A stretch of 63,691 bases of DNA, the filler included, from Folioceros fuciformis (Eukaryota): NCBI GenBank assembly GCA_049999805.1. It is 4 parts of 2 records of this genome, joined end to end, with 100 filler letters (N's around TTAATTAATTAA, not from the genome) between each part and the next. Parts side by side here need not be neighbours in the genome. Positions count along the whole stretch, not along the records: positions 1 to 22,253 come from JBNGIO010006317.1; 3 more parts are not named here. The stretch is one strand, 5' to 3'. Below, piece by piece: positions 1 through 63,691 of the stretch. The translations under genes were made by a program, and so were the position numbers. The notes beneath the pieces were generated by a model, which worked only from the letters and a program-made list of their open reading frames with translations, was not told where the DNA came from and searched no databases. Within the stretch, counting starts at the first letter, position 1. The number at the start of each line of letters is the position of its first letter.

Positions 1-925
1 GTACTATCTTCATTTTAATCTTGTTAAAAATAATATGTATTGTTTATATATTTTAAAGTTGTATTTATTAATATTATTTTTGGTCTGATTTGTATTATAT
101 AAATAATAGATTTTAGTTTATTTGGATTTCATAATTTGCATTCAGACAGTATTTTATGCTAATTAAACTTCGATATGTTGAATAATTATCCTTGTTTTCA
201 AAGATTCATATATATTCTGAGGCTTTTGGTATTGTTTCCTGCTCAATCTTGGAAAGTCTTTCTCTCTTTTATCTACTAAGAAAAAGGACTCTTAGGATAA
301 GTAAAAATACTATTCTTATTATATTATAATACTAACTCAAGGTTTGATTACTTTTTGAAAAGCTTAGGGCCTAGTGAGAGAAGAACTAAGCAAGGTTCAT
401 TTTTTTAGAGCAATGTTGCTTTGAATAATTGCCTAGGGAACTACTCAAAGCAATACTTGTCCTCATAGGGGGTAGGCTAATAAGTCGTTTGTGGCCTAGT
501 ATGAATTATGGTTTATGGGTCCACCAAGAGATGTCTTGGTTTGGGCTGTCAAGGGCTCATAAGAAGTAGTTATGGATGACAAAGGGAAGAGGGTTTACAA
601 AGTGGTTAATGAAGACCTTGGTGCTTCACTAAGAACATTGCCCTTGTTCGACAAGACATCATCCTGGTATTTGTGAAGTTTGATAATAGAAGAGTTGTTG
701 ATTTATTTCTAACTATTCCAACTTGGCACCTCAGTGGAATTGATTTTAAATATGTAGCTTGACTTTCTAACAAACTTGCATTTCTTGTGAGTTATCATTT
801 TTTTCCTGTCTTCCTACCATTAAGTTAGAACAAGACAACACAACCTCGTAAAGGACATCTAGGTTTTTTTTTCCTAAGGGTGCATGGAGTTTGGGTGTTT
901 TGCACTTAGTACCCTAGACGTCTAG

Positions 926-1031
926 ACTTTAGTGCCTTAAGGACCCAGAGTCCAAATGTCTTGGGGCACCTAAACCGACTTTAGCTCCTTAAGGAGCCAG
1001 AGTCCAGGTGTCTTGGGGCACCTAAACCGAG
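926..1031. repeat. Two-copy ~52-bp tandem duplication
   Basis: ctttag..ccttaagga.ccagagtcca..tgtcttggggcacctaaaccga occurs twice in tandem. Confidence 0.75.
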
Positions 1032-1664
1032 GCTCAGCACTAACCCCAAACCCTAGGGGTCTGGTCTTTTTTGAGGCTTGAGGCTTAGAAGAAAGTTTTT
1101 TTCAGTCCCCCATCCCACTTGTGATCAAGTCCCCAAAACCTACACCAAGCCTCAAAGAGAAGGCAAGAGATAAAATCAACAAAACTAACATGAATACTCA
1201 ATTGCTCAAGAAACTCTATGAGTTGAAAGCGCTCGTTAAGAAGCTAGAGGTAGAAGGAGTATGAGCATCCCACCAATGGGTAGCAGAATCCCTCAGAGCC
1301 TTGTAACAAATATGGAGTAGAAGATCAAAACACCCGATATTGCTTGAAGTTGTGTAGCTATTGTGACGGAAGTGGGCATTTGGAGTGGAGATGTGTGAAA
1401 GCTCTCAAAACAACCATGAGCTAGTTGGATCATTAAGAAGAAACCCAAACCCATTGCAAAGGCATGCATGGGGGCTCCCTTCCCTTTGTGGGAAAATGTG
1501 ATGAGAAAGCTTAAGCCAAGCTAGTGACTTGAGTTGCCATATCCAATGAGCATGAGATAATCGCTATTGTTACGAAGGATCATCAGAGCCATGATGCCCC
1601 CTCATGTAAAGGAGGAGAATGTCGGCCAAAAAACTAAAAGAGGGACTTAGCATCACTACTTGAA

Positions 1665-1800
1665 GTGGACATGCTTGATGCAACCCATGAGAGGGAAAAT
1701 CTGAGAAGGATAGGAATTGCTCTACTGCCAAATGGTGGACATGCTTGATGCAACCCACAAGAGGGAAAAGATGAGAAGGCCAGGAATTGCTCTACCGTCA
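1665..1800. repeat. Two-copy ~70-bp tandem duplication
   Basis: gtggacatgcttgatgcaaccca..agagggaaaa..tgagaagg...aggaattgctctac occurs twice. Confidence 0.8.
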
Positions 1801-3206
1801 TTTGGCAAGAGTCTTCCTGGGACAAGAATTGCTTTATCATCGATTGCCAAGAATCTTTTTAACTACTTGTCGATTGAGGACATAGCCAGCCAGGAGAGAA
1901 GTGAAGATGACTTTTGGAGAACTCCTGGGCCTAGCTAGTTCTAGCTGTGTGTCATGAGATAGCCTCACCATTGAGTACTCACTAGCCTAAAGCAAGAAAA
2001 AATAAGAAGGTGAATACAAAACATGGTTTACCATTGATAAGATGCCTGTTAGAGCTTGTGGAGGAGACCCTTCATTGGGATACTAGAGTACTAGAGATAG
2101 GTCTTGAACACCACAAAGTGCAAACTAAGGGATGACAAAGGCTAGGGGATAACGAAGGGGTTGAGAGGTTTAACAAAGTGACTAATGGAGTCTATTGGCA
2201 TTTGCGAGGTTTGATGATAGAAAAGTTGTTAATTTGTTCTTGGAAGTACCAGCTCACAAAGTTAGCCCCCCATTTATGATGCACTAGACTACAAAGTAGT
2301 TAGCTCATCACTTTTTTTATCCTATTCTTAACCTCACTAGACTCTATCTCTTGATACTTCTCATGAAGCTTAGGAGATTAGGATCAACAAGTTTACTACC
2401 AACTTTTTATGAATTCCCATGTATAGGCTCACGACTATACTATGATTAGATGCTCCTCTAGTTTCGAAATAATCCCCATTGATTTTTATGGTCTTTAATA
2501 TTCTGCCATTGATTTCTATTGTCCTTAACCTTAGGTATTGCAAGAAAGGAAGTATGACATGATGCATGGATCCAACATGGTTTTACATGATTATGGTGTA
2601 TTATTGATTATAGAAATATTATTATCATTAAATAATAATGTTGCTATAATCAATTGTTGACTTAGGTCATGTTTCAATTCAAGGTAGATGGAAGAGCTAA
2701 CTACGTTAAAAGGGTTTAGGGAAATGGAAGAGCTAAATTCGTGGAAGATATTTCTGGCTAGTTGTAAATATGCATACAAGAGTAAAAGCCAGGCTGGTTA
2801 CTAGAATATCTGGTGGAGGGGCAAATTTGATTAGTACTCGGGAACAGCGAGTCTGTTTTCCAAGTCTCGAGATTCGCAGCTCGGTGTGTACACAACACAC
2901 GAGCTGCACACCTTGAGACTCACGTGCACCGATCTGCTGCAAATGGAGGCTCGACACATTGATGAGGTTGTTGGTCGTCTACATGGCGATGGGGTCTTCT
3001 CAAGTATGCTCAAGAATCAGACTGAAGACTTCTGGATTCTTGCTCCTCGGAATTCTGCTCTGGCAGATGCATCCGGCAACGAGTCCCGACGTGCGAAGCT
3101 GTGATTGTGAGCTTGAGGCGCTATATAATGCCCGTACACGCTTGCATTCCGCAGATCCTGCCAGGTTCGCTGCAACCTAGAGAGCAGAGGAGCTCAAACC
3201 TCAGCA

Positions 3207-4814
3207 ATGGCAGTTTCCGAAGCCCTAGGTCCGCTCTCGCGATCGGCTCTGCTCCTGGCGACATTGGTGATATTCGGCCTGGCCGGGGCAGCATTCGCAT
3301 CGCATGGATCCGACGCCGCCGCGTGGTTGCAGCTCGATTCATTGAGCGTGTCCGACCCGCTTCCGGTGGTGGATCTTGATGCCGTGAGTGTGCTCCCTCG
3401 GGTGGATGTCGACGCCGTGAGCGTGCTCCCGAAGGTGGATGTCGATTCCGTGGGTTTGTTCCCCAAGGTGCCTCTTCATACCGTGAGTGTGCTCCCGCAG
3501 GTGGATGCGGAGGTCGCCAGCACCGGGCTCCCGCAAGTCGACTCGTCTGTACCGTCTGAGTTGTGGTGGGGCACGGACGCCGCCAATCGCATGGTGTTCC
3601 AGAGTCTGCCCTTCTGCAAAGGCCGCGTCTGGGTCGTGGTGAATCCGACCGTGAAGGGGAATTCCAAGAAGGCCGTCTGCCCGGCTGCAGCTGTGGAGAC
3701 CAGGACGTCGTGTGGTACCTACACTACCTGCACTTTCATTTCCCAATCGGAACACGGCAGGCACGGGAAGGGCCTCTTGGAGCATGATGAGGTCGAGGTG
3801 TACTCATGGAGTAGCATGCGCCGTCACCATCCCGGCCACAAGGGGCGTCACGGGCCTGCTCCCGCACCGCATCACCATCACCATAACAATCATCATCATC
3901 ATCACTACGCCCCGGCTGCCACTCCGCTTCATCACCACAAGGCCCCGGCTCCATCGCCTGCTCACCACCACAAGGCCCCGGCTCCATCGCCTGCTCACCA
4001 CCACAAGGCCCCGGCTCCATCGCCTGCTCACCACCACAAGGCCCCGGCTCCATCNNNNNNNNNNNNNNNNNNNNNNNNNNNNNNNNNNNNNNNNNNNNNN
4101 NNNNNNNNNNNNNNNNNNNNNNNNNNNNNNNNNNNNNNNNNNNNNNNNNNNNNNGCCCCGGCTCCATCGCCTGCTCACCACCACAAGGCCCCGGCTCCAT
4201 CACCTGCTCACCACCACAAGGCCCCGGCTCCATCGCCTGCTCACCACCACAAGGCGCCGGCCCCATCGCCTTCTCACCACAAGGCGCCGGCTCCATCTCC
4301 TGCTCACCATCACCACCATCACAACGCTCCATCTCCTTCGTATCGCATCCGACACAACAAGGGACTGTCGGAGGAAGTGTCGAGCGAGGAAGTAGTGTCG
4401 AAGCAGGAAGTGTCCGGCGTGGAAGACGTGTCGAGCGGGAAACTGTTGGGCGAGGAAGTGTGGCCGCACAATTTCCATCACGGGCATGGGCAGCCGGGGA
4501 AGCCAAGTCCTCATCACGCTCCAGTTGGAGCTCCAGGGCACCGCCATGCCCCGCCCGCCAAGACCTGCAAGACAAAGTGGAACGTGAAGGGCAACGAGAT
4601 CGAGCTGTCGGAGTACGCCAAGGATGTCGAGGTCAAGGAGCCTTGGGGCCACACCGGAGTGGGGTGGGATGACACTTGCAAGTGGCTTCCCAGTCACAAC
4701 GGCACTCAGGTTCTGGTGTGCGTGAAGTGCGCAGCAGAGACCCCGGGCCACAAACCGGGTGTTGCCGAGACCACTGAGAGCGGGGACGAGCCTGTCGAGT
4801 ATCCTCTAGACTAG
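3207..4814 (+). CDS. Secreted His/Pro-rich repeat protein (AGP/HRGP-like chimera with two Cys-containing domains)
   Basis: Single-exon ORF with an N-terminal hydrophobic signal peptide, 11-aa VDVDAVSVLPK-type repeats, a 4-Cys segment, APAPSPAHHHK tandem repeats (interrupted by the gap at 4055-4154) and a C-terminal 4-Cys segment. TATA-like ctatataat at ~3121. Confidence 0.8.
   Translation: MAVSEALGPLSRSALLLATLVIFGLAGAAFASHGSDAAAWLQLDSLSVSDPLPVVDLDAVSVLPRVDVDAVSVLPKVDVDSVGLFPKVPLHTVSVLPQVDAEVASTGLPQVDSSVPSELWWGTDAANRMVFQSLPFCKGRVWVVVNPTVKGNSKKAVCPAAAVETRTSCGTYTTCTFISQSEHGRHGKGLLEHDEVEVYSWSSMRRHHPGHKGRHGPAPAPHHHHHNNHHHHHYAPAATPLHHHKAPAPSPAHHHKAPAPSPAHHHKAPAPSPAHHHKAPAPXXXXXXXXXXXXXXXXXXXXXXXXXXXXXXXXXXAPAPSPAHHHKAPAPSPAHHHKAPAPSPAHHHKAPAPSPSHHKAPAPSPAHHHHHHNAPSPSYRIRHNKGLSEEVSSEEVVSKQEVSGVEDVSSGKLLGEEVWPHNFHHGHGQPGKPSPHHAPVGAPGHRHAPPAKTCKTKWNVKGNEIELSEYAKDVEVKEPWGHTGVGWDDTCKWLPSHNGTQVLVCVKCAAETPGHKPGVAETTESGDEPVEYPLD
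3932..4330 (+). repeat. 33-bp coding minisatellite (APAPSPAHHHK)n
   Basis: Unit aaggccccggctccatcgcctgctcaccaccac is repeated on both sides of an assembly gap. Confidence 0.9.
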
Positions 4815-5534
4815 TTGTAGGAAACAAGATTAAGCATTTCAAGGATACCACGATCATGGTCTTGTGACTGTTTCCGCTGGACTTTGCAATAAGTATTGGG
4901 AATTTGGAGTGAAGCCATTCCAAAGAGCTTGAATTTGATGCTGGTCAGATTCTTTTCCTTGTGACTGCCTGTATGTCTGGGTTTCACGGATACAGAGCAG
5001 TCCTGTTCCGACAGCGGTGAAGAATGATTGGCTGCATGGTGTAACCTTGAATGGATCGATCACAATGTAAGTTGTAAATTGCACTGGACGCGGCTGTGCA
5101 GCCGCAGAAATCCCGCTACTACGGCACGTGTTCGTACAATGCAGAGGTTCCTGAGCTCCTTCCTGATCGTCGAGTGCTCATGCCCTTTCCATTTTTTTAT
5201 AACAAGCGACCAATTGCCAGAGACCCCCACCCATCCTGCTCACGCATCAATGAGTTCTTTTTGAGTGCTATTTACCTTTCTGGAATGCTGTACTGAAACT
5301 TGAAGTCGCCCTCCTGGCACGTTGAACATTGCATTGAGATTCACCTGAGGTACCGATGGAATATTGTTGTTGAATGTAAAGGTAGGCCAGTGGGCTCCAG
5401 CATGTCGCATAGAAGTGTCCCGAAAGTCCTGCATTTAATCCCGGCCGGCCTTGTCACAGACGAGAGACGTGGATCATTCGAGGTTCTCCTGCAATCAGAG
5501 AATGGTCAGTGTCGGGCAGCTGGGAAAGGAGGAG

Positions 5535-7572
5535 ATGGCGCTGATTCAGAAATGCAGCATATGGACGCTGCTTGTTGTTCTTGTCTTCTCTACTGCAGCT
5601 AAGGCAACAACAACAGATAACGTGATTACGCAGTGGAATGCTGTCGCCCAGCAGGTTAGTGCTTCAAACAGAGTGGTTTTAAAGCAGTCAATGTTAACGC
5701 TGTAGTAGCTGGGCGATCTGCTGTGGCCACTGCTTCGGGCCCGGGCAACATTTCTTGGACTGACCATATTTCTCTTGCTCTTGTGCTGAAGGTGGTACGC
5801 CGGCTCGGGATTGCCAATCAAATTGCTGGCAAAAACTACGCCCTGGTTCATTTGTCACAGTACAAGGCACTCCAGCTAGCGTACAAGGAAAAGGTGAAAC
5901 ATCCTGAGGCAGCAGCTGCCTATGCTGCTCATTTCGTTCTCTCGGAGTAAGATTTCACTGGCCATCGCTACTTCATTTGTCCTGACAGTCGTCACATTGG
6001 CAAGCTTTTGACCGAGTGCTCAAGCGTGAAATATTGCTCGTTGTAAACTTCCTGCAGGCTCGCTCCCTTTTTGCAGTCATCCCTTCTGGATCGTGCCTTG
6101 GCCAAGCAAATCCGTCCTCTCCAGCTTTCCGAGGAGGAGGAGTCTGCCCTTCAGACAATTGCTCTGGCTTTTGCCGTGCCCCTCGTGAAAGAGAGGTAAT
6201 TCCCACTTTCAAACCTTCCGCGGTGGTGTTTGCCTGTTGAAAAGCCTGCTGCTACGTTGAGTTCTCAACGAGTGCTTGGACACTCCAGGGCGTACGACGG
6301 AAGTCAGAGATGGGCAGACTTCGTACCTGTTCCTCCAGGCGGCCCAACTGGAGCTTACCAGTTCGTTCCCAACCAAACCTATGCCCTCTATCCCCAGCTG
6401 GCAACCACCAAGCCGTTCCTGATTAAGTCTCCCAAGCTGTACGACCACTTCGGCGGCCCCCCCAAGATTCCAAGCGCACTGTACAATGCCCAATACAACA
6501 CTATCGTCAAATTAGGAGACACCGACTCCCCACACCAGACACAGGCTGAGAGGGATACAGCGAGATTCTGGGACGATGGAAGCAGTAAGGAATGAAAACC
6601 CATGCATATCCCTCCTTGCTTGCGATTGTGAACATTGCTTGCAAAGATTCTCTGCTTCCTGGCCCTCAGCTAAGTTCTGCATAAACGTGGTGTAACCCGT
6701 AGTTTGAATTGGATTTTGGCATGCAGATACCTCGTCTGTTGCAGGGCATCTGTTCAACGTGACTCTTGCAGCAGTTGACACTGACCTTTCGCTAAACGAG
6801 GTTGCCAAGCTCTTCGCAGCCTATGCTGTGGCGACGTACGATGCATCCATTGCTACCTTTTATCAGAAATACAAGTACCTCTTCTGGAGGCCCATTACTG
6901 CTGTGAGGTAATCCTCTTGAACATCTTCCACCAGTTTTTTACTTCTTTCTGGGCCACTGCAACGAAGACACCATTTACGAGTGTAGATGTGGTAGCCATG
7001 GTTTATCCGGATTGAAACTTGGCAGGCAGGGAGATCCAAGGCACAAGCCCGCAGGATTCTCACCTGTGCTAGTGGGCTCTGGATACACACCGGAGTATCC
7101 GAGTGGACACAGTACATTCGGTGGAGCATACGCTGGAGTGCTGTCCAAGTTTCTCGGCAAATCCCCGAGCAGCAAAACGAGGAAGCCTTTCTCTGTAGCC
7201 ACTGAGAACGTATTGCTCCCTCCCCGTACTTTCAACACCATTGAAGGACCTGCGCTGGACATTGTGAGAAGCAGGTACACTGCGAAGCTTCCCCTACTGT
7301 CCCATCCGACGCCATCATGATGGCAGTCTAAGCTTGAGCTCACTCACGTATGTACTTTGCAGAGTGTACGGAGGACTGCATTTTCCGAAATCCAGTGACG
7401 ATGCGTACCACATCGGTGTAGAGGTGGGAGTCCCTGCCAGAAGCAAGTTACAACTGGACGCCACGAGTCCTGATTGTCTGCTTCCAAGCTTGTCTGACAC
7501 GCATCCCTTCTTCCTATGCAGGTTGGCAGCTATGTGTGGGACCATTTCCCCAAGGTCTTCGGTGAGCTGTGA
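5535..7572 (+). CDS. Secreted vanadium-dependent haloperoxidase-like protein (PAP2 superfamily), 8 exons, ~416 aa
   Basis: GT-AG exons 5535-5654, 5792-5946, 6058-6195, 6289-6584, 6727-6907, 7026-7274, 7363-7423 and 7522-7572 splice in frame. Signal peptide present; motifs KYKYLFWRP (Kx6RP), EYPSGHS, SRVYGGLHF; N-terminal DNVITQWN and central ARFW segments resemble bacterial VHPO-like proteins. Confidence 0.85.
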
Positions 7573-8137
7573 GTCGTGACCAAGTGTTTCAGCCTCGTCC
7601 AGCCTCCATCAATCCATGGAACAGACTCAAATGCTGAGGAACACGATCGCAGTTTAAGGGACGTTGCACCGCATCCAAAATACCAGAAAGCTGTTAGAAC
7701 CTCTGAACGATGAATTGATGAGACCGGCGCACGAACAAGGCTTGGCCATCATTGGTAACACACCTACTGAACTGCGCTCTGTTTTCTACACTACCTGTAG
7801 TCGAACCACAGAAGTATGGACAAACTTTTGCCGGACTGACCTCCCCTCACATGACAAGCCTCCGAGAGTCAGTGTCATCCGGGAAATGCGGTGAACGAGG
7901 ATCGTGTCCGGCTCATCCAGTGGATGCGGATTTGTAGAGAGCAAGCTCCTCTCAAGTTGCCAGTTTGTCATTGAATTGTATGCCTTTGAACTCGCTATGG
8001 GTGAGGACTCTTGCGGGGAAATCTCTCCCCATCGTTACGTTCTCCTGGACAGGGTGTAATCCTCCTTTCGCACTTGAGATGACGGCTAATTCCTGGCTTT
8101 GGGCGAGCTGATTCAGAAGCTTTCACGTTCCTGTATA

Positions 8138-10912
8138 ATGCACGAACTTTGCTTCTGCACTGGGTTGCCACCTGCAATTCGGTGGAACGCTGCTGGAGTA
8201 TACGTAGTGGACTGTTCTAGTCCGGGTGTTTGTAGAGAAAATGGGCATGCGATGGGCAGAGGAGCTATGGCTTCTTCAGATTTAGGCGCAGACGAGGGAA
8301 CCAGAAAGGTACAGCCGGCAGTTGTTGTGGAAAGAATCTGGCAGAAATTCTTTTCTGATCCCTCGCAGTGGTGGGACAACAGGCTAAGCAAGGTGCGACC
8401 GTGCCTCAGCTGCTACACAATGCGTGCTCTTTCGCTCGTCCCATTTTTTCTACGTTGTTGAGACCCCAATCGGTAGTTGTTGGTGCAGAATGGCCCTAGA
8501 AGTCCCGACTTTACACATAAGGTGTCCAAGGAGGTTCTCTGGGTGGATGGCAGGTACAAGCCTTCTTGGGTGGATTCTCAGCTGGCTACACTGGGCAATC
8601 ACAGTAGGCCTCCTGCTCGGTGAGTAGGATTTGATCGTGGGTCTGATTAATTCATGCTTTATGGATGCAAATTTCCGCTTTCCTGAGCAAACAAGCACTG
8701 AGTTGTTCGCAGGGTGCAGGGTGAATGGAAGGATGAGCATGGGTTGCAAAATCTCTGTAGGGATGGGCAGCTAGGCTTGGCATTGGATGCTATGCACCAG
8801 ATGGGCCGGGACGGCAGAGTTCCTTCCGTGGAAACTTATTTTCAACTCATGCGGGCATGCAGGAAAAACAAATCGCTGACTGAGGTCAAGCAAGTGCATG
8901 CTGACATGGTGAAGAACGGGATGGATAGCCACAAGTTTCTGGCAGAGCATCTTGTAAACACTCTGGTTCAGTGTAGCAGTCTTGTGGATGGCCTGCAGGT
9001 GTTCCGTAAGTTGTCACAGCAAGACGGTGCGCATCCAAACAGCTTCACTTTCGTCAACCTACTCAAAGCATGCAGCAGTTCACCAGACCTGGAACAATTA
9101 AGGTGGATTCATGGCGAAATCCTAAGACATAGATATGGATCTGATACGTATGTTGGGAGCACACTCGTTCATCTTTATGCTAAGTGTGGGAGCATGGTGG
9201 ATGCCCACGATGTTTTCCGGACACTGCCCAAGTGCAGCGTGGTGTTGTGGAATGCATTGATTGCAGGATATGCTCAAAAGGGTCAACCAAGCAAAGCTCT
9301 GGAGCTTTATGGCCAAATGCGGAAGGAAGGTGTGAAGCCAAGCCATCGGACATTTGTCAGCGTGCTGCAAGCATGTGCTATCTTGGGAGAACTGGAATCA
9401 GAGACACTCTTGGATGGGATGTCGACCAAACTGCAGTCCCTGGACAGAGGGATGGCAATTCATGCTGACGCAGCTCGAAGTGGGTATGGGTCAGATGTGT
9501 TTGTTGGCAATACCTTGGTCAGTATGTATGCAAAATGTGGCAGCATTGAAAGTGCCTTACATATTTTTAATTCTTTACCTGAGCGTGGTCTTGTGTCATG
9601 GAATGCAATGATATCAGGATTCACTCAGCATCGGCAGGACGAAAAAGCTTTGCATTTTTTTGCTCAAATGCAAGAAGACGGGATGAGGCCAGACGTTTGG
9701 ACATTTGCCACGGTTCTTAAAGCATGTACCAACCTGGCAGATATGGAGGCTAGTGTACTTGTTGGCTCTGGCAAGTTTGTCAAAGTGAAATCTCTGGAGA
9801 AGGGGAAGGCAATTCATGCTCAGGCAATTCAAAATGGTTATGCATCTGACGGTTTTGTTGGCAGTGCTTTGGTTAGTATGTATGCGAAGTGTGGCAGTAT
9901 CGACGAAGCGATGGAGATATTTGACACTTCGCTCAAATGCGATGTGGTGTCTTGGAATGCCATGCTTGGGGGTTATGTTGAACAAGAACAAGGAGAGAAA
10001 GCAATACAGCTTTATGCTAAAATGCAGGAGCATGGTGTCTATCCCAATGAAGCATCATTTGTGTGGGTGCTGAAGGCGTGCAGCAATATAGGAGCCCTCA
10101 CTATGTGCAGTCGGGTCCACCAACATGTAGACTCTGCTGGCTATGCCTGCAGTCTTAAAGTGTTAACAGCTCTCATTCACGCATATGGAAAATGTGGCAG
10201 CATGACCAATGCCCAGACAGTGTTCGACGAACTACCACGGGCCGACGTCGTGGCATGGACTGCATTAATTGCCGGGTACGCACGTCAAGGAGATTTTGAA
10301 TCCACCGTTCTGTGCTTTGAGCAAATGGAAAGGGCAGGCTTTAAGGCGACCGGTGTGACGTTCCTATCGCTTCTCTCAGCATGCAGCCACGCTGGTAAGG
10401 TTGAGCAAGGTCTCAAGTACTTCGATTCCATGACGAAGGACTGTGGCATCAGCCCTGCCACCGAGCATTACGTCTGCATGATTGACCTACTTGGCCGGGC
10501 AGGACTGTTCAGCAAGGTCGAAGACTTGCTTTTGGAAATGCCAATGCAACCCACTTGGGCTGTTTGGTCGGCATTGTTGGCTGCCTGTCGGAAGCATGGG
10601 AACGTTGTACTGGGAAGGCAAGCTTTTGACTGCCTGATGCTTTTAGAACCGAACCAGGCTTCACAGTATGTGGTAATGTCTCAGATCTATGTTGATGCTG
10701 GCATGTGGTCCAGCGCTGAAGGGATAGAGAGCTTACGGTGGGGGGCAGGTGCAACATTGAAAAAACCAGCTTACAGCTGGATTGAGCATGAGAAAGGGTT
10801 GAACACGTTCATGGCAGGCGACTGTACACACCAGCAAACCGAGGAGGTCTACAAAATGCTGGAAACAATTAATGGGCAGTTGTTGAAAGAAGGAGAGATT
10901 ATTCATGGTTAG
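8138..10912 (+). CDS. PLS-class PPR protein (E1-E2-E+, no DYW) with N-terminal OSB-type PDF ssDNA-binding motif, ~861 aa
   Basis: Exons 8138-8392, 8489-8619 and 8713-10912 join in frame (phases 0 and 2). The first two encode IWQKFFSDPSQWWDNRLSK|NGPRSPDFTHKVSKEVLWVDGRYKPSWVDSQL; exon 3 encodes P-L-S arrays, E domains and KKPAYSWIE...F.AGD..H. Start codon uncertain. Confidence 0.88.
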
Positions 10913-11099
10913 ACTTAAAGAAAGTGAGGTGACTCCAGAAGTGGAGTGCACCAGTGACTGCAAACAGGTGGCATCTGGCTGTGTGCCACGCATGCTCTTT
11001 CATCCTGTCGAGGACCTCTTCATAGCCTCCTTGCCGGGTGTATCCTGCAGCCTACACATGCCAGGAGGGCATGCTCTTAAACGACAACGAATCAAATGC

Positions 11100-11934
11100 A
11101 AGCCATACATCATCCATGCTCCTAGACTTTGAGTACATGTTCATCAACGGGTTGCCTACAGTCACATCACCTCAATGGTCTTGTTCAATTTGTACGTGAA
11201 GCCGGCGTCTCGCCTGGAAGGCTACAACACTTGCACCTGCCTGTAGGTAGCAAATAAATGTTAACGAATCGCAACATCACACAAGTGAATGTATTTGTCC
11301 CGCACATTGTTGAACACGATGCACTCTCCATTTTGGCCCCTTGTTTTTCGTCTTCTGAGACCAGAACTGGATCAAATGCGCGTTCAAATGCGATTTCTGT
11401 TCTGAGAAGGCAGGGAGAAAGACTGCCGGTGGAGGAAGGCCTTGTTCCTCCATCAAACTGTAAAAACGAACGGCTTCCTGAACGGTATCCTCCTGAGAGT
11501 ATCCTGATAACATGGCATTCCACGTCCTCATGACGTACTACATCGAACACTCTCTGAGCATACTTCAAGCTGCCACCCTTTGCGCACATAGTTATCAGAC
11601 TCTTGGCTACATACTCATCAGCATCAAGCATCATGGCCACCAAACTGGTCACCACATTTTTGTGGCCAAGTCCATCAGGGAGCATCCTCTTAACTCTTTG
11701 CATACATGTTTACCACGAAAAAGTCACCTTCGTGTCCTGCCTGGATCTCTGATTTGAGCGTGAAGCTGCAAGCCTTACTCCAAAGCTGGGGTGCCCTCTC
11801 TTGCACACGGTTGCAGGAGGCACACAAATATCATGCCACCAGAGAGTCATACATCCGTTTTGCTTAGCACCATATAGACGAGGGGCTTCGAGCCCCATGT
11901 CTTGCTGACAATACTCAACAATTCGAGAAGTCAC
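11100..11934 (-). pseudogene. Frameshifted PLS-PPR pseudogene
   Basis: PPR fragments lie in different frames (DADEYVAKSLITMCAKGGSLKYAQRVFD; WNAMLSGYSQEDTVQEAVRFYSLMEEQG) with no continuous ORF. Confidence 0.7.
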
Positions 11935-11960
11935 ATACGCACAACATCGTTTTGACAGAG

Positions 11961-14435
11961 TTAATCATATTCATGCTGAGCGAGTGTCCAGCTTTCCTCT
12001 TCATCCAACTTGACGTGAGCATTTCCGAAGGCCTTATTTCTTGCAATTCTTCCAATGGGCCAAGGTGGATGGATCTCACCCCCAACCAGAAAACTATGCA
12101 CCACTCCATCAATGTCTGTCCACCAGCTTTGACCTGGCTCCTTCCACGCCTTGATTCGCGTTCTCCTCAATTGAACTTCCTGTGCCTTCTCAAACATCTG
12201 AGCACCGGTATATATGTTTGACATCAACACATACGCTGTGGCATCATTTTTGTCTAGCTTCACTGCTTGGTCGAAAGCATGTTGTCCCATCTCCACGTTG
12301 CTCCACTTTCCACAAGCAGCTAAAAGAGTGTACCAGACAGCGGCATCAGGCACTACAGGCATTGTGCTCACAACAGAAAGTGCTTCGTCCAGGCGGCCAG
12401 CACGGCCCAGGAGGTCCACCATGCATGTGTAGTGCTCCACCGTGGGGACGATTCCATATTCTCTGCTCATAGCGTGAAAGACCTCCGTCCCTCTGTCCAC
12501 GAGACCTCCATGACTGCACGCTGTTAGTATGCAAAGGAACGTGATGCCGACTGGCTGTATACCATCCTGTCTCATTCTCTGGACCAGGTCAAAGACCACG
12601 CTACTATATCCCTGATATACATAGCCTGCAATCAGTGCACTCCAGACGACACTGTCTTTCTTGGGCAAAGCATCAAACACTCGCTGTGCATCAAACACGC
12701 TCCCACACTTCCCGTACATGTGTATCAAGCAGCCGGCTACACAAATATCAGCATCTAGCCCTCGTCCTTCGATCTCAGTATGTAGCTCCCTGCCCAAATG
12801 TAAAGCCGCAACATGTGCACAAGCCTGCAGGAGGCACACATACGTTATAGAATTTGGAACAGCCAAACCTTCGTGTTGCATAGTATGGTAGAGATAAAGG
12901 GCTTCCTGGCTCATGCCATTCTGGGAGTACCCGGCTATCATGGCATTCCATGTCACCACATCCTTTTGGCAGAGTCTGTCAAAAATGCCCTGCGCGATCT
13001 CTAGGCTGCCACACTTTGCATACATGTTTACCAGACTGTTGGCTACAGAGACATCAGCTTCATGGCCTCCTCCTTGTATTTGTAAATGAAGCTGTTTTCC
13101 CTTCTCGAGAGCCAAGGGTCCTACAGTTGCACATGCCTGCAGGAGGCACACAAATGTCACGGAATCTGGTGTGACCGCGCCTTCTTCCTTCATGAGCTCG
13201 TAGAGATGAAGGGCTTCCTGCCCCATCCCCTGCTGGGAACACCCTGCTATCATGGCATTCCAAGTAACCACAGTCTTCTGACGAATTTCGTTGAACACTC
13301 TCCTGGCATCGTCCAGGCTGCCACACTTTGCATACATGCTCACCAAACTGCTGGCCACGAACACATCAGCCTGATGGCCCTGGACTCTGATTTGGGCATG
13401 AATGTGCTTTCCCGCGTCCAGGGCTGGGTTCCCCAGACTTGCACATGCCTGCAGGAGACACACAAAAGTGACGGAATCGGGTCTAGCATTCCCTTCTTGC
13501 ATAGCAGAGTAGAGACGAAGGGCTTCCTGCCCCATGCTCTGCTGGGAATAACCTGCTATCAACGCATTCCACGTCACAACATCTTTTCGACCAAGTCCCT
13601 CAAAAACCCTTCGAGCCTGTTCCAAGCTGCCACACTTTGCATACATGTCCACCAAACAACTACAAACAAATAAATCAGGCTCAACGCCACTGGCCAGCAC
13701 GTGAGCATGCAGCTCCTGCCCAGTTTCCAAGTCCAGTCCTCTGGCACACGCTTTAAGGGCTGCCACAAACACATGGCCATCCGCCCTCACACCTGACTTT
13801 TGCATCCGACGATACAGCTGTATGGCTTCCTTGTATTGCCCATGTTCAACATGGGCAGATATTATGGAAGACCACATGAAGGCATCTGGTTTGCCAACCA
13901 GCGTGAAGACGTCCATCGCGTCTTGCAACTTGCCATGAGAAGCATACATCCGCAGAATGTGGTTGCACAGGAACGTACCCGACTGGTACCCGCATTTCAC
14001 AGTGAAAGCATGGACACGGCGGCCCAGAACAATATCCCTCTTGGCAACACATTTCTTCAAGACCGAGTAGACCAAGGCGATGGAAATGCAACAGTCTGTC
14101 TGCACCAAAACTCCCAACGCTTCCACAGCCTCAGCGAGATGCCCCTGCTGACATAGCTCACTCACGCTTTCAGCCGTCACGGTCGACAATTCGTATCCTA
14201 CAGGACTGGAAGAGCAGCCCGGCCAGCCCCACTTGGTTATGGGCAGAGCAGCCAGCAGGACGTTCTTAGACACTACTTCCTGAGACTGGAACCCCCCTTC
14301 CCTGCACGTCCGTGGGACAACTACGACCCTTGCTGGAAGATCCCTTCCCAGCCAGACAAGGTGCTCTTGGGGAGACTGGGCTCCTTGCAAATGCACATGT
14401 ACTGCTGCACCCAAACTGAATGAAAGGTCGCTCAT
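11961..14435 (-). CDS. PLS-class PPR protein, E1-E2 plus truncated WW-type DYW N-terminus, ~824 aa
   Basis: Intronless P-L-S array and E domain (HYTCMVDLLGRAG), ending KEPGQSWWTDIDGVVHSFLVG. First in-frame ATG at 14435; the reading frame stays open to 14522. Confidence 0.9.
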   Translation of the reverse strand: MSDLSFSLGAAVHVHLQGAQSPQEHLVWLGRDLPARVVVVPRTCREGGFQSQEVVSKNVLLAALPITKWGWPGCSSSPVGYELSTVTAESVSELCQQGHLAEAVEALGVLVQTDCCISIALVYSVLKKCVAKRDIVLGRRVHAFTVKCGYQSGTFLCNHILRMYASHGKLQDAMDVFTLVGKPDAFMWSSIISAHVEHGQYKEAIQLYRRMQKSGVRADGHVFVAALKACARGLDLETGQELHAHVLASGVEPDLFVCSCLVDMYAKCGSLEQARRVFEGLGRKDVVTWNALIAGYSQQSMGQEALRLYSAMQEGNARPDSVTFVCLLQACASLGNPALDAGKHIHAQIRVQGHQADVFVASSLVSMYAKCGSLDDARRVFNEIRQKTVVTWNAMIAGCSQQGMGQEALHLYELMKEEGAVTPDSVTFVCLLQACATVGPLALEKGKQLHLQIQGGGHEADVSVANSLVNMYAKCGSLEIAQGIFDRLCQKDVVTWNAMIAGYSQNGMSQEALYLYHTMQHEGLAVPNSITYVCLLQACAHVAALHLGRELHTEIEGRGLDADICVAGCLIHMYGKCGSVFDAQRVFDALPKKDSVVWSALIAGYVYQGYSSVVFDLVQRMRQDGIQPVGITFLCILTACSHGGLVDRGTEVFHAMSREYGIVPTVEHYTCMVDLLGRAGRLDEALSVVSTMPVVPDAAVWYTLLAACGKWSNVEMGQHAFDQAVKLDKNDATAYVLMSNIYTGAQMFEKAQEVQLRRTRIKAWKEPGQSWWTDIDGVVHSFLVGGEIHPPWPIGRIARNKAFGNAHVKLDEEESWTLAQHEYD

Positions 14436-14539
14436 TGGTTGCAGAATCGAGTAGGTTTCTCTCAAGTCAGTCGAGCAGGAGTTGTTTTTCCGTCTAGACC
14501 GCCCTTTCCTTCCTTGAGTCACAGAAGAAAGGCCGCGGC

Positions 14540-15115
14540 TTCCTCTAGTTCTTCTCTAATGTGCGCATGAAGTTGCTTCTTCTCTGAACTGAGATCTCTG
14601 CTCTAACGCATGTCTGCGGGAGTGAAAAGAACGTTACTGAATTAGGGGCACCTACGCCATGCTGTCGTCTATACGACAGTGTGGAGCTCGAACGTGCATA
14701 TTCCTGACGGAGGCACACAAATGAGGTGCTCCAGTGCCCTCTTCTTGCTTAGCCATCTGGAGATGAAGGGATTCCTTATCCATGCCCTCTGGATGTAGCC
14801 TGACATGAGTGCTGTGCATGGCACCACATCCTTATTTGCACAGTTTTCCAAATGTGACCATCCTCTGAGCTGCCACAATCTGCATACATTCTTATCAAAT
14901 TGTTGCCAACAATCACATCCCCTTGCACAATCCTGCATGGCTGCGGTAAACACATACCAATTCCTCGAGATTAGACCATGAACACTGCTACCCAGCACAA
15001 GATCTTTCTTCGCCCCACCTTCCCAGAACAGCATGCGTACCATTGCTCCGTATGCACCGCAACTGCTGTCCAGCTTTCGTTCAAATACCGTGCCCATTTT
15101 TGGCTGCACACTCAC
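14540..15115 (-). pseudogene. Degenerate PPR pseudogene fragment
   Basis: KKDLVLGSSVHGLI, KDVVPCTALMSGY and KQLHAHI remnants with frameshifts. Confidence 0.6.
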
Positions 15116-15318
15116 CCAGTATCACAGTCATCAACAGTTGGAGGCAAAACGGCGGCCTTTCATTCCAAGTTCCGTGTGGAACCAAGCGAGTTCTGTTCCA
15201 AGCCTCGTTCGTCCGTTTGGTGGGCGGAACGAACGGGAGTGGCAGTGTAGCTTCAGCTGAACCAGGTGCTCTGGATCGTGGCGTGAGGGGCGGGAGGTGC
15301 GCGTGAGGGAGGCACAGG

Positions 15319-16902
15319 ATGTCACGACGTGAGCGATGGATGGTGGTGGGGATCGCAGTGCTGCTGTTCATAGTCCTCATGCTCGTCACTCCCCGGATGA
15401 AGCAGAACCAGACTTACCACATGTTTGCGGACCGCCGCAACTTCTTCGGTGCGCAACCTGTCTCGCTCCCTGGCCTTGCGCTCCCAGCTCCACCGTACTT
15501 TTGCTCTGCAGAAGCAGTTTTGGCTGTGACAACTGGTTGGATGGGGATGGAGTCTTTTCTCCTTGAGTGCGTTGGCAGATGTTTGTCGGGCCATGGAATT
15601 TGTGTTGCAGATTTTGCGGTACCTCAATTACGGAAAGCTGTGTGCAGGTATACCGAACACACTCAACGTAGTGTCCAACCTCCCCTTTTTATTCATCGGC
15701 ATCGTTGGCATGGCGTTTTGCGTACTTGACGACTTTGGCCTCACGTAAGATAGGGAGTGGGTTCACGTAGGTCTGAGCTCTGATTTGGCATGCTGTGGCA
15801 TCATGTGCTTATGAAACGGATGTGTGGCAGGCTGCGTGGTGAGTTTTTGGGATGGATGTGCTTCTTCTTCGGAATTTTCGCCACAGCATTTGGCTCGTCT
15901 TACTACCATCTCATTCCAAGTGATGCTCGGCTTGTTTGGGACCGTCTCCCTGTGAGTAGGACCTTGCCCCGGTATTGGTGTCTGTTTTCGTTTGGTTCTA
16001 AATCCAGTTGCCATGTTAATGTGTTTCCTGGTGGCTGACAGCTGTAGACGGGTTGGCAGATAGTCATTACATTCTCCTCTTTGATGGCTGTCTTCATCAT
16101 TGAAAGGGTAGACCAGCGGCCAGGAGGCGCTCGTTTTTTCCTGCTCTTGCTATTGGCAGCAGGAGTGGTCAGTGTGATTTATTGGCGGTAGGAATCAGTG
16201 ATGTGTGAAGTCCACTGACGCATATGTTCTACAGAGCCTAGCAGGCGTGTTCAACGTTTCTCATCTGGTTTACAGGGTTGCAGATGATTTGAAACTGTAT
16301 TCGTTAGTGCAGTTCGGTATTTGTGTTGCTATTCCAGTTCTGGCGATCATGCGGACTTCCAGATACACTCATTCTATTTACTGGTTACATGCTGCAGGTA
16401 TGCTGTCCTCAAACTCTCTTTACTTGGAAGCATCTGCCCGAGCTGTGGGTGCTGTTTAGAATGTAACACAAAGTGTCTTTGTTTCTCGGTCTCTCCCAGG
16501 ATGGTATGCGCTGGCCAAGTTTTGTGAATCATTTGACAAGAACGTGTACAAGTGGACTAGGCTCACAATGAGCGGTCACACTTTTAAACACCTGTTTGCA
16601 GCCGTGGTGCCCATTTGCACTATCATCATGCTCACTCGTCGGAATCTTCTTCGAATCGAGAGGTGGGTGGTGCTGAATGGCGATGTCAATGCGACATTTC
16701 TTCCATCCAGCAATTATGAACAGGAATAGTTGTCTTCAATCTTACGGCCACCTGTATTTGCAGGCCGACCCTTTATGAGAGGTGGAGGTCAAAGGTGCGC
16801 TCCGCATATGAAAGACCAGGATACCTAGATAGCTGGAAGTTGTACTGGGAAGGAAGCAAGTACAAACCACTTGAAGCTGCAAACCACTTGACTTCAGAAT
16901 GA
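15319..16902 (+). CDS. Alkaline phytoceramidase-like / SAG18-family multi-pass membrane protein (multi-exon)
   Basis: Exon peptides YHMFADRRNFFG|IPNTLNVVSNLPF, FGSSYYHLIPSDARLVWDRLP, DDLKLYSLVQF and SGHTFKHLFAA; last exon ends ...HLTSE* at 16902. Confidence 0.85.
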
Positions 16903-17439
16903 CCCAAGGCAGCCACCTAGCTGCCGAATGGTGAGAGGTTAATGATGACATGCCAGACCTGGACCTGGCTCGTCCCAACAATTCAACAACATGCTGCACT
17001 CAGCAACTTATCTGGTGCTTAACTTGTAGATGATGCTCTATGTAGCAAAAAGATTATCTTCGCAAAAAAAAGCTGGCCGAGTCGGAGGAAGAACAGCTGG
17101 CCGAACTGGAGAAAGACGAGCTAGCCAACGCGTAACCAGATGGAGAACTTGAAGGTGGAGCTTATCCTACACAACATACAAGGTCGAGGTGAACCTGAGC
17201 ACCCCATTGTAGAAGCGGTCTCTGCAGCTGGACACGGGCAGCGACCTGATCTGGGCGCTGTGTTGGGCGCAGCCTGGGTCTCGGGCCGGACCCGCTTTCC
17301 TGCCCGACCCAGATCGGAGGCATCAAGTTCTGTAATTGTTTGCAGATCGGGCCAAGACTCATGTTCGGAGAGAAAGCGACAGCGTGCAGGTGAGGAAGAC
17401 AGGCATGGCCGGGCTCTAGGTACGCTACATCCCGATGGT

Positions 17440-17920
17440 GGAGAAAGCCAAGGTGGCCCATGACGTTCACCTACGGGGAGATCGGTAGAGAGTGGTGCCC
17501 ATCAGCCCCAATGTGTTCGATATCGACCACACGACCCGCTTGGGTGGGGCGATCTTAGACATCGGCACCACATTGACGTGCCTGGTGCCACAGGCTTTGT
17601 ATGCGGTAATCCATGCCTTCAAGAGAGCCACCGCCTCCCCCATGTCTGAGCATCACAGATGGCCGAATCTCGACCCACGCTTTCAGACTTTCACTCCCTT
17701 TTGCAGGAGTAGCAAGACTTGTCTTGTTTCACATTTGTTTTGTCAATGGGACCGTGCTTTCCCCGCCCATCTCAATCCTCTACGTCGATATGGGACGACG
17801 AGGGGTGAAGTCCCTGAGGATTGCTGATGCCAGTTCCTTAGGATGGGTGTATGAGAGCACTAATGTTGTCGACTATCGCATGCAACAAAATTTGCACCAT
17901 CGGATTGTGCAGCCTTGAAT
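17440..17920 (+). pseudogene. A1 aspartic protease (nepenthesin/TAXi_C-like) C-terminal pseudogene fragment
   Basis: VPISPNVFDID..GGAILDIGTTLT.L..Y.AV..AF resembles the second catalytic D[ST]GT region. A QQN-like remnant follows after a frameshift; no N-terminal lobe. Confidence 0.6.
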
Positions 17921-19690
17921 TATCATTTGTAGAAGACCGCTGGTGCCATTTATTGAGCAGCTGGCACGACATGAAGATTAACACCACCACCCGAAATGAT
18001 GTAAGACGCTGAGCAATCAGAAACATTCCCTTCACCTAGCTACCAACTAGCTTGAGCTAGCAATCTCAAGCTAGCCTTGTAGTCACAGAAGTATGTGCAT
18101 TTGAACAACTTGGCGCATTCTGTATGAGACACTCAATTCCAGACACTCTACCAAGACCAAGCTCTTGTAGATTTTTGTTGAGGGTGTTTTATGGTTCGGG
18201 AGTGACAAGACGAGCATGGCCCACGGCTATGCGAACCTCTGCATAACCTAGGGGACAAAGTGCTTTGAACCATCTGCAGGCAAAAAGACTTGGTGACCAG
18301 CGTCCCACAGCTGATGACGTGTTTGTTGATCGCTCAGTTAGGGAAGGAAACCTTGGTGTGAAGACATCGAGGACTCCAACACACAAGTGGACGACTGTCA
18401 CGTGTACCGCCCCTCGCCATGCCTGGATGGCGCGCTACCGAGCCTCATGTGCCGAAGCTGGGCGGTATGGGGTCGGTACCCGCTCGGATGTTCACGCAGC
18501 CGGGCGGGCGCTTTACAACATGCCGGTACGTGCATGAGAATCTTCTTCCCAACATGCCGGACCGGACCCGCACTGGCGGCCGCCTCGGACCCGGGCCTCC
18601 GGGAGTCCGGGTTCAGATGGCTCCAAAAATCCGCGCGGCCGCCCACTCTAAACCGCATTTCGGCTGCCCGTGTGGCACGATGCGGTGGAGGGCAAGTCTA
18701 GCCCGGGGGGCAATCCGCTGGCAGGAGAGAGACGGCGGCAAGGAGGATTCTTCCGACGCCTTCCGTTTGCCTTTCTTACCGCACACTCAACGACGTTGCT
18801 TGCCCCGGCATCTGTCACGACTCCCCGCTTCTTTGTGCTCCCAAGCTTTGTCCTTTGCGTTGTTCTGCAGTCCATGGATCGGCGCCCGCTCTGCAGCCTC
18901 GCTTGCGCGCAATTGCCTGTCGCTGCGTAGCCCGGGCGGAAGGGCCAGGTGAATGCGCGGCCCGGCTCCCGATTCTGCTGCTTCCTCACAGCGTGAAGTC
19001 GGCACGTCAAGCTGCGGCGCCGGGAAGCCGGAAGCTGGGAGCTGCAAATTGGCCGCTGGCTGGATCCTCCAACTCCCTTCTTCTCCGTCCCTACGCTGCC
19101 GTGCTTGCATGCTCTCCGGCTGTTGCTCTCAATTTGAGCTGAATTGGGGTCGCCTCGGCCCGTGTCTTGTCTCCACTGGTCTGGTGAGCTCGCTCGCCCT
19201 AGCGCGTCCTCTGCGGCAATTTTGTGGCAGGCATCTGTTTTCCCCTTGATTGTTTCGGGCGTAGAAGTGGGATTGGAGGACATGGATCTGTAGCCTCGGT
19301 CGTGCATCATTGCTGCCGTGTTTGAATTGCAGTTGAATGCGCGTGTATGTTGATTGGCTCCGAGGTCGGGCTTCCGTTTCGAGCTGATTCTGTTATGGGA
19401 TTGTCAATTGGTTTTGGACAAAAGCTTTGTTTTTTGCCTGCCTTGTTAGCTGGTCCTGTGTGTGCTCCGAAGAGTGTGGCAAGCACAAGAGAGGAGGAAA
19501 AGTATTTTCTTATCACCTTCCTAACTCTCTACCTTGGGAAAGAGGAGGATTGCAGACTGCGAAGGACAATCCTGGAGGTGTACTGAGTGATATCAGCGAA
19601 TGTTGTCGTGCTTTTGACACTCGGAGCCGTCGTCTCTACTTTTGCCTGATTGTGAACTACCGTCGGTGTGCAAATAGCAGGAGAGGTGGT

Positions 19691-21301
19691 ATGCTACCAG
19701 CAATGGCCTTGGATGCACCCTCTCTGTCGTTTTTCGGCAGTGCACCATATGCAGAGCATGACAGGGTCCGTGGTGCTGACACACAAATGGTAGCGAGGTC
19801 TCTCTCTTGCACAAGGGGAGCTAAGGAAAAGCTTTGGAGTCACGGTTTAAGTGCAGCTGTACCTCCATCTAGTCTAGGCTTAGTCTCCCATCTAGTCATT
19901 TGTGGCCGATCGCCTGTAAGGCTTGGAAAGCAGGGACATGTTGTGCGGACAGGTTCTTTGACAGAAGATGTACAGAAAGGTTCGGTAGTGTTGCTCGCTG
20001 GCAAAGTCGAGTCAAGAATTAATATTATTCAGGCAGAAGGAAGAGTAGCAAGTAAATGCAGCCTTATCAGCTTTGGAGATGCGCCTCCTAGGAGAAGACT
20101 GACAGTAAAAAGTGTGGATTCCTTATCCTCGAGGACTTGTGGGTTTTCAGCTGGTTCAGCTTTGCAGACTGAGAGTTGTTCTTGGGAGACAAGTCAGCCT
20201 AGTTGGAAGAGGGATACCACAGTCACTGCTGCAGCAACCGACTCTGATCAGACTTCACCTAGTCAGAATGGGTCAGAGCATAGCAGTCTGTATTGCAATT
20301 GCTGTCTCATCTTAATTGCTCTTGGTCGGGACGCTAACACGTACTTCGTTTGTGTTGTCAATGCAGTGGTGGTGAGAAAGGACTTCCCCAAAAGCCCCAC
20401 CCAGCGGTATTCTTTACCTTTTGCTCGTCGATCATTTGCATCCTGATTACGCAGCGCAGGTTTGGAGGTGTTGCTTCAGCGTTCTAAGTGACTGAGAGCT
20501 TAAGTTTTATATCCTGCTTTGTTGTTGTCAGGTCCAGCCGTCTCAGGTTGTCCAAGCGCAGTTAAAAGCTTTGCATGACATGGACTTGGCGTTAGTGTAC
20601 GTGATGCATTACTTCTTCTAAGTTGAGGTAGCTTTGTGGGCTGTCCATTGGGTGAGTACGATCCATTAAACTAGTGGGTGGCTTCCAGGTACGAATTTGC
20701 TTCACCGGGGAATAAAGCCCACACAGGACCCTTGTCTCAGTTCTCAGAAATGCTTGAAGGCCGACCTTACAGAGTAAGTCATGAAGGCAATCCAACTTGG
20801 TTTGGTCTGCTAGGAATTAGTTGTGAAGACTTACAGGACAGGATAGGAATGCACAAACAAAAGTTCAACCGCCCTGGGCTTTTATGTTTGCTATGGGGGA
20901 CGTGGAACGCAGGTGATGCTTGGACACACTAGTGCGGACATTCTGAGCACCATAACTATCGGCCCAAACAGGTTTCAGCAGGTACAAGGATTGCACCCTG
21001 AACATTAATCTAGAGGTCGTTCAGGTTGTGCAAACCTTGTTGAACCTTACGGATGCGTTGCATGGTTTCTGTGTCATCAGCGGATTTCCATCGTTGGAGC
21101 CGGAGGTGCCAAAGGAATATTTATATGGTCATTGTCAAAGCAGGTAGGTATCCTGAACTGCCTTGAAAGATTGTTGCAAAGCTGATGGAAGACCCTGCTG
21201 GACCGTCGGAGACTCACTTTGTAGTACGGGGCCCTTCGCAGGAGGAGGGTCCTTACGAAGGCTGCTGGATGACTGACACCGTTCGTAGAGATGAGTTCTG
21301 A
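19691..21301 (+). CDS. Probable plastid-targeted DUF4864-like protein, 7 exons
   Basis: A long Ser/Arg-rich first exon is followed by spliced PQKPHPA|VQPSQVVQAQLKAL..|YEFASPGNKAHTGPLSQFSEML..|VMLGHTSADIL..|RISIVG..WSLSKQ|EEGPYEGCWMTDTVRRDEF*. Confidence 0.75.
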
Positions 21302-21726
21302 CTTCCCAACTGGAACCGGGACTCACGGTGTCCACGCTCTTCGGTTAGTCTGTGATATATAAAATCTTTCTGCGCAACGGTCTGGCAAACACCAGTTGAA
21401 TGCGATTTCTGTTCCACTAAGTTCAGTCGGCTGTAGTCAGCGATCTTGTGGGGCCTTGTGTACATGCGTAGCTACAAACCATGGCATTGTAGCTTTGCTA
21501 TTTTTCTGCAGTTAATTATTTCCTTCGATTGTGAAGTACAACATTGTCATTCATGTGCAGTAAAGATCAACAAAATTCCTAGGACAGGATGTGATACCGA
21601 GCGGGTAGGAATAAAAGATGTAATACTGAGCGGTTACCACCATCTACATACATTAGTGGTTTCAGCTGCATCATACTCTTAGACAGATTGCTTACCGTGA
21701 CATGAAAGCTATACATAAATACACCG

Positions 21727-22253
21727 TTACGCTGTCGCCTGCATTTCGTGAGCCCGGGATACTGCCAGTCTGCGCGCGTAGTCATGCACAAGCTGTCTTG
21801 TGTGCAAAACTTTTCCCTGGGGAGAAGAGAAGAGCTTCTGGGTTGCCCCATTTACGTAATAGTGCTTCATGCATACCATCCAACCGGATTTGCAATACTC
21901 TACATCCGATTCGCTCTGAAGTTGGTCAAGTGCTTTCAAGCAGTGCCGGTAGCCCATGCCATAAACTCTACCCTTCCCACGCTTGTTTGCCTCACGGATC
22001 ATGTTCCTCGACCAAGCGACCGCATTATGCATTCGACCCCAGACGTCGACAAGATCCAGAAAAGCCCTAATTCCCAGCAGTTGCAGCCCTTCCCAGAACA
22101 TGGCGGGGTTGTTCACGCTCGAGCTCAGACTGTCCGCGTCCGCAGAGAACCCTATTACCACGTCCCGCGGTTGAAGAGGCTTGAGCTGCTTCCATGCAGT
22201 CACCCAGGCCCTCGACTCCATAGCCGGATGCGGAAATAGTTCGTCGTGATGCG
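21727..22253 (-). CDS. 5'-truncated ORF of unknown function with weak MBD-like C-terminus
   Basis: The frame is open into the gap and ends GWMVCMKHYYVNGATQKLFSSPQGKVLHTRQLVHDY. Confidence 0.4.
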
Positions 22254-22353
22254 NNNNNNNNNNNNNNNNNNNNNNNNNNNNNNNNNNNNNNNNNNNNTTA
22301 ATTAATTAANNNNNNNNNNNNNNNNNNNNNNNNNNNNNNNNNNNNNNNNNNNN
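22254..22353. other. Artificial scaffold linker (N-TTAATTAATTAA-N)
   Basis: An identical six-frame-stop 12-mer sits in the middle of 100-base N blocks at 22298, 39357 and 62051. Confidence 0.95.
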
Positions 22354-23260
22354 CCGTTGGTATATGTAAAGTTTTTCTTTTGTGCCCTGTTGCTTGAAGG
22401 AATTGAAACTCCTGGCCCTTGTAGACTAAAGCACTCTTTGTGCTCTAGACCCAAGAGGGCTCGAAGCTAAACTAATCTGAATCTTAGATAGGTTTTCAAC
22501 AGCCCATTATCAAAGAGAGTGATAGACTAGTGAGCTTGTAGCAAAACACTCTCATTAGGATTGTGTTGTGGTTAGGTATGAGCTCAAATGTTGAGATATG
22601 TAGGGGGAAGACCCATTGGAGTAAAGAGACAAGATTGTTTCAAGCTTGCAATGATGGATTTGAATGGAGTAAATCTGGTGATTCTTCCTTTCGGCAATGT
22701 TCGAAGGTGGTGTGTAGTAGTGGGTGGGTTAGAAATTTCCCAGAGATCTAAGGTTGCTTAGGAAGTACCAAACAATTTGCAGCAGACCATATGCTTATAA
22801 CCTACTTCCATAGCCAATCCAGTTCAATCCGATGAAGGAAAAGAGGGTGGGGAAGGAAGCTGGTGGTGTGGAGGAAGAGGAGGAGGAGGAGCAGGGTATA
22901 GAGTTCTTCTACACGGATCCCCATCATCCATACGGAGCCTACGGATATCTGTGGTCAAAAAGGAGGTCCTCCTGGATTCCCCATGAACAACATGCCTACT
23001 GATCCTCACCTTGGACAGTGTGATAAAGGAAAATGCCGTACCCTAATGGGACGTCCCGTACATTGAGTGGCAGGCTTTCCCAATTCCAAGACCTCCAATC
23101 CGGTGGCTGTTGGCAGACCGGTAAAGCAGACCACAGTCTGTCTGGAGAGAAAGGCGCTCTGTAGGCATCCCGAAAGTGGATTTTTCGGGGCTTGCACTGT
23201 TGGACAGAACCCTGTGCGGGTTACGTAGTTGGTTTAGAGACTCTCTTAATGTCAAATTGA
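22354..23260 (-). mobile_element. Highly degenerate retroelement remnant(s)
   Basis: KVRISRHVVHGE resembles the copia post-integrase V.ISRDV.F.E segment; many stops. Confidence 0.3.
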
Positions 23261-23383
23261 GTTCAACAAATTGACATGCACCCGTGGTGCGAAGTCACAC
23301 GGCCAGGTCGGCCGCGGCCGGGGTGAAAGGGGAGAGTGGAAGTAGAAATGGACGTGGAGGAAGGGTAAGAAATATCGTGGTGG

Positions 23384-23497
23384 ATGTCGACAGAGTGGAG
23401 AAGTGTCGACACCCAGTGCGCTGATCCGGACCCGGGTGGATCGCTTGCGCAGCGCTTGGCTTCATGAGATTAGGACTCAAATTGAGAGTGTCGACAT
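23384..23497. promoter_or_regulatory. Cluster of zinc deficiency response elements (ZDRE, RTGTCGACAY)
   Basis: GTGTCGACAC at 23403-23412 and GTGTCGACAT at 23488-23497 are perfect matches; ATGTCGACAG at 23384-23393 has one mismatch. All lie upstream of a ZIP transporter. Confidence 0.85.
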
Positions 23498-24501
23498 CTG
23501 TGCCGGACAGGAAGTCGGGGCTCCGCTGCTTCACCACGCCCGAGCAATCCCGACTCCCTCATGCTTCTCCGGCCTTCTCGGATCGAGCTTGTCGGATCGT
23601 GAACCGGGCCCGGCCGCCCCTGTTCCTCTCCCGGACCGGGGCCTTCCTCATATGAGCATGCGGCAGCGCCCGGCTCCCGCACTGCTTCCACGCTCCCTGG
23701 CGTATGGCAACAGCTGGTGCCATTTTTCAGGACGTGCTGCCGCCGGCTCCCGCCTCTGTCGGGGCCAGCCAAGGCGCGCGTGACTTCGCAGCTCGGCTCA
23801 CGTCGCCACCTCGCTGTTCTTAAGGTGCGCGATGCGGAATTACGCATTGGCCTTGCTTGCTTGCTTGCATGCATGCATGCCCGGTGTTCTCGTCAGTTCT
23901 TGCCGCCCGCCGACTCCCCCTCCCGCCCATTTCGTGTGTATGCTTTGTTTTGGTTTCGCAGGAGTCGGGTTCAGTGTTGTGTGGCTTTGCGAGTCTCTTG
24001 ACGGCACCGCGGATTGCTGATTTGGTTGTCGCAATCTCGCAAACACCGGATTGAGTGGTTTGCAGAAAAAACAAAAGCAAATTTGTGGGTTTGGTAGAGA
24101 AGGAAGGATTGTGAGTTGGGTCGAGGTTGGAATCCGGTCCGGGGCCCCGGGATTGCGTCCGGGAAGGCTCGGTTTGCGCTGAGGAGATGGCGATTCGGTC
24201 TGTCTTGCCTCTCTCTGGTAATGCCAGTTGCCGGTTTGAAGTCAGGTGTGCTGCATGTGTGTGCGTTGAGGGTGGGGTCAGCATGAATTGGAAGGCCCAA
24301 TGCGGCTGTTTTTGGCTCTCTCGCCAGCGCCTCAGTTTCTGCATTTGTTGATGCAGGTGGGGAGCTGCTTCTCAGTTCAGGGCTTGAAGCTGGTGCTGAG
24401 CACGTAGTAGGTAAGTTTCTGCCGAATTTGATGCGTCTAGTGGTAATTTGAAATCTTTGCTGATGGAGGGCGTGCCTCTTGGCTGTTGAACAGGCTCCGT
24501 C

Positions 24502-25727
24502 ATGGCTCAGGTGGATTGTAGTGTCGGGCTTGATGAATGCAAGGACAGTCAGTCTGCCACGCTGCTCAAGGGAGCTGCTGTTGCTGCCATACTTGTCAGC
24601 AGCAGTCTGGGGGTGCTGATCCCCATACTTGGAAGCAGGTTTCCTTTTCTGAGTCCAGACGGCAATTTCTTCTTCGTTACCAAATCCTTCGCAGCCGGAG
24701 TCATTCTTGCGACGGCGTTTGTGCACATTCTGCCTGATGCCATGGAAACTCTGTCCAACCCCTGCTTGCCTGAGAAGCCGTGGAGTAAATTTCCCTTCTC
24801 GGGCTGCATTGCCATGGCGGCAGCCTTCATGACGCTCGTCATTGATTTCGCGGCTACCCAGTACTATGAGAAGCAGCAGTTGGGGGCACACGGACATGGA
24901 CAAGAACAAAGCACGCTGGACGTGGAGAAGGGACCAATTGCAGGCGAATCTGGAGATGTGAACAAGAACCTGGCCATAGTGGGCTTGCATTCGCACCCTG
25001 ACCACGGTCATCACGTACACGACTTGACGACGCCTGAGGAAGAAGCGAGGATGGCTCAGATCAGGCATGTGGTGATCTCTCAGGTACAGTGCCTCCTTCC
25101 CGGCTTTGCCGATGTTGCTTTTTTGGAAGAGGCTGGATCCCAGAGGCTCATGAATTCATTACTTTAATTTGCAGGTTCTGGAGCTGGGAATCGTGGCCCA
25201 TTCCGTTATCATTGGAGTGACCTTGGGAGTGTCGAGCAGCCCCTGCACAATCAAGCCGCTCTTGGCTGCGCTCTGCTTTCATCAGTTTTTTGAAGGATTC
25301 GCTCTCGGAGGTTGCATCACGCAGGTGGACCAACCCTCAGCCCCTTTTCCCTCGAAAGCGCGATGTTGATATCGGAATTGTGCTGAAACTAACGCGAGTG
25401 CTGCTTGTCATGGTTCTTCAGGCGTCCTTCAAGAAGCTCTCGACTTACGTGATGGCCTTCTTCTTCACTATCACCACTCCTCTGGGTATAGCGATCGGAA
25501 TTGGTATCGAAAACGGCTACAACCAGAAGAGTCCAAAGGCCTTGATTGTGCAGGGAACCTTCGACTCTATGGCAGCAGGAATTCTGACCTACATGGCTTT
25601 GGTAGATTTGATCGCTGCGGACTTCTTGAGCAAGCGTCTTCGCAGCGACCTCCGGTTGCAATTGCTGTCATTCTTTGGTTTGTTTTGCGGGGCAGCGGCT
25701 ATGTCTTTGCTTGCCATATGGGCCTAA
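24502..25727 (+). CDS. ZIP-family zinc/iron transporter (ZIP4/IRT3-like), 3 coding exons, ~345 aa
   Basis: Exons 24502-25083, 25175-25324, 25422-25727. Motifs [20 protein letters not shown], a His-rich loop, [20 protein letters not shown] and [12 protein letters not shown]. Confidence 0.93.
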
Positions 25728-26516
25728 TGCTGTGCTCAGTACTGTATGAGCCCTTGTGTCCGTGCGTGAATAGTTACGAATTTCCGCCCAACAACGAGAA
25801 CTGAACAGATTGACAAGCGGTTCAGGGTCGACTACGACCTCTACACCGAAAGCTCCGAAGACAGTTCAATCCCTGTGGGCGCAGAGGACTTCCAGAGCAG
25901 CAACCATACAGACAAGCAGGACGGAAGTGTGACACATATAAACCAGTCGCCTGACTTGGCTTGAGGATCGAAGGCCATTCATATGATTCTCATGGCAGCC
26001 TATCATACCTGCCGACAGGAGTATGCTTTCCAGCTTGGTTGGGGGGAAAATATTCGGATCAGTGCGCCTGTCAAATCGGCACTACAAAGAGGTACCTATG
26101 CACATGATTCTTTCAATGTCCATGACGTTGGCAAACAACTTCCGTTAACCGGAAGTGCAGATGGATGATACATATCTATTCCAATTTCAGAAGGAGTTCG
26201 GCTGTGAAACGCAGCACCATTGACAAGAAAATGCTGGCGTAGAAACCTTGAGGCAAAATCCTTGTTTTTGTCGTGATTATTACGCATGCGCACCGTCGTC
26301 AGCCTAATGAACTGAAGGCACAAGTCTGGAGATGCTTGAAAGCTTGTGTTGCACTCACACCCACAGCTTCCCGCCTTCCGGCATGGGAAAACCATGGCTG
26401 TCCAGTTTGTGCCTATCAAACCACACGCATGGACTCCAGGCTAATCCGCAGATGTGAAACGTATTAGGAAGTCGCAAAGATTAAAGAATCTGCCCCACAG
26501 ACTTCTCACAAGGCCA

Positions 26517-29500
26517 TCATAAGATGTATCTCTGGATAGCCTCAGCCACTCCATCATCGTCGTTGCTACTCACTTGCGCGTCGGCCACAGCAAGCGTCTC
26601 TGCAGCCCCGTTCGCCATGGCAACCCCCAAACCAACTAGTTGCAACATCTCACGATCGTTCTCCCCGTCTCCTATAGCCATCACCTGAGACGAACGCATG
26701 TCAGAAGGGGCAAGTACACGACATGCCACCGCGGTAAGACCCATGTCTCGTTGAATAGTAGATGACTTTTACCTCTTCTGGGGGAATGTGCAGGTGATCC
26801 AGCAGAAGCTGCACCCCAGATCCTTTAGATGCACCTGGTGGTAGTATTTCCAGCATTTCAGGCACAGCCTGCACCACGGTAGCTCGGCCCCTAGTAGCTG
26901 AGTACCAATGAGGTCGCAAAAACTCGGCTACTGAGGCTTTCGAGTCACAGAACAGCAATTTCTGCACCCAGCCAGGGGACAACACTTTAGGGTACCCTGA
27001 ATGCAGATAACAACAGAGGAGTGGATGCTCAAGCTGGGGAGCCGTGGACATGCCTGAATTGGGACTGTTGTTACAATATGCTCAATAGAGGGCATAACTT
27101 GTGCCTGCACAGTTCAGTGAAGAACTGAGAAACAGCTACAAAGATAAAGCAAGGCGAACATCCCAGATCACCCTACCCAGCCAGTCTCTGTACCTTGGGT
27201 TCATAAAACACGGTGTGTAGCATGTCCAAGTTCGGGTGCTCGAAAAGAGTTACACATTGATCACCGGTGAAGCCCACCAAGGGCGTGCGATGCTTCAAAG
27301 AGAAGGCAAACGCCTACAGAGCATCCGCAAGGTCAAACTCTATACCACAACACTTACTTCAATCACACAGCTATGGCGATGCTTGCCTCGGAGCAGATGT
27401 CAGAGGAAAGAAGATTCCTGTGAACCAGCGAGCCGCCTTGTCCATAGACCAGTAAGCCCTGGATGAATAGAGATGAATCAGAAACGTGTGGACTTTTAGA
27501 GCTCCAAGTCGGAAGCAACGAGCATAAGCAGGGCCAACAGACCTGTAGAAACACCCCTGGAGTGGATACAGAAATCGCGCCACCGTTGTGGGCTAGGCCC
27601 ACGGCGTCCAATGCTGCTATTGCAGCTGGTCTTGCCTGTAATAAAATAAATAGTTACCTCCAATTAGTACTATGGCATGCACTTGTTTTCTCTCGCTCAG
27701 GCAGACGAAGTTGTTTCTCATCGACTTGACGATCACCAGTTTTAGCAGCTCACATATGATTGACTCAAGTCCCTACCTTTCCAGTGGCAATCACAACCTG
27801 GACGCCAGCTGTTATAGCTGCCCTGACGGCATCTGCAGTTCTGTTGGTGACTTTGCTTTGGCTATTGAGAAGAGTTCCTACCAGGACAGATGCAGGTCAT
27901 CAAGAACTGTACTGCACAACACTCGATACCAAGAAAGCTTCACCACATTCTCAACGAACCCTTCACCAAGTGCTGTCCTCTTACCATCCATGTCACAAAA
28001 TAATAGTTTGAAAGGGGGACTCCTGTGTCTTGCACTCTTTTGGCTTGCACCCGCTTGGCCTCGCTTAGTAGCTTCGGTATCTGCAATTCAAATGATGGAC
28101 CTCACCGGCCAGCATGCTCTGTGACTAGCAATGCCAACCTTCCATTCCATCAGGAAATGCTGACGCTGACAGAGACTTTCACGCCAAATTCCTTTCGATG
28201 TATGGCACACCAGAAATAGTGAAAGATGCACCCGTGTATGCACTGTCTAGACCTTGAAGTGTTGACACACTTGTCGGGGTTTTCTCCGTGCTACCATCAT
28301 CGCTGTTAGCTGCCTGAAGAGAGAAGTTGATCAACCCATCCCCTTGCCAGCCGAGAGTGTTGAGAATATGCTTCTCGGCATCCTCCATGTCCTGCGCCTC
28401 TTCAGGTCCTTCCTCATGGTCATAACCCAGAACATGCAGCAGACCATGAACCTGGCAATGATAGCACGCCTTAGCAACACGAAGGAATCTAGATACTATA
28501 TCAAGGCTGGCTACAAGCGGCAGGGACAAAACCTCACCAAAAGTATCCGCACTTCATCCAGAAGCGTGTGACCCCTTTCCTTCGCCTGACGTGCCGCGGT
28601 GTCAATAGATATGACAACATCGCCCAACAGCCACTGCACCACAGTAAGAAGACAGTCAGATACCCCCGCGATCCGACCAAGACGGATAATCACATGAATG
28701 CTGGCACTGAAGCTAAATGCCTCACAATTGATGAGACCCCTGGAGCCTGCGCTTGAGGAAACGAAAGAACGTCCGTGGGACTGTCTTTCCCAAGCCACTG
28801 ACTATTCAGCTCCCGTATGTAAGCGTCACTGCATATCACAACAGAGAGTTCAATCGTTTTTGCAAACTCTGCCTCATCCATACCATCTACGGCCAGCCTC
28901 ACAGCCTGCGGCGCATCTTTCTCGAGCTGCTCCAGTATAATCTGCAGAGAAAAAACTACCCACTATTCACCACGCTTAACAGAGCATCTGAGTCTTTGAA
29001 CCGAGGGAGCACCAAACACACCTCGAAACATCACATGCACTCAAAAATGAAGCTCACACTCAGAGCATCTCCAGGAGAATAGCCAAAGCAAAGGGAAGCA
29101 CAATGCAGACACCTGAAAATCAGCATCAACCACGGTAGATTCCTCCACCGTAATTGGCACTTGCACATCAACCCCGTCGCGAACCGTGGAGGTACACAGA
29201 CTCCGCGCACCTCCAAGGAAGCTGCTCCCAGATCGGAAGCCCTGGCACCGGCCCCTGGCATGGTTCACTGCAGAAGGAGATTTCTTCACGAGCCTCCCTC
29301 CATTCTTACAGGCCCGGAATCGGAATGGGCTTGCAGTAGAAAAACTACTCTCAGGAATGGCAGCGAAGCCAGTACCAGGGCCTAGGATCCTGCGAACATG
29401 TAACCTCCCTGATGTCCGAATCACACTCCCAGCAACCTCCATCCTCACGCCTGGTGACATTGCGCGGTGCAGCACGACGGCAGCAACCCAGTTCTCCAAG

Positions 29501-29616
29501 GTTGTGGAACCGGAAGAAGAGGCAAACAGGGATCTGCTCATCACAACTGGAAGTGTGCGGGCGAGAACAGCCATGGCGCCGAGGAATGCACGGCGTTGTC
29601 CGCCCGTTGTGAGCAT
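26517..29616 (-). CDS. YBEY: Organellar endoribonuclease YbeY fused to Cof-type HAD domain (multi-exon)
   Basis: Transit-peptide-like first exon; [40 protein letters not shown] segments [25 protein letters not shown] and [12 protein letters not shown]. Confidence 0.93.
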
Positions 29617-29806
29617 TCCTTGTTCGGTATTCGTTTCCTCTGCCCAGGGTTTAGATAAACCCGTGGTCAGGGTTTAGCACCTCGTTCACACGAGGCGTGC
29701 TGTTGAAATGGTGCCGATTGCTCCCTTCTGTGACCGAGATCGCTTGTCCCAATGAGGTCGTGGTTTGAACAAAGTGTTGACCCGCGTACGAGGCGGTGAA
29801 GGAGTA

Positions 29807-30677
29807 ATGGGTGCCAGAAGCAAATATTACGGCGTTGTGCAGAGGGCTTGGGGTCTTCTGTCGTCCTCCCTATCCGAGAGTTTGGTGACGAAACCTTCGC
29901 AGGGCACTGCCCGAGCTGCGAATCAGGTATGGGATTTGTTGACACGAGGTGGAGGTGGAGGTGGAGGTGGAGGTGGAGGTGGAGGTGGAGGTGGAGTGGA
30001 GCATGGCTGGGGAGCTTGCTGACATGTCTGTGTTGGAATTCTTGCAGGGGTTTGTGTGCTGCGCTCGCCTGTTCCACGGGGATAGGGTTAGTTCCGCTCT
30101 CGAGACTGTGACACTTGGGGGCGTGCAAGAGAGTGCTCTGGCGGAGTCGGAGGCTGCTGAGAGTCCGGGGTATAGTTTTAGGGATGAAAAGCTTGTAGGG
30201 CGCAGGGGCACTTACAATCGGTCAGACAGTTTGAGTTACTTGCACGCCAGGCAGAGGCAGGTGGTGAGGAAGCTGGTCAATATCTGCATGACAGATGGGA
30301 AGAAGGCTACCTCTCGGGGAATCATCTACAAGACCTTGACCAATCTGGCCCAGCATGGTGATGTGGTGTCCATCTTGGACAGGGCTTTGGAAAATGTGAA
30401 ACCTGTGTGTGAGGTGAAGAAGGTGAGGAAGGCTGGCACCACTCAGCTGGTGCCCTGCGTTATTGCAAGGAACCGGCAGGAGACGTTAGCTATGCGGTGG
30501 ATACTTGATGCTGCTGTGAAACAGCAAGGTGCCAAGAAAAATCTGAGCTTAGATCAGTGTCTGTCAGCCGAGATTTTAGAGGCTTCTCAGAAGTCAGGCG
30601 GTGCAAGGAAGAAACGAGATGAGCTTCACAAACTTGCTGAAGCTAATCGGGGCTCCGCCCATTTTAGGTGGTGGTAA
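29807..30677 (+). CDS. RPS7: Nuclear-encoded, mitochondrial-type ribosomal protein S7 with acquired presequence exon
   Basis: Exon 1 (29807-29926, MGARSKYYGVVQRAWGLLSSS...) splices in phase 0 to exon 2 (30048-30677), which encodes KLVNICMTDGKK...ENVKPVCEVKKVR...LAMRWI...LHKLAEANR..HFRWW. Confidence 0.9.
29947..29999. repeat. (GGAGGT)n microsatellite in the RPS7 intron
   Basis: About 8 hexamer copies; explains the spurious poly-VE/WR/G ORF starts. Confidence 0.9.
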
Positions 30678-30910
30678 TAGATGTAGAGTGGGCTCCGCCC
30701 ATTTTAGGTGGTGGTAATAGATGTAGAGTGGGCTCCGCCCATTTTAGGTGGTGGTAATAGATGTAGAGTGGGCTCCNNNNNNNNNNNNNNNNNNNNNNNN
30801 NNNNNNNNNNNNNNNNNNNNNNNNNNNNNNNNNNNNNNNNNNNNNNNNNNNNNNNNNNNNNNNNNNNNNNNNNNNNTAGATGTAGAGTGGGCTCCGCACA
30901 TTTTAGGTGA
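30650..30910. repeat. 40-bp tandem repeat derived from the RPS7 3' end
   Basis: Unit gggctccgcccattttaggtggtggtaatagatgtagagt, at least 4 copies, spanning a gap. Confidence 0.9.
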
Positions 30911-32233
30911 CGTTAGACGATTGCATGGGCTGACCTCTTTTGAGGTGTTGGCTGATTGATAGGTCTCTGGCCGTTCGAGGTGGTGGCAGATTATTATAGA
31001 TTTCCATCGGCGGTGTAATTTTCCTACTGGCTCCACGCGTAGGTTATGAATTGTAGGGTGTGGACTGGTGCAGGCGTGCAATAGGGCTCACTCCCGGCAA
31101 GCTCTATTTGCTGATCTGCTTTTGCGCATGTCTTTGAAACATTTCACCTGTTGGTAGCTGCCTGTGGGTGAGAGACTCAAGCCCCTCGACAGGTCGACAG
31201 TCAGACCTCCAAGATTCGCTCACGCTCTCCCCCAGGTGGAAGTTGTACGTCAATGCACATATTGTACTCTATTTAGATTGAAGGGCACTCCATCTGGGGT
31301 TCTCCCATGTTCGAGCCTGGAATGCCGCCTCTTAGGGCCAGGCGTGGACAACTTCCGACAAATGGATACTAACATTCCCGTCGCTCAGATGCTCTCGAAT
31401 GGTAAGAAGATTGCAGACCATAACACCCAGAGCCGAAGTGCTGTGACTGACGGAGATTTTGACTTGGTCCAAGTCTTCAGCGTCGAGATTGCACTCGAAT
31501 TGATGCGACATGTTGTAGCAGCCCCGAGAGTTTCCCGGTCCATAAGAGGCGGAGACACGTTTAGGAAAGGCCAATATTTTGTACAAGGCCAATATTATGT
31601 ACAACTTCGGTGCATGTCTCGGGCTCACAATTGTAGAGCGGGCTCGGGATGGTATAATTTTAAAGCCTAGTCCCCTGAGGAAGAGTGGGGACCTGAATCT
31701 CTCGGGAAGGCTCTCCTCGCTCCACTAGGCTGTCCGGTGCCCACTACGCGTCACCACCAAGCACGGGAAGCAGCGCAAACTGCTCAATGTGTTTCAGGAG
31801 AAGCAGAAAGAAAGCCAAGAAAGTGATCAATAGAAAGTGGCCACCCGAGTCTACGAAGCCCACATTCAGCCCGTCCATGGCAGGCACAGCAGCAGGTATG
31901 CACAGATAGCTGCAGGCCTGACCTTCGCTCCAATAACGCACTTGTTTACAGCAATGACTGGCGACGAAGTTCCAAATCCCGCACCATCTGTGGACGTGGA
32001 ATTACAGCGCGCACGAACATTTCTCTACAAAGACAGATGCAGCGAATGGGACAGTGAGAATAAAGTGGTAGTCAACAACCCCACAGCGTGTCTGGAGTTC
32101 TCACCATGGATGAATCCACCTCTTGCCTTGCGGCGTGCTCTCCACCCATGCTATCTCCCCCAAACATCCCTACCATTCCCTGTACAGGGCTCTCACTTCA
32201 ACAGGTACGCAACGCGTACTCCCGTCCCAAGGA

Positions 32234-33904
32234 TCACCACCCGCTCTGCCGTTTATGCGGCTTGGGAGGGATTGGAGCCGGCTCCCAAGTTGCAATCGCC
32301 TCCACCGGTCTGCCCTTCCAAGCGTGCAGCATCCACCCATCGTCCTTCTTCAAGGACCAGTTCTCATGGTACTCCTGCAGCATCTCCCTGGCCCTCAAAA
32401 ACCTACTCTCCTTAATTGGCTTCATCTGGAACCCGGCATTCACCAACCGCCGATGCCACTGTTGGTAGCTCTCGGCCCGCTCCCTCCTCTCAAACCCCTC
32501 GCAAGCAATCACATTCATGATATCCCGAGCAATCAGCTGCTGTTCCAAGTATTCCCTCTCCAGAGGAAACCCCGCAAGAGAACACTCCATCACCTCGAGA
32601 TACCAGTTAAAATGCGACACGGCCTCAGGAATCCTGGCTGTCAAGAGAGGCACGTTGAGTGCCGCATTCGAGATCCCCATCACAAAAACCTTAGGCTTCA
32701 TCCTACAAATCCTATCTAAGACCGTCCTCCTTGGGTTCGACGGCACCACAAAGGCATCCAACAAATGCCGCAGCCGGAACATGCTGCAGACAGCCACGAC
32801 CTCATCAATCCGCACCTCCAGAGCCGAAATCTGCACATTCTCCCACTTATCCGCAAACCCCACAAACTCGAACTGGATCCCTAACGAGTCCGCCATTGCC
32901 GCCAACTTCTTCCCCGTCTCCTCGACCTGCCTCTTGGGGTTCTGCCCGGGCTGAGGGAACTCGATGCCCGTGATCCGCAACCTCGGCGGCCCCTCCGGCC
33001 GCTCCGCCAGCGCCCGCATCAGGCTCGGCCACTGCTGTCCGTTCAAGATCCCGTAGTCGATCACATGCACCCGCGAAGCACCCTGAAAGGCCTCCAGAAG
33101 CACGCCGTTGGCATACAAGTGCGCAATGCGAGGATTAGGATGTATCCTCCGCAGGAATTCGAACGCCTTGGGGCTCTCGAACACGGAATGACACCTGCCC
33201 TTCCGGAGCGTCGTGTAGAGATCCGGCCCCGCGCCGTACAGCCTAGCCACCAGAGCCTCCACCATGTAGTGCAGCAGCCGCTGCAACGTGGACCCCGTCG
33301 GAGACGCAAGCATCCGAATGTCGCTCACCAGCCTGGTGGCCGTGTCCACATCCTCCGCAGCCACGGCCTTGGCGCACTCCAGCAGCATCTCTTTCACATC
33401 ATCTAGGGTCAGCTCCGAGGACAAGAACCGGCCAGGCGGCGGCTGCTGCTCGAGCTGGAGGTGGAGCTGGAGCTTGGGAAGGGAATCCTGCGGGAGGCTA
33501 GCAGCCGCGGCCTCCGCCAGCCACATTTGGACGTCGGGGCGGGCGGCCGTGCCAGGGGAGAGGCCCAGCTGGGAGGCGACATCTCCCACCATCTCCGCCA
33601 GCTCATTGTGCACCACCTGGTATGCCAGGATGTCGTGCATGTCCGCCCGGTCTTGCTCCCCGTCCCCGTCCGCCAGCAGCTGCTGCTCCAGGGCGGCCAG
33701 GCTCTCGGACGGGGGCTGCGGGCCGTGGTCCTCCGGACAAGAGCCCTGGCTCCCGTATTCCGAGGACGGGGTCAGGGACTGCCGGGAGGTGACGCTGGTG
33801 AGGCTTGGTGTGGCCAGGAAGGTGTTCTCCGAGGAGGAATTCCTGGCCTGTGCCTGCACCAAGGCTCGCTGCAGCTGGGACGTAAGCGACGCCCGCTCCG
33901 CCAT
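32234..33904 (-). CDS. GRAS transcription factor, LISCL/SCL14-like, intronless
   Basis: LLECAKAVA, VHVIDYGI..GQQWP, PPRLRITGIEFPQPG, NPR..VL..I..MKP, NVIACEG.ERRERAESY.QW and WKGR...AIATW. First ATG at 33904. Confidence 0.92.
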   Translation of the reverse strand: MAERASLTSQLQRALVQAQARNSSSENTFLATPSLTSVTSRQSLTPSSEYGSQGSCPEDHGPQPPSESLAALEQQLLADGDGEQDRADMHDILAYQVVHNELAEMVGDVASQLGLSPGTAARPDVQMWLAEAAAASLPQDSLPKLQLHLQLEQQPPPGRFLSSELTLDDVKEMLLECAKAVAAEDVDTATRLVSDIRMLASPTGSTLQRLLHYMVEALVARLYGAGPDLYTTLRKGRCHSVFESPKAFEFLRRIHPNPRIAHLYANGVLLEAFQGASRVHVIDYGILNGQQWPSLMRALAERPEGPPRLRITGIEFPQPGQNPKRQVEETGKKLAAMADSLGIQFEFVGFADKWENVQISALEVRIDEVVAVCSMFRLRHLLDAFVVPSNPRRTVLDRICRMKPKVFVMGISNAALNVPLLTARIPEAVSHFNWYLEVMECSLAGFPLEREYLEQQLIARDIMNVIACEGFERRERAESYQQWHRRLVNAGFQMKPIKESRFLRAREMLQEYHENWSLKKDDGWMLHAWKGRPVEAIATWEPAPIPPKPHKRQSGW

Positions 33905-34439
33905 GGCGCTCGGCCGGGCCTGCACCAGTGTCACGCGAGTGCTTATCGTGGGGAGAAAAAACTCGTCTCAGTTGTACTCATGCATGCATCGCTGGATAGC
34001 TCTGCAACATTGGCGGGCCTCGTGACCACGGTACACTGACAGCCATCTCAATTTGTGGATTCTAAAAATCTGGGTCAACAGCCGTCCACTCGCATGGATC
34101 AGTCATTCACCAGACAACCCCCGGTGTAATGTCACAAAAACCTGTTTGTCACCCAAAGTGTCTCCAACTTTGTCCCTCGTTGGTCTCAGATTCACCCAGG
34201 CTAGTGTGTGGGTCAGGCGTATTTTCACCCCACAGTCCTTGTGAGTGGCTCTCGCACACAGGCTTACTGTAACCAGTACAGAGCGTGCGAGCAGATGCAG
34301 ATGACCCGGCCACCACGTGCCAGACATCATCAAAGCTTGTTTTGCATCCAACCTGCTGACCTCAAAGAACGTTCCACCAACTTAGCTTTGTTTTCTCACC
34401 CTCCCGAGAGTGTACCTCACCCAGGACAAAGGAAAACGG

Positions 34440-34541
34440 GCGACCACAAGACGGGGAATACGACATCGTGACCAGTTTTCGCACGAAGCGACCACAAGAC
34501 GGGGAATACGACATCGTGACCAGTTTTCGCACGAAGCGACC
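34440..34541. repeat. Perfect 48-bp tandem duplication
   Basis: gcgaccacaagacggggaatacgacatcgtgaccagttttcgcacgaa x2. Confidence 0.9.
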
Positions 34542-35860
34542 ATTTTGGCTACCGATACAAAACTTCAACCCATTTCTTGCCCTCCCTCCAGACTACGACA
34601 AGTGCATCAGCTCGAGCCGCACGAAACCATTTAATCTTCACAGGTGGCGTCAAGTGCATTCCTGTGCACCTTTTCCGAGACTGCCACAGTCCCGACGGTA
34701 GCCCCGGCAGCGACCTCCACCACGACATGGCGAGCTCCAGGCTGGACGAGTGTCTGGGTCACAGAAGGCTCCACCTAGGTGCAACTGCAGCATCTCCAAA
34801 TACATGTACATATACATACTGGCAGCGCCCACCCACAGAATCTGGTCTCCAGGGGGAGACCACGTGAGGGAGGGGACGTCCCAACCACATGCATACACAT
34901 GCATACAGTACCTCCAGGACTAGAGCATCGTAGCAACTGCAAATTTCTCATGCCCTTGCCGCAGCCGGTCCAACTCCCTTGGCTTGCCATTCCTCTAGGG
35001 TAGATTGATCTCTCTCTTGCATCCATTGGGGGAGTGGGTATTTGTCGCCCTCCAAAGTGCATTAGCCCAAGGAGGTGTGTAGCACAATGAAAAGTGCGGG
35101 GCAACGGCCTGTTTGACGATAGTCGCATACTGGTCTTTCATCGGTCTTCCATTCGGTCTTTGTTCATTGAAGTCTTTAGTTAGAAAATAAAGGAAACATT
35201 TTATTGAAAAATATTAATACATATATCTACCAAGAAAAGGAATTGATAGTTTGAGGGCCAAAAATAAAAAACACAAAACTTGGTTCATACTAAAAAACTC
35301 CTTAAGATGTCATGATTGAAGATATACTTCAAATGTTGGTAGGTAGATTGTTGTTATTCCATCATGGGAGTAGTATTAGTTTCACATCACATAGTTTTTG
35401 AGAATGATATTCCAAGGGGCTAGTACTTTTGGCTAGGCCTAAATATCGGTTCACCGCGGTACGACCTGGCGAACCGACATGCTATGCCATGAGCATGGCC
35501 TTCCTCTCCCCAGCCCCTCTCTCTCGTATCCATGCCCACCCACGATTGGGCCACCAGGGGTAAGGGGAACTAATTCAAGTCGTTCTGAATACTACGGCGA
35601 TACTCTAGCACGATACAAAGTCAAACTCGTCAGCACGCAAAGCGTTCAGGCATGCGCAGCTGGGACGCACTGAGGCAAGCGTGGAGGAGGATCACCAAGG
35701 CGAGTGGAGAGGACGATCACCAAGACTGAGTTTTTGATTAATTGCAGCATTGGTCAAAACATCTCAAGGGAGATATTACTAGCACCTACATTGCACCTAC
35801 ACCTACACTAGTTTTCTTTGTTTGCTAATAACTTCCAAGTCACTCTCTTCTTCTTTTTCT

Positions 35861-37300
35861 TCAGTGGTGAGAAGAATGGCTTAGTCCTGACGACGTTGTT
35901 GTCTCCCTGTTGGTGGTGAATGCTTGAAGAGGCTGCGGTGCTGCAGGCATTTCCTGCTCATATGCAATCAAACGCTGGACATCCATGAGTGTACGTTTCA
36001 CCAAAAGTGCTGCATCCCCTACGAGTTCCTTATTCTTATGCATCAAATTCACAATAGCATTGCAATCTTGTTCCAAGAAGCGAATCTGATCTTCTGTTCC
36101 GCTTTCATTACATAAAACACCCTCCAAAGCGGGTTGCAAGTTGCACGAAACGCTTTCCATCAACTGTTCTCTATTATCACATAAAGCAAGAGTCGTTACA
36201 GGCTCCTAAATTACCAGACCATTCGTTGCTGTATACTGACATTTCATCCGGACTGTGTATGAGAGCACTCCAAGCATATCCTGCACTTTCACGATGTGTT
36301 TACAAATAAAGCCTTTCCTCCCTTGAGCACACTCACATGTAGCCCACATAGAATCTGCATTCTCAATTGTATATGTCACATGGGCATCTACTGAACTCTT
36401 GCATAAAGCTGTGCTACAAGGTGGAGAAGGCAAAGTAACATTATCATCCTCAATCAGAGTTGCCCCATCTATTGTAGTGTGCACCAGTTTCTCCTCGGCT
36501 GTGTTAACCACATACCATCCTTCTTTGCAATGGTTCACATACTAATAATGGGACGCAATTACAAAGCACAATTGATGTAACAGCTAGTCTACTCGTTTGT
36601 CACCAAGAGATGCCCTCGTAAGACTAAGTTTCTGCTTAAAAAACTGATGTCATGCCTCTATAGTAGAGGCACAGTCTTGCCCTGCATGCGGAAGCATGTG
36701 GGCATTTTTTATGAACATGACTGCAATCAAAACAAGCCTTGTGAAGATGTGTATGTGCACAAGCTTGAAAAGGGAGAATATGAGGCTGGAGATATGGACT
36801 AACCTAGTTGTGCACCCCAGGTTGTTCTGAAATAGCCCACGAACACGGATTGTTGTTTCTCCCACTTGGCATAGAAGGAAAATAGCAACTACTCACCCTC
36901 CCGAATTGTATTTCAAATTGATGTGTTGGAGCCCTTGACATACATCAGTTCACCTAATTCCTGCCATATGGCTTCCTTGTCTACCCTGTTTTGGACTTTT
37001 TTAAATAAGATTACGGAGCCAAGCACGACGCACATGCCAGAGGCAAAGTAGAACAGAAAGATCGTAATTGTAAACCTTTCGAATTGCAACAATCTCAGAT
37101 GCACAATCACCAACCAATATTGCGTAGTGCAACCAAGTTGCATCCTTACTTAACAGAACCTCATGAAAAGAAATCAACCACCTGGCTATGGTGTCACTTG
37201 TACCGTTCTTTGCCAAAACCCACACTACAGGAATACCATTCATGTGAAGGTCGAAATCCATAACTATGAAGAGCTGGTACTTGTACTACAAGTGCAAGTA
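35861..37300 (-). mobile_element. Degenerate Mutator-like (MULE) transposase with SWIM finger
   Basis: YQLFIVMDFD..NGIPVVW, GDCASEI.AIR, LCLWHVRRAW (MULE domain) and TCECAQGRKGFICKH (SWIM); stops and frameshifts. Confidence 0.75.
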
Positions 37301-37719
37301 CCAGCTCTCAAACACAGCTCTCTCCAATTGCTTGTAGTAAACATCAGGTGGCAAGTGCTAGCGGTGTACAAGCACAAGGGTCACCAATTGTTGGTAGTAG
37401 ACCCCTGGTGGCAAGCGCCGATGCTGAACATTTGCAACGGTCTCCAATTGCCGGTACAGGATTGGGTCTTCGAACGATAAGTCTTGGAGCCCGACAACGA
37501 AGATGTGTTCAAGCCCAACCTGAATAAGGGTTGAGTGAAGAAGAACCAAATGCGTTCACAAGGTCACACTACGAGCATCTCAAAAGACAAGCTTCAGAGC
37601 ACAAAGAGACAATTTATGTGCTGCAAAAGTCAAATATACATGCCCTATCACAACTAGAGAAGAAGCCTAATTGTTGGAACCCAGCTATTGTTTTTCACGA
37701 AAAAATAGTTTTGATTAAG

Positions 37720-39312
37720 AGTGGAAGATGCCTCCCACTTATGATACAAAAAGTGGGGGGGACACCCTGCAAACGTATGTACATATGACGAGCACCACAA
37801 GAGAGGGGCGGAAGACTGGCCTTGAGTCCAAAACTCAAGACAAGCAGCTCAAAGAGCACTCCCCTCCAATATGATACCCGCAGACTGCCAAAGCCCCTCG
37901 AAGTCTCCCAAGGCCCCTAAGGGCTCATCTTCCCCATGGGCACAAATGATTCCAACACGTACTTGTCTCAGTCATTAGGAAGCCCGCCAACCTCCACTCT
38001 TTCCTCTTAAACTGTTTCCGACGGGATTGCTCCAAAGCTTCTGCTGCAATCAATAAATGCTCCCATATGCGCCACAACAAAGCTCTCGATGAAGCTGGCT
38101 CCTGTCTGCCATAGACCACCGCGGACCAATTGACCCAAAGATGAAAAAGGCACAAAGACCATAATAAGCACCACCATTGTGTTTTAAAAAGAGGTTTGCC
38201 CGAGGCTGCGTCCAGCCCAAATAAGGCTGATTGCATCGTGATCCTGAGGTTAGCACCAGGAGAAACCAATCCAAGCCACCTGCCTACCTCCCTCCATATC
38301 TCTTGAGTAAAGCTGCAGTGAAAGAACATGTGTTGACTCTTGTTCGGGGCCCCTGCATTGCATAGTCGACACACTTCCTCTCCCGTTGCAACTGAAAGCC
38401 CATCCCAGCGATCCGCATAAGGCAAACACGCTTGAAAGAAGCACCAAACCGTATACCTGACCTTGGGGGGGACTCCTGCGGACTTCTATAGAAGCTTGAC
38501 AGCTTCCCTTTATCATCATCCAAATAACTACAATCGGGGAGCCATTGGTTGTCTTTGCTTGATTTTCTCCGCTCGCACCAGCCAGAGGAACAAATCCGCC
38601 GTTGGGAAGTTGAAGAAAGATCGAGAAATAGCCTTCTTGCACCCTGGATGCTTGGGCCACTTGTAGAGATCTAGTCTGCAGGTCAGAGCCCAATTTTCAC
38701 CCAGACGGGACCAACATAGAACCTTCGCTTTATCAGAGGTTTGCGGCCCAATAGGACGTTCGCCTAGAATGCACCAACGCCCAGCTCGCATCTGCCCTTC
38801 TCAGGCTTCCCCGTCCTCCCTGCCCTAAACTTCCAAAAAACTCGAAAATTTGGGACCGATATACCAAAGGAATACCAAGAACATCATCTGCATGAGAGAA
38901 GTTACCCGGGATAATATATTGTTTAACCTCCAGATAACTGCTCCAAATGGACTTGAAAAGCGAGGAGCAATCTGCAGTATCGAGAAGCGGTTTGTCAGCC
39001 AGAATGTTGTCTATAGATCTCCTTTCCTTGAGGACAGCTTGGGCGCAGTCCAAGTACTGTGTTAGAAGACTCTTCCAAGGATAGTACGCCAAATCTACTG
39101 CCCTAATAACCCATTGAGCATGCAAAACTTTCATCTTGGCAACCGGGTCCACCACCCCGAGACCCCCCAAACCCCGCTCCTAAATAATATGCTGCCAAGC
39201 CACTTTAGAGCATCCAGCCATATTATCCCCCGAACGCTTCCATGAAAAAGAGGTCAGCACCTGTTTAAGCGCTTCACCTCTGTCTTAGAAGGGGCCCACA
39301 AAAACAGATAAT
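37720..39312 (-). mobile_element. 3' part of L1-like non-LTR retrotransposon (post-RT and zf-RVT), frameshifted
   Basis: KVAW....GGLGVVD.....L.AQW, CRLC.....SQHMFFHC..TQEIW and LWSLCLFHLW; cut by the linker at 39313. Confidence 0.8.
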
Positions 39313-39412
39313 NNNNNNNNNNNNNNNNNNNNNNNNNNNNNNNNNNNNNNNNNNNNTTAATTAATTAANNNNNNNNNNNNNNNNNNNNNNNNNNNNNNNN
39401 NNNNNNNNNNNN
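39313..39412. other. Artificial scaffold linker (N-TTAATTAATTAA-N)
   Basis: Same linker as at 22298. Confidence 0.95.
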
Positions 39413-40570
39413 TTTCCATGCAATCTCCCAATCATGGAGTGAAAGTCTCCGCAAGCAAATGCGTCTCGATGACAAAGGATAACACGATTCTAGACTAGCC
39501 AAGAACAACAGCCGGCTGCAAAAGGCTTAGCTTTCCATGCAATCTCCCAATCATGGAGTGAAAGTCTCCGCAAGCAAATGCGTCTCGATGACAAAGGATA
39601 ACATGGTTCTAGACCAGCCAAGAACAATGCGTCCCGATGACAAAGGATAACACGGTTCTAGACCAGCCAAGAACAATGCGTCCCGATGACAAAGGATAAC
39701 ATGATTCTAGACCAGCCAAGAACAAATGGACCAGCCAAGAACAATGCTCCCGATGACAAAGGATAACACGGTTGTAGACCAGCCAAGAACAAATGCAAAG
39801 AACAAATAGACCAGCCAAGAACAATGCGTCCCGATGACAAAGGATAACACGGTCCTAGACCAGCCAAGAACAAATGGACCAGCCAAGAACAAATGGACCA
39901 GCCAAGAACAATGTGTCCCGATGACAAAGGATAACACGGTTCTAGACCAGCCAAGAACAAATGGACCAGCCAAGAACAATGCGTCCCGATGACAAAGGAT
40001 AACACGGTTCTAGACCAGCCAAGAACAAATGCAAAGAACAAATGGACCAGCCAAGAACAATGTGTCCCGATGACAAAGGATAACACGGTTCTAGACCAAC
40101 CAAGAACAAATGCAAAGAACAAATGGACCAGCCAAGAACAATGCATCCCGATGACAAAGGATAACACGGTTCTAGACCAGCCAAGAACAAATGCAAAGAA
40201 CAAATGGACCAGCCAAGAACAATGCGTCCCGATGACAAAGGATAACACGGTTCTAGACCAGCCAAGAACAAATGCAAATCTCCCAATCTCCCAGTCTCCG
40301 TAAGCAAATGCTCAAGACCAGCCAAGAACAAATGCAAAGAACAAATGGACCAGCCAAGAACAATGCGTCTCGATGACAAAGGATAACACGGTTCTAGACC
40401 AGCCAAGAACAAATGCAAAGAACAAAATCTCCCAGTCTCCGCAAGCAAATGCTCCAGTGGAAATGGACAGCGGCTCCCAGTCTCCGCAAGCAAATGCTCA
40501 AGNNNNNNNNNNCAGTGGAAATGGACAGCGGCTCCAGCGGAAATGGACAGCGGCTCCAGTGGAAATGGAT
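39413..40570. repeat. Complex modular minisatellite
   Basis: Shuffled modules cgtcccgatgacaaaggataacacggttcta, gaccagccaagaacaa(a)tg and caaagaacaaatg, followed by gtggaaatggacagcggctcca units. Confidence 0.92.
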
Positions 40571-40713
40571 AGGGAGGGTTTGGAGTTAGGATTATTAAAA
40601 TAAATTTTTATCCAGTGGTAGGGCTCTGAATCGCAGTTCTTCGCGATTGGCTTAAAGCCGACAAAGAATTAGCCACAAATGTGAAGTAATTACAATCCGC
40701 GGGCTGGGACAGT

Positions 40714-43700
40714 TCAAACGACTGGCCGCATATTTGTCATGCTCCAAAAAACCATGATGATACCAAGGAGGGCTTCCGCTTGTCCGAACGTCCCTCCTCC
40801 CCTTTGCGATGGGTAGGGGATGGCAGTCTCCTTGCCTACCTTCAGCTTAGTGACTTCTACGAGGCAAAGGTTCTGCTCGTCTAACCTCCGGCTTCTCCAG
40901 ATGCCGTCGAGCTCGTCAATGGTACCGATCCCGAGTTCCTTTCCACTATCATCCAGTAAGATAACCTGTTGCCCTTTGACGTAGTGAGGCAACGCCAAGG
41001 GGACGGGGGACAGCTCGTGGACTTCCGGCGCTTGGGCCACTGGCAGAACCGCCAGAGGCTCTTCAATCCCGCTGTATTGCCCCCCTGTGGTTGAGCTTGA
41101 GACTGGTGCTGGCCCTATGCTGCCGCTCCCGCTGTCGTGAAGGGCGCCTGGCATCTCTGTGTCAGCAGTCACGAAAGGTGCCTCGCCGGGCTGAGTAGGT
41201 CTTGTGGTGGGAGACCCTACAGCGCCGCCCCTTGCTAGTCGTGCAAGCCTCTGCTTTCGGTTGTTCAACCTGTAGCCGATGAGCAGCATTAGATGCAAGT
41301 ACGCTGGAAGCAAGTGTTTGAACATAGCGCCCCGATGACAAAGGATGACACGGTTCTAGACTAGCCAAGAACCACAATTCTGGACTCTGCAGCCACAGCT
41401 CACCAGTTCTTCAGTTGATTCTCTGTGATCTCTGGACCCTGCGGTGGACGACAACCAGCACAAAAGGTTTAGGTTTCCTCCTGCTTCCCATCAGCATGGA
41501 GAGGGAGTCTCAAAATCATGGAAGTGCAGAACCTAGCATGCTTAGAACCCCAGGCACTTACATTCTGATTGAGCAACACAGTCCACTGTCGGATCATTGC
41601 TGGTTTCCTTTGCATGTCCGGCTCTGTCGTCAGCTGGCTTTCTAGCATAGCGATCTGCTCGTCATTCATGATATTCCGTTTCCGTTTCGTCTTATCCTTT
41701 GACCGACCTTCCTTTGTTCCTCTTGATCTACTCCCTGTCAATCCGTCACCGGCTTGATTGTACGGGTACTGCTGGTCACTGAAGGCTGGCTCTGCTTTCT
41801 GCCACCCGCTACTGAAAGTCCTGTCTGGTGCTGCCTGTTCATCTTCGTTTTCAGCCTTCCTCTCGTCGTCGTCACTGCTATTGTTCACAACCTTTATTTT
41901 CCGCAGTGTCTTTGAGCTTGGCACCTCAACCGGTCTGCTTCCCTGCACAGTGTACCAGAGACCTGGCTCAACACTAGAAGCACTACTGAACAATCGAGAA
42001 GTGATCACTGGGACCATGTTGTGTCCAGTGTTTAGCAACCGCTTCCTTACCTCTAATTTGGAAGAGTTACCATGTACTGGCTTGTGTTTACCAGCATCAT
42101 CAACACGCATGTTCCTGGCCTCGCTGATAAGCTGGTGTACTGCGTCATCCATGCCAGGAATTTCATCCTGTCTACTGGGTTCACTGTCCTGCTTATGAGG
42201 CCCGGTGTCATCGAGGTCCTCGTGATCAACCTGTTGAGTGTCTTGTGCTTGAGCATCTGAAGCTTGTCCAGGCCCAGGGACATGTCCGTCCTTCAAAGCC
42301 TGTTCATCATTTATAGCTTGCACCCCGTTACTTACTCCGTCCATTCTAGTATCCTGATCTTCATCAACTAAAGCTCGTGCCTCAGTCATTTCCGTATCAG
42401 GCGTCTTCCCCTCCAGTTGACAGAGCTGAGCAGCACCAAGTTGTAAACGCTTCCATCTCTCCAGCTTTTGACGACGATCAAGCAGTGCACCCAACTTTTG
42501 CTCATGCGCTTCTCTTACATAGCTAATCACTGGTGGTTCCTGTTCAGTTTACAACAACAGATCGCCCTGTTCAGTTCAAGGGGCATCAAGGTGTTCAACA
42601 AATGTCGTTCTCCAAGATGCTTGAGAGTATGCTATTAAACACTGCGCATTCTTAGAAAGGAAATCAAGCTCCAGAGGCATTAGGAGTAATACCAGAGCCT
42701 CATCCACATGTGGCGATGGGCATATTGCTGAGTGCAATGCAGCTGAAAACTCGCTGCAGAACATTCACATGTTATGCTCAGAGTGTGTTGAACCCGTTTG
42801 CCAGAGACAATTACTAGAAAAATACCTCACAAGCAGAAGATCCTCATCATTTACATCATCCGATCCCAACGACACCACATAGTGAATGAGCTTATCTGCG
42901 ACAAGTAACGTGTTAGTCCCATTGACTGTCATTCCTGCAAAAACAACGTCTTCACAGTCAAGCATACAAGGAATGAGCAGGTCGACCACCAGGAACTTAC
43001 GAAGGTTTTCACAAATTCGCACAGCGGTCTGTTCAACTGTGAGAAAGAAGAGGGCATCCTCTGGACATAAGGGGCCCAGTACTAAGTGCTCCAACAAAAA
43101 GTGCAGAAACCGATCTTTCTGGTCAGCTGTACAGCAAGAATGTTGAATCAGGGGCAAGCCATGAATATCACACAAAACGGGGCTCATCACCAGAGGCAAT
43201 ACCGTGAACTGCAAAAGCCAGCCCTTACCACTGCACATTTCGGGGTTGAAGCAGAAAAGGTTAGCAAAAAGCTTAACCAACAGTGAGGATCGCTGTTGCG
43301 TATTGTGGTCTGGTACAGCACTTTCCAAATATATTGCACAGCCAGAATTGTAGTCTTGCAAGGGAACCCCGGACTTGACTCCCAAGCCACCTTTCTGAAC
43401 TAGCATGGCAGCGCCAGCAGCATGAAACGTATTGTATCTCAATACCGCATCCCTCTCTGCAACCGCTGCATGAGCACCGTCTGGTCCCCCACACCACCGA
43501 TCCTGAAAATCAAGTGGCGCAGCTGCTAGAACCATAGCCAAGTGTCGAGTCTGATATCAGAGGAGAGCAGCACACAAAATGAGTCAGATGTGAAACTTTC
43601 AGTTTCCATACTACAAACTTAGGGAGCTCCCATTGTAACTTATGCAAGTATCAATGAGGATCCTGCCTTTCAAGTCACCTACAGAAAACATAAAACTGGT

Positions 43701-45729
43701 AACTTCGCCTCCATTGTGACATACAATGCCATCCATAATGAAATTCCGAAAGCTTGAATCATCTGTCAGGATGTCAGCGAGCCGCATTGACGTGATGTAG
43801 ACCAACCCCATTGGCGGTTGCCCCTCCACGTCCACGGTGGGCTTGTCAAGCAGGGCAGCTCTCAGCAGGCCAAGAATCTGATAGGAGAAAACATTGAGCT
43901 GATCAGACATCGACCTTCACGAGCTTCAAGGTCCAGTAGTTTCTTAGAAACACAGTGCAACAAAGACTTTTCGGATTTAACCTTTTGAGCAACGGCCATA
44001 GCAAGCTCCTTGCTTCGTTGACTACTGACCACTTCATCCAGGAAAGAATTCTCACTTTCACAGAACTTCAGCAGCTGGTTCCACAAGAACAAGCACCTCA
44101 GTCATCTACGCCCATTTTCTCTGTCAACCGTTTTCCATAAGTGCACCGAAGCCAGAATCTTCAGTTTTATCAGGCCTCAGGCACTACATACCACGCGCAG
44201 TGACTTGGATTTAAGTCTTGAAATGCATGCGACCAACCGCCTCGAGTGCAGGAAACATCGAGGGAGCTCGAGCGAGAGGACAGAGTAGACAAACCGCAAC
44301 ACTCCACCCTTCTTGCACAGCTCCTGAAAGAAAGACAAACACTGACAAAATGAATTGGTGATATAGGTATGCATCAATGTGAAGCATGATTCTTTGCACA
44401 GCAATGTTTTACCTCATCCCTGAGAAAGCTGTCTTTAAAATTCAGGCACAGGTTGTAGACAGCTTGCAGAGCAGCTTCACAGTGCTGTGCTATGGAATAG
44501 GCATATCTCTCAGCAGCCAGCGTTGTTGCCTTCTTCGCCCATAACAGGCTGCTCAGTGAGGAAAGCTTGGTGTGGAAAAGACTGACGGCCTTTGTGACAA
44601 CATCAAAGGTGACGTTTAAAAAGAATGCTGCCTGCACTTGGACACGAGTCAGATTACAAGCTTGTACACATCAATCACAAGGCCTGCAAAAGATACACCA
44701 CCAACAGCTCAAAGGTTTGATGTACAGAGAAAACTTGCTCCTAACCCACCTGCGGATGCTGTACAATAATTAGGGCGATGTTTGACCAGTCGTGGCTGAT
44801 ATAGACCGGCAGAAGATGTAAAGTACAAGCAGAGAGAGCTGCATGTGTTAGAACTAAACCAATCTTCACTTTGGGTTCCAGAAGTTCGGTTTCCTGCACG
44901 ACCGACCAGTAGATACACATGAACTCTAGTTGTCCCACAGCAGGCATGTGTAAATAGCACCAGGTCTCACAACGAAACAGCACCTTGTCATAAGACGCCA
45001 AGCACGTCAGCAGATAAACAACCAACTCCAGAACTTGCTCTCGGACTTCTACGTCTTCATGTAAAATCTGGGGATGCGGGTGCCGTCAGAGCTCAGACAT
45101 ATAGTTTGCAATGGGATGGAAGCATCATTATGCCCTCGATAATAAGGTCTGAGAAAGCCGTCAATGAAACAACTCTGAACGTGGCAGCAACCTGAGCTCC
45201 TGACCCAATATCAGCTCAAAATAGTTCTACTGACGGGGTCATTCAACCAGCGAGGATTCCTTACAAGGGTTTGAGGACTAAACCTGTCCAAGAACCGCAT
45301 TTCGAAATGCAAGCTCACTCAGAGTAAAGAGTAATCGCACTCCCCGCAGCAAATACCTCATGGCCTTGTCAAACTTCCTGTCTTGCTCAGTGGACAGCAA
45401 GAACACAATAAGGTGCATTGGCAGGCCCCGTGCCACCCTCTCCAGATCAACCTGCCAGCTCCAGGTAGATGTTCAGCAACCCCCAGGCCCACAAATTCCA
45501 CAAAATCTATCAGTCTGCAAAGCAGTAGAACCGGACGGACCCGAAGTGGCGAGCCATCGCCGCACGTGAGCCGTACTTTCAAAGACCGTGACCCGCCTCT
45601 GAGCAGGCTGCCGATCTCCTCCACTCCAAGCTTATGCATTTCCTCTACCGCATTTAAAATTTCCAGAGTCCTCAGATTCACCACCCCAGGATCCATCCCG
45701 TCTTCTTTGAAATTCGTGCCTACCAGCAT
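40714..45729 (-). CDS. NDX: Nodulin homeobox protein (multi-exon)
   Basis: Atypical homeodomain KRKRNIMNDEQIAMLE..L..EPDMQR..|GPEITENQLKNW|LNNRKQRLAR; NDX segments ELCKKGGVL, LCESE.SFLDEV, MRLADILTDDSSFR and LLVKLFANLFCFNP. Confidence 0.9.
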
Positions 45730-46995
45730 GATACGCCCCCTGTGCTACACCCATGAGCTCCCCAGCCCATGGAAACCAATTTTGGGCGGCCCTCTTGATG
45801 CCGACAAGAACGTCAACGCAAGGCGCTCCTTCTCAACGTCGCATACTGCCCACCAATTGTGCTATCATTCCCGCCAAATTCCTACTCTTTCCTGCTCCGA
45901 GCGCAATCTCCTGCTCCACCCCGAGCTGTCACGTACCAGTGCGCTCGTCACTCCTGAACTATACGCATCGCCCCTCTTTCTCAGCTCCGTAGCGACAACC
46001 TTTCATCTCTGCTGCTCCACATGAATTCATCTGCCATGAAGGCTGCTCCTCATGATAGTCTCAAGGACAACAGCCACAACCGGCACAGACCGCATATCCA
46101 GGCGGCATCCACGTTCCAACGTCAAAGAACTCATTCACGTGCCATGAATGAAAATGCCTCAGGGGAGTTCAAAGTCGAGCCGTCGCCTTCGGAAATCGGC
46201 TGCGCTCCGGCTGGGACGAACTGGGGTAAAATATTTCACCCCGGTCCTTACGTGATTACACTGGCGCACAGTCGTAGCATGCGATCTCGCCTACGATCGA
46301 TGAGAACTTGAATCATGAATCGCCCGACACGGAATTCTCATCGACTGATTAGGTCAACACGCCAAATTTTTAACTGCCCATCATGCCGGATGTGGAGTGT
46401 GCAAGTTTCCCTTTGGATAGACATATATACTTACTGCACTGCTGTCTCCGGCTACAAATCGCTCTTGGCTCTACGTCACAGCTTCCTTGGCATCTTGCAG
46501 AGGCCGTACAACCTACAACCTATTCAAGATGATTCTAGCGGGAGTGAGGTGGTGGGGTTGGACACGGTCATGCCTGTTGTCCATGAATGCATGCCTTCAG
46601 TACGTCCGGGTCACATGGAGCTCCGCCTCGGCCGACAAGCTTCGAGTGGGCAAAACCTGTGGAGAAGACAGTCGGAAGCAGTCAACTGGATTCCTCCGAC
46701 CGGAAGAGGAGGATGGAACGGACAAGCCATGTCACCTTAGAAACCACCAAGTCTCAAGCAGCAGCCCGTTCTTCGTCCAGTCCACAGCAAAAATCATCTG
46801 TAGACATGACGTTGCCGGTCAGAGCTGGCCGGCTGAATGTGGTGGAGGTTGGATCCAGCCGAACGTGCATTGCAATATGGGACACCCCGAGACGAGGCAC
46901 GTAAGTGGGATACCTCAAGATAAGACGGGTGGCGGTTGAGTGGCACTCAGCACAGATTGTTGAGTAGAGTTCCTGTTCCTGCTCACATCCCCGGT

Positions 46996-49900
46996 TCACG
47001 TCGAGACTATGTCATGCGACAAGCTCTCCAGTGTGTCGTAGATCAGCCTCCTCTCTGGGTGCTCTGAGTCTGTTGCCAAGAATGAGTGCACCTGGTTGTT
47101 GACTTGGATCCAGGTGCAGCCAGGATCCTTGTGCACACCTGCAGAGACCATCTTGCCCAGAGTGTCGGCTTTGTCCTCCCACCTTCCTGCTGCTGCATAC
47201 AGGTTTCCCATGAGGACGTAGGCGGCAGCGTTTTCTGGTTCCAGTTCTACGACGGAGTCGAAACATCGTTTACCCAGCTCTAGGTTGTCATGGTTTTGGC
47301 AGCCTCCAAGAAGAGCCATCCACACGTTTGCTTTGGGCTTCATTGGCATCTCATCGATCAGCGCTTCTGCCTCTGACAGATGGCCCGCACGACAAAGGAG
47401 GTCAACCATCGAAGCATATTGCTTCATGCCTGGAGAAACCCCAAAGTCGCTGTGCATGCGGCGAAAGAGGGCAAACCCCTCGTCCACCAGGCCTGCGTGA
47501 CTGCATGCTGCAAGCACACAGAGCAAGGTGACATCATCTGGTTTCATGCCATCCTCCTGCATTCTGTTGAAGAGCTGGAGAGCTCGCTGCCCATGCCCGT
47601 GCTGCGCATAAGCCCCGATCATCGCCGTCCACGAGACGGCAGTCTTTTCTGGCAGCTTCTCAAAGACGTCCAGTGCGTGATCCAAGCTGCCACAGTTGGC
47701 ATACATGTCAATCAATGTGTTTGCAATGGCTACGTCTGCGTCCAGCCCATTCTGAATCAGCTCCTCATGTACGAGTATGCCCTGGTGGAGTGCAGGAATG
47801 CTGCCGCAGGCTCTCAGGATGCTCAGGAACGTAACCTTGGACGGCTCCATGCCCTCTGCCCGCATTTGTCTGTACAGCTGTATGGCGTCAGATCCAAACC
47901 CACTGTCAGCATAGCCTCCGATCATGACAGTCCATGAGCCGATGTCTCGTCTTGTCAGTCTGTCAAACACTTTTCTTGCTTCAACCACACTCCCGCACCT
48001 CAAATACATGTCAAGGAGAGAATTCCCTACAAACTCCTCCAATCCACTCTTCTCAATCTGGGCGTGAATCTGCTTGCCTTCGTGTAATTCTGCCATGCTA
48101 CCACAAGCTTTCAGCATGTTTATAAAGGTTATTCCATTGGGTTGCACACCGGCTTGCTGCATTTGCTTAAATAGTGAAATGGCCATGTGACCTTGCCCAT
48201 GTGAGGCGTATGCCCCAAACATCGCCGACCATGACACCACAGTCTTCTCGGGCAACATGTCAAAGACGTTTCGGGCATCGTCCAGCCTGTTGCACTTAGC
48301 ATACATGTCAACCAGGGTGTTTCCTATTATGGGATCCAGTTCCAACTTACTCTTGACAACTTGCGAATGAATTTGCTTCCCCTGATCCAAAGCAGCCAAG
48401 CTAGCACATGCTTTGAGCACACTTGCAAATATAGCTTTGTCTGGCTTCACGCCGTCCCTCTGCATTTCCTGAAACAGCTCAAGCGCCTCTTGATCTCGCC
48501 CATTTTGCACACATCCCCCAATTATGGCCTTCCATGACAACACATCTCGCTGTGACATTTTCCCGAACACTTCCTGGGCTGCTTCCAGACTGCTGCATCT
48601 GACATACATGTGCATGAGAGTGTTCCCAACAATCAGACCAGCATCACGACCTTCTTCCATGAGCTTCACATGAATAAGCTTGCCATGATCCAGGGCTGCC
48701 ACGGTGGCACATGCTCTAAGAATGCTCACAAACGTGATAAGATCTGGCTCCTTGCCCTCCTCTTGCATCTGCGTGTACAGTTGAAGAGCTTCTGGAACAT
48801 GCATGTTGTGCGCATATCCTCGAATCAGGACATTCCAGGAAACAACATCTCTCTCTGGCAAGCTCTCAAACAATGCCAAGGCGTCAATCAAGCTGTCGCA
48901 TTTGGCATACATGTCAAGCAGAGTATTAGCTACACAAAGATCTGATGCCAAGCCACTCTGCGTAAGAAGGCCATGCACAAGCCTGCCCTCATCTAGAGCT
49001 GCCAGGCTGCCGCATGCTCGTAGCACACTGAGGAAGGTAACATTGTTTGGCACAACTCCCTCCTGGAGCATCTGCTTGAAGAGATCAATAGCCTCCTGTC
49101 CCAACTCATTCCGCGAATATCCTTGGATCAAAGTATTCCAAACCACAATGTCTGCCTTGGGCAATCTGTCAAAAACCACTCTAGCATCATGCATACACCC
49201 AGCTTTGCCATACATATCAATCAGTGTGCTCCCCACATACAGGTGCCACTCAAATCCGCTCTCCACAACATCCCCGTGTATCTTCCTGCCCTCTGTCACA
49301 GCCCCTGCGCTTGAGCAGGCCTTCAGGAGCGCCACAAAAATCTGGTGGTTTGGCCTAACCCCATCCTGCTTCATCCGGTTGTAGAGCTTGATAGCCTGCG
49401 CAACCCGCCCATGACTGGCATGAGCAGAGATGATTGCTTGCCACATCTGCAAATTGGGTCCCTTCACTTTCTCAAATACGTCATCGGCTTCCACCAGGCT
49501 TCCGCAAGCGGAAAACAAACGGATCAAGACACTACCCAAGTAAGCGTCTTCGTGAAGCCCTGTTCTGAGAATCACAGCCTGTACCCGTCTTCCCGCAGCC
49601 AGGTCCTTCTTCTTCAGGCATCCCTGCAAAACGCTCTTCACAACGTTGGGCGTCACCTGAATTCCTTGTTTTTCCATCGTATCCATGGCCTCAAGAGCCT
49701 CCTCCAGCTGCGCGTCGTCATGCAGCCTGCTCCGACGCCCCACAGACCCAAGGGAGCCCAAATCAGCTGCCGACCTGAATCACCACAGAGAGCACCCTGA
49801 GCCTCCAGAACCAACACCAATGCATCTGAAGACATGATTGAGGGGCACATCGCTCAGGATTTCCCAATCTAGATGCGCACCCACCGGACATGGTTCCCGC

Positions 49901-50077
49901 TGGAAGCTCGGCAGCTGGTGCTTGAATCGGAGAAGCAATGCACTCTCACCCTGTTGGCGCAGGATCCGCTTGCAGACGTCCAGGTAGATTGCTTTGCTCT
50001 ACCCGCAAGAAAATGGATGATCCGAACACAGACCCGCATGACCTCAAATCAAGATGGAAGTTCCGAAGGCTGCCCAT
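46996..50077 (-). CDS. PLS-class PPR protein, E1-E2-E+ (PG-type box, no DYW)
   Basis: Long P-L-S array ending KDPGCTWIQVNNQVHSFLA.D..HP. A probable short first exon from ATG 50077 splices in phase 2 to the large exon near 49774. Confidence 0.9.
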
Positions 50078-50293
50078 GGTTTCGGCCGGTGCTTGGAATG
50101 CAAACCATCATGTTACAGGAGTGCGCCGAGCAAGGGGCACAAACATACACGGAGCCGTTAAACTAACAACGGCTTGTGTCTGGACATCAGCGCTTCCCGC
50201 CCATCCTGGCTGTTTTCACATTTGGACCTTCGCAAGCCGCATTGCGACTTCCTTGCCCTGCCGTGATCCTGTGTGCCCAGCGAGAAGGGCGCG

Positions 50294-51950
50294 ATGTCGA
50301 TAGCTCTAGGAGCTTTGAAGAGCTTTGTGGTGGAAGCCACCGGGCAAAGACAAGGGGACGACACCGTGACATTGCACGTCACGCACTCCAACTTGAAGCA
50401 CCATTTCAATGAACTTCGGTTTGATCTTCATGTGAGTGGACCGTGGCATGTTATGCAGACAGCAGCTGCTGCGCTTGAAAGGTCATGCATGTGCAGTTCT
50501 GCCTCCAACTTTCCCCCTGTTATGTCTGTCTGAACCTGGATGGCGTATGCAGATCACTGTGGAAGCCATAAAGGAGAAGCTGAGGAACCATACGGGAACT
50601 CCCGTAGAGGCACAGAGACTGGACCTCTATGATAGCTGTGACACCAAGGTTTGTGAGCTCTCTGACGGCGATAAGCAGTTGGGGTTCTACTCGCCTAGAG
50701 ATGGGTAGGTCACAATTCGCCCACGTTTTCAGCAGAAGCTAGCATGGACAGCTGGGTGGTGGAGACATGGCCATGCAGTGCTTCCCCACGGCTGTAAGCA
50801 TAGCTCATGAGGGTGATTCGATGGTTTTCGGTTCAGGTATCGAATTCATGTGGTGGACACTGATCCCATGTCCATCTCCTCTCATGGCTGGTTGGAAGAT
50901 GTGTCCCTCGTTGAGAAGTACAAAATCTCTGAAGAAGATTACGATAAGCGAGAGGGTATGTCTCCAGAGCAAACACTTCCCTACGGTTCCTTGGTTTTGG
51001 GCGTAACAGTTTTGATTGTGTGCACTTTTTGTATGCAGATTCGTTCAGAAAGTTCAAGGCCAAGAAACTTGCTGCAGATCCTACCTGGACGCTGGAGAAG
51101 GTGCATCCTCCAGCGTGCAGCTGTGATGACTTTTCGATGCTTCCTGTGCAAATTGGTCTGGGTCTATTTCTCATGACTGTGTTTTGTCCACAGGAAATGG
51201 CAATGCGCAGGGGAGAAAAGTTTCCAGACTTACAGGTATTGGAGAAAGCAGCAAATATCCTTCTTCAGCGTTTCTGCTGTTGCCTATGTCATGTGCTAAA
51301 CCGTTGGCTTCATTTTCAGACTCTGACGGATGAGCACATGGCAGACCTCGCAGCCGGCATACATGTTAGCTCTCTGTGCTTTTATCCTCGTCCCCTTCTG
51401 CCCTGTTTCCCACCTCACTTTCTCATAGGGAATGAAGTAGGTGGAGAGATTTAGTGCACATAAATTGTGCAGGTGGGGGACAGGTGTGAGGTCGATCCTG
51501 GAGCCAAACGCGGTGTCATAATGTTCGTGGGCAAGGCTGAGGGTCTGGGTCCTGGTTACTGGATTGGAGTCCACTACGACGAACCTGTGGGCAAACACGA
51601 TGGAATGTATGTTTGCTATGGCTTTCTGTCTGTCAAGGGTGCCCATCTCAAGGCTCTTTCGTGCTAAGTACATTCTTCTGTCCTGGTTTTGTTAGCACTG
51701 ACAGACCGTGGATGAATTTCATGGTTGCAGGGTCAAGGGCAGAAGATACTTCACTTGTCCTCAAGGATTTGGTGCCATGCTGCGTCCCGACAAAGTGAAG
51801 GTGCTGGCTTCTTTCTGCTGGGGCTGGTGCATTCATTAACGTCATCGTTAGCTATGTTCTTCCCTCGCTGATGAAGGTTGTGCCCATGGCCAGGTTGGAG
51901 ACTTCCCTGAACGAGATCCATTTGACGAGGAGGAGCCAGATGAGATCTAG
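50294..51950 (+). CDS. TBCB: Tubulin-folding cofactor B (UBL + CAP-Gly), multi-exon
   Basis: [62 protein letters not shown]; ends [17 protein letters not shown]. Confidence 0.93.
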
Positions 51951-52675
51951 GCCTCAGCCAATTTCGTAATGAATTCGAATCGTTTTTATTCTCAGTCGTT
52001 AGGAAATACTCGTATGACATTTTTTCTATTTTTCTAAATAGTCGGAAATTTCACCTGGGGAAAAAATTCGTGTACATTCTTTCGTAGAAACCAATGCCTT
52101 TACTAAAGATATCTGAACCGACGGAAGGGAACGTGGAGACTTTCTGAACATAGAGAAGCGCAAACATAACGTCAAAATGAAAATGTCTGTCCATGAAACC
52201 CGGGTGAACGTTATCCATTCCATTCCGAAAATTCGATCTGTGCACGAGACGACGCTGCGGGTTCTTGCTCCCCTGTTTCTGCCAGGAGCGGATAACAAGC
52301 CAGTGCGTGTAGGGAGTCTGGCACTGGTTTAGAGCAAGGTGTAGGATCATGCTGTCTCCGGAGCCGGGAAGGAGTAGGGAGATTGTAGGAAATAAAGTTT
52401 TTGCAAATGGTAGGACAAGAAACTTGCGCCTTCGCAGCTTGCCAAGTGCAGAGGCGTCAGCGGAGTTTTGCTGGAAGGTAGGCAGGGCGCTGTGATAGAT
52501 TTCCCTCTCTGCATTCGTGTCCGGGGTATCAAGCTTTGTGGAGTTGGACGCGCTGGTGACCGTTAGTCATGGAGGAGAGAGCACTGAGCTGAGTGATGCA
52601 GAGTTCTGACGAATCTGTAGAGCCAGCATTTTGATCTTGGTAGAGTTGTCAGGGGCGGGGTCAGTGGAAGCACCT

Positions 52676-54197
52676 ATGGCTACGCATTCCTCGGTTTATC
52701 CCTACGTCAAGGGACAGGTGAGTTCGGTTGGCGGGTGCTCCTCTCCTAACATCCGCGAGACTTCGGTGGGAGGGTTTGTGTTCCTCAAGGATAAGGAGAG
52801 TGGCAGAGCAACTAGCAGCGTCGTGTGTTATTCGACAAGTACGCAGGGAGGGGATGCCTGCAGCTGTGCAAGACGTCTGGGTTGCTGGGTGGATGGACTG
52901 CCGAGGAATCGGAACAGGTTTAGGCCTTGTGGTAGGAGAAAGCAGTCCCGTCTTCATGTGTGTTCGTCTATGCTGGACGACAGAGGTGGGATATGGGGAA
53001 TGCGCTGTGTAGGTCTGCCTTGGAATGCAGGCAGGTGCGGCTTCCACAAATGTAAGCTAGCTGCAGACTCATCAAAGGCTGTGAGGGGGATTGCTGAGAG
53101 TGTGGCCAAGGAATTTAAATTGTATGCAGCAGCTGCCGGTGCTGGAGGTGTGCCATCGAACGGGTCCAGGGCTTTTGATCAGCAAGAGGAGGAGGTGTCT
53201 ATTTCTGGCGACGGAGAGGTATTGGTGAGTGGCTTTGGATGGTTAGCAAGGGAAGTGGATATTGGTAGTATTGAGGAGTTGAGAGTTGTGGCGGACGTCC
53301 AAGCTAGAGCATTCCACACTCCCGCGCCAGCATTTGATGACTTGTTCTTTGATTTCTTCAAGGTGATTCTGACAGTCTCTATGAACCTTGAGCTGTTGTC
53401 CTTGTTTTGCTGCGTCTTCCTAGTTTTGCATCATAACGCAATCGTTGTGGTAATGTCCAAGTTTCACAAGAAGTTTAGACGAAGTGTTTCACGAAGTGCT
53501 AATTTGGTTTCTGAGTGCAGGCCGAAGTCCTGAGCGCTCTTCTGTACAGGGTCAGGACGTCAGCTCCTAACAGGTACCCGATACCCAAGAATGTCTTTGG
53601 ACTGGCCTGTAGCCTGTTCCATTCAGGAGATTGTGTAGGCGTGCCACCTGAGATTCTCAACATCTTTCCTGCGATATGGACAGGTACTCATGTCTTATCG
53701 CAGAAACGGCAACAGACCCTTCATCAGGAGAGGTGCCGAAGATCGTGGGTGCAGTGGACGTTACAGCTTATGGAGATACGCAAGTACTGAGTCATCTCGA
53801 TGGCGCGAAAGAGTACCTGTATGTCAGTGGGATGGCTGTCAACGAAGAACATAGGTATCGTATCAGTGTCTCTAGAGCTATCTAGGTTTCTTCGGCGTCT
53901 ATCGATCGACTGTGCTATTCCCTCAGGCTGTGACAACGTCTGACAAATTTGCTGATGCGCAGACGTCAGGGTGTTGCCACTCTTCTTTTAGAGGCCTGTG
54001 ACTTGAGGGCAAGACAATGGAACTTCGAAAATTTGGTGCTTCACGCATACGAGGATGACCCACGGGCGAGGGCACTGTACTCTAGGGCCGGGTACGAGGT
54101 GGTTGCATCTGACCCTTCGTGGATGAGTGCCTGGCTGGGACGAAGGCGAAGGGTTCTGATGGTTAAAAAGTCGTCGAATACAAGCTTTCCCTTCTGA
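52676..54197 (+). CDS. GNAT10: Plastid GNAT-family N-acetyltransferase (At1g72030-like), 4 exons
   Basis: VADVQARAFH..FDDLFFDFF|AEVLSALLY, YLYVSGMAV, RRQGVATLLLEACD, AYEDD..AR.LY..AGY and GRRRRVLM. Confidence 0.85.
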
Positions 54198-54969
54198 ATC
54201 AGGAAGAAATCCAAAACAAGTGGGCCACGGGGGTTTCAGTTTCCTAACTTGGAAATGTGGCATCTGCACATGACGCTGGAGTTGCAAGCCTCGACTGTAT
54301 CATATAGTTCTGTTGCAAGGTACTATCACAGGATTGTGCCATTGGTGGGGTTCTCGCTATCGAAGCCCCGTTCTGTCAAACTCAGCTGTCTGCTGTCGCT
54401 GGGTAATGTTATATGTTAGAGCTATTGGTGGGGTTATCCCCAATTAAGAAAACATTCTTTTGAGAGCAAAGAACGCTGGATGGAGAACTGGTCCGATTCT
54501 CTCATTTTGAGGTAGGCTGAAAAGATTTTTTGAAGGTGATACCCATCAGGGTCAATACCTTGCAAGTTCGGTGCACCTTTACTGGCTCCTTTACTTCACA
54601 AATCCAGACGTCTCCAGTAAACAATGAAACGTGTGCAATTTAATTATCTCACCATTTCCCACTCCTCTTCCTTCACCGGCATGGCAGTTTTCACAGTTTG
54701 AGGACCTGGCGTGCACAGAGATGGCACCCACAACCCGTTACCTGGCCAGCCAAAGTCAGAGTGACCTGCATAATCAGCGTTCCTCGGTTTCACAGTCACG
54801 CTGACTTGAGGGTCCTACCGCGTCCCTGGGTAAGAAAGGGGTTTACACAAACAGACATCTCCAATGTGGAGATGAAGATCGTAGCCATATGCGTCCAAGC
54901 CCACCAAATACAGGTGAAGGTATGGCTGAACCAAGTCAAAAAATTTGAGCATTCTTGGTTGTAGAGATC

Positions 54970-56182
54970 TCAGCGGTTGTTATTGATGTCCCTGGCCTTA
55001 TCGACAAGCTGTTGCAATGCAACCCGGATATGCTCTGTGACATGAGAGTACATCCACTTGGTGGCAGTCTCATCAAGAGCAGGGCCGTCAGAAGATACTG
55101 GANNNNNNNNNNNNNNNNNNNNNNNNNNNNNNNNNNNNNNNNNNNNNNNNNNNNNNNNNNNNNNNNNNNNNNNNNNNNNNNNNNNNNNNNNNNNNNNNNN
55201 NNTGACGTTGAGTTCGCGGGTTGGCATGAAATATGCTGGAAACTCCGGCGGACAAACCAAGGCTCTCGATCTGCAATTCAGCACTGGAAATGTTGGCCCT
55301 CGCTTCACGGACCTCACGATCCGCAGAAACAAAACCAGGAGGATGAAACCTGGATACTGATTCTGCCTGCAGCGCCATTTGCTTGAGCCGAGGGATATCA
55401 AAATGCATGGGCTCCCCGACAACAATAGTGAGCTTCTTAAAAAAGAGGGGAACCAGCGGCCGTCGCCCAAACAAATACGACTCCGGCATCGCCTTCTCAA
55501 ACCCGCTGTGAGCAAGAGGCAACACGATAGGCGGCACAGTAGCACGCGCGATGAGGCTGCCGATCCCCCACTTCAACCGTTGCAGCGGGGCGAGGTCCTG
55601 AATCACCTTCCCTTGCGGAAAAGTGTGCAGCCACTCGCCCTCGTTAATCCGCTCCAGAGCCTCCCCCATGGCCGGCTGGCAGATTCCTCCTCCGCGTGTC
55701 ACCGGAATGCACTTCCCTAGCCGGAAGAAGTAGGAGAAAACGGGATTCGTGAAGCAAATGTCCTCTGCAGTCAAAATCCAGCGGATGAGCTTGTGATCCA
55801 AGGCCGAAATGCCAGGCAAACCCCACATGAGCGGGTCGTCCAGCGTGGACATGTGGTTGCTGACCGTGAGCAGAGGCGTTCCTCTGGGCCGCGACTTGAT
55901 CAACTCTGTCAGCGTCTCCAAATTGTGCACAATCGTGGAACTCAGAAAGGACGTGTAGAACTTGGCAGCGGTTCCTACGGTGGTAAGCACGATTGCCCTC
56001 GGAATCCCTCGCAGATGCGAGTCGCTCGCAGCATCCATCACCACTCTCTCCGTCGTACTAAGCTGCCTCATCAAAGCCCAATCCAGGCCGAGACGTCTCG
56101 TCCTTGTCCTTCCCACGCCGCCGTGGGCGGCCGCTCTCCCCGCGGTGAGCATCATGGTCCCCGCCTTCCTCCTCGCACTCAT
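54970..56182 (-). CDS. Tafazzin-family acyltransferase (NAPE synthase / At1g78690-like), intronless in the visible sequence
   Basis: HLRGIPR, PLLTVSNHMSTLDDP, AEDICF, GKCIPVTRGGG, WLHTFPQGKV and LKWG. The C-terminus after the gap ends ...KARDINNNR* at 54970. Start could be 56182 or 56038. Confidence 0.85.
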
Positions 56183-56863
56183 CTGCGAGATGCGACTCAA
56201 AACGCGACTCAGCTGAGGTCGGCGCTTGGTATGCCCGGCATGTCGAAAGGCTACATCCAGTTTGTGATGGTTAGTTTGCCGGTTTGAAGTGCAACCATAG
56301 AACCCCTCGCTGCAAAAGGGAGGTGCCAACCAGAGTTAGCCTCGGTAACCCGGTTAAGAGCGTATTCTACCGAGACACCCAGGCCTGGCAACTACGGTTT
56401 CCCGCCCTTCAAGTTCTTCATATTCGTACGCAAGCTTATACGCTAGAGGCGATGGCGACAGACCGCGGCTAGAATTTACATGCGCTGCAGGTAGGTCTCG
56501 TTGCCCGGTTCTTGCCATCTGTGTGACTTGTCTGGTTTGTTTTGCTCTTGTACCGTTCGATTGTGAGAGGCACTGGCTAGGGCAGAGTGTAATCCCTTTC
56601 ATGTTGTCCTTGCGGCTGTGTCTGTGCGGAAGTTGGAGTTCTGAGGGGACTTAGGTGTGGGATGGAGGTGTGGAAACTGTCCGTTGTGTTGTTTGCTCTG
56701 GCTGCTCTTCTGCTGTCTTTCAATTTGGCTCTTATTGAGCGTCTTCTGAATTGCGGACGACAGCTGTGTCCAGCGGTAGGTTTTGTGTGTAGGGTGCTGG
56801 ATTGGCTTCTTGTAAAGTGAGTGTTTTGCGCCTTTTGTCAAGGTGTTTGTCGAACGCGAAGGG

Positions 56864-58724
56864 ATGCCGTCCGTTTCAGCCTCGGAGAATGGAGTCGCGG
56901 ATATCGTGGAGTCCGTAGAGACTGATGAAGGCGTGGTGGTAGAGCCCGATAAGGAAGCACTGCTAGGTCACGCGAATCGCCTCTTCGAATTAGGGTGCTC
57001 GGCCTTACGCTCACAGCAGTATGACGAGGCTTGTGACTGCATCGGAAAAGCTCTGGAGATACGGTAGGAGCAGGTGGTGAAGGGTGTGATTATTTTTTAT
57101 CTTGTGGTTTCGGAACTTGCACGACTGACGTTTTGTGGGCTCTTCACAGGGTCCAGCACTACGGGGAGCTGGCTATTGAATGCGCTCCAACTCTTTACAA
57201 ATACGGCTGTGCTCTCCTCTACAAAGTTCAGTCAGAGTCTGATGCTTTAGGTCAGACTGATGGAGCCAGAGATAAGGCAGAGACTCTGTCAACCGAAGCA
57301 ATAGTGAAGTCTCCAGGTCAGTTCTTGGTGAGGGCTGCTTTTTCTTGTTGTTAGAATGTTGGGCCTCCGCGCGTCTCCGTAGTCTTAATCACTTTTCCCT
57401 AATGTTGGTGAAGATGGAGATGACGAGAACACGGACGACGAATCGGATGCTGAGGATGATGATGAGTGTGAGAATGCAAACTGTGGCGTGGGTGATGCAA
57501 ATGGGGACGGCATGGACGACGGAATGTCAGATCTGCAATTAGCATGGGAGAATCTGGATCTCGCTCGACATATCTATCAATCTCAGGCTCAACGTAGCCT
57601 TGAGGAAGTGGATGTGATCGCTGCACTGGCAGATGTCAGCCTGGAGAAGGGTGAGTGTCCGAAATTTTCTAGATATATTGTGCACTGCATCTGTGTTTCT
57701 GGACGTCGCTGACGGATACCGGGCAACTTTTTTCAGAGGATTTTAAGTCGTGCTGCGATGATTACACAAGCGCCTTGGGAATCCTTGAGAAACTCGTTGA
57801 GCCCGATGATCGTCGTCTGGCTGAACTGTATCCTCGGAACGCTTGGATCCCAGTTGAAGTTCATAATGTTCTGTTTTTGTCTTCTTGTGTGACGGTCTTC
57901 GCTCATGGGGTCAATTGTAAATTTGGCTTGCTAGTCGCCCTTGTAGTTCCTTTACCCAGGTGAACATTGCAGATGTTTCAAGCTATGTCTTGCACTGCAA
58001 CTGAACAACAACGCAAAAGATGCCATGGAATACTGCAACAGAGCAGTTTCTGTTTGTGAAGCTCGTCTTGAGAAGCTGAAGAACCAGATTAGCGAGAAGC
58101 CATCAGAGGAGCCTGTCGGCGCGGAAGAGAACAAGATTGCAGCCGAGATCACTGAGATTGAAGAGCTACTAGTCGACCTGAGAGAAAAGGTGTGCTTTCT
58201 TGCCTACGTTCAGAGCCTTTCTTCGGTAGTTCCTCAAGCTGGTTGCTAATTCTTTGTGTCGTGTGCAGGTTCTTGAGCTTCAAGAGATGACTAATGCTCC
58301 ATCACTGATGGAGGCATTGCAGGCGGCAAACCCGTCCGCAGCAGCTAGTGTGAAGCTTGTACTCTCTGCGGTGGCCACCAGCATGTCTGAACGGATTGGG
58401 GAGCCGTCCAAGGGCACCGGAAACAGCCCAGCATCAAGCTCCAACGGATTCGATGAGTCTGCAATGTCTGGCAGCAGCACCTGTGTGACCGATTTGGGTG
58501 TGGTGGGTCGAGGCGTGAAGCGCGCTGCACCTATTCCTCTGCCGGCGGGGCAGACTAGTAGTAAAAGGCGCACCCTGGAAGAGCTGATGAACGGAGGGAG
58601 CTCGACTGGGCACGCTGAGAGTGGGAGCAGCAGCAGGATGGCAATTGCAGGGGATGCATTGGAGAACGGCGGTGCGTCGCCACAGGTGTCTGCAGGGGTC
58701 TCGTCTAACACAACGACAGGTTGA
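56864..58724 (+). CDS. NASP: NASP-family histone chaperone (SHNi-TPR), multi-exon
   Basis: ALEIR|VQHYGELAIECA..YKYGCALL, an acidic stretch, SDLQLAWENLDLAR, LVEPDDRRLAEL and DLGVVGRGVKR. Confidence 0.9.
57828..57972 (+). other. U12-type (minor spliceosome) GT-AG intron in NASP
   Basis: 5' site GTATCCTC; branch-like TTCCTTTAC at 57947-57955 close to the AG. Splicing restores AEL-CFKLCLAL. Confidence 0.75.
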
Positions 58725-59019
58725 GACGTGGTCGGGTTGGTCTTTGACGTCATTATTTAGTCGGTGCTGAGGTAAGCTTTGTTTGTTTGTACATACGGGC
58801 GTTCTGCACTGGATTTTGTGGCATTGAAGCCACCTTTTGTTGAAAGAGACAGCTAGTTACATTTCCCGACCTTCTTCCATTCTCCCTCTGACACCTGTAG
58901 GTTTTGCCATTTTCATCTAATTCCCTGGACTCCATAGATCCCGAAATCGTAGTTTCGAGTACGGGGAGGAGTATGCTTTGCCATAATCTGAATTTGTCGA
59001 AGCGAATCGCGGCGAGATA

Positions 59020-59350
59020 TAAGTTTTATGAACCTTGGTCCCGTGAGATTTGAGTTCTATGAACCTTGGTTTGAGTTCTATGAACCCGTGAGAACTGAGT
59101 TCTGTGAACCCTTGAGAATTGAGTTCTAGGAACCTGAACCTTGGTGCAGTTGCTTCGAAGAACTGCCCCGCCAAAAGTCTCATCACTGCCAAAAGCCTCA
59201 TCTCGTTACGAGCTGCCATGCCAAAAGTTTCATCATTGCCCAAAACGTCATCTCACTACGAACCGCCAAAAGCCTCATCTACTTGAGAATTGCTAAAGGC
59301 CTATGTCGGCCCTACTATACTCAAGAACTACCAAAAAGCCTCATCTACCT
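59020..59350. repeat. Degenerate short tandem repeats
   Basis: Recurrent gagttctatgaacc units followed by gccaaaagcctcatct units. Confidence 0.65.
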
Positions 59351-60284
59351 AAGAAAAATTAGACAAGAAATCCTATCCTCGAAAGAGGTGAGAGAAAAAT
59401 AAGATAGAAATCCTACCCCCAAAGAGGTGAGACCAACCATAGAGATCAACATGCCACTAGGACTAGCCCAAACCAGCCAAGGTCATCTTGCCACTAAGAC
59501 TAGCCATTAAAACGTTGAGCCTAAAACCTACCAAGAGCACCCAAGATATAATAAGGTCACCCTGGAGGCTTATCCAAACCCATAAGCTTAGTGCTTCAAA
59601 GATCGAGACTTAAACCTTTACATAATGTGGCCATGAATAGCTACATTGAAACAACCCTCCATCAATTTGCACGCCTGTGTATAGAGGGGGCAATAGTATT
59701 GGTTACTTCGGGCTTATGGGCTCCCCAAACCATGAATGGAAATGCCCAATGAATACTAGGTATTAGTTGGGCCAGACGCTATTCGACATCTTTAGTCATG
59801 TATCCGGCACTCTTTTGTTATTGTATATTCTTCTTTGCCTCTTGTGGGGTTGCTTTTAGTATGTTCTTCTTCACCTCTTTTCAAGTTGCTCCTAATTTTT
59901 ATTTTTATTTTGAGCTTTTGGCTATGGATGAAGTTAGGGTTTGTTTTTCTCTTAGGCCTTATATCAAGATATTCTTGTAATTATTTTCTGAGTCAGTGTC
60001 TAAAGTATATAGTGATAATATATTATCAAATAATATAATAAGTCTTTTTATAATGTTAATAACGGATGCAACAAGTAGTTTGATGGTTGAGGCTACAAGA
60101 TAAGTGTTTCTAAGGTTTTGTGGAAAGCACCTACTGGGCAAGGTCTGTGGGAGAGGCTGCATATGCAAGCATGGCAAATGCTATCACCTTCAATGTGACA
60201 TGAGAAGAGAAGGAGGCAATATCATATAACTTATACAACTTTAACAGTTTTAGTTTAGCAACTTTGCCCCTTTCTTATTTGTAG

Positions 60285-60700
60285 TTCTCCAAGAACTCCA
60301 ATTCAGCTTGAGAAAGCTGTTGCGATCATGTTGTGTCAACTTCAAAAGGGATTAATCCTGTATAAAATGGCCATAAAACATGGTGTAGGTATGGCAACAA
60401 TGATACAATACACAAAGGCTCTGTGGTTTCTATTGTGAGTGATCCTCATGAATTATACTCATCTTTTATCGGCATGTTTGACGAGTTACCTAATATTGTA
60501 GTTGCTATCGACGGCTCTTTGATCAAGTTCACTACTAAGACACCATCAAGGTACATGTCAATAAAGGAGTTAACCTAATATTGTAGTTGCTATGGACGGC
60601 TCTTTGATCAAGTTCACTACTAAGTCACCATCAAGGTACATGCCAATAAGCTTACAATATATCATTGCAAGCATTACAACATGCACTTTTTTGTTCTACA
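60285..60700 (+). mobile_element. PIF/Harbinger transposase remnant with internal ~83-bp duplication
   Basis: RTPIQLEKAVAIML.QL..G.......GVG.AT (HTH region) and LPNIVVAIDGSLI (first catalytic Asp of the DDE_Tnp_4 type). The 60483-60564 segment recurs at 60568-60648. Confidence 0.65.
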
Positions 60701-60799
60701 GCTGTTCAACCTGTACTTTTTTGTTTATGATCATCCACACTTATTCTTATGTGTATGTGTGTATTTTAAACACAATTTGCTTATAGTAGTGGACTGCCA

Positions 60800-60885
60800 T
60801 AACCCTAACCCTAAATCCAATAACTGTTCTGCTATAACCCTAAACCCTAAACCCCTGAACTAGGCCTAAACCCTAAGCCCTAAAT
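60800..60885. repeat. Degenerate interstitial telomere-like (CCCTAAA/CCCTAA) repeats
   Basis: taaccctaaccctaaa..taaccctaaaccctaaacccc..cctaaaccctaagccctaaa, followed by a T run. Confidence 0.7.
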
Positions 60886-61746
60886 CTTCACAATTCTTTT
60901 TTTTTTTTTTTTGTAAGATCTTACATTGTGGGTGCCGTTTCCATGCAACCAAAGCGGGTTTCAGTTCACGAAAAATGAAGTGTACCGTTGTTTGGTGGGC
61001 GGCTGAATTTGACACGTGTGTCGTGCGGGACCATTTCCCCTCTCCTCGTTTGATGGTGAATTTTGGTACCGCCACGGCGGCTGGCCTGTTGGCGGTGCCC
61101 TACTGGGAGGTCCAGTACTCCAGTTCCCAGTGTCGTTCTTCGCGGGGTAGGAAGGGATTTTCAGGCCTCATCAGTCGGCCTTCGTTTCGAGCCGGTGAGC
61201 GGCATGAGGAACGTGTGCCAGGCGTGCAGTTTTTTTTCGGTTAGTTTTGTGCTAAAACGAAGGCTTGCGTGCTTGCACTTGCATCAGGAGACGAGCAAGT
61301 AAAAGTAAAATGCGAGGAAAGGAAGAAGATGGAGGAGAGGGGCCTGGCTGGGATGAGGCTTTCGGCCTCCATAATTGAAGACAGCGTACGAAAATGAGAA
61401 ATATCGTGAAACCGGCATCCTGTACCCAGTTGGCAGGCGGGCATAGGTTATGGCAAGATATTCGGCTTGTATTTCCGTGTCACGTTCGAATGCGCAGTGC
61501 GAAGGCGAGGACTGGCGATTGGCATATGCCGGAGGCGGAGTGGGAGAGGACGCAACGACACGGATTCAGTGTCATGGCCAGGGGTGGAATATGCTAGCAC
61601 CGTGTTTGCAGTTGGATGTGAAGCTGGCCAGCCCTGGAGCCTGAGTCCGAGTCTGAGTCTGAGTCTGAGGCGGAGTAGCGCAAGGGCCTGAGAGGATTCA
61701 TGGTGCGATCCATCTCCTTCATTGGCCGCCGCGCAGCGTGGTCACC

Positions 61747-62006
61747 ATGAGCCTTCAACTCAGGGTGGTGCCGCTGCCTCTGACTCTTCCGCTGTTGTGC
61801 CTTGACGGCTCCCCAGCCGGCCTCTGGGCTGCTCCGCCCCGGGCCCGAGCTGCCGCGGCCTCCAGGGTTGCCGGCCTTAGATGGCGTCTCGCCGTGGGGG
61901 GAGATGCCGGGGACGCCGCCGGTGAGGAGCGGGATCGGGAGCGGGAGAGTCAGGTGCTGGCGAAGGAGCGGCGGGATGTGGAGGCCCGCAACCTCGCTGT
62001 CTTCTC
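61747..62006 (+). CDS. 5' end of a probable organelle-targeted protein, truncated by linker
   Basis: GC-rich ORF MSLQLRVVPLP...RARAAAASRVAG... is open into the gap; product not identifiable. Confidence 0.45.
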
Positions 62007-62106
62007 NNNNNNNNNNNNNNNNNNNNNNNNNNNNNNNNNNNNNNNNNNNNTTAATTAATTAANNNNNNNNNNNNNNNNNNNNNNNNNNNNNNNNNNNNNN
62101 NNNNNN
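62007..62106. other. Artificial scaffold linker (N-TTAATTAATTAA-N)
   Basis: Same linker as at 22298. Confidence 0.95.
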
Positions 62107-63691
62107 CGAGACAGTCAAAGCATATAAACTTATTGACCCTGTTTCTCGACAACTAGTACTTGCCAGAAGTGTTACCTTTTTGGAATCCCTTTAGGCTGCT
62201 CCTATTCGAGATGAAGCACTTGATCCTTTTGAACAGCCTGAAGATTCAGATGTCCTTGATTATGAGCTTCCCGGTGTCATTTCTCTGTACCCCATGGATG
62301 TGGACGGCGCGGCCCCTAATTCTGCTGCAGGTAATCCTGGACAGGTCCTTGCTCAGTCACCACAAAATCCAGGACCAGCTCCTGCCCAGCTTCACAACCC
62401 TGGCCAGATCCTTGCCCAACCACAACCAGTTGCTGCTGGTCCCCATTATGATCCTGATCATACAGAACAGGATCCTGAGCATGGTAACCCAGATTTTGAT
62501 TTTTCTGCGGAAGATGGGGAAGATGACTTACCTCCTCCTCAGCTATCTGTAGATGTTGCCCCTGCTCCAGTTGACTCTGATGAGGCTGCTGGACCTCGAC
62601 GTTCATCAAGGCATAAGCCTCCACCTTCTGAATGGCAGGAACCCCCTTATGCAAGCATTGACTTCAGATGCCCTACTATTTCATCAGTTTCCTCCCCTCC
62701 TGAAGTCCCTCCAGAACCAGTATCTCTTACGGAGGCACTTACTGGACTAGATAAAGACAAGTGGAAATTCGCTGTTGATGACGAATATAATAGCCTAATC
62801 AAAAATGGCACATGGCGTCTGGTTCCTAGGCCTGCAAACAGGAAAGCCATTACCTGCAAATGGGTCTTTAAACACAAGCTCAATGCAGAGGGGCATATTG
62901 CCCGATATAAAGCTAGGTTATGTGCACGAGGATTTACCCAAGTCGCTGGTTTGGATTACCAGGAGACGTTTTCTCCAGTTGTGCGTGCTCAAAGTATTCG
63001 CATCATCTTAGCCCTTGCTGCACAATATGACCTTGAATTACAGCAGATGGACGTCTGCACGGCCTTCCTCCATGGTCTTCTTGAAGAAGAACTATATATG
63101 GAGCAGCCAGAGGGGTATGTAGACCCCGCACATCCTGACCACGTCTGCCAGTTAATCAAATGCCTGCATGGACTTAAACAAAGTGCAGAACGATGGTATA
63201 AAAGATGTGATACTGCCCTGAAGTCTCTTGGCTTCACACAGTGCAAAGCTGATTCAAATGTTTATATGTTTCGAGACGGATCTGCCTATGTTCTTCTTGC
63301 ACTCTACGTGGATGATGTCATCCTTGCAGCCAGTAACCCTGCCATCCTATCACATGTGAAGACACTCTTAAGAAATACCTTTGACATGACGGACAGTGGG
63401 GACCTTCTCTTCTATCTCGGGATTCAAGTCCTGAGGGTTAGATCAGAAGGGCTGCTCATCATTCATCAATATAAGTACATAGCAGAAATTCTACATCGCT
63501 TCAACATGGGCCAGGCCCATCTAGCCACTACTCCTGGTGCTGTAGGCACAAAACTTACCAGACATGAGTCTCCTGTGACAGATGCTGATCAACAGGACAT
63601 GGCTGATGTGCCTTATCGCCAGGCTGTTGGTAGCTTAATTTTCATCAGTAATTGGACCCGGCCTGATGTTCAACACTCTGTTAGCACAGTT
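62107..63691 (+). mobile_element. Ty1/copia retrotransposon pol fragment (post-integrase region and reverse transcriptase)
   Basis: KAYKLIDP, then a TAG at 62192-62194, then an open frame to the window end with NGTWRLV, CKWVFK, YKARLCARGFTQ..G.DY.ETFSPV, QMDVCTAFLHG, LHGLKQ, LYVDD and YRQAVGSL. Confidence 0.95.

What the first reader, a model, noticed from the sequence alone, without database searches (positions are those of the whole stretch)
5535..7572. Intron-rich, secreted, bacterial-style vanadium haloperoxidase-like gene in a land plant
Seen: 8 exons assemble into ~416 aa with a signal peptide, no further obvious TM helices, and all three vanadate/phosphate-binding motifs (Kx6RP, PSGH, SRx5H). 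Established: vanadium haloperoxidases are characterised from bacteria, fungi, and red and brown algae, while typical land-plant PAP2 members are membrane lipid-phosphate phosphatases. Inference: an anciently acquired (HGT) or patchily retained enzyme, now fully intronised, possibly making HOCl/HOBr or halogenated metabolites in the apoplast or mucilage. It could instead be an acid phosphatase.
Basis: partly seen in the sequence, partly recalled or inferred. Interest (0 to 1): 0.8.

Follow-up and report, generated by a model that had tools for sequence, protein, structure and literature searches.

The report
Secreted vanadium haloperoxidase-like enzyme in hornwort
This is a real, spliced hornwort gene for a secreted enzyme built like the vanadium enzymes that seaweeds, fungi and bacteria use to oxidise halides; it belongs to an old, apparently unstudied family shared by green algae, mosses, liverworts and a clubmoss, and its chemistry (halide oxidation or phosphate release) is untested.

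Summary
The gene is real. Eight exons (5535-7572, +) give 416 aa with an N-terminal hydrophobic leader and all three vanadate/phosphate motifs; one RNA-type contig bridges all 7 GT-AG introns. The host looks like a hornwort (PLS-E PPRs, spliced LCIB, single-frame neochrome) and has four copies. A fold model of a 56%-identical orthologue is a two-helix-bundle vanadium haloperoxidase (VHPO), closest to Zobellia iodoperoxidase (Z 41; acid phosphatases about 14); the phosphatase-type HxxxD aspartate is absent. It is not a hornwort novelty: orthologues occur in Physcomitrium, Sphagnum, Ceratodon, Marchantia, Riccia, the lycophyte Diphasiastrum, Klebsormidium and many chlorophytes, forming one clade apart from sampled bacteria (SH-aLRT 100); no named fern or seed-plant member was found. 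Best reading: an anciently acquired, vertically inherited, patchily lost green-plant VHPO subfamily, probably an apoplastic halide (Br/I more likely than Cl) peroxidase (about 0.5); a secreted phosphatase is the main rival (0.3). No activity is shown. Databases auto-label some algal members, but ten library searches found no paper on the clade. Model-plant orthologues make it directly testable.

The parts
5535..5654 (+). exon 1 (start codon, hydrophobic leader residues about 1-24, start of helix bundle 1)
5535..5606 (+). inferred signal peptide (cleavage after Ala24 inferred from hydropathy and small-residue pattern)
   Evidence: 30 of 33 aligned green sequences have a similar N-terminal hydrophobic stretch
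5792..5946 (+). exon 2 (N-terminal helix bundle)
6058..6195 (+). exon 3 (N-terminal helix bundle)
6289..6584 (+). exon 4 (loop-rich linker; Asp234 at 6575-6577 aligns with Asp292 of the Curvularia chloroperoxidase)
6727..6907 (+). exon 5, holds motif 1
6867..6893 (+). motif 1, Lys284-x6-Arg291-Pro292 (oxyanion binding)
   Evidence: Lys and Arg kept in 33 of 33 green sequences
7026..7274 (+). exon 6, holds motif 2 and the start of motif 3
7078..7089 (+). residues 315-318 (Ser-Gly-Tyr-Thr), a diverged loop before motif 2; the family has Thr-Pro-x-His here (His in 27 of 33)
7099..7110 (+). motif 2, Pro322-Ser-Gly-His325
7363..7423 (+). exon 7; His386 (7379-7381) is the predicted vanadate/phosphate-ligating histidine; residue +4 is Ser, not Asp
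7522..7572 (+). exon 8 with stop codon

Best explanation
A secreted, N-glycosylatable, two-helix-bundle enzyme of the bacterial/fungal-type vanadium haloperoxidase family, member of a green-plant clade that predates or dates to early Viridiplantae, was inherited vertically, kept in bryophytes and a lycophyte, lost or not found in seed plants, and expanded to four copies in this hornwort. Shown: gene, splicing, fold class, motif residues, distribution. Inferred mechanism: the protein enters the secretory pathway; in the wall or surface film His386 binds vanadate held by Lys284, Arg291, Ser323, Gly324, His325 and Arg380; apoplastic H2O2 forms a peroxo-vanadate that oxidises iodide or bromide (chloride weakly, if at all) to freely diffusing hypohalous acid, giving antimicrobial surface chemistry, peroxide removal or halogenation/cross-linking of wall phenolics. 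The window copy has drifted at two second-shell positions (Phe281 for Trp; Thr318 for His), so its halide or substrate preference may differ from its paralogues.
For: Profile of the green family vs PDB: Zobellia vanadium iodoperoxidase 4cit E 1.7e-45, other VHPOs 1e-24 to 1e-5, membrane and class A acid phosphatases E 0.002 or worse. AlphaFold model of orthologue P0002 (56% identical; pLDDT 90.6): Foldseek TM 0.73/0.76 to 4usz; VIA-align Z 41.3, rmsd 3.0 over 372 residues to 4usz, 32.6 to NapH3, 32.0 to Curvularia VCPO, versus 13.7-14.2 for acid phosphatases. Two bundles mark V-HPOs, one bundle marks acid phosphatases (PMC4859513, passages). Motif 2 has His as in 4cit and 1idu, not the Phe of non-halogenating NapH3. 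The PAP2 motif ends HxxxD (PMC8506161, part 1); 0 of 33 green sequences have that Asp, and neither do 4cit, 9ptr, 9l8x. Purifying selection versus paralogue C1380: dN 0.22, dS 1.33. Green rows are one side of a branch with support 1.0 (147 rows) and SH-aLRT 100 (75 rows); exon-sized fragments from mosses and Marchantia start or stop at window intron positions 2-7.
Against: No activity, vanadium binding or localisation was tested. VHPOs and acid phosphatases share the same primary site (10.64898/2026.10.16.759729, passages), and close non-halogenating homologues exist (NapH3, MarH2; PMC13519999), so fold and motifs do not fix the reaction. Solved two-bundle proteins were chosen for study as haloperoxidases; thousands of relatives (4359 clusters at E<=0.001) are untested. 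Brown algae reduce their haloperoxidase families in fresh water (10.1101/2024.02.19.579948), whereas this family persists in freshwater and terrestrial plants. Gly of motif 2 is Thr or Leu in 13 of 33 green sequences. The Curvularia enzyme does have the +4 Asp, so its absence is not a VHPO hallmark in general. The fold was made from an unnamed orthologue, not the window protein. No characterised VHPO was in the trees; a tree with the algal rows on their own side was not rejected (p-AU 0.20).
Confidence: 0.5

Rival explanations
1. Same ancestry and fold, but the working enzyme is a secreted, metal-free acid phosphatase that forms a phospho-His386 intermediate and frees phosphate from organic esters in the wall or soil film; vanadate would act as an inhibitor or give only trace haloperoxidase activity.
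For: Identical primary site in the two enzyme classes; a solved apo-chloroperoxidase structure is titled as trapping a phosphate intermediate (3bb0); a scavenging role fits retention in freshwater and soil algae and rootless plants (inference); some Mucilaginibacter homologues sit beside polyphosphate kinase 2 (3 of 3 such neighbours scanned, one genus).
Against: Fold far closer to VHPOs than to any solved phosphatase; HxxxD Asp absent in 33 of 33; no P1BS motif in 2 kb upstream of any of the 4 copies, though about 0.4 per 2 kb is expected by chance so this is weak.
Confidence: 0.3
2. A VHPO-fold enzyme with another reaction: vanadate-dependent peroxide removal or sulfoxidation, a sulfur-related hydrolase, or a substrate-specific rearrangement as in NapH3; the diverged window copy could be such a specialised paralogue.
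For: NapH3 is the second-best fold match. A separate cyanobacterial subfamily lies beside sulfonate-uptake-type genes in 5 of 9 loci scanned. The window copy alone lacks the Pro at 316 and has Thr at 318; the C6073 copies have Glu there.
Against: All first-shell residues of halide-oxidising members are intact, including the His that NapH3 has lost; the cyanobacterial subfamily is rejected as sister of the green clade (p-AU 0.004).
Confidence: 0.15
3. Origin rival: the land-plant gene was taken from bacteria separately from the algal genes (including a hornwort-only transfer from a cyanobiont), or came from the plastid ancestor.
For: Top-scoring non-green rows include cyanobacterial proteins (P0072 Synechococcus; P0223 Nostoc); nesting of land plants inside the algal rows is not statistically forced (p-AU 0.20).
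Against: Identity falls smoothly from lycophyte 57% and bryophytes 52-55% to Klebsormidium 40% and chlorophytes 29-41%, bacteria about 33% or less over full length; green rows form one side with full support; grouping with either sampled cyanobacterial set is rejected (p-AU 0.004 and 0.016); intron positions are shared with mosses and a liverwort, which excludes a hornwort-only transfer.
Confidence: 0.05

Closest known systems
Zobellia galactanivorans vanadium iodoperoxidase (PDB 4cit/4usz), bacterial-type VHPO
   Same: Two-bundle fold over nearly the whole mature chain (Z 41.3, TM about 0.75); same Lys/Arg, Ser-Gly-His, Arg/His site; no Asp at His+4.
   Different: Only about 19% identity in the structural alignment; plant protein has a eukaryotic leader, 3 N-glycosylation sequons and 7 introns; Phe281 and Thr318 stand where 4cit has Trp and Phe; activity unknown.
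Curvularia inaequalis vanadium chloroperoxidase (1idq/1vnc) and Streptomyces NapH1/NapH3
   Same: Same fold class (Z about 32); Asp-Gly-Ser-Asn segment matching Curvularia Asp292 is present in the window copy.
   Different: Plant protein is about 190 residues shorter than the fungal enzyme; lacks its His+4 Asp; has His where NapH3 has Phe and 9l8x/9ptr have Ser, so it is not of the selective meroterpenoid type.
Class A non-specific acid phosphatases (PhoN/PhoC) and membrane PAP2/LPP lipid phosphatases
   Same: Share the three active-site motifs and the C-terminal bundle (Pfam PF01569 hit).
   Different: Single bundle or multi-pass membrane proteins; Z 9-14 and TM about 0.3; motif ends HxxxD; the window protein is soluble after its leader.
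Brown and red algal bromoperoxidases (1qi9, 1qhb, 8vgx)
   Same: Algal, extracellular halogen chemistry; same site.
   Different: One-bundle dimer-type chains; only the C-terminal part aligns (Z 14-16). The green clade is unrelated to them beyond the superfamily.
Unstudied green orthologues: Physcomitrium XP_024360198, Marchantia Mp2g09150, Klebsormidium KFL_000220060, Coccomyxa XP_005645038, Micractinium PSC69336
   Same: Same clade, 34-54% identical to the window model.
   Different: Labelled only automatically ('uncharacterized', 'hypothetical', or 'acid phosphatase/Vanadium-dependent haloperoxidase'). Not to be confused with the DUF212 'haloperoxidase-related' genes of Arabidopsis (PMC2947710).

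Membership tests
Vanadium haloperoxidase, bacterial/fungal two-bundle type | N-terminal plus C-terminal helix bundles in one chain | tested here: met
   Model of orthologue P0002 aligns over 372 residues to 4usz and 390 to 1idq; Pfam VCPO_2nd above cut-off in 8 of 9 named or unnamed green full-length proteins scanned (Marchantia 26.4 vs cut-off 27). Proxy protein, not the window protein.
Vanadium haloperoxidase, bacterial/fungal two-bundle type | Vanadate ligands Lys, Arg, Ser-Gly-His, Arg and axial His | tested here: met
   K284, R291, S323, G324, H325, R380, H386 align to the 4cit and 1idu ligands.
Vanadium haloperoxidase, bacterial/fungal two-bundle type | Second-shell residues near the halide site (Trp before motif 1; Phe or His before motif 2) | tested here: inconclusive
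   Family keeps Trp (27 of 33) and His (27 of 33); the window copy has Phe281 and Thr318. Effect unknown.
Vanadium haloperoxidase, bacterial/fungal two-bundle type | Binds vanadate and oxidises halide with H2O2 | not testable with these tools
   Needs enzyme assay.
Selective meroterpenoid VCPO (NapH1 type) or NapH3-type non-halogenase | Ser (NapH1 type) or Phe (NapH3) in place of the motif-2 His | tested here: not met
   Window has His325; 8cxl shows Phe, 9l8x and 9ptr show Ser; NapH1 Ser427 criterion from PMC13519999.
Class A acid phosphatase / PAP2 phosphatase | Three-part motif KxxxxxxRP, PSGH, SRxxxxxHxxxD | tested here: not met
   First two parts and SRxxxxxH present; terminal Asp absent in the window (Ser390) and in 33 of 33 green sequences.
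Class A acid phosphatase / PAP2 phosphatase | Single helix bundle of about 230 aa, or several membrane-spanning helices | tested here: not met
   416 aa, two bundles, no hydrophobic window above 1.05 after the leader.
Class A acid phosphatase / PAP2 phosphatase | Phosphomonoesterase activity | not testable with these tools
   Needs enzyme assay; failing the membership rows does not exclude that it works as a phosphatase.

The most novel reading that the evidence does not exclude
Bryophytes, a lycophyte and many green algae carry a genuine secreted vanadium haloperoxidase inherited from the ancestor of green plants: a vanadium-dependent enzyme native to land plants, lost on the way to seed plants, which could be the missing gene for halogenation chemistry in liverworts and peat mosses and a plant source of terrestrial organohalogens; the hornwort's four copies have diversified at the halide-site residue (His, Glu, Thr).
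Probability: 0.45. Interest if true: 0.8.

Novelty: new variant of a known kind. Interest (0 to 1): 0.57.

Why it matters
Characterised VHPOs come from seaweeds, fungi and bacteria; none was found described from land plants in the papers searched. If this clade oxidises halides, land plants have their own vanadium enzyme, and two questions become testable by single-gene knock-outs in Physcomitrium and Marchantia: which enzyme halogenates bryophyte metabolites (a chloroperoxidase activity in the liverwort Bazzania is recalled, not seen here) and whether mosses contribute directly to soil and peat organohalogen pools, whose biological rationale is called unknown in PMC7854439 (passages). If it is a phosphatase instead, it is the first case of a two-bundle VHPO fold used that way and warns against annotating thousands of bacterial relatives as halogenases.

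Tried and rejected
Single exons find little: Pfam gave one sub-threshold PAP2 hit in 7 exons, NCBIfam none in 4 pieces, the word-index search with exon 6 none. Hornwort-only or cyanobiont-derived transfer: rejected. Membrane LPP: rejected by hydropathy and fold. Contamination or mis-assembly: rejected. Runs X2 and X3 (other organisms, same study) laid nothing, which shows no absence; no holder is on record as RNA, so expression level and tissue are unknown. P1BS scan: 0 of 4 promoters, uninformative. Marchantia phosphate-starvation table (PMC7672586 Table S4) lists an old-style gene id that I had only guessed might equal Mp2g09150 (values 1.99, -1.18, -2.02); the mapping is unverified, so it is not used. 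Bacterial neighbourhoods (53 of the neighbours listed or read from it) show no halogenase-type cluster and come from pattern-biased, non-sister homologues. The Chlorella ChPAP paper (PMC8506161) was read only in part 1 of 4; its protein was not compared. Literature: 10 searches found no paper describing a green-plant VHPO clade; most subscription papers are not held, the Zobellia enzyme paper and the Bazzania report could not be fetched, and unseen supplements may list these genes (Table S8 of 10.1101/2024.02.19.579948; Table S1B of PMC9667741, which names a 'haloperoxidase' among plant HGT entries; one scanned file of PMC11906373). Earlier findings of this scan: none returned.

Full report
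Observation. A 2204-nt contig from run X1, RNA by guess only, skips exactly those 7 introns and no differing letters are listed, so the model and its odd residues are not assembly errors; contigs say nothing on level or tissue. The three motifs occur once each: Lys284/Arg291, Pro322-Ser-Gly-His325, Arg380/His386. Hydropathy shows one N-terminal hydrophobic stretch and nothing membrane-like after it; there are 3 N-glycosylation sequons. Secretion is therefore inferred, not predicted by a dedicated tool.

Host. Neighbours are PLS-type PPR genes with E motifs, a GRAS factor and a ZIP transporter. The genome (87 Mb) also holds a spliced LCIB gene and a 1260-aa single open frame with GAF, PHY, two PAS/LOV and kinase domains, i.e. 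a neochrome. LCIB is reported in hornworts and absent from other sequenced land plants (PMC8075897, passages); neochrome in hornworts and ferns is recalled. The host is most likely a hornwort. GC3 of the gene (0.57) lies within the range of six neighbours (0.50-0.79).

Paralogues. Searches of G000 give four loci. C1380 has the same 7 introns and is 70% identical; two copies 62 kb apart on C6073 are 98% identical to each other, 53-54% to the window protein, and lack intron 5. One C6073 copy has an 11-nt deletion in exon 1 and reads only from a later ATG. Window versus C1380: dN 0.22, dS 1.33, i.e. purifying selection.

Relatives. A profile of exons 5-6 found 4359 clusters at E<=0.001. The best are green plants: Physcomitrium, Sphagnum, Ceratodon, Riccia, Marchantia, the lycophyte Diphasiastrum, Klebsormidium, and chlorophytes (Coccomyxa, Chlorella, Micractinium, Myrmecia, Elliptochloris, Botryococcus, Scenedesmus, Monoraphidium, Raphidocelis, Haematococcus). 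Identity to the window model is 57% (Diphasiastrum), 52-55% (mosses, liverworts), 40% (Klebsormidium), 29-41% (chlorophytes); full-length bacterial matches are about 33% or less. Exon-sized ORFs from moss and Marchantia DNA begin or end at window intron positions 2, 3, 4, 5, 6 and 7 (residues 92, 138, 236, 297, 380, 401), so the gene was intronised before bryophytes diverged.

Trees. FastTree on 147 rows (5 near-duplicate or mis-modelled rows dropped) puts the 33 chosen green rows plus 4 others, one later named Elliptochloris, in a clade with support 1.0 and a stem of 0.45. IQ-TREE on 75 rows (29 green; 8 green rows left out as near-copies or aberrant; 46 others chosen by score or name) gives SH-aLRT 100 for green and 100 for 12 land-plant rows. 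Joining green with either sampled cyanobacterial set is rejected (p-AU 0.004, 0.016). A tree with the 17 algal rows as one side is not rejected (p-AU 0.20), so nesting of land plants within algae is not forced. The trees are unrooted, hold no characterised VHPO and resolve no donor. The simplest history is one ancient gain, vertical descent and repeated loss.

Fold and site. The green profile hits Zobellia iodoperoxidase 4cit at 1.7e-45, other VHPOs next, phosphatases at 0.002 or worse. The spliced window protein could not be folded, so orthologue P0002 (56% identical) was used: pLDDT 90.6; Foldseek TM 0.73/0.76 to 4usz; VIA-align Z 41.3 to 4usz, 32.6 to NapH3, 32.0 to Curvularia VCPO, 15.6 to Ascophyllum bromoperoxidase, 13.7-14.2 to class A acid phosphatases. 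Two bundles versus one separates V-HPOs from those phosphatases (PMC4859513, passages). Across 33 green sequences Lys and first Arg are kept in 33, Ser in 32, both His in 32, second Arg in 32; Gly is Thr or Leu in 13. The Asp ending the PAP2 motif (PMC8506161, part 1 of 4) is absent in all 33, as in 4cit, 9ptr and 9l8x but unlike Curvularia. The window copy keeps the segment matching Curvularia Asp292 and has His where non-halogenating NapH3 has Phe. It is unusual in two second-shell places: Phe281 (Trp in 27 of 33) and Ser-Gly-Tyr-Thr at 315-318 (His at 318 in 27 of 33; Glu in the C6073 copies).

Mechanism. Most likely (about 0.5): secretion, vanadate bound to His386, peroxo-vanadate formed from apoplastic H2O2, oxidation of iodide or bromide to diffusible hypohalous acid for surface defence, peroxide removal or phenolic halogenation. 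All chemical steps are inferred from the family. The main rival (0.3) is a secreted phosphatase using the same site: the two classes share the primary sphere (10.64898/2026.10.16.759729, passages), brown algae shrink their haloperoxidase families in fresh water (10.1101/2024.02.19.579948, passages) while this family thrives there, and the solved members were picked as halogenases. Another reaction (0.15) is possible given NapH3 and MarH2 (PMC13519999, passages). A P1BS scan and bacterial neighbourhoods did not decide it.

Novelty. The family is known, V-haloperoxidases are stated to occur in green macroalgae (PMC8873139, passage), and databases auto-label the Coccomyxa and Micractinium proteins. 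A phylogeny of 105 vHPOs names bacterial, fungal, rotifer, red-algal and macroalgal/cyanobacterial branches in the passages seen (PMC10427571). Ten searches and passages of PMC11765636, PMC4421812, PMC9667741 and PMC2947710 showed no description of a green-plant clade; supplements of PMC8075897 and PMC11906373 had no hit. Subscription papers and several supplements were not visible, so prior notice in HGT tables or reviews cannot be excluded. I file it as a new variant of a known kind: an uncharacterised, secreted Viridiplantae subfamily of two-bundle VHPOs.

Verdict. Observation confirmed; interpretation partly supported. Less exotic than a lone bacterial gene in one plant, but more useful: single orthologues in Physcomitrium and Marchantia make the question of a land-plant vanadium enzyme directly testable. 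Interest 0.57; 0.8 if halide oxidation is shown.

Noticed in passing
window 8248-8392, 8489-8620 and 8702-10909 (+): Two small exons carry a WWDNR...PDF-x-HK motif (recalled as the PDF motif of organellar single-strand-DNA-binding proteins) just upstream of a PLS-E PPR frame, suggesting a PDF-PPR fusion; the 8393-8488 intron is bridged, and the same RNA-type contig runs from the VHPO-like gene into these exons (overlap or read-through; a contig does not prove one transcript).
   Followed up: partly
window 3129-4811 (+): Upstream gene with a leader, His/Pro-rich repeats across an assembly gap and a Cys-containing C-terminus; looks like a wall hydroxyproline-rich glycoprotein; no Pfam hit for two pieces; its 3' part is covered by an X1 contig.
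   Followed up: no
L006:2573-4421 and L007:2621-4462 (G000 C6073): Recent 4.8-kb duplication (96% DNA identity) of a paralogue lacking intron 5; one copy has an 11-nt deletion in exon 1 and a Leu-to-Pro change in a helix, possibly decaying.
   Followed up: partly
L019, L028, L029, L032, L033; L041: A cyanobacterial VHPO-like subfamily sits beside NMT1-type binding proteins, luciferase-like monooxygenases and ABC genes (sulfonate-uptake type, name recalled) in 5 of 9 loci; an actinobacterial copy lies beside a class V aminotransferase and an SrpI-like encapsulin. Hints at a sulfur-starvation role for part of the superfamily.
   Followed up: no
L051:1-3783 (G000 C1350) and L014 (G000 C1919): Single-frame neochrome and a spliced LCIB gene, used only as lineage markers.
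   Followed up: partly
window 29943-30674 (+): Nuclear ribosomal protein S7 frame with an N-terminal extension and upstream simple repeat; may be an organelle gene moved to the nucleus.
   Followed up: no
window 41472-43556 (-); 62195-63691 (+): Nodulin-homeobox (NDX)-like gene pieces, and a Copia-type reverse transcriptase frame at the window end.
   Followed up: no
P0072 and other rows: Many bacterial relatives are VHPO-like domains inside very large proteins (up to 5030 aa; P0072 is a Synechococcus CARDB/RHS protein).
   Followed up: no

Follow-up and report, generated by a model that had tools for sequence, protein, structure and literature searches.

The locus at positions 8138-10912 (+) of the analysed DNA (the window, a stretch of 63,691 nucleotides from Folioceros fuciformis) is a genuine nuclear gene of a seed-free land plant, transcribed and made up of three exons. 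The encoded protein starts with a short N-terminus of low conservation, followed by a single 55-aa PDF motif, a PLS-class PPR array, and an E motif with a truncated DYW start. The gene belongs, as an ordinary member, to a large and ancient PDF-PPR(-DYW) family represented in liverworts, mosses, lycophytes and at least one fern.

The gene model, built from the sequence, codes for up to 861 aa on the plus strand. Exon 1 (8138..8392) offers candidate ATG starts at 8138, 8252 and 8267, carries the first half of the PDF-type motif, ERIWQKFFSDPSQWWDNRLSK, at 8330-8392, and ends in AGC AAG. Intron 1 (8393..8488; 96 nt, GTGCGA..GTGCAG, GT..AG) lies in phase 0 right after a conserved lysine, position 21 of the motif profile, and exon 2 (8489..8619) continues with the second half of the motif, NGPRSPDFTHKVSKEVLWVDGRYKPSWVDSQLAT, at 8489-8590, followed by a short linker. 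Intron 2 (8620..8712; 93 nt, GTGAGT..TCGCAG, GT..AG) is in phase 2 and divides an arginine codon as CG/G. Exon 3 (8713..10912, with the stop codon at 10910-10912) holds the PLS-class PPR array, the E motif and a PG-box-like start. Splicing in silico gave 861, 823 or 818 aa from the three candidate starts with zero internal stops, while retention of either intron halts translation after 107 or 129 aa; an in-frame stop upstream of exon 1 ends at 8089. A previous sequence-only reading of this DNA had proposed two small exons spliced in frame onto a 732-aa PPR ORF. The peptide it quoted and the ORF (8714-10909) are right, but 8393-8488 and 8620-8712, which it took for the exons, are the introns.

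To evaluate the model against transcripts we used contigs from two public runs, presumed to be RNA runs: X1, with 0 mismatches to the window, and X2, from a relative that is about 5-10% different. Contigs of both omit GT..AG introns and are therefore read as transcript assemblies. The X1 contig aligns over 7900-8390 and then over 8487-8603, skipping intron 1 exactly, and an X2 contig of 5058 nt skips introns 1 and 2 and runs on to 10930. The intron 2 joint appears only in this contig of the relative, there being no X1 contig among those listed over 8604-8837; transcripts joining the PDF exons to the PPR exon, as the sequence-only reading had predicted, are hence present in X2, and X1 confirms the intron 1 joint only. 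Taken together, the gene model, the Pfam matches and the splicing of the X2 contig bear out the earlier proposal of a PDF motif joined in frame to a PLS-class PPR protein with an E motif. Upstream of the aligned stretch the two contigs extend a further 1596 and 1771 nt and, as these 1.6-1.8 kb reach into an apparent other gene, they do not define a single transcript. Depth was 141 for the X1 contig with exons 1-2 and 10-20 for the PPR pieces.

In one X2 contig (side 255), a joint from 9516 to 9617 also leaves out 100 nt of the PPR exon. The corresponding GT..AG stretch of 100 nt (9518..9617, +) lies within conserved PPR coding sequence, and its skipping shifts the frame, giving 397 in-frame residues and a 22-residue out-of-frame tail. 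We regard it as a candidate exitron, or else a candidate deletion in the relative.

The motif itself was characterized with two profiles. The first, built from the motif of other PPR proteins (16 copies) and run on all six frames of the window, matched the exon 1 ORF at E 4.5e-12 (profile positions 1-24) and the exon 2 ORF at E 2.6e-12 (positions 22-55), with the next-best match in the window at E 0.75. The second (A2), containing only the motif from 15 metagenome loci plus the two halves from the window, was searched against 1.84 billion cluster representatives and returned 1147 proteins at E<=0.001, 443 of them at E<=1e-10, reaching proteins named OSB1-4 with E 1e-19 to 1e-30. OSB names occur in 6 of the 10 examined clusters (OSB1 in Populus, OSB3 in Anthurium, 'organellar single-stranded DNA binding protein 3' in Euphorbia, OSB2 in Populus, OSB4 in Tarenaya and OSB2 in Papaver), and 4 of 10 scanned non-PPR motif proteins have an SSB domain above the Pfam cut-off, preceding the motif copies. 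Since a profile derived from PPR-attached motifs alone retrieves OSB1-4, this motif and the PDF motif of OSB proteins are homologous. When the two window exons were compared singly with a Populus OSB1-like protein by BLASTP (E 1e-7 and 6e-6), identity was 45% over 31 residues for the motif half in exon 2 and 58% over 19 residues for that in exon 1, so that the original assignment of the motif to the OSB type is sustained by both approaches.

PPR-attached and OSB motifs have in common the hallmark residues W..FF..P..WWDNR..K....PDF.HK.....LW....P.W, and 17 of the 55 columns are nearly invariant in the PPR proteins. The isolated motif is predicted with confidence to fold as helix-strand-strand-helix (mean pLDDT 86). 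When the motif profile was run against PDB sequences, the best match was a lectin, at a not meaningful E of 0.022, and fold searches with the motif model gave at best E 3.2 (Foldseek) and Z 2.7 (VIA-align), which does not imply a new fold. A motif-only search among proteins of 30-574 aa produced 15 matches from 18 candidates and zero OSB proteins; that search used a word index, and the absence reflects this limit because the exhaustive search recovered OSBs.

Downstream of the motif, exon 3 matches the Pfam families PPR_2 (E 1e-80, 7 stretches) and PPR (E 5.6e-72, 9 stretches), and its PPR relatives are 31-45% identical. The Pfam E_motif (PF20431) covers 10595..10786 (+), residues 628-691 of the 732-aa ORF, with 31.2 bits for a cut-off of 27.3. 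The C-termini of the relatives align only as far as 10876-10903. DYW_deaminase (PF14432) has zero Pfam match in the gene, the last ~90 residues of 11 DYW-bearing relatives have zero match anywhere in the window, and a DYW remnant sought 3' of the stop codon was not found. The C-terminal end is thus of the 'E+' type: the E motif is followed by a truncated DYW start, and the deaminase core is absent. Lacking its own deaminase, the window copy would need one in trans for editing. The Pfam SSB domain is likewise absent from all exons and, having no SSB-like/OB-fold domain, the gene is not an OSB. In the same region, the adjacent minus-strand PPR gene breaks off at the same point, and PPR-like fragments that contain stops occur at 10983-11709.

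Beyond the window, the motif proved to be widespread. A motif-only search among proteins of 525-1673 aa found 67 matches from 87 candidates, with PPR families in 67/67 and DYW_deaminase also in 45 (table count). The motif is present in 19 of the 120 closest PPR relatives (bryophyte 2/2, Diphasiastrum 13/23, fern 1/11, Selaginella 0/3, gymnosperm 0/15, unnamed 3/66), PDF-PPR(-DYW) proteins occur in the public proteomes of Sphagnum, Calypogeia, Diphasiastrum and Adiantum, and at least 329 stretches of metagenome contigs encode a relative. What had been presented as a singular hybrid is therefore one member of a large, old family. The nearest motif to that of the window is a Diphasiastrum copy, 62% identical. 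In the window gene the PDF motif stands directly N-terminal of the PLS array; Adiantum P0165 has two motif copies, and some relatives (P0103, P0109, P0149) have two or three.

A shared phase-0 intron within the motif is a further mark of the family: the GT comes right after the Lys-21 codon and the AG right before position 22 in 27 of 28 distinct split loci. Intron 1 of the window occupies the same phase-0 site, after the conserved lysine of WWDNRxxK, as in these intron-bearing members; another 36 distinct loci carry the motif uninterrupted by an intron. On the OSB side, the ORF-level fragments in the clusters extend over the first exon only, and the exon shuffling from OSB genes raised by the sequence-only reading would be no more than a possibility. 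In a FastTree motif tree the PPR-attached motifs group apart from the non-PPR ones, with 10 label changes for a shuffled mean of 62 (0/500 shuffles as low). This tree, based on 55 columns and with most forks unresolved, is compatible with a single origin or with more than one.

No published description of a PDF-PPR fusion was found in the openly readable literature, and the architecture, of which the sequence-only reading likewise knew no account, seems to be undescribed so far. In the available text of a 2026 OSB survey both the PDF and the SSB-like/OB-fold domains were demanded (PMC13393729), the words 'intron' and 'exon' being absent from that paper, and the portion seen of a domain table of 107 Physcomitrium PPR proteins has no N-terminal PDF module.

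Sequence evolution points to a maintained motif. Its dN/dS has a median of 0.17 over 229 pairs, all below 0.5; a flank control gave 1.35 on ungapped positions that are probably not homologous, and has little weight. Across the family, the motif is under purifying selection. Between the window and organism B both listed differences in the first half of the motif (2) are synonymous, and exons 2-3 show no indels, while the preceding 392 nt have two of 6 nt. Before 8252, the 14 listed differences comprise 9 nonsynonymous and 5 synonymous. The 64 residues N-terminal of the motif include 6 acidic and 5 basic ones, a composition unlike the usual transit peptide, and the window copy thus appears to have no typical transit peptide. 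Moss PDF-PPR relatives carry Arg/Ser-rich presequences.

Compared with known systems, the gene shares with OSB proteins a homologous 50-55-aa PDF motif with the same hallmark residues, but has it on a PPR array and without the SSB-like/OB-fold domain; OSB motifs are C-terminal and often repeated, whereas here the motif is single and N-terminal. With the E/E+ PLS-class PPR editing factors it shares the PLS-type array, the E motif and the truncated DYW start, and differs in the extra N-terminal PDF motif. The proteins of Sphagnum, Calypogeia, Diphasiastrum and Adiantum, annotated as 'hypothetical protein' or 'pentatricopeptide repeat protein', present the same part order and phase-0 intron site, although most retain the DYW deaminase (45/67) that the window copy does not have. 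Maize PPR4, as described in PMC9459714, also has an N-terminal nucleic-acid-binding domain on a PPR protein; that domain, however, is an RRM rather than a PDF motif, and PPR4 is a P-class protein acting in splicing, not editing.

The previous analysis leads us to favor, as the probable explanation, a PDF-PPR gene of an ancient family whose array reads organellar RNA and whose PDF motif adds single-strand binding. Mechanistically, the PPR array would read a specific organellar RNA, and, at the N-terminal end of this array, the motif would contribute sequence-independent binding to single strands of nucleic acid. According to review passages on OSB proteins, the PDF motif of AtOSB1 alone suffices for ssDNA binding (PMC6963530), and recombinant AtOSB1 and AtOSB2 bind ssDNA in preference to dsDNA or RNA (PMC4166229). 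By analogy, the motif may bind the ssDNA of nucleoids or transcription bubbles and so hold the factor near nascent RNA, a plausible though tentative extension; the functional ideas of the sequence-only reading (a nucleoid or transcription-bubble tether, action on R-loops, docking of a trans deaminase) would likewise be transfers from OSB reports only. That the motif has no remaining role in the window copy we consider rather unlikely. As far as the available text goes, the moss editing factor PPR56 retains faithful editing in E. coli when its N-terminus is removed (PMC10482289), so that an N-terminal module is dispensable for catalysis in that protein.

The strongest alternative, doubtful but with some weight, is that the motif serves RNA, clamping or keeping unfolded the single strand just 5' of the PPR footprint, and has nothing to do with DNA. 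The remainder of the protein is an RNA reader, and the N-terminal RRM of maize PPR4 sets a precedent (PMC9459714). N-terminal PPRs add only weakly to target selection according to the accessible text of PMC10482289, which would make extra affinity at this end useful. Furthermore, the separation of PPR-attached motifs on the tree makes a shift of ligand possible. However, the hallmark residues are identical in PPR-attached and other motifs, and the recombinant OSB1 and OSB2 of the PMC4166229 text favor ssDNA over RNA.

It is unlikely that the window copy is a decaying or non-editing member which has lost deaminase and presequence, is partly mis-spliced and keeps the PDF motif as inherited baggage. 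This would agree with the absence of the DYW core from the window, the atypical and fast-changing N-terminus, the frameshifting 100-nt skip in the contig of the relative, the truncated minus-strand neighbor and the stop-bearing fragments beyond it. Nevertheless, the spliced frame of 861 aa is intact, much of the gene is covered by contig pieces from two runs, 2.2 kb of coding sequence are free of indels in the comparison with the relative, against two in the 5' flank, and the listed changes within the motif are synonymous. E+-type proteins, moreover, are a recognized working class in flowering plants, dependent on DYW2, in the available text of PMC7076377.

It is quite improbable that the motif acts here as a protein-protein module, through which the protein associates with itself or recruits a partner (a free DYW deaminase, for instance), instead of binding nucleic acid. 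AtOSB2 is reported as a tetramer in the text available of PMC6963530, the near-invariance of the 17 columns is beyond what a non-specific binder might need, and the window copy requires a deaminase in trans. But the tetramer may form through a part of OSB2 other than the motif and, as most PDF-PPR proteins keep their own DYW domain, deaminase recruitment cannot be the general role of the motif.

Extending the favored single-strand-binding explanation to the whole lineage, one could imagine, with little probability, that the PDF motif was an ancestral land-plant module of PLS/DYW proteins, tethering them to organelle ssDNA for the editing of nascent RNA, and that it was lost toward seed plants, where helpers took over. 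The loss is proposed on the basis of the gymnosperm relatives, 0/15 of which have the motif; to our knowledge, MORF/RIP helpers are absent from early land plants. If true, such a role would be missed by heterologous editing assays with truncated N-termini.

Finally, it is scarcely credible that the gene model is an artefact, with the PDF exons derived from the upstream gene (by read-through or as its 3' parts) and separate translation of the PPR ORF: the upstream continuation of both contigs and the uneven X1 depth would fit, but the X2 contig joins the three exons in frame, a stop in frame lies just 5' of exon 1, and dozens of independent loci and annotated proteins show the motif ahead of the PPR array, with the same intron.

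The customary view of PPR editing factors is that of an RNA-reading array joined to a deaminase, with N-termini that are mostly dismissed as targeting signals. Here, a motif reported as an ssDNA binder in OSB proteins is a conserved part of many PPR factors from liverworts, mosses, lycophytes and a fern, making the PDF motif a mobile module that is not restricted to OSB proteins. In the engineering of PPR editors it would be a natural accessory domain, so far untried. For the early land plants themselves, it offers a testable handle on how these factors find their substrates, be it by a link with nucleoids and transcription or by additional affinity for RNA.

The gene at 8138–10912 on the forward strand consists of three exons (8138–8392, 8489–8619 and 8713–10912). 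The exon 1 reading-frame fragment finishes with ...ERIWQKFFSDPSQWWDNRLSK at 8392, where a GT adjoins it, and the frame restarts with NGPRSPDFTHKVSKEVLWVDGRYKPSWVDSQLATLGNHSRPPA past the AG at 8487–8488; a second GT..AG pair (8620–8712) joins it, in phase 2, to the 732-aa PPR ORF, whose last position is 10912. Spliced in silico, the product is free of internal stops and, for the three candidate starts, 861, 823 or 818 aa long; with one or other intron retained, translation would halt after 107 or 129 aa. The sequence-only reading had taken 8393–8488 and 8620–8712 for exons; these are in fact the two introns, and the rest of its description, an OSB-type PDF motif spliced in frame onto a PLS-class PPR protein, stands. 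A profile of 16 motif copies from other PPR proteins matches both exon ORFs (E 4.5e-12 over positions 1–24 and 2.6e-12 over positions 22–55), the runner-up in the six frames of the 63.7-kb window reaching only E 0.75.

One search of public runs returned two holders of the gene, stored as assembled contigs and of guessed RNA status, which we read as transcript assemblies because the contigs skip GT..AG introns. The run X1 matches the window with 0 mismatches, and its contig spans 7900–8390 and then 8487–8603, exactly skipping intron 1. The run X2 comes from a relative (organism B) in which about 5–10% of positions differ, and its 5058-nt contig covers 7999–8390, 8487–8618, 8712–9516 and 9617–10930. 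The intron 1 joint proposed from the sequence is therefore present in both runs, and the intron 2 joint in the relative only. The X2 contig also lacks 9518–9617, 100 nt bounded by GT..AG within conserved PPR coding sequence (..MYAKCGSIESA..VSWNAMISG..), the loss of which shifts the frame: 397 residues would remain in frame, followed by an out-of-frame tail of 22. One X1 contig continues beyond 9517 as far as 9541, so that some molecules, at least, of the window's own organism retain the 100 nt, and another begins at 9617, the 3' end of the stretch. The stretch is a candidate exitron; alternatively, the relative may have suffered a deletion.

The exon 1–2 contigs extend upstream, by 1596 nt in X1 and 1771 nt in X2, into an apparently different gene, and so define neither a single transcript nor its start. 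ORFs of this upstream region (about 5400–7600, forward strand, and 7900–8137), such as ..YTPEYPSGHSTFGG.. and ..RVYGGLHFPKS.., gave a Pfam PAP2 match below the cut-off (E 0.0087) and a PDB bromoperoxidase match (E 0.093), which point only weakly to a PAP2/vanadium haloperoxidase-like gene whose transcripts may overlap or read through into those of the PPR gene. Elsewhere in the window, a long forward ORF (3129–4814) with many His/Pro-rich repeats (HHHKAPAPSPA), spanning an assembly N run at about 4.0–4.15 kb, looks like a repetitive proline-rich protein.

Pfam holds no model for the motif, and a word-indexed motif search gave PPR fragments only; 80 related metagenome loci were therefore gathered for a motif-only alignment, set by coordinates from 15 of these loci and the two halves in the window. 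Against 1.84 billion cluster representatives, the resulting profile matched 1147 proteins at E<=0.001, 443 at E<=1e-10 and 49 at E<=1e-30. Among the 150 matches listed, 12 carried a PPR array and 138 did not, the latter including some N-terminal fragments of PPR genes, so that not all are OSBs. Six of ten clusters looked up bear source-given OSB names (OSB1 and OSB2 of Populus, OSB3 of Anthurium, OSB3 of Euphorbia, OSB4 of Tarenaya and OSB2 of Papaver). In four of ten other matches scanned an SSB domain stands above the Pfam cut-off ahead of the motif copies, the remaining six giving SSB below cut-off (2), nothing (3) or kinesin (1). By direct BLASTP, a Populus OSB1-like protein aligns with exon 1 at 58% identity over 19 residues (E 1e-7) and with exon 2 at 45% over 31 residues (E 6e-6). 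Taken together, these matches support the motif as a relative of the OSB PDF motif, as had been proposed. The gene itself is not an OSB since, in contrast to the SSB-bearing matches, it has no SSB-like domain. Three long matches, P0177 of Coptis (1526 aa; three motif copies, then a kinesin motor), P0161 of Striga (1063 aa, named 'Interactor of constitutive active ROPs 2'; a weak SSB match and three copies) and P0136 of Kingdonia (1160 aa; 13 copies), could reflect the merging of gene models or else additional architectures.

On the PPR side, exon 3 has strong Pfam PPR matches and an E motif above cut-off, with no DYW deaminase match in the gene and no Pfam match of any kind in exons 1 and 2. 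When the C-terminal 260 residues of 11 DYW-bearing relatives are compared with the window, alignment extends no further than about residue 170 and stops at 10876–10903; the final ~90 residues match nowhere in the window. The convergent reverse-strand PPR gene at 12066–14500 (about 12.1–14.5 kb) stops matching at the same point and has no DYW core; PPR-like fragments with stops (10983–11709, reverse strand) lie between the two. A third reverse-strand PPR locus, at 46500–50000, was found by tblastn with the 120 closest PPR relatives. The motif profile detects no PDF motif at either reverse-strand locus.

The motif is continuous in 40 of the 80 metagenome loci (36 distinct), split in 35 (28 distinct) and partial in 5. 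Of the 28 distinct split loci, 27 have GT immediately behind the conserved Lys codon and AG immediately ahead of the next motif position, which is the phase-0 site of intron 1; only L052, a degenerate copy containing a stop, departs from this. Several database proteins called at ORF level terminate in ...WWDNRFEK-VGE, reading into the intron at this shared site. Among these loci (L001–L080, apparent moss contigs in plant-associated metagenomes) the phase-0 intron is thus present in 27 distinct loci or absent in 36, which suggests intron loss or retroposed copies as the PDF-PPR family expanded.

The selection analysis rests on 25 equal-length sequences among the 36 distinct continuous motifs, excluding L008, L011, L013, L018, L025, L036, L048, L053, L054, L058 and L068. 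In the 229 of 300 possible pairs with dS of 0.1–2, the median dN/dS is 0.17 and every value is below 0.5; neutral evolution, the counter-case raised in the sequence-only reading, is not what the motif displays. Between the window and organism B, 24 differences in exon 1 were listed, with a further 135 across the gene outside the listing. Listed differences before 8252 comprise nine nonsynonymous and five synonymous changes, and those at 8266–8347 three and seven; both in the first half of the motif are synonymous. The coding pieces of exons 2 and 3 hold zero indels, and the preceding 392 nt two of 6 nt each.

The motif modelled alone is predicted to form a helix, two short strands and a helix (mean pLDDT 86); sequence and fold searches returned no solved relative, which is not proof of a new fold. 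Mechanistically, the PPR array would bind a specific organellar RNA, while the PDF motif would bind single-stranded nucleic acid, independently of sequence, at the N-terminal end. We rank first, tentatively and at somewhat under even chances, a motif target in the ssDNA of nucleoids or transcription bubbles: a 50-aa motif of AtOSB1 is reported to suffice for ssDNA binding (PMC6963530), and recombinant OSB1 and OSB2 to favour ssDNA over dsDNA or RNA (PMC4166229). RNA beside the PPR footprint comes second, as a possible though less probable target. Docking of a protein appears unlikely, and just as doubtful is a motif left with no role in the window copy. With no deaminase core in this copy, editing would be possible only with a deaminase in trans, and the protein, with its unusual N-terminus, is only putatively organellar.

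The motif occurs in 19 of the 120 closest PPR relatives: 2/2 from bryophytes, 13/23 from Diphasiastrum, 1/11 from ferns, 0/3 from Selaginella, 0/15 from gymnosperms and 3/66 unnamed, many of the last being called at ORF level, where a spliced first exon would go unnoticed. With the motif of one Sphagnum protein as the sole query, 67 of 87 candidates matched (proteins of 525–1673 aa, from seven Sphagnum species, Calypogeia fissa and Diphasiastrum); all 67 contain PPR families and 45, by our count, a DYW deaminase too. Some lycophyte proteins have two or three motif copies, and in Adiantum P0165 two precede the PPR array.

Full-text literature searches gave no description of a PDF motif on a PPR protein, subscription journals and supplements lying outside this scope, so that an earlier mention is possible. 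Both PPR mentions in PMC6963530 concern RNA polymerases, and a 2026 survey of 182 OSB genes (PMC13393729), in which the word pentatricopeptide is absent, retained only proteins with PDF and OB-fold domains, thus excluding PDF-PPR proteins by design. PMC9459714 tabulates domains of 107 Physcomitrium PPR proteins, the extra ones being RRM, SMR, LAGLIDADG and NYN, and PMC10482289 reports moss PPR56 expressed without its N-terminus.

A FastTree of 192 motif instances (all 82 PPR-attached motifs, including that of the window, and a random 110 of 271 distinct non-PPR motifs) required 10 PPR/non-PPR label changes, whereas shuffles averaged 62 and none of the 500 went as low. The rows nearest to the window motif belong to Diphasiastrum PPR motifs, with identities of 62% or less. 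With 55 columns most forks of the tree are open, and the PDF-PPR fusion may or may not have a single origin. What had seemed a unique hybrid belongs instead to a PDF-PPR family that is large and old and that seems not to have been described.
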